Shown here: positions 1-13,254 of the stretch, one piece after another
Position numbering within the stretch: the first letter of the stretch is position 1
Layout of the letters: the number at the start of each line of letters is the position of its first letter
Source: a virus
UHGV virus genome: UHGV-0215671
Length of the DNA: 13,254 nt
Direction: 5' to 3' (one strand)
Notes under the pieces: generated by a model
Seen by the model: only the letters and a program-made list of their open reading frames with translations
Database searches by the model: none
What the model was told of the DNA's origin: nothing
Position numbers and translations under genes: made by a program

Positions 1-1284
1 GGAAGCATTCTTAGCTGGTTCTTTTTCTTCTTCAACCAAATCAGCTTCGCCGTCATTACCCACTTCTTCCATAGCGTTGGAATGTTCAAGAACAGCACCA
101 GCAGTTTCTTTCAGCTTGGTAATTTCTGATTCTTTTTCTTCCATTGCAGAAGCATGGGACGCGATAGTTTCATTAAGTTTCTGGTTAGCACCTTCCATAG
201 CATTCATAAACAGAACGCTCAGAGGGTTATCAAGACCAGCACCTAAAATAGTCGTTGCAGCTTCTTTTGCATCAAATCCAAAAGCTTCAGCAGAAGCAGA
301 AATCTTATTAGTCAAATCTGACAAAGCAGCTTCCTGTTCTTTAGCTTTCATTTGAGCAACCTGAAGACGCAAAGCTTCTAGTTCTTGCTTTTCTTGTTCA
401 GTCATTTCTTCACCTGAATTGTTAACGTTTAAACTTACAGGAGCCTCTTCAGAACCTTGTAAGTAATTTAAGAAATCATCTTGAGACATGATTGAGTTAA
501 TTAAACCAAGTTCAAGAGCTTCCTGAGCAGAATAAACATTCGCCTCAGTATTCTTTACAGCTTCTTCAGAGAGATTACGAGATTCAGCTACAAAACCTGT
601 AAAAGTTGCGTAGGTATCATTAATTCTCTTTTGAAGTCTTTCTTTGCTTTCTTCTGAAAGTGCTTGGAATGGTGAACCCATACCTTTAAACTCACCAGCT
701 TTGATGACGTTAATTGTTACGCCATTCTTTTCAAATGCCTTAGTTAATTCCTGATGAACCATGATTACACCAATAGAACCAACATCTGCATCTGGTGATG
801 CAATAATTTCTTCAGCAGAAGATGCAAGAGCATATGCAGCGGAACAAGCGAACTCATCTACATAAGCAATAATTTTCTTTTGGCCTCTTGAAGCCATGAT
901 GTGACGTGCTAATTCAAAGCAACCTGAAGCTTCACCACCACCAGAATCAATGTGCAGAACAATAGTCTTGATTGACTCATCTGCTAAAGCTTCGTCAAAG
1001 CCTCTGCGTAAACCTTCATAAGAGCTTAAACCGCCTGTACACATTGCATCAATGAATGTCATACGATGAGTTAAACCACCCATAATAGGAATAATAGCAA
1101 TGTCATCTTTTACTTTTAAAAGACTTCTTGCTTCACCTTTGGGTTTATCAAAGTTTACTGCTGCTTGGACATCACCCAGCAATCTGTTATTCACATAAGT
1201 TGCTGCTGAGTGAGCTAATGATTCAGTGGCTAGTAAAGGTTGGTTGAATAATCTATCAGCAAGTCTGAAGATATTCGAACTCAT
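1..1284 (-). CDS. Prohead (head-maturation) serine protease, S49/ClpP-like, with scaffold-like C-terminal region; partial, 3' end beyond window start
   Basis: ATG at 1284-1282 preceded by AGGGTGAG; frame stays open for 428 codons to position 1 (absent from ORF track because no stop in window). N-terminus MSSNIFRLADRL...; IDSGGGEASG and FACSAAYALASSA resemble oxyanion and catalytic-Ser regions of SppA/lambda gpC-type peptidases; second half is E/K/A-rich and helical like a scaffold. Sits downstream of portal in a head module. Confidence 0.6.
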   Translation of the reverse strand, partial: MSSNIFRLADRLFNQPLLATESLAHSAATYVNNRLLGDVQAAVNFDKPKGEARSLLKVKDDIAIIPIMGGLTHRMTFIDAMCTGGLSSYEGLRRGFDEALADESIKTIVLHIDSGGGEASGCFELARHIMASRGQKKIIAYVDEFACSAAYALASSAEEIIASPDADVGSIGVIMVHQELTKAFEKNGVTINVIKAGEFKGMGSPFQALSEESKERLQKRINDTYATFTGFVAESRNLSEEAVKNTEANVYSAQEALELGLINSIMSQDDFLNYLQGSEEAPVSLNVNNSGEEMTEQEKQELEALRLQVAQMKAKEQEAALSDLTNKISASAEAFGFDAKEAATTILGAGLDNPLSVLFMNAMEGANQKLNETIASHASAMEEKESEITKLKETAGAVLEHSNAMEEVGNDGEADLVEEEKEPAKNAS

Positions 1285-1295
1285 TTTTACTCACC

Positions 1296-1628
1296 CTATT
1301 TGTTTAAATCTACAGAGACTGAAGAGATAACATAGATACCTTCTTCAGCAAAGAATTGAGGTTTGCTAAGAGCACCAGTTGCCACGCATTTATCGTTAGC
1401 ATCCCACAAGCTATAGTGTGAGACCGTTGCAGAAGCTGGGACAGTAATATTAACTGTGTCTTCTGAGGCAATTAAGCCATTATCCGGTTCAGAAAAATAA
1501 ATAGCCACTGGCTGAGTAACCTTATTTGCTGTAGGGTCTGCCGTTGGGTCTACATTGTGTAAAATAATAGTCGTTGGGGTTAGCGTGGCGAGGATTTTAT
1601 TCTTACCATCAATAGTTAATGTTCCCAT
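1296..1628 (-). CDS. Hypothetical protein, 110 aa, between portal and protease
   Basis: ORF track; start ATG 1628-1626 overlaps the stop of the upstream ORF by 1 nt (TAATG), suggesting translational coupling. No recognisable motif. Confidence 0.5.
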   Translation of the reverse strand: MGTLTIDGKNKILATLTPTTIILHNVDPTADPTANKVTQPVAIYFSEPDNGLIASEDTVNITVPASATVSHYSLWDANDKCVATGALSKPQFFAEEGIYVISSVSVDLNK

Positions 1629-2128
1629 TAATTAAACCTTACTTTTTGTTTAAGGACTGTTGAATGGTTACCAGATTCATCTACCACATTTACAATCATA
1701 TCATATACTTTACCTTTGACAAGTACTTTGTAATCATTTTGTGAAAAAATGTATTCAAGTCTGTTTCTTTCTTTATTAACTGTCATTGGAGATTGAAATG
1801 CAGTGTCGAGGGTAATGAAAGCGGCTTCAATGCTATTAACATTGATACGTTTATTCTCGCAGTTATATAACTTTACACCCAAAAGGCATGAACTGTCAAA
1901 TGGAATTTTAACAATTTCACTACAATTTCCTGAAATAAACGGTTTTCCACTCATTGGTGCATCAAGTAACCTACAAATAGTGAAAACGTCAGAGATTCCA
2001 CCATCACTAACATAACCTGAAAGGCTGACCCTTGAGCCAGCCTCTACAGATAGCTTATCAGTAATGATAAGGACACCTCTATACGAATGCACTCGTGTAG
2101 CATTTGAAATAGAGATAACTTCAGCCAT
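1628..2128 (-). CDS. Hypothetical protein, 166 aa, Cys-containing
   Basis: ORF track; start ATG 2128-2126 overlaps the portal stop by 1 nt (TAATG). Five Cys residues; no recognisable motif. Confidence 0.5.
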   Translation of the reverse strand: MAEVISISNATRVHSYRGVLIITDKLSVEAGSRVSLSGYVSDGGISDVFTICRLLDAPMSGKPFISGNCSEIVKIPFDSSCLLGVKLYNCENKRINVNSIEAAFITLDTAFQSPMTVNKERNRLEYIFSQNDYKVLVKGKVYDMIVNVVDESGNHSTVLKQKVRFN

Positions 2129-3594
2129 TATTTATTTGCCTTATTTGCTGTGCTTGGGTCTTTCGCTGAAGGTGTCTTTGCAGTACCTTCTCCAGCGGTC
2201 TTATAACCATCTCCTGAACGGCTTTGGCTATTCGGAGAAAGCTTTTCAGATACTGGCTGAGACTCATCAGCAGGAGGAAGACCAATATGCTCTCTAAGTT
2301 TGTTAGATAGCTCTTTGTCAACTTCCAAAGCACCTACTGCAACAGTCTTCTGAATATAAGAACCAATTGCTTCAAGGTCTGGAGTTTCGATATCATCATA
2401 TGTGATTTGCACATGTTCTTCATCATCCCACATATTAAGAGCATAAGTCTGTGCAACTAAGTCACGGTTAATTACGTTCTTAATTTGCTTCAGCAGAATA
2501 TCTACTGACATTGCTAATAAACTTGTCTTAGAATCTGCAAGAGAGAATGAACCGTATTTTGACTGACCCATAGCAAGAACATCTGACATAAATGCCATCA
2601 TAATTTGCTTGGAATATCTGTCAATAATAGAGCCTGTGTCATATGCTTTAGCACCCTGTCTAGAAACTAATGAGAACTCAAAAATATCCTCTTTAGTATC
2701 TGGGTCGATATATCTAGGCCAGATTAAACCTGCTCTGTCATTAGCAATCATATCATTAACAACAGTTTTGCAGTATTGTACGAAAGCTTTCTTTTCAGGT
2801 TCTGCATTTTCATCCAGATAATCTGGTGGTAAACCAATCTTTGGCATACCTACTAAGTCTCTTGAAACACCAACAGCTTCATACTCTTCAATCTGTACTT
2901 TATACTTCCACGGTACATAAGCGTTAAGCAATGGTGAACGACCTTCTGGGTTACCATACTCATCGTCATACTTAAACAGCATGAATTTAGCTCGTGGAAG
3001 TTTTCTTGTTAGTGGTCTTTCTCCAAGATTAATTGCTCCAGCAATATGTGAAACATTTCTTAGATTTTGTCTGACACCAGTAACTTTTCTAAAGTCTTCG
3101 TCAAAATACCACTTATCAAGCGTTGACTGGTTTCTGATTGGTAATTTAGCCCACCCAATTAGACCATCGTCAAATTTCGATTGGTACTTTCCTTTTTTAC
3201 CCTGACGTTTCTTATAAACCTTTTCGTTAACACAGAACCCATAAGTGCAGAATGACATTACAGAGTTAATAAAATCTGCCCAATCATGCTCCATGTCATC
3301 CATTAAAGAATTAAAGAAGTCTGCTCTTTCAAGCATTTTAGGGTCTTGCTCTTTTCCCTTTGGAGGTACGAATCTCCAGTTGACTTTTCTGACAAACATC
3401 TTAATAATATTTACAGATGCTGCTACAGCAGGGTCACGCATCATTAATTGGAAAGTTTTAATACTTTCAGGGAACCTTAGTGCCTGACGAGGTTCTTCAT
3501 AGATTCTACCATTCTTAACCTTCAGACCCAAAGAACCTACTTCACCCATTCTAAATGGTGGTAAGCTTTCTTGTGTTTCTGTAATTTCTGCCAT
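2128..3594 (-). CDS. Portal protein (putative)
   Basis: Track ORF 2128-3603 begins at a GTG; the first ATG is 3594-3592, preceded by AGGTGA with a 5-nt spacer, so start set to 3594 (488 aa). Size and position immediately downstream of the large terminase fit a portal; basic/Ser-rich C-terminal tail. No specific motif recalled. Confidence 0.6.
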   Translation of the reverse strand: MAEITETQESLPPFRMGEVGSLGLKVKNGRIYEEPRQALRFPESIKTFQLMMRDPAVAASVNIIKMFVRKVNWRFVPPKGKEQDPKMLERADFFNSLMDDMEHDWADFINSVMSFCTYGFCVNEKVYKKRQGKKGKYQSKFDDGLIGWAKLPIRNQSTLDKWYFDEDFRKVTGVRQNLRNVSHIAGAINLGERPLTRKLPRAKFMLFKYDDEYGNPEGRSPLLNAYVPWKYKVQIEEYEAVGVSRDLVGMPKIGLPPDYLDENAEPEKKAFVQYCKTVVNDMIANDRAGLIWPRYIDPDTKEDIFEFSLVSRQGAKAYDTGSIIDRYSKQIMMAFMSDVLAMGQSKYGSFSLADSKTSLLAMSVDILLKQIKNVINRDLVAQTYALNMWDDEEHVQITYDDIETPDLEAIGSYIQKTVAVGALEVDKELSNKLREHIGLPPADESQPVSEKLSPNSQSRSGDGYKTAGEGTAKTPSAKDPSTANKANK

Positions 3595-3610
3595 TCTTCT
3601 CACCTAGCTA

Positions 3611-5212
3611 TCAACGTCTAAGCCCCTCATATGGGTTTCCTCTCACTAAGTCTGTGTGAGCACCCATTGATGGTGGCTTGAATAATTTAACTTCGTTAAG
3701 ACTGTTGAAAGCATCACTGGTAGCATCCACTTGGTCATCTTTAGTTTTACCATCACCACAAAAACCTTCAAGTTCTTGAAAGTAAGCTTCGTTCCAACTA
3801 CCTCTCAAGACTTTTACAAGTCCAGCTTCAGAAGCAGCAGAAAATCCCGCAAAGCGGGTAACTTTATCTTTATTTGTTGGTTTAGCTCTTGCGCGATAAC
3901 CTTTCTCGGCAAGTTTCCTGATGAGGGATGTTGCATAGGATTTACCAGCAGCGCCTGGGTCTTGAGGGATAAAAATACCAGTTCGCTTACCGTCACTTTC
4001 AGCAGTCAAATTAATTTGTGTTTCGACTCCAGAGGGTCTATCTCTAAATCTTACTACATCAATGATATAATAGCAACCGTCTTTTTTAGATTTACCCATC
4101 TTAACACCCGCTGTCCAGTCTGGATTAGGGTTAATCTCAGATGGTAAAGTTGCTGCTAAGTCCCATGCTCTGACATCAAACACATCTTCTGGGAGTGAAT
4201 CAACAATCTCACACCATTGTCTTTGCCAATAGTTTGAACCTTCTGCACGAGCCTTCCAGTTACCGAAACGAAGTCTTGCAACGTTTACAGGTGTGTTGTT
4301 TTCCAACTTACCACGGTATTTAGGTTCTAAGAAGTCAAGAATTGGGTTATCATCAATCGTACCAGAGATGAAGGTGTATGTCTGAGGAATCTCAAGAGGG
4401 AACATTTCAAGAATCTTGTCTCTTTCCCAATCAGAAACCATCACACCATCATTCATAACATACCAACGAATACGACCGCACTTCTCAGGGTCTGGGTAAC
4501 CTTCTTCATCTAAGAAGGGTTCTACCCAATCATAAATGAAGTGGTCTCTATCTGGGTTCATAGAAATCTTCATGTATGAGTCACCTTCAGCACCAGAACG
4601 TAGACGGGTCTGTAGGTATGAAATCTGTGAAGCAGAGAAGTGTGTACCTTCGTCAAAGTAGATAGCTGAGTATTCAATACCCTGATGACCTTCAGCGTGC
4701 TTTTCAAGTTCTAGGTAGGTGAACTTGATAGTTGCCCCAGAAGGGAATGTGATAGTCATCTTCTGCTCGTGAGGAACCCCACCAAACTTACCAAATAGTT
4801 TCTTTGCAGCAGGCCATAAACCACCTTGTAACTGTGTTGTATTTCGACGGAAATATACAGCATTATAGTTAGGGTCTTCAATAAACCTTAAAGAGTCCAT
4901 TAACAATGCAGCAGTTTTACCAGCACCAGCAGCACCACCATATAAAACCAAGTCAGCATTAGTATTTAAAAACACCTCTTGAGAACCCGGCTGAGGGGCT
5001 ACATAGTTCTTATCAGTCATCAATTTGAAGATAAGTCTAACTTGGTCTGGTGTGTATCTTAATAAAGTCAGAATTTGAGTTGGAAGGAATTTAGAGGGGT
5101 CTTTACCGAATGATTTGATAATTTCTTTTACTTCATCAGAAAGCCCCAACTCTCCAGCTAGGACTTTCCTAACATCTTCCACTCGCTTCTGCTTAACAGC
5201 ATTTAAGTCCAT
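3611..5212 (-). CDS. Terminase large subunit
   Basis: Track ORF 3611-5227 begins at a TTG; the first ATG is 5212-5210, preceded by GGAGGTG, so start set to 5212 (533 aa). Walker A-like LYGGAAGAGKT and Walker B-like IYFDEGTHF in the N-terminal ATPase half; acidic C-terminal half consistent with the nuclease domain. Confidence 0.85.
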   Translation of the reverse strand: MDLNAVKQKRVEDVRKVLAGELGLSDEVKEIIKSFGKDPSKFLPTQILTLLRYTPDQVRLIFKLMTDKNYVAPQPGSQEVFLNTNADLVLYGGAAGAGKTAALLMDSLRFIEDPNYNAVYFRRNTTQLQGGLWPAAKKLFGKFGGVPHEQKMTITFPSGATIKFTYLELEKHAEGHQGIEYSAIYFDEGTHFSASQISYLQTRLRSGAEGDSYMKISMNPDRDHFIYDWVEPFLDEEGYPDPEKCGRIRWYVMNDGVMVSDWERDKILEMFPLEIPQTYTFISGTIDDNPILDFLEPKYRGKLENNTPVNVARLRFGNWKARAEGSNYWQRQWCEIVDSLPEDVFDVRAWDLAATLPSEINPNPDWTAGVKMGKSKKDGCYYIIDVVRFRDRPSGVETQINLTAESDGKRTGIFIPQDPGAAGKSYATSLIRKLAEKGYRARAKPTNKDKVTRFAGFSAASEAGLVKVLRGSWNEAYFQELEGFCGDGKTKDDQVDATSDAFNSLNEVKLFKPPSMGAHTDLVRGNPYEGLRR

Positions 5213-5233
5213 TAAGCACCTCCGCAAATAGAA

Positions 5234-5434
5234 TTATTCAGAGTCTGTAGCAGTCTCTTCTTTCTTAACTTCGAACTTTGCATCAACAGCATCAAGAAGT
5301 GCATCCATAGATGCTTCTTTGATATCAATACCTGTTGCTACAGACAATCTGTCTGCAATTGCCATGATAGTGTTCTGCATAAATTCTAGCTTTTTGTTAG
5401 CTTCATAAAGTTCTTTATAAACGGTCTCGCTCAT
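5234..5434 (-). CDS. Small acidic helical protein, 66 aa, upstream of the large terminase
   Basis: ORF track; ATG 5434-5432 preceded by GGAG with an 8-nt spacer; stop 21 nt before the large-terminase ATG. Position would suit a small terminase subunit but it is short for one. Confidence 0.45.
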   Translation of the reverse strand: MSETVYKELYEANKKLEFMQNTIMAIADRLSVATGIDIKEASMDALLDAVDAKFEVKKEETATDSE

Positions 5435-5470
5435 TATGTTTTCTCCAAATAGTTAACCATGTTTCCCCTT

Positions 5471-5494
5471 AAAAAAGACGGTACAGAGACCGTC
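5471..5494 (-). terminator. Intrinsic terminator between the tRNA array and the packaging genes
   Basis: Minus-strand hairpin GACGGT-CTCTGT-ACCGTC (plus 5477-5494) followed by six U (plus A-run 5471-5476). Confidence 0.55.
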
Positions 5495-5656
5495 AAGGAG
5501 AAACCACAATGTACGTCAGAGACATACTGTATAAGGCTTCTTATAAAGTATAACTCTGTAAAAAAGCCCTGTCTAAAAATACTCTTCGGTAGCGAAAGGA
5601 AGAATACTTATAGCAGGGCATTATTATTATTTTAATTGAGAGAGAGTAAAATAACT

Positions 5657-5732
5657 TGGAGAATCCGAAGGGACTCGAACCCTTATAAACCTGTTTTGCA
5701 GACAGGCACATAGCCATTTCTGTCACGGATTC
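5657..5732 (-). tRNA. tRNA-Cys (GCA), 76 nt, CCA encoded
   Basis: Hand fold: acceptor GAATCCG/CGGATTC, anticodon stem CCTGT/ACAGG with loop CTGCAAA, T-arm AAGGG-TTCGAGT-CCCTT. Confidence 0.8.
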
Positions 5733-5736
5733 AAAT

Positions 5737-5829
5737 TGGAGGAAGATACCAGACTTGAACTGGTACACCGATTTCTCAGCTACTGGCAGTTTAGCAAACT
5801 GCTCCCTTACCTTTTAGGGTTAATCTTCC
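5737..5829 (-). tRNA. tRNA-Ser (GCU), class II, 93 nt
   Basis: Acceptor GGAAGAT/ATCTTCC, anticodon stem GCAGT/ACTGC with loop TTGCTAA, long variable arm, T-loop TTCAAGT. Confidence 0.75.
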
Positions 5830-5830
5830 A

Positions 5831-6565
5831 TTATTTCTGTAATGCGTTCTTCATTTCTGGTGTTGCAATAGTATCAATTACACCAGTTTTACAAGCATCA
5901 TCAAACCAGTCTGGTAAGATACCTGCTAAGAACCCATTGATATTCGTTTTAAGATACTCTGCAATAAGGGCAGCTTCTTCTTCAATCATCTGCACAACTT
6001 CATCTGCATAAGCTGTAATCTTTGAGATACCTTCATTAATCTTGCTAACAGCTTGGTTAGCTAAATCAGAAATAGTATCAAGACCTTTATCAATAGCATC
6101 TTGTAAGTCGCTTAATACATCATTAACACTATCTAGCGTGTTGTTAATCGTGTCAATAGCCTTTTGACCATATTCTGTAGCAACACCCATAATACCACTA
6201 AATGGTGTACAACCGACTTGCTCTCCTGCTGCACCCATAACATTGGAATATCCTTTTGCTACCTGCATACGTGAGGAAAACTCATCAATAGACTTTTGAC
6301 CATAATCTGTCAGCGTTTTAGTAGTCGATGTAGTGCTTGTCAGACTCGTTGTAAAGCTGTTAAGCAGAACTGTTGTAAGTCCAGCAGCAACAAGTTTATC
6401 CTTTATTGTAGGGTCTGTTACAGAGCTAATAGAGCTTACAAGTGATGTAGAGGCAGCTACGGTTCCACCGAGAACTGCTGCACCAGTAATAAGGGGATTA
6501 GAAAATCCTCTACCGGTTTTTAAGAGACTAAAAATCTCCTTACCTTGTTCTGTCATCTCTTTCAT
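5831..6565 (-). CDS. Hypothetical Ser/Thr/Ala-rich protein, 244 aa, embedded in the tRNA array
   Basis: Track ORF 5831-6628 begins inside tRNA-Phe; the internal ATG 6565-6563 is preceded by AAAGGTG with a 4-nt spacer, so start set to 6565. Stop lies 2 nt from the tRNA-Ser 5' end. Hydrophobic segment PLITGAAVLGGTVAASTSLV, then low-complexity S/T tract and a D/E-rich helical C-terminus. Confidence 0.5.
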   Translation of the reverse strand: MKEMTEQGKEIFSLLKTGRGFSNPLITGAAVLGGTVAASTSLVSSISSVTDPTIKDKLVAAGLTTVLLNSFTTSLTSTTSTTKTLTDYGQKSIDEFSSRMQVAKGYSNVMGAAGEQVGCTPFSGIMGVATEYGQKAIDTINNTLDSVNDVLSDLQDAIDKGLDTISDLANQAVSKINEGISKITAYADEVVQMIEEEAALIAEYLKTNINGFLAGILPDWFDDACKTGVIDTIATPEMKNALQK

Positions 6566-6581
6566 TAAGCACCTTTGGAAT

Positions 6582-6658
6582 TGGTAGTCCAGTGGGATTT
6601 GAACCCTCTTCTCATGTTTTTCAGACACGCGCTTTAACCATATAAGCTACTTGGACTA
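6582..6658 (-). tRNA. tRNA-Phe (GAA)
   Basis: Acceptor TAGTCCA/TGGACTA (U1-A72), anticodon stem CGTGT/ACATG with loop CTGAAAA, T-loop TTCAAAT; 3' boundary uncertain by about 2 nt. Confidence 0.65.
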
Positions 6659-6663
6659 TAAAT

Positions 6664-6739
6664 TGGGGTGACCTACGGGATTTGAACCCGTATAGACCAT
6701 GTTCACAGCATGGGTCATTACCATTTATGATAAGGCCAC
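6664..6739 (-). tRNA. tRNA-His (GUG)
   Basis: Acceptor GTGGCCT/AGGTCAC, D-stem TCAT/ATGA, anticodon stem CCATG/CATGG with loop CTGTGAA, discriminator C73, CCA encoded. Confidence 0.75.
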
Positions 6740-6740
6740 A

Positions 6741-6769
6741 TTTAAGGACTCTCGTAAGAATCCTTAAAT
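6741..6769. other. Inter-tRNA hairpin, 9-bp stem and 12-nt loop
   Basis: TTTAAGGA (6741-6748) pairs with TCCTTAAA (6761-6768), plus A6740-T6769; sits between tRNA-His and tRNA-Gln. Confidence 0.5.
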
Positions 6770-6770
6770 G

Positions 6771-6846
6771 TGGCAGCGGCATAAGGATTTGAACCTTAAT
6801 AAGACAGCTTCAGAGACTGCTGCATTGCCAGTTATGCTATACCGCT
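6771..6846 (-). tRNA. tRNA-Gln (CUG)
   Basis: Acceptor AGCGGTA/TGCCGCT, D-stem GCAT/ATGC, anticodon loop CTCTGAA on a stem with two G-U pairs, T-arm TAAGG-TTCAAAT-CCTTA. Confidence 0.6.
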
Positions 6847-6851
6847 AAATT

Positions 6852-6930
6852 TGGTACTCCATATCGGATTCGAACCGATACATAACACAGATTTTAAGTC
6901 TGGCCTCTCTGCCAATTGGAGTAATGGAGC
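6852..6930 (-). tRNA. tRNA with anticodon UAA (Leu by anticodon), 79 nt, short variable region
   Basis: Acceptor GCTCCAT/ATGGAGT, D-loop AATTGGCAG, anticodon stem CCAGA/TCTGT (one mismatch) with loop CTTAAAA, 7-nt variable region, T-arm ATCGG-TTCGAAT-CCGAT. Confidence 0.55.
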
Positions 6931-6932
6931 AT

Positions 6933-7008
6933 TGGCGGGGGATGTTGGAATTGAACCAACTTCTTCGATTTCAAAGACCGAGGTTTTAACCTTGTAAACT
7001 AATCCCCT
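6933..7008 (-). tRNA. tRNA-Gln (UUG)
   Basis: Acceptor AGGGGAT/ATCCCCC (A1/C72 unpaired), D-stem GTTT/AAAC, anticodon stem TCGGT/ATCGA with loop CTTTGAA, T-arm GTTGG-TTCAATT-CCAAC. Confidence 0.65.
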
Positions 7009-7016
7009 TTAAATCT

Positions 7017-7574
7017 TTATTTTCTTAGTGGATGAATAAAGAATGCCAACATAACTCTTTCCCTTGAGAATGCTCTTTCTTCTGGGACAACACTTTTAAG
7101 TTTCCATCCAACATAAATTCTCCAGTAGAATTGTTTACCAAAGATTTTAATTGATGGTACAAAAGCGAATAATCCCCAAGCATTACTGTTCCACATTAGT
7201 AGATAACCTGTCTGATTATCTTCAGGGTTAGAACTTACATTGATATTACCTTTCCACTTAGTAACATCTTTTACATCTCTTCCTAACACATGGTAAGAGA
7301 AGTTATAAGCTTTGTTTCTCCAGAGCCAACCAACTCTCTGCATATAGATACCAAGCTTACCAATCTTTCTAATCTTAGCCCATCGTTTGACATGGCCTTC
7401 ATCACCATCAATCGGGTTGTCGTAAGTTTCCATCCATCTAAATCCGAAAGGTAAGTGTCCTTTCTTCTCACTGTAAAATGGAACTACGAAAGGTGCTAAG
7501 ATAACTGCTAAGATTGCTGCAAATGGCTCTAACAAAGCTAAGAAAATCCATGAAGCATACTTCAAATATCTCAT
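7017..7574 (-). CDS. Hypothetical membrane-anchored protein, 185 aa, embedded in the tRNA array
   Basis: ORF track; ATG 7574-7572 preceded by AAAGAGG with an 8-nt spacer, 20 nt downstream of tRNA-Arg; hydrophobic N-terminus (WIFLALLEPFAAILAVILAPFVVPF) predicted transmembrane; Trp-rich. Confidence 0.55.
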   Translation of the reverse strand: MRYLKYASWIFLALLEPFAAILAVILAPFVVPFYSEKKGHLPFGFRWMETYDNPIDGDEGHVKRWAKIRKIGKLGIYMQRVGWLWRNKAYNFSYHVLGRDVKDVTKWKGNINVSSNPEDNQTGYLLMWNSNAWGLFAFVPSIKIFGKQFYWRIYVGWKLKSVVPEERAFSRERVMLAFFIHPLRK

Positions 7575-7593
7575 CTAAATAGCCTCTTTAAAT

Positions 7594-7669
7594 TGGCGCA
7601 GGATAAGGGATTCGAACCCCTATTAACAGCTTCGTAGACTGTTGCTCTATCCATTTGAACTAATCCTGC
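7594..7669 (-). tRNA. tRNA-Arg (ACG)
   Basis: Acceptor GCAGGAT/ATCCTGC, anticodon stem ACAGT/GCTGT with loop CTACGAA, T-arm AGGGG-TTCGAAT-CCCTT. Confidence 0.75.
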
Positions 7670-7674
7670 AAAAT

Positions 7675-7752
7675 TGGTGTTCCAAGACGGATTCGAACCG
7701 TCACTAATACAAGGTTTGAGCTTGCATCCTCTGCCAATTGGGATACTGGAAC
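7675..7752 (-). tRNA. tRNA with anticodon CAA (Leu by anticodon), 78 nt, short variable region
   Basis: Acceptor GTTCCAG/TTGGAAC, D-loop AATTGGCAG, anticodon stem GCAAG/CTTGT with loop CTCAAAC, T-arm GACGG-TTCGAAT-CCGTC. Confidence 0.6.
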
Positions 7753-7753
7753 A

Positions 7754-7828
7754 TGGTACTCACTAAAGGACTTGAACCTTTTTCTTCATCTTGTAAGGGT
7801 GGTGTTTTACCATATAAACTAAGCGAGT
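7754..7828 (-). tRNA. tRNA with anticodon UAC (Val by anticodon); weak anticodon stem
   Basis: Acceptor ACTCGCT/AGTGAGT, D-stem GTTT/AAAC, canonical loop CTTACAA but only 3 of 5 stem pairs, T-arm AAAGG-TTCAAGT-CCTTT. Confidence 0.5.
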
Positions 7829-7833
7829 ATGAA

Positions 7834-7920
7834 AGAGGTCTGAAGTTGTGCCGCTAACTCAACTCCGTGGAATTTGTTACGGTCTTCAGTTGACTCAAAG
7901 CGGTCTTTCACTTGACCTCT
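7834..7920 (-). ncRNA. 87-nt structured element of unknown function occupying a tRNA-sized slot (not a canonical tRNA)
   Basis: Terminal 7-bp complementarity AGAGGTC/GACCTCT, nested internal stems, no TTC-type T-loop, three GGTCT motifs; flanked 5-6 nt from tRNAs on both sides. Strand inferred from context only. Confidence 0.3.
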
Positions 7921-7924
7921 GAAT

Positions 7925-8000
7925 TGGTGCTCCCACAAGGATTCGAACCCTGATAAGTTGCTTACAAGGCAACCGTAATAGCCAATTATACGATAGGAGC
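7925..8000 (-). tRNA. tRNA-Thr (UGU)
   Basis: Acceptor GCTCCTA/TGGGAGC, anticodon stem GTTGC/GCAAC with loop CTTGTAA, T-loop TTCGAAT. Confidence 0.75.
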
Positions 8001-8007
8001 ATTAATT

Positions 8008-13135: not shown

Positions 13136-13254
13136 AAGAGGCATACCAATGAAAAACAGAACAAACAAAGGCCAGTTTAAAAAAGGCCAGTCTGGAAACC
13201 CATCTGGAAGACCAAAAGGCTCTCGTAACAAAAGCTCACTTGTAAAAGCTCAAC
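13136..13254. repeat. Right arm of the perfect inverted repeat, truncated by the window end
   Basis: See left arm; identity reaches the last base of the window, so true length is unknown. Confidence 0.85.
13149..13254 (+). CDS. Partial paralog of the 12353-12724 gene (first 35 codons), runs off the window
   Basis: ATG at 13149 preceded by AAGAGG; nucleotides 13149-13254 are the exact reverse complement of 12619-12724 and encode MKNRTNKGQFKKGQSGNPSGRPKGSRNKSSLVKAQ. Confidence 0.5.
   Translation, partial: MKNRTNKGQFKKGQSGNPSGRPKGSRNKSSLVKAQ

What the first reader, a model, noticed from the sequence alone, without database searches (positions are those of the whole stretch)
5831..7574. Two protein genes embedded inside the tRNA array
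A 244-aa S/T-rich protein (5831-6565) and a 185-aa Trp-rich membrane-anchored protein (7017-7574) are wedged between tRNAs, with stops 2 and 9 nt from a tRNA 5' end and good Shine-Dalgarno sequences right after a tRNA 3' end. They are therefore co-transcribed with tRNAs and need precise processing. Neither resembles anything I recognise; a membrane protein made with the tRNAs could be a host-takeover or superinfection-exclusion factor.
Basis: partly seen in the sequence, partly recalled or inferred. Interest (0 to 1): 0.5.

Follow-up and report, generated by a model that had tools for sequence, protein, structure and literature searches.

The report
Two conserved phage genes among tRNAs
Two real, conserved protein genes of unknown function sit between the tRNA genes of a Felix O1-type phage; the arrangement was already on record, but the membrane protein turns up in the tRNA arrays of several unrelated phages and next to lysis genes in others.

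Summary
The window is a Felixounavirus (Felix O1-like myovirus) at about 98% identity to many GenBank phages. All genes and 25 tRNAs lie on the minus strand.

The two ORFs are the orthologues of Felix O1 ORF49 (244 aa, Pfam DUF7217) and ORF48 (185 aa, Pfam DUF7338). Both were already annotated and were RT-PCR-positive in 2010. Both are under strong purifying selection (dN/dS 0.09 and 0.06).

No promoter-like or terminator-like site separates them from the flanking tRNAs, so co-transcription is likely. It is inferred, not shown.

ORF48/DUF7338:
- It has an N-terminal hydrophobic helix and a confidently modelled domain with no PDB fold match.
- It is an accessory gene, absent from the sister genus Kolesnikvirus.
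- It recurs inside or just after tRNA arrays in at least four virulent phage groups.
- In five temperate-type phage contexts it sits between the tail-fibre genes and the holin/endolysin cassette.
- The "holin" label found in some GenBank records is unsupported.

ORF49/DUF7217:
- It is an acidic all-helical bundle conserved across Ounavirinae and Ackermannviridae.
- There is no reliable evidence that it is a virion protein.

Neither function is known. The case is ordinary as a finding, with one modestly interesting side pattern.

The parts
5831..6565 (-). ORF1: 244-aa acidic, Ser/Thr-rich all-helical protein. It is the orthologue of Felix O1 ORF49 and belongs to Pfam DUF7217 / phrog_2114.
   Evidence: Pfam E 3e-89; phrog_2114 E 7e-111; dN/dS 0.093; AlphaFold2 pLDDT 88.5, ten helices; Felix O1 annotation.
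6566..6581 (-). 16-nt leader between the tRNA-Phe CCA end and the ORF1 ATG. It carries the AAGGTG Shine-Dalgarno.
   Evidence: Sequence. The leader has the same length and near-identical sequence (ATTTCAAAGGTGCTTA) in 17 Felixounavirus loci, with a 1-nt variant in 2 more. A similar 16-nt leader (ATTCGTAAGGTGTATA) follows tRNA-Ser(gct) in Erwinia phage M7.
6582..6657 (-). tRNA-Phe(gaa), immediately upstream of ORF1.
5737..5829 (-). tRNA-Ser(gct). Its 5' end lies 1 nt after the ORF1 stop codon.
7017..7574 (-). ORF2: 185-aa basic, Trp-rich protein with an N-terminal hydrophobic helix. It is the orthologue of Felix O1 ORF48 and belongs to Pfam DUF7338 / phrog_2143.
7467..7559 (-). Codons ~6-36 of ORF2: the hydrophobic helix, a predicted membrane anchor.
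   Evidence: Kyte-Doolittle 19-residue mean up to 2.38; modelled as one helix, residues 2-33. It holds family-conserved W9, P28 and F29.
7575..7593 (-). 19-nt leader between the tRNA-Arg CCA end and the ORF2 ATG. It carries the AAGAGG Shine-Dalgarno.
   Evidence: Sequence. DNA homology with locus L028, where the gene lies between different tRNAs, spans exactly window 7592..7011.
7594..7669 (-). tRNA-Arg(acg), immediately upstream of ORF2.
6933..7008 (-). tRNA-Gln(ttg). Its 5' end lies 8 nt after the ORF2 stop codon.
5657..10690 (-). The whole array of 25 tRNA genes in which both ORFs are embedded.
   Evidence: colinear with Felix O1 23.7-30.2 kb apart from three HNH endonuclease genes present only in Felix O1.
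10717..10746 (-). Sigma-70-like promoter match (TTGACA-18-TAAAGT with TG) just upstream of the first tRNA. It is a candidate start of the array transcript.
   Evidence: This is a consensus match only; the number of such matches in the region is no higher than in shuffled sequence.
5477..5494 (-). Terminator-like hairpin plus T-run after the last tRNA (Cys). It is a candidate end of the array transcript.
   Evidence: consensus match only.

Best explanation
Both ORFs are ordinary, functional phage genes: the orthologues of Felix O1 ORF48 and ORF49.

Expression (inferred, about 0.75): they lie in one long minus-strand transcription unit with the 25 tRNAs. They are translated from the polycistronic tRNA-mRNA precursor or from the pieces left after the host tRNA-processing enzymes cut it. 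RNase P would cut at the 5' end of the downstream tRNA. RNase E and exonucleases would act after the CCA of the upstream tRNA. Each ORF brings its own short leader with a Shine-Dalgarno sequence.

ORF2 (DUF7338), shown: it is an accessory, phage-specific, single-domain protein with an N-terminal hydrophobic helix. It is absent from the sister genus Kolesnikvirus. It occurs within or just downstream of tRNA arrays in several virulent phage groups. In temperate-type phages it lies tightly packed between the tail-fibre or tail-fibre-assembly genes and the holin/endolysin/spanin cassette.

ORF2, inferred (about 0.35): it acts late at the cell envelope as an accessory of lysis, or of the tail-fibre/receptor interface. 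It is not the holin itself. In virulent phages it rides in the tRNA array because that array is a highly plastic, terminator-free expression site where segments are exchanged between phages.

ORF1 (DUF7217), shown: it is a vertically conserved acidic helical-bundle protein of Ounavirinae and Ackermannviridae. In Ounavirinae it marks the boundary between the tRNA array and the terminase/portal/head block.

ORF1, inferred (about 0.3): it is a non-virion, lipid- or protein-binding amphipathic bundle that acts during morphogenesis or late infection.
For: Identity:
- The 2.1-kb stretch 5600-7700, which holds both ORFs, is 96-98% identical to about 200 Felixounavirus records.
- The ORFs match Felix O1 ORF48/ORF49.

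Coding:
- dN/dS is 0.064 and 0.093, with off-frame controls above 1.
- Pfam and PHROG scores are far above threshold.

Expression:
- Leaders are 16 and 19 nt; trailers are 1 and 8 nt.
- The ORF1 junctions are essentially invariant in 19 loci.
- No minus-strand promoter-like or terminator-like site lies next to either ORF.
- RT-PCR was positive for Felix O1 ORF48 and ORF49 (PMC3185647 Suppl. Table 1).

ORF2 as an accessory gene:
- tblastn and hmmsearch --max find nothing in the whole Erwinia phage M7 genome, while ORF1 is found at E 5e-63.
- The family has 883 clusters at 50% identity, nearly all single-domain proteins of 160-200 aa.
- It is almost absent from bacterial genomes: 6 loci in 185,579 species.

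ORF2 and tRNA arrays:
- 43 of 44 IMG/VR loci with at least 55% identity have a same-strand tRNA 18-1095 nt upstream. None of 23 loci with at most 42% identity does.
- The carriers include Felixounavirus (between Arg or Leu and Gln), contig L028 (between Asp and Ser) and Avunavirus Av-05 (between Gly and Gln).
- They also include several Straboviridae: RB43 and Nanhuvirus LPCS28 from annotated records, plus several other unnamed T4-sized contigs.
- At only 28% identity, Otagovirus VCM also has it (tRNA-Gln, 18 nt, gene, tRNA-Arg).
- DNA homology to L028 stops exactly at the leader and trailer.

ORF2 and lysis cassettes:
- L074, L056, L057, L065 and L094 show the order tail fibre (assembly), then DUF7338, then small membrane protein or holin, then endolysin, then spanin. 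Gaps are 0-11 nt or the genes overlap.

ORF1 conservation and fold:
- 45% identity in Kolesnikvirus and 28% in CBA120 orf171, with 20 invariant columns including two cysteines.
Against: - No transcript map exists, so co-transcription and processing are inferred from spacing and from weak consensus scans.
- A promoter inside a tRNA gene cannot be excluded.
- If RNase P cuts 1 nt after the ORF1 stop codon, the mRNA would end almost at the stop. That is unfavourable for normal termination. Translation may therefore depend on the unprocessed precursor, or the design may carry a cost.
- The lysis-cassette context comes from only five distant homologues (28-38% identity). It may not transfer to the enterobacterial clade, where no lysis gene is adjacent. 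In Felix O1 the lysin ORF35 is about 9 kb away, in a different transcription unit.
- The position after the tail-fibre genes is also a classic site for superinfection-exclusion or receptor-masking genes.
- Membrane topology could not be determined. The N-terminal helix has very high model confidence and conserved residues, so it might pack against the domain rather than span the membrane.
- For ORF1 there is no functional evidence at all.
Confidence: 0.55

Rival explanations
1. ORF2 is the phage's holin, as several GenBank records label it.
For: - It is labelled 'holin' in HMD-P10, EcoM2, GEC_vB_B1, vB_YenM_P8 and vB_CbrM_HP1.
- It has one hydrophobic N-terminal helix followed by a larger domain, the same outline as the T4 holin T (my own knowledge).
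- Distant homologues sit at the 5' edge of lysis cassettes.
Against: - No holin model in Pfam, PHROGs or NCBIfam matches it. phrog_2143 is listed as 'unknown function'.
- The temperate phages that carry it also carry separate holin-family genes: phrog_198 in L057 and phrog_199 in L065.
- It is absent from Kolesnikvirus M7, which has its own annotated small holin beside the endolysin.
- The T4-like carriers belong to a family that is known to encode holin T (own knowledge, not checked here).
- In this genome it is not next to an endolysin or a spanin.
Confidence: 0.12
2. ORF2 is a superinfection-exclusion, receptor-masking or host-takeover membrane factor.
For: - It has a predicted membrane anchor.
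- Its distribution among virulent phages of Enterobacteriaceae is patchy and looks horizontally transferred, with 55-61% identity between phages of different families.
- In temperate phages it lies directly after the tail-fibre and tail-fibre-assembly genes. That is a site where genes such as cor or llp are known to sit beside receptor-binding genes (own knowledge).
Against: - It has no similarity to any known exclusion or defence protein (PADLOC, Pfam, NCBIfam, PDB).
- In temperate contexts it is packed tightly, by overlap or gaps of 3-11 nt, between late genes, with no room for its own promoter or terminator.
- It has been retained in strictly virulent phages over long divergence.
Confidence: 0.2
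3. The link between DUF7338 and tRNA arrays is functional: the protein works with, or protects, phage tRNAs or translation.
For: The gene is repeatedly embedded in tRNA arrays across Ounavirinae, Otagovirus, Avunavirus and several Straboviridae, at several different positions within the arrays.
Against: - It is a hydrophobic-helix protein with no RNA-binding or nuclease signature.
- 23 more distant homologues, including all five in temperate-type contexts, have no same-strand tRNA within 4 kb.
- Kolesnikvirus keeps a 27-tRNA array without it.
- tRNA arrays of these phages also hold unrelated small ORFs and mobile HNH genes. This fits a plastic-region explanation.
Confidence: 0.05
4. ORF1 is a virion or internal-head/ejection protein.
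For: - The Felix O1 paper lists 'Gp49' as the 51-kDa virion band.
- Homologues in two Kuttervirus records are annotated '(putative) structural protein'.
- There are weak profile similarities to tape-measure and phiKZ internal-head proteins.
- Its position is next to the head and packaging genes.
Against: - ORF49 is 244 aa (25.7 kDa), not 51 kDa.
- The paper calls its 'Gp49' the likely sheath 'by synteny and mass'. That description fits ORF63, the 450-aa tail sheath upstream of the tube gene, so the number is probably a slip.
- ORF49 is absent from that paper's shotgun virion list.
- VpaE1 virion mass spectrometry identified 22 proteins. The paper's gene table (Table S1) still lists the 244-aa and 185-aa orthologues as 'hypothetical', while some other ORFs there are named 'structural protein'. 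The list of the 22 proteins is in a figure that was not available, so this is indirect.
- Sajous1 (Kuttervirus) virion mass spectrometry does not list a gene at the expected position. Its gp214-217 are different proteins.
- No chain of a solved virion structure matches.
Confidence: 0.15
5. The ORFs are transcribed from their own promoters hidden inside the upstream tRNA genes and are not part of the tRNA precursor.
For: - The array is long (5 kb) and contains at least one strong internal promoter-like site, at 9318..9290 (11 of 12 consensus positions).
- The consensus scan is insensitive to promoters that are not sigma-70-like.
Against: - No promoter-like match lies in tRNA-Arg or tRNA-Phe on the coding strand.
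- The leaders are only 16-19 nt long.
- The same leader-plus-ORF unit works behind different tRNAs: Phe versus Ser(gct) for ORF1; Arg, Leu and Asp for ORF2.
Confidence: 0.1

Closest known systems
Felix O1 ORF48 and ORF49 (NP_944875, NP_944879) and their orthologues in about 200 Felixounavirus genomes
   Same: Same genes, same order and same tRNA neighbours, at 95-98% protein identity. Both were RT-PCR-positive in Felix O1.
   Different: Nothing of substance. The window phage lacks the three HNH endonuclease genes that interrupt the Felix O1 array.
tRNA-mRNA co-transcripts: the E. coli thrU-tyrU-glyT-thrT-tufB operon and the mitochondrial 'tRNA punctuation' model (own knowledge)
   Same: Coding sequences abut tRNA genes on the same strand with almost no spacer. 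The tRNA-processing enzymes would therefore define the mRNA ends.
   Different: No transcript or processing data exist for this phage. Here the mRNAs carry bacterial Shine-Dalgarno leaders of 16-19 nt. The resemblance is in how it would work; no membership is claimed.
Free-standing homing endonuclease genes inside phage tRNA clusters (Felix O1 ORF44/45/47 HNH; T4 segB, own knowledge)
   Same: These too are protein genes inserted precisely between tRNA genes in the same array.
   Different: ORF1 and ORF2 have no nuclease domain. They are fixed in all Felixounavirus genomes rather than variably present.
T4 holin T (class III holin: one transmembrane helix plus a large periplasmic domain; own knowledge)
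   Same: The outline is similar: an N-terminal hydrophobic helix followed by a globular domain of about 150 aa. Homologues border lysis cassettes in temperate phages.
   Different: There is no sequence or fold similarity. It co-occurs with separate holin-family genes. It is dispensable at genus level.
CBA120 orf171 and other Ackermannviridae DUF7217 proteins
   Same: Homologous over the full length with ORF1 (28% identity, conserved Cys pair).
   Different: In Ackermannviridae the gene is not near tRNAs. It lies between the head genes and the tail-completion gene, next to a SLOG-domain gene.

Membership tests
Pfam DUF7338 (PF24027) / phrog_2143 | Full-length match to the family profile above the curated cut-off. 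| tested here: met
   208.3 bits against a cut-off of 27, covering residues 1-184. phrog_2143 E 8.6e-81.
Pfam DUF7217 (PF23854) / phrog_2114 | Full-length match to the family profile above the curated cut-off. | tested here: met
   299.2 bits against a cut-off of 29, covering residues 8-243. phrog_2114 E 6.8e-111.
Holin | At least one transmembrane segment. | tested here: met
   ORF2 residues ~6-36 have a Kyte-Doolittle mean up to 2.38 and are modelled as a single helix.
Holin | Similarity to a described holin family by sequence or fold. | tested here: not met
Holin | Encoded beside the endolysin or spanin genes and serving as the phage's holin. | tested here: not met
   There is no lysis gene in the window. 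The Felix O1 lysin ORF35 lies about 9 kb away, in another transcription unit. Kolesnikvirus lacks the gene. Temperate carriers have separate holin genes.
Holin | Forms lethal membrane lesions that release endolysin. | not testable with these tools
   Needs expression in the host.
Superinfection-exclusion or defence proteins (Imm, Sp, Sie, Cor, Llp and the PADLOC set) | Similarity to a known exclusion or defence family. | tested here: not met
   PADLOC gives no hit for ORF2 and only weak coiled-coil noise for ORF1. Nothing in Pfam or NCBIfam.
Superinfection-exclusion or defence proteins (Imm, Sp, Sie, Cor, Llp and the PADLOC set) | Blocks a second infection when expressed. | not testable with these tools
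   Needs an experiment.
tRNA-mRNA co-transcript (tufB-operon or tRNA-punctuation type) | Same strand, with no promoter or terminator between the tRNA and the coding sequence. | tested here: met
   Leaders are 16 and 19 nt; trailers are 1 and 8 nt. No coding-strand promoter-like or terminator-like site is adjacent. The scan is consensus-based only.
tRNA-mRNA co-transcript (tufB-operon or tRNA-punctuation type) | A single primary transcript spanning tRNAs and ORFs, cut by RNase P and RNase E. | not testable with these tools
   Only RT-PCR presence of ORF48/49 RNA in Felix O1 is on record.
Moron (autonomous accessory gene cassette) | Own promoter and terminator flanking the gene. | tested here: not met
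   None next to either ORF in the window. DUF7338 genes in temperate phages overlap or abut their neighbours.
Moron (autonomous accessory gene cassette) | Patchy presence among related phages, with evidence of horizontal transfer. | tested here: met
   This holds for ORF2 only. It is absent from Kolesnikvirus and shares 55-61% identity with Straboviridae and 79% with Avunavirus. ORF1 is conserved across the subfamily.
Homing endonuclease (the usual protein-coding inserts in phage tRNA arrays) | HNH, GIY-YIG or LAGLIDADG nuclease domain. | tested here: not met
   No such domain in either ORF.
Small terminase subunit (considered for ORF1 because of its position upstream of TerL) | A single packaging-specific gene next to TerL in all carriers. 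| tested here: not met
   In CBA120 the homologue lies between the major head protein gene and the tail-completion gene. The Kuttervirus Sajous1 has a separately listed small terminase, gp147. There is no terminase-small family hit.
Virion structural protein (ORF1) | Detected in purified particles. | tested here: inconclusive
   The Felix O1 'Gp49 = 51 kDa' report conflicts with the 25.7-kDa size and fits ORF63, the sheath. The orthologue is listed as 'hypothetical', not 'structural', in the VpaE1 gene table, and the expected gene is not in the Sajous1 virion list.

The most novel reading that the evidence does not exclude
DUF7338 could be a new class of lysis-control or envelope-acting phage membrane protein. 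It has a fold not seen in the PDB. In large virulent myoviruses its synthesis could be set by processing of the tRNA precursor. Cuts by RNase P and RNase E right at the ends of its coding sequence would then couple the amount or timing of this protein to tRNA maturation. Its repeated capture inside tRNA arrays of unrelated phages would then be selected for, not accidental.
Probability: 0.08. Interest if true: 0.65.

Novelty: already known. Interest (0 to 1): 0.28.

Why it matters
As submitted, the finding restates a documented feature of Felix O1-type genomes: two conserved hypothetical genes inside the tRNA cluster. It changes little.

What could matter is DUF7338. It is a large family (883 clusters at 50% identity) that is essentially confined to phages. 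Its structure model is confident, yet it has no structural relative and no literature.

The family has two sharply defined genomic habitats. One is the tRNA arrays of virulent myoviruses. The other is the tail-fibre/lysis-cassette junction of temperate phages.

That makes it a tractable target for discovering a new late or lysis-associated function. It also offers a test of whether phage tRNA arrays serve as exchange and expression platforms for accessory genes.

The analysis also flags that the 'holin' label spreading through GenBank has no support. And it flags that the 'Gp49 structural protein' statement in the Felix O1 paper is probably a numbering error.

Tried and rejected

2. The 'GTP-binding domain' lead for ORF1 (phrog_289). 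This profile is a chimera. Its N-terminal part matches CBA120 orf174, a SLOG/YAcAr domain. Its C-terminal part matches orf171, the ORF1 homologue. The label says nothing about ORF1.

3. ORF1 as a virion protein. The Felix O1 'Gp49' report was traced to a probable mislabelling of the ORF63 sheath. The VpaE1 gene table and the Sajous1 virion list give no support.

4. ORF1 as the small terminase. Rejected because the CBA120 homologue lies away from the packaging genes and a Kuttervirus has a separate TerS.

5. A shared two-gene cassette (a small ORF of about 75 aa plus DUF7338) between wV8-type Felixounavirus and Av-05. Both have an upstream small ORF that overlaps by ATGA, but their similarity is not significant (E 0.30).

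6. An apparent DUF7338-holin fusion in L057. It was an artefact of my crude ORF call in a high-GC contig. The holin is a separate gene that starts just after DUF7338.

7. Literature searches for DUF7338, DUF7217 and a Felixounavirus transcriptome returned nothing useful.

8. Defence-system similarity (PADLOC): none.

9. RNA folding of the junctions. The tRNA cloverleaves are recovered for three of the four junctions; the tRNA-Phe/ORF1 junction gives no significant fold. No convincing extra structure appears around the ribosome-binding sites.

10. Membrane topology by the positive-inside rule. Charges on the two sides of the helix are balanced and vary across the family, so no call is possible.


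Full report
**What is in the window.**
ARAGORN finds 25 tRNA genes between 5657 and 10690, all on the minus strand, and Rfam confirms them. The 2.1-kb stretch 5600-7700, which holds both ORFs, is 96-98% identical to about 200 GenBank phages of the genus Felixounavirus. The window is colinear with Felix O1 positions ~23.5-30.6 kb. The genes flanking the array are:
- a 471-aa DUF2828/DUF7788/vWA protein upstream;
- a 66-aa ORF, the large terminase, the portal and head genes downstream.

**Checking the observation.**
- ORF1 (6565..5831, 244 aa) starts 16 nt after the encoded CCA of tRNA-Phe. AAGGTG lies 4 nt before the ATG. The ORF ends 1 nt before tRNA-Ser(gct).
- ORF2 (7574..7017, 185 aa) starts 19 nt after the CCA of tRNA-Arg. 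AAGAGG lies 8 nt before the ATG. The ORF ends 8 nt before tRNA-Gln(ttg).
- ORF1 is 20.5% Ser+Thr with pI 4.4. ORF2 has 10 Trp, pI 10.0 and a strongly hydrophobic N-terminal segment.

The description is accurate.

**Are they genes?**
Across 22-24 distinct Felixounavirus alleles, dN/dS is 0.093 for ORF1 and 0.064 for ORF2. The same alignments read in the other two frames give 1.2-3.1. Both match curated families over their full length: DUF7217/phrog_2114 and DUF7338/phrog_2143. They are Felix O1 ORF49 and ORF48. The 2010 genome paper listed these as conserved hypothetical proteins, ORF48 as a 'membrane protein', both positive by RT-PCR (PMC3185647, Suppl. Table 1). The finding is therefore real but already documented.

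**Expression.**
- The consensus scan finds no promoter-like or terminator-like site on the coding strand next to either ORF.
- Promoter-like matches lie upstream of the first tRNA (10746..10717 and 10837..10809), and one lies inside the array (9318..9290).
- A terminator-like hairpin follows the last tRNA (5494..5477).
- These are weak consensus matches, no more frequent than in shuffled sequence.
- The ORF1 junctions are essentially invariant in 19 related loci: a 16-nt leader ATTTCAAAGGTGCTTA (17 nt in two of them) and a 1-2 nt trailer.
- In Erwinia phage M7 a very similar 16-nt leader (ATTCGTAAGGTGTATA) follows a different tRNA, Ser(gct).
- DNA homology between the window and locus L028 covers exactly 7592..7011, that is leader, ORF and 6 nt. 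In L028, ORF2 lies between tRNA-Asp and tRNA-Ser.

The unit that is conserved and moved is thus 'short Shine-Dalgarno leader plus ORF', placed directly behind whatever tRNA precedes it. Co-transcription with the tRNAs is the economical reading (I put it at about 0.75), but it is inferred. One consequence, also inferred: RNase P cleavage at tRNA-Ser would leave the ORF1 message ending 1 nt past its stop codon. Translation may then rely on unprocessed precursor.

**ORF2 (DUF7338): structure and spread.**
- AlphaFold2 with 32 homologues gives pLDDT 94.6. The model has a helix at residues 2-33 followed by a mixed helical and beta-sheet domain.
- Invariant residues cluster in three motifs: T50, D52 and G57 in ETYDNPIDGDxGH; W83, W85, R86, N87 and Y90 in WLWRNKAYNF; and W157 in GWKLK.
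- An exhaustive profile search finds 883 clusters at 50% identity. Nearly all are 160-200 aa with a single domain.
- Only 6 loci were found in 185,579 bacterial and archaeal species. One is an obvious 178-kb T4-like phage contig, and at least two others lie among phage genes.
- The gene is absent from the complete genome of the sister genus Kolesnikvirus, while ORF1 is present there. It is an accessory gene.

**ORF2: two genomic habitats.**

*tRNA arrays of virulent myoviruses.*
- Of 44 IMG/VR loci whose protein is at least 55% identical, 43 have a same-strand tRNA 18-1095 nt upstream.
- None of 23 loci at 42% identity or less does.
- The carriers are several lineages with different flanking tRNAs:
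  - Felixounavirus (between Arg or Leu and Gln);
  - contig L028 (between Asp and Ser);
  - Avunavirus Av-05 (between Gly and Gln);
  - several Straboviridae, including RB43 and Nanhuvirus LPCS28 from annotated records, plus other unnamed T4-sized contigs.
- Pseudomonas phage VCM (Otagovirus) is only 28% identical, yet it has tRNA-Gln, 18 nt, the gene, then tRNA-Arg.

*The tail-fibre/lysis junction of temperate-type phages.*
- In five distant contexts the gene lies tightly between tail-fibre or tail-fibre-assembly genes and the lysis cassette.
- L074: tail-fibre proteins, DUF7338, an 89-aa membrane protein, endolysin, and a spanin further on.
- L056: tail fibre J, DUF7338, a membrane protein, endolysin, a protein with two hydrophobic segments, spanins.
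- L057: tail-fibre assembly protein, DUF7338, holin phrog_198.
- L065: DUF7338, a 74-aa ORF, holin phrog_199, endolysin, a spanin-like pair, integrase.
- L094: tail fibre, tail-fibre assembly protein, DUF7338, two small ORFs, endolysin, Rz.

This points to a late, envelope- or lysis-associated role. It also argues against DUF7338 being the holin, because separate holin-family genes are present. The 'holin' label in some GenBank records has no basis in any library searched.

**Why tRNA arrays?**
The arrays of these phages also hold other small ORFs and mobile HNH endonuclease genes. Felix O1 has three HNH genes that are exactly absent from this window, with break points at about 9358-9410, 8911/8912 and 8002-8005. 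Stretches of tRNA-array DNA are shared between Av-05 and Felixounavirus: the tRNA-Gly genes are 88% identical, and an adjoining stretch is 78% identical. I infer that the array is a plastic, terminator-free region where segments recombine between co-infecting phages and any inserted ORF is expressed. A direct functional tie to tRNAs is unlikely (0.05), for three reasons: the protein has no RNA-related feature, distant homologues are not near tRNAs, and Kolesnikvirus keeps 27 tRNAs without it.

**ORF1 (DUF7217).**
- Homologues occur in all Ounavirinae examined and in Ackermannviridae: 45% identity in Erwinia phage M7 and 28% in CBA120 orf171.
- There are 20 invariant columns, including C119 and C225.
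- In M7 the gene follows the last tRNA and precedes two small ORFs and the terminase.
- In Felixounavirus two tRNAs (Ser-gct, Cys) lie downstream of it. It is therefore better seen as the first gene of the packaging/head block, into which tRNAs were interleaved.
- In CBA120 it is not near tRNAs.

Evidence that it is a virion protein does not hold up:
- The Felix O1 text assigns a 51-kDa band to 'Gp49' and calls it the likely sheath 'by synteny and mass'. ORF49 is 25.7 kDa, and ORF63 is the 450-aa sheath.
- The VpaE1 gene table lists the orthologue as 'hypothetical', not 'structural'. The figure with the 22 virion proteins found by mass spectrometry was not available.
- The Sajous1 virion list does not include the expected gene.

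The weakly hydrophobic, Gly/Ala/Ser/Thr-rich segment at residues 25-47 explains the 'putative membrane protein' label. It scores only at the borderline for a membrane span.

**Comparison with known systems, and verdict.**
The arrangement works like known tRNA-mRNA co-transcripts (the E. coli tufB operon, mitochondrial tRNA punctuation; own knowledge). Membership cannot be tested without transcript data. Neither ORF meets the tested criteria for a holin family, a defence or exclusion family, a homing endonuclease or a small terminase. As a finding it is already known, and the window phage adds nothing new. The residual interest lies in DUF7338: a large phage-specific family with no structural relative, no literature and two distinct genomic habitats.

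Interest 0.28; novelty: already known.

Noticed in passing
window 8002-8005, 8911-8912 and 9358-9410, compared with Felix O1 (L006 4031-4516, 5004-5396, 6314-6727): Felix O1 carries three HNH endonuclease genes (ORF44, 45, 47) inserted between tRNAs. They are cleanly absent from this window. The embedded protein genes therefore fall into a mobile class (HNH) and a fixed class (ORF48/49).
   Followed up: partly
window 8912-8996 (-): A tRNA-like element with an acceptor stem, T-arm and CCA end is not called by ARAGORN. Rfam gives only a weak tmRNA-type hit (22 bits, E 1.2e-5, below the gathering score). HMD-P10 annotates the equivalent as tRNA-Arg. It may be a degenerate or unusual tRNA.
   Followed up: partly
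window 10856-12271 (-): A 471-aa protein with DUF2828 + DUF7788/vWA domains (phrog_850 'RNA-binding protein', Felix O1 ORF42) lies directly upstream of the tRNA array. It has no PDB sequence match and is absent from Kolesnikvirus M7. A link to tRNA or RNA handling is possible but was not examined.
   Followed up: partly
window 9290-9318 (-): This is the best sigma-70-like promoter match in the region (TTGACA-17-TATAGT, 11 of 12 positions). It lies inside the tRNA array just downstream of tRNA-Ile, in a 658-nt stretch with no called gene (8676-9333).
   Followed up: no
L010 3762-4004 (phage wV8 type) and L086 3777-4004 (Av-05): About half of the Felixounavirus loci carry an extra 80-aa ORF between tRNA-Arg and the ORF2 orthologue, with its own Shine-Dalgarno right after the tRNA CCA. 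Av-05 has a 75-aa ORF at the same place. In both the small ORF overlaps the DUF7338 start by ATGA. The two small proteins are not significantly similar (E 0.30). The window phage lacks this ORF.
   Followed up: yes
Felix O1 paper PMC3185647, section 2.7, compared with NC_005282 ORF49 and ORF63: The published statement that 'Gp49' is the 51-kDa virion band and the likely sheath does not fit ORF49 (244 aa). It fits ORF63, the tail sheath (450 aa). This is probably a numbering slip that has entered the list of Felix O1 'structural proteins'.
   Followed up: yes
PHROG phrog_289 ('GTP-binding domain'); CBA120 L004 5338-5757 and 5992-6717: The profile is a chimera of two separate CBA120 genes: orf174 (SLOG/YAcAr domain) and orf171 (DUF7217). 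Pharokka-type annotation therefore mislabels DUF7217 proteins as 'GTP-binding domain' in some Klebsiella phage records.
   Followed up: yes
P0029 (172 aa, on a 1161-nt contig): This protein joins the N-terminal half of DUF7338 to a Gp53-like_C tail-fibre C-terminal domain. It is either a real recombinant or an assembly chimera. It is consistent with DUF7338 genes lying next to tail-fibre genes.
   Followed up: no
L093 (NZ_JBHSCL010000010.1, a 178,077-bp contig in a Flagellimonas marina assembly): A T4-sized contig encodes a DUF7338 protein 58% identical to ORF2. It looks like a T4-like enterobacterial phage genome present as a contaminant or passenger in a Flavobacteriia genome assembly.
   Followed up: no
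L005 5886-5978 and 5995-6729 (Erwinia phage M7), compared with window 5737-5829 and 5831-6565: tRNA-Ser(gct) lies immediately upstream of the ORF1 orthologue in Kolesnikvirus but immediately downstream of it in Felixounavirus. The 16-nt leader of the ORF is conserved in both. The tRNA and the ORF have swapped order during divergence of the subfamily. The RefSeq CDS for M7 gp013 (275 aa) is over-extended into the tRNA.
   Followed up: partly

What the first reader, a model, noticed from the sequence alone, without database searches (positions are those of the whole stretch)
7834..7920. 87-nt structured element occupying a tRNA slot but lacking tRNA features
It sits 5-6 nt from tRNAs on both sides, has 7-bp terminal complementarity and nested internal stems predicting a rod-like fold, but no TTC-type T-loop or GG D-loop; it also carries three GGTCT motifs related to the spacer repeat family. 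T4 encodes two stable small RNAs of unknown function within its tRNA cluster, so an analogous stable RNA or a second Y-RNA-like candidate is plausible.
Basis: partly seen in the sequence, partly recalled or inferred. Interest (0 to 1): 0.5.

Follow-up and report, generated by a model that had tools for sequence, protein, structure and literature searches.

The report
Unannotated small RNA among phage tRNAs
An 87-base stretch between two tRNA genes of a Felix O1-type phage is not a tRNA but is very probably a conserved, folded small RNA of unknown job; it lies in the same gene array as a phage Ro60-type RNA-binding protein, although nothing found here links the two.

Summary
Window 7834-7920 lies on the minus strand, the strand of all 25 tRNAs. 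It starts 4 nt after the CCA of tRNA-Thr and ends 5 nt before tRNA-Val. It has a 7-bp terminal helix and no tRNA or Rfam match.

It occurs once per genome in about 254 Felix O1-like phages at 95-100% identity, tighter than the flanking tRNA-Thr and tRNA-Val alleles. It also occurs in six Avunavirus-type records, inside a shared block (tRNA-Gly, element, DUF7338 gene). Between those lineages, element positions 27-53 have no change, while 18 of 60 other positions differ and third codon positions of the neighbouring gene are 54% diverged.

Compensatory changes support the terminal helix and a CCGC/GCGG helix. G·U pairs fix the RNA strand. The interior is ambiguous. The predicted rod has mismatching variants; a branched, pseudoknotted fold has none.

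It is not coding, not similar to T4 rnaC/rnaD, and not host-derived.

A Ro60-like protein is encoded at the head of the array. However, the element lacks Y-RNA hallmarks and persists in phage Av-05, which has no Ro60 gene. Four other spacers are better Y-RNA candidates.

Most likely it is a stable passenger RNA cut out by tRNA-processing enzymes. Expression and function are untested.

The parts
7834..7920 (-). The element: an 87-nt non-tRNA RNA gene. Element position p corresponds to window coordinate 7921-p.
   Evidence: No tRNA or Rfam match. MFE -29.4 kcal/mol, z = -3.9. 260 phage records carry it. The covariance model finds one copy per genome.
7921..7924 (-). 4-nt spacer (AUUC) between the CCA of tRNA-Thr and the element. 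It is 4 nt in every variant, including after tRNA-Gly in Av-05 and TH18.
   Evidence: Sequences.
7914..7920 (-). P1, 5' strand (positions 1-7, AGAGGUC).
   Evidence: Pairs with 7834-7840. G4-C84 becomes U-A in the Avunavirus clade. G·U variants A1G and C84U occur. 96.7% of cells are paired.
7834..7840 (-). P1, 3' strand (positions 81-87, GACCUCU).
   Evidence: As for the P1 5' strand.
7900..7905 (-). Helix K, 5' strand (positions 16 and 18-21, G·CCGC).
   Evidence: Pairs with 7850-7854. G20-C68 becomes A-U in L035/L036, with a G·U intermediate in L066. G16-C71 becomes A-U in the Avunavirus clade. 99.1% of cells are paired. This helix is part of both fold models.
7850..7854 (-). Helix K, 3' strand (positions 67-71, GCGGC). 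In the branched model it lies inside the loop of P4, which makes a pseudoknot.
7867..7894 (-). Near-invariant core (positions 27-54, GUCAACUGAAGACCGUAACAAAUUCCAC). It includes the small hairpin P3 (27-29/37-39, with 7-nt loop AACUGAA).
   Evidence: 0 of 27 differences (positions 27-53) between the window and Av-05, against 18 of 60 elsewhere in the element (Fisher p = 0.001) and 54% divergence at third codon positions of the neighbouring gene. Only two singleton variants were found by core-independent sampling: U50A and G41A.
7842..7866 (-). P4 hairpin of the branched model (positions 55-61 pairing with 73-79, 11-nt loop). It excludes the inner helices of the rod.
   Evidence: 100% of cells are paired in 22 distinct sequences. 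A57-U77 becomes G-C in Avunavirus and G·U in L041. G56·U78 becomes G-C or A-U. P4 is part of the MFE fold of the Av-05, TH18 and L041 variants.
7829..7833 (-). 5-nt spacer (UUCAU) before tRNA-Val. After RNase P cuts at the tRNA-Val 5' end it would be the 3' tail of the released RNA.
   Evidence: The RNase P step is inferred.
7925..8000 (-). tRNA-Thr(UGU), the upstream neighbour.
7754..7828 (-). tRNA-Val(UAC), the downstream neighbour.
10856..12271 (-). Context only: the Ro60/TROVE-like plus vWA protein gene at the head of the tRNA array. It is a possible but unproven partner of structured RNAs in the array.
   Evidence: Pfam DUF2828, DUF7788 and VWA_2. PHROG 'RNA-binding protein'. 31-34% identity to mycobacteriophage 'Ro-like RNA binding protein'. 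AlphaFold2 model with pLDDT 90 whose top 11 PDB matches are all Ro60-family structures (Ro60, Rsr or a TROVE-domain entry).

Best explanation
The element is a gene for a non-coding RNA of about 90 nt. It rides in the phage's polycistronic tRNA transcript.

**How it is made (inferred).** It has no promoter or terminator of its own, so it is transcribed with the neighbouring tRNAs. The host tRNA-maturation enzymes then release it. RNase P cutting at the 5' end of tRNA-Val creates its 3' end. Its 5' end comes from the cut that frees the 3' trailer of the upstream tRNA. That cut could be RNase E in the 4-nt spacer. Alternatively it could be RNase P treating the stacked terminal helix and 3' hairpin as an acceptor/T-arm mimic.

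**What it looks like.** The 7-bp terminal helix protects both ends. A second long-range helix (CCGC/GCGG) and either a 3' hairpin or a continued rod organise the interior. Together they display a near-invariant 28-nt segment, GUCAACUGAAGACCGUAACAAAUUCCAC.

**What it does (inferred).** The conserved segment most likely acts in trans as a binding surface for a protein, as an RNP component or a decoy. It is less likely to work by base-pairing or as a mere processing spacer.

**Shown here:** location, strand, conservation, structure-preserving substitutions, absence of coding potential.

**Inferred:** transcription, processing route, stability and the trans-acting role.
For: **Placement**
- It is on the same strand as all 25 tRNAs, 4 nt and 5 nt from its neighbours.
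- Promoter-like sites on that strand lie at 10837, 10746 and 9318. No terminator-like site on that strand lies between 9290 and 7594.

**Conservation**
- 254 Felix-like records carry it at 95% identity or more, one copy each.
- It stays 95-100% identical while tRNA-Thr alleles drop to 79% and tRNA-Val alleles to 84%.
- It is kept in the Avunavirus lineage within a syntenic block: tRNA-Gly 88-89% identical, the DUF7338 protein 79% identical at the amino-acid level and its gene 71.5% at the nucleotide level.
- Across that distance the core has 0 of 27 changes, against 18 of 60 elsewhere in the element.

**Structure-preserving substitutions**
- Double changes occur in P1 (4/84), K (16/71 and 20/68) and P4 (57/77).
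- The branched model has 98.8% of cells paired. Only 5 of 500 shuffles reach its 4 covarying pairs.
- G·U pairs such as G56·U78 (in 15 of 22 distinct sequences) would be A·C on the other strand. The selected structure is therefore an RNA in tRNA sense.

**Link to the upstream tRNA**
- The element always starts 4 nt after a tRNA CCA, whichever tRNA that is (Thr or Gly). Its downstream neighbour varies, either a tRNA or an ORF.

**Not coding**
- The 30-codon GUG frame is shifted by 1-nt indels in other Felix-like variants and stops after 7 codons in Av-05.
Against: - No transcript, RNA ends or stability data exist for any phage that carries it. Literature searches found none.
- The interior fold is not settled. 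RNAalifold and the MFE of the Felix-type sequence give the rod. Only one double change (57/77) is truly informative for P4.
- Diversity is low: 22 distinct sequences in essentially two clades. Part of the sampling required the core 19-mer to be exact. This was corrected only partly.
- No partner is identified.
- The element is dispensable for the phage group as a whole. Ounavirinae phage Wc4 has tRNA-Thr and tRNA-Val 9 nt apart. Yersinia phage P778 has a 42-aa ORF in that slot.
Confidence: 0.5

Rival explanations
1. A Y-RNA-like partner of the phage Ro60 homologue. The terminal helix and/or the shared GAAGACCGU motif would bind the Ro60-like protein encoded at 10856-12271. The RNP would act on host RNA-decay enzymes or defence systems.
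For: - A Ro60-fold protein is encoded at the head of the same array.
- In Bas63, a Felixounavirus, that protein counters the Ppl defence system. The authors suggest that some array genes are Y RNAs.
- Bacterial and phage Y RNAs are encoded next to Ro60 and have a stem formed by their 5' and 3' ends.
- The core motif GAAGACCGU is shared with the 5' arms of the four 'D8' spacer RNAs. One of these has a YrlA-like T/acceptor/D arrangement.
- The 5' end GGUCAAGUG loosely resembles the vertebrate GGUCCGAGUG (recalled from memory, not tested).
Against: - There is no CGAA or GNCGAAN0-1G motif, no T or D arm, and no Y_RNA or YrlA hit in Rfam at E<=10.
- The complete Av-05 genome keeps the element, with an identical core, but has no Ro60 homologue (tblastn E>5) and no D8 RNAs.
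- The numbers of Escherichia phage records fit this. 120 carry Ro60 and 126 carry the element, of which 6 are Av-05-like.
- The closing helix differs from the conserved D8 closing helix.
Confidence: 0.15
2. A purely cis-acting processing or punctuation element. It would be a structured spacer offering an RNase III, RNase P or RNase E site so that the flanking tRNAs are matured. The excised RNA itself would have no role.
For: - It always lies 4 nt after a tRNA 3' end.
- In Av-05 it separates tRNA-Gly from a downstream mRNA.
- There are precedents. Theta ribozymes sit within 5 nt of phage tRNAs and are proposed to process 3' trailers. T4 species 1 RNA is an RNase III substrate (own knowledge).
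- The rod is a long imperfect duplex.
Against: - A processing site does not need 27 consecutive unchanged bases across lineages whose neutral sites are about 54% diverged.
- In Felix-like phages the next tRNA already supplies an RNase P site. Other junctions in the array have 1-7 nt spacers with no such element.
- Wc4 manages with tRNA-Thr and tRNA-Val adjacent.
- The lower rod helix (8-11/75-78) does not exist in Av-05.
Confidence: 0.15
3. A decayed tRNA gene, i.e. a pseudogene occupying a former tRNA slot with no present function.
For: - It occupies a tRNA-sized slot and has a 7-bp acceptor-like terminal helix.
- In the branched model a hairpin abuts the 3' strand of that helix, like a T arm. 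A small hairpin carries a 7-nt loop. A loop-to-linker helix recalls D-loop/T-loop contacts.
Against: - The tRNA model gives no hit even at E<=10.
- Arm sizes are wrong: a 7-bp stem with an 11-nt loop where a T arm would be, and a 3-bp stem where an anticodon arm would be.
- A pseudogene would not be more conserved than the functional tRNAs beside it.
- A pseudogene would not show compensatory changes.
- No related phage has a real tRNA in this slot.
Confidence: 0.05
4. A DNA-level palindrome, for example a protein-binding site, recombination hotspot or homing-endonuclease target, rather than an RNA.
For: - Both strands fold equally well in silico.
- The array is a hotspot for insertions: HNH-type ORFs and small ORFs at tRNA junctions.
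Against: - The supported helices contain G·U pairs and G·U intermediates on the minus strand. These are A·C mismatches on the plus strand and in a DNA cruciform.
- The most conserved part is the non-palindromic core, not the arms.
Confidence: 0.04
5. A new self-cleaving ribozyme that frees the 3' end of the upstream tRNA, working as theta ribozymes are proposed to.
For: - Its position 4 nt after the tRNA CCA is like that of theta ribozymes.
- The fold is possibly pseudoknotted and the core is highly conserved.
- CUGAAGA and GAAA strings are present (sequence).
Against: - No hit to any Rfam ribozyme family at E<=10.
- The order of helix strands (P1a, Ka, P3, P4a, Kb, P4b, P1b) does not fit the HDV-like nested double pseudoknot. 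The hammerhead stems cannot be drawn around the CUGANGA and GAAA strings (my reading of the sequence).
Confidence: 0.03

Closest known systems
Bacteriophage T4 species 1 and species 2 RNAs (rnaC, rnaD)
   Same: Both are small non-tRNA RNA genes embedded in a phage tRNA cluster. They are co-oriented with the tRNAs and a few nucleotides from them (T4 annotation). Their function is unknown.
   Different: - No sequence similarity: local alignment scores fall within the shuffle range. The element's covariance model finds nothing in the T4 region.
- The T4 RNAs are 119 and 139 nt. They lie after the last tRNA and carry tRNA-like 3' parts, namely a GGGUUCGAAUCCC arm in rnaC and a CCA end in rnaD (sequence). 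The element has neither.
Bacterial and phage Y RNAs (YrlA/YrlB; Thermus phage phiLo Yrl1/Yrl2)
   Same: The element is encoded in the same array as a Ro60-fold protein gene. Its 5' and 3' ends pair into a stem. It is phage-encoded and lies among tRNA-like sequences.
   Different: - No CGAA / GNCGAAN0-1G motif and no T or D arms (compared with the sequence).
- No Rfam hit.
- Retained in Av-05, which has no Ro60 gene.
- Four other spacers in the window fit the Y-RNA description better.
tRNA and tRNA-like RNase P substrates (4.5S RNA precursor, tmRNA tRNA-like domain, phage phi80 M3 RNA)
   Same: A 7-bp terminal helix which, in the branched model, stacks on an adjacent hairpin like acceptor stem plus T arm. 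It sits where RNase P must cut for the upstream tRNA to be released.
   Different: No T-loop sequence, no CCA and no score with the tRNA model. Cleavage by RNase P is inferred, not tested. The comparison with 4.5S, tmRNA and M3 rests on my own knowledge.
Theta (minimal HDV-like) ribozymes next to phage tRNAs
   Same: A structured RNA within about 5 nt of a phage tRNA, with proposed coupling to tRNA 3'-end formation (PMC10879173).
   Different: The fold topology does not match the HDV-like double pseudoknot. No catalytic-C junction can be assigned. No Rfam ribozyme hit. The hosts are enterobacteria, not Bacteroidota or Bacillota.

Membership tests
tRNA (Rfam RF00005 / ARAGORN) | Cloverleaf that scores with a tRNA covariance model or ARAGORN | tested here: not met
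   ARAGORN finds 25 tRNAs but none in 7829-7924. RF00005 gives no hit at gathering score or at E<=10 in a 351-nt search.
tRNA (Rfam RF00005 / ARAGORN) | T arm with a GGUUCRANYCC-type loop, a GG D-loop and a 3' CCA or discriminator | tested here: not met
   Absent from the sequence. The 3' flank is UUCAU and varies between variants (UUAAAG, UUUCAU, CUAUC).
Y RNA / YrlA-type RNA | Encoded next to a Ro60 (TROVE) gene | tested here: inconclusive
   In Felix-like phages a Ro60-fold gene lies 2.9 kb upstream in the same array. In Av-05 the element exists without any Ro60 homologue.
Y RNA / YrlA-type RNA | CGAA / GNCGAAN0-1G (or GGUCCGA) Ro-binding motif near the 5' end or in the internal bulge | tested here: not met
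   Motif definitions come from PMC4201824 and PMC12135203. The element has no CGAA. The closest strings are GUCAAG in the window and GUCAAUG in Av-05.
Y RNA / YrlA-type RNA | Stem formed by the 5' and 3' ends | tested here: met
   P1 is 7 bp and is supported by a compensatory G-C to U-A change.
Y RNA / YrlA-type RNA | tRNA-like T and D arms (YrlA) or a match to the Rfam Y-RNA models | tested here: not met
   No T or D arm in the sequence. No Y_RNA or YrlA hit at E<=10.
Y RNA / YrlA-type RNA | Binding to Ro60 | not testable with these tools
   Needs EMSA or RIP with the 471-aa protein.
T4 rnaC/rnaD stable RNAs | Sequence or structure homology to T4 species 1 or 2 RNA | tested here: not met
   Local alignment scores of 18 and 15, against shuffle means of 14.3 and 13.7. 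Covariance model R1 finds no significant hit in the T4 tRNA region (best 10.9 bits, E = 1.6).
T4 rnaC/rnaD stable RNAs | Stable small transcript processed out of the tRNA operon | not testable with these tools
   No expression data are available. Literature searches were empty.
HDV-like / theta ribozyme | Nested double pseudoknot (P1, P1.1, P2, P3, P4) with a catalytic C in J4/2 | tested here: not met
   No Rfam ribozyme hit at E<=10. The strand order of the supported helices is incompatible with the HDV topology (my reading).
HDV-like / theta ribozyme | Self-cleavage at its own 5' end | not testable with these tools
   Needs an in vitro cleavage assay.
Small protein gene | Reading frame conserved among homologues | tested here: not met
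   The 30-codon GUG frame of the window is frame-shifted in the Felix O1 and L052 types and is 7 codons long in Av-05.

The most novel reading that the evidence does not exclude
The element is the founding member of a new class of phage effector RNA. It would be carried in tRNA arrays and matured by the tRNA-processing machinery. Its near-invariant 28-nt module would bind and neutralise a host factor, for example a defence or RNA-decay protein. It would work either independently of Ro60, as its retention in Av-05 would require, or as a non-canonical second ligand of the phage Ro60 that counters the Ppl system.
Probability: 0.15. Interest if true: 0.75.

Novelty: new member of a known kind. Interest (0 to 1): 0.45.

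Why it matters
Felix O1-type phages are classic Salmonella and E. coli typing and therapy phages, with several hundred sequenced genomes. This element is unannotated in essentially all of them.

Small stable RNAs inside phage tRNA clusters have been known since T4. They remain without a function.

A Felixounavirus Ro60 homologue was recently reported to counter a defence system. Its RNA partners have not been identified.

The work here gives exact coordinates, a testable pair of fold models and a conserved core for one candidate. It also points to four better Y-RNA candidates in the same array. Each can be deleted or mutated directly.

If the RNA proves to be an effector, phage tRNA arrays would have to be read as carriers of regulatory or anti-defence RNAs, not only of tRNAs.

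Tried and rejected
1. **tRNA, tmRNA or any Rfam family.** No hit, even at E<=10.
2. **Homology to T4 rnaC/rnaD or to the JS10 rnaD-like spacer.** None.
3. **Coding.** The frame is not conserved. The Felix O1 'ORF107' on the opposite strand overlaps tRNA-Thr and is spurious.
4. **Independent mobile element (MITE-like).** Rejected. The Avunavirus copy sits in a syntenic block of tRNA-Gly, element and DUF7338, and there is one copy per genome.
5. **Host origin.** No match in 5,426 complete E. coli genomes. The bacterial hits to the 19-mer core come from an unrelated glutamine-amidotransferase coding motif.
6. **Antisense regulator of phage mRNAs.** The longest non-self complement of the core in a full Felix-like genome is 11 nt, and in Av-05 10 nt. 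Both are within the range of shuffled cores, whose modes are 10-11 nt. Host targets could not be scanned. Two earlier RNAduplex and regex scripts timed out.
7. **Hammerhead and HDV/theta folds.** Drawn by hand; the stems do not fit.
8. **More distant homologues.** None in T4-likes with DUF7338 (RB43, JS10, KP15), Justusliebigvirus inny, Wc4 or P778.
9. **A 3-bp helix 10-12/52-54** (GUG/CAC becoming AUG/CAU in Av-05). Noted, but too weak and too alignment-dependent to claim.
10. **Ascertainment bias.** The claimed invariance of the core was partly circular, because loci were fished with the core 19-mer. Re-sampling with flank patterns found two single-base core variants.
Full report
**What the window is.** The window is the tRNA region of a Felix O1-type phage (Felixounavirus, Ounavirinae). 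A 651-nt query around the finding matches 309 phage records, the best at 99.4% identity. ARAGORN finds 25 tRNAs, all on the minus strand, and Rfam confirms them. The finding must therefore be read on the minus strand. I number it 1-87, with position 1 at window 7920 and position 87 at window 7834.

**Check of the observation.**
- The element begins 4 nt (AUUC) after the CCA of tRNA-Thr(UGU) (7925-8000).
- It ends 5 nt (UUCAU) before tRNA-Val(UAC) (7754-7828).
- Its ends, AGAGGUC and GACCUCU, are complementary over 7 bp.
- The three GGTCT (AGACC in RNA sense) are at 7837, 7881 and 7902.
- Nothing tRNA-like is detected by ARAGORN, by Rfam at gathering score, or by Rfam at E<=10 on a 351-nt slice.
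- The minus-strand RNA folds into a rod of -29.4 kcal/mol, z = -3.9, with none of 200 shuffles as good. The plus strand folds equally well.

The description is accurate, and the fold is better than chance.

**Distribution.** BLAST finds the element in 260 phage records, almost always once per genome. Of these, 254 are at 95% identity or more; they include Felixounavirus, Suspvirus and Mooglevirus members. Six are at 80-90%. The six are Av-05 (Avunavirus, Vequintavirinae), listed under two accessions, and four related records, among them TH18. In them the element follows tRNA-Gly(UCC) by 4 nt and is followed by ORFs, not a tRNA.

This is not an independently mobile copy. The tRNA-Gly is 88-89% identical to the window's tRNA-Gly. 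The next sizeable gene, a DUF7338 protein, is 79% identical at the amino-acid level. The block tRNA-Gly – (tRNA-Thr) – element – (tRNAs or a small ORF) – DUF7338 is therefore shared by descent or by a single exchange.

The element is absent from more distant relatives. Pectobacterium phage Wc4 (Ounavirinae) has tRNA-Thr and tRNA-Val 9 nt apart. Yersinia phage P778 has a 42-aa ORF in that slot. There is no copy in 5,426 E. coli genomes. Bacterial hits to the 19-nt core are a coding motif of unrelated genes.

**Selection.** Among Felix-like genomes the element is 95-100% identical to the window, or 89% in the most divergent metagenomic contig, L041. Meanwhile tRNA-Thr occurs as two alleles (about 79-80% and 97-100% identical to the window's) and tRNA-Val as two alleles (about 84-88% and 92-100%).

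Between the window and Av-05, the DUF7338 gene is 71.5% identical at the nucleotide level and only 46% identical at third codon positions. The element shows 18 differences in its 60 outer positions and none in positions 27-53 (Fisher p = 0.001).

My first sample was fished with the core 19-mer, so I re-sampled IMG/VR with two flank patterns. Two further genuine contigs turned up, each with one core substitution: U50A and G41A. The core is thus nearly, not absolutely, invariant.

The element is not coding. The 30-codon GUG frame of the window is shifted by 1-nt indels in the Felix O1 and L052 types, and is 7 codons long in Av-05.

**Structure.** I aligned 22 distinct sequences: MAFFT alignment A3, and model-fitted alignments A4 and A6.

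Two helices are supported in every model.
- *P1 (1-7/81-87).* It shows a G4-C84 to U-A transversion pair in the Avunavirus clade and G·U variants.
- *Helix K (16/71 and 18-21/67-70).* G20-C68 becomes A-U in two metagenomic contigs, with a G·U intermediate in a third. G16-C71 becomes A-U in the Avunavirus clade.

The interior can be drawn in two mutually exclusive ways.
- *The rod.* It continues with 8-11/75-78, 28-33/57-62 and 39-42/53-56. It is the energy minimum for Felix-type sequences, and RNAalifold returns its inner part. Natural variants break it: U78C, U77C, G56A, A62U, A62C and G41A. Its lower helix does not exist in Av-05.
- *The branched fold.* It has a small hairpin P3 (27-29/37-39, with 7-nt loop AACUGAA) and a single-stranded stretch 40-54. 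It also has a hairpin P4 (55-61/73-79) whose 11-nt loop holds the 3' strand of K, which makes a pseudoknot. Its nested helices P1, P3 and P4 form the energy minimum for the Av-05 and TH18 variants. P1 and P4 also appear in the minimum-energy fold of L041. Every one of its cells in P3 and P4 is paired in all 22 sequences.

On A6 the branched model has 98.8% of cells paired and 4 pairs with changes on both sides; 5 of 500 shuffles reach that number. The rod has 95.9% paired and 3 such pairs, all in P1 and K; 111 of 500 shuffles reach that number.

I do not regard the interior as settled. Most P4 variants are transitions opposite G or U, which keep pairing automatically. Only the 57/77 change is informative, and the sequences fall into essentially two clades.

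The strand is clear. P4 contains a G·U in most sequences, and P1, K and P4 show G·U intermediates. All of these would be A·C mismatches on the plus strand.

**What it is not.**
- *T4 rnaC/rnaD.* There is no similarity. I fetched both from the T4 record. Alignment scores are within shuffle range, and the covariance model built from the element finds nothing there. The T4 RNAs carry a T-arm-like hairpin or a CCA end; the element has neither.
- *Known self-cleaving ribozymes.* None matches. The order of helix strands does not fit the HDV-like fold of the theta ribozymes that sit next to gut-phage tRNAs. The CUGAAGA and GAAA strings cannot be framed by hammerhead stems.
- *An antisense regulator of phage genes.* There is no sign of this. 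The longest non-self complement of the core in a complete Felix-like genome is 11 nt, and in Av-05 10 nt, as expected by chance.

**The Ro60 context.** The ORF at 10856-12271, directly upstream of the array on the same strand, matches Pfam DUF2828, DUF7788 and VWA_2 and the PHROG 'RNA-binding protein'. It is 31-34% identical over its full length to mycobacteriophage 'Ro-like RNA binding protein'. An AlphaFold2 model (pLDDT 90) has Ro60-family structures as its top 11 PDB matches: Ro60, Rsr and Thermus phage phiLo Ro60 entries, with TM-scores of 0.5-0.66.

A preprint reports that the equivalent protein of Bas63 (gp130) counters the Ppl defence system, and guesses that some 'tRNA genes' are Y RNAs. 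The paper does not give the genus of Bas63. I recall Bas63 to be Escherichia phage JohannRWettstein, and the taxonomy places that phage in Felixounavirus. Phage phiLo Ro60 binds two phage Y-like RNAs.

The element has the 5'/3' stem. It has no CGAA or GNCGAAN0-1G motif, no T or D arm and no Rfam hit. The complete Av-05 genome keeps the element, with an identical core, but has no Ro60 homologue.

Four other spacers of the window share a 20-nt motif and a common closing helix: 4 bp, an AGA/G loop, then AGACCRW/WYGGUCU. One of them (9712-9858) contains a T arm, an acceptor-like hairpin and a D-like arm in YrlA order. These are the better Y-RNA candidates. The element shares only GAAGACCGU with their 5' arms.

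**Most likely mechanism.** I found no promoter-like or terminator-like site beside the element on its strand. The nearest promoter-like sites on that strand are at 9318, 10746 and 10837, and no terminator-like site on that strand lies before 7594. The element should therefore be transcribed within the polycistronic tRNA precursor.

RNase P cutting at the 5' end of tRNA-Val would define its 3' end. Its 5' end must arise from the cut that releases the upstream tRNA's 3' trailer. The constant 4-nt distance to a tRNA CCA, whichever tRNA it is, suggests that this coupling matters. P1 stacked on P4 would resemble an acceptor/T-arm minihelix that RNase P could recognise. P1 would then protect both ends. 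These steps are inferred from established E. coli tRNA-operon processing, not shown.

Sequence-level conservation of 27 bases far exceeds what a processing spacer or a helix needs. I therefore think the released RNA acts in trans through that segment, most probably by binding a protein. I put about 0.5 on 'functional processed small RNA', about 0.15 on a Y-like Ro60 partner and about 0.15 on a purely cis-acting processing element. A tRNA relic, a DNA palindrome and a new ribozyme get small weights.

**Novelty and verdict.** The kind of thing, a non-tRNA small RNA riding in a phage tRNA cluster, has been known since T4. This one has no relative in Rfam. Apart from stray hypothetical-protein or overlapping tRNA-Val calls, it is unannotated in the listed records, and I found no paper that mentions it. 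I class it as a new member of a known kind, of moderate interest. It is well conserved and directly testable. It lies in an array whose Ro60 gene has a reported anti-defence role. It has no expression data and no identified function.

Noticed in passing
window 10856-12271 (-): A 471-aa protein with a Ro60/TROVE-like plus vWA fold, encoded directly upstream of the tRNA array. The equivalent Bas63 gp130 is reported to counter the Ppl defence system.
   Followed up: yes
window 9712-9858, 9860-9946, 10284-10360, 10438-10528 (-): Four spacer RNAs share the motif CAGAAGACCNNNNNCAGCAA and a common closing helix (4 bp, an AGA/G loop, then AGACCRW/WYGGUCU). The first encloses a T arm, an acceptor-like hairpin and a D-like arm in YrlA order. 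They are present in all Felix-like loci checked and absent from Av-05 and Wc4. They are the best candidates for the phage's Y RNAs.
   Followed up: partly
window 9572-9715 (-) and 8332-8421: A 144-nt spacer just upstream of tRNA-Lys(UUU) is closed by a 22-bp inverted repeat (95% complementary). A second inverted repeat of 26 nt lies at 8332-8357/8396-8421. Both may be further structured RNAs.
   Followed up: no
window 8918-8996 (-): A weak tRNA found by Rfam (31.7 bits) but not by ARAGORN. The collinear position in phage Shy's array is annotated tRNA-Arg(TCT).
   Followed up: partly
window 7925-8000 and 7754-7828; L001 1673-2086 and 1232-1345: tRNA-Thr and tRNA-Val each exist as two diverged alleles among Felix-like phages, while the element between them is constant. 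Felix O1 has an HNH-type ORF inserted between tRNA-Gly and tRNA-Thr, and a small ORF between tRNA-Leu and tRNA-Arg. tRNA junctions are insertion hotspots.
   Followed up: partly
whole window: The heptamer GAAGACC occurs 12 times against 1.4 expected, and AGACC 53 times against 21, including inside coding regions. The cause is unknown.
   Followed up: no
window 7017-7574 (-); L002 1697-2239; L031 4001-4555: The DUF7338 protein (sometimes annotated 'holin') lies beside tRNA arrays in Felix-like phages, in Avunavirus and in T4-like JS10. In JS10 it follows an rnaD-like RNA.
   Followed up: partly
L002 2667-2815 (-), phage Av-05: A tRNA-like sequence seen by eye (GGGAGUG ... CACUCCCACCA) between tRNA-Tyr and tRNA-Gly. 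ARAGORN does not call it.
   Followed up: no
L084 13978-14106, Yersinia phage P778: The tRNA-Thr to tRNA-Val slot holds an acidic 42-aa ORF with its own ribosome-binding site, instead of the element.
   Followed up: partly
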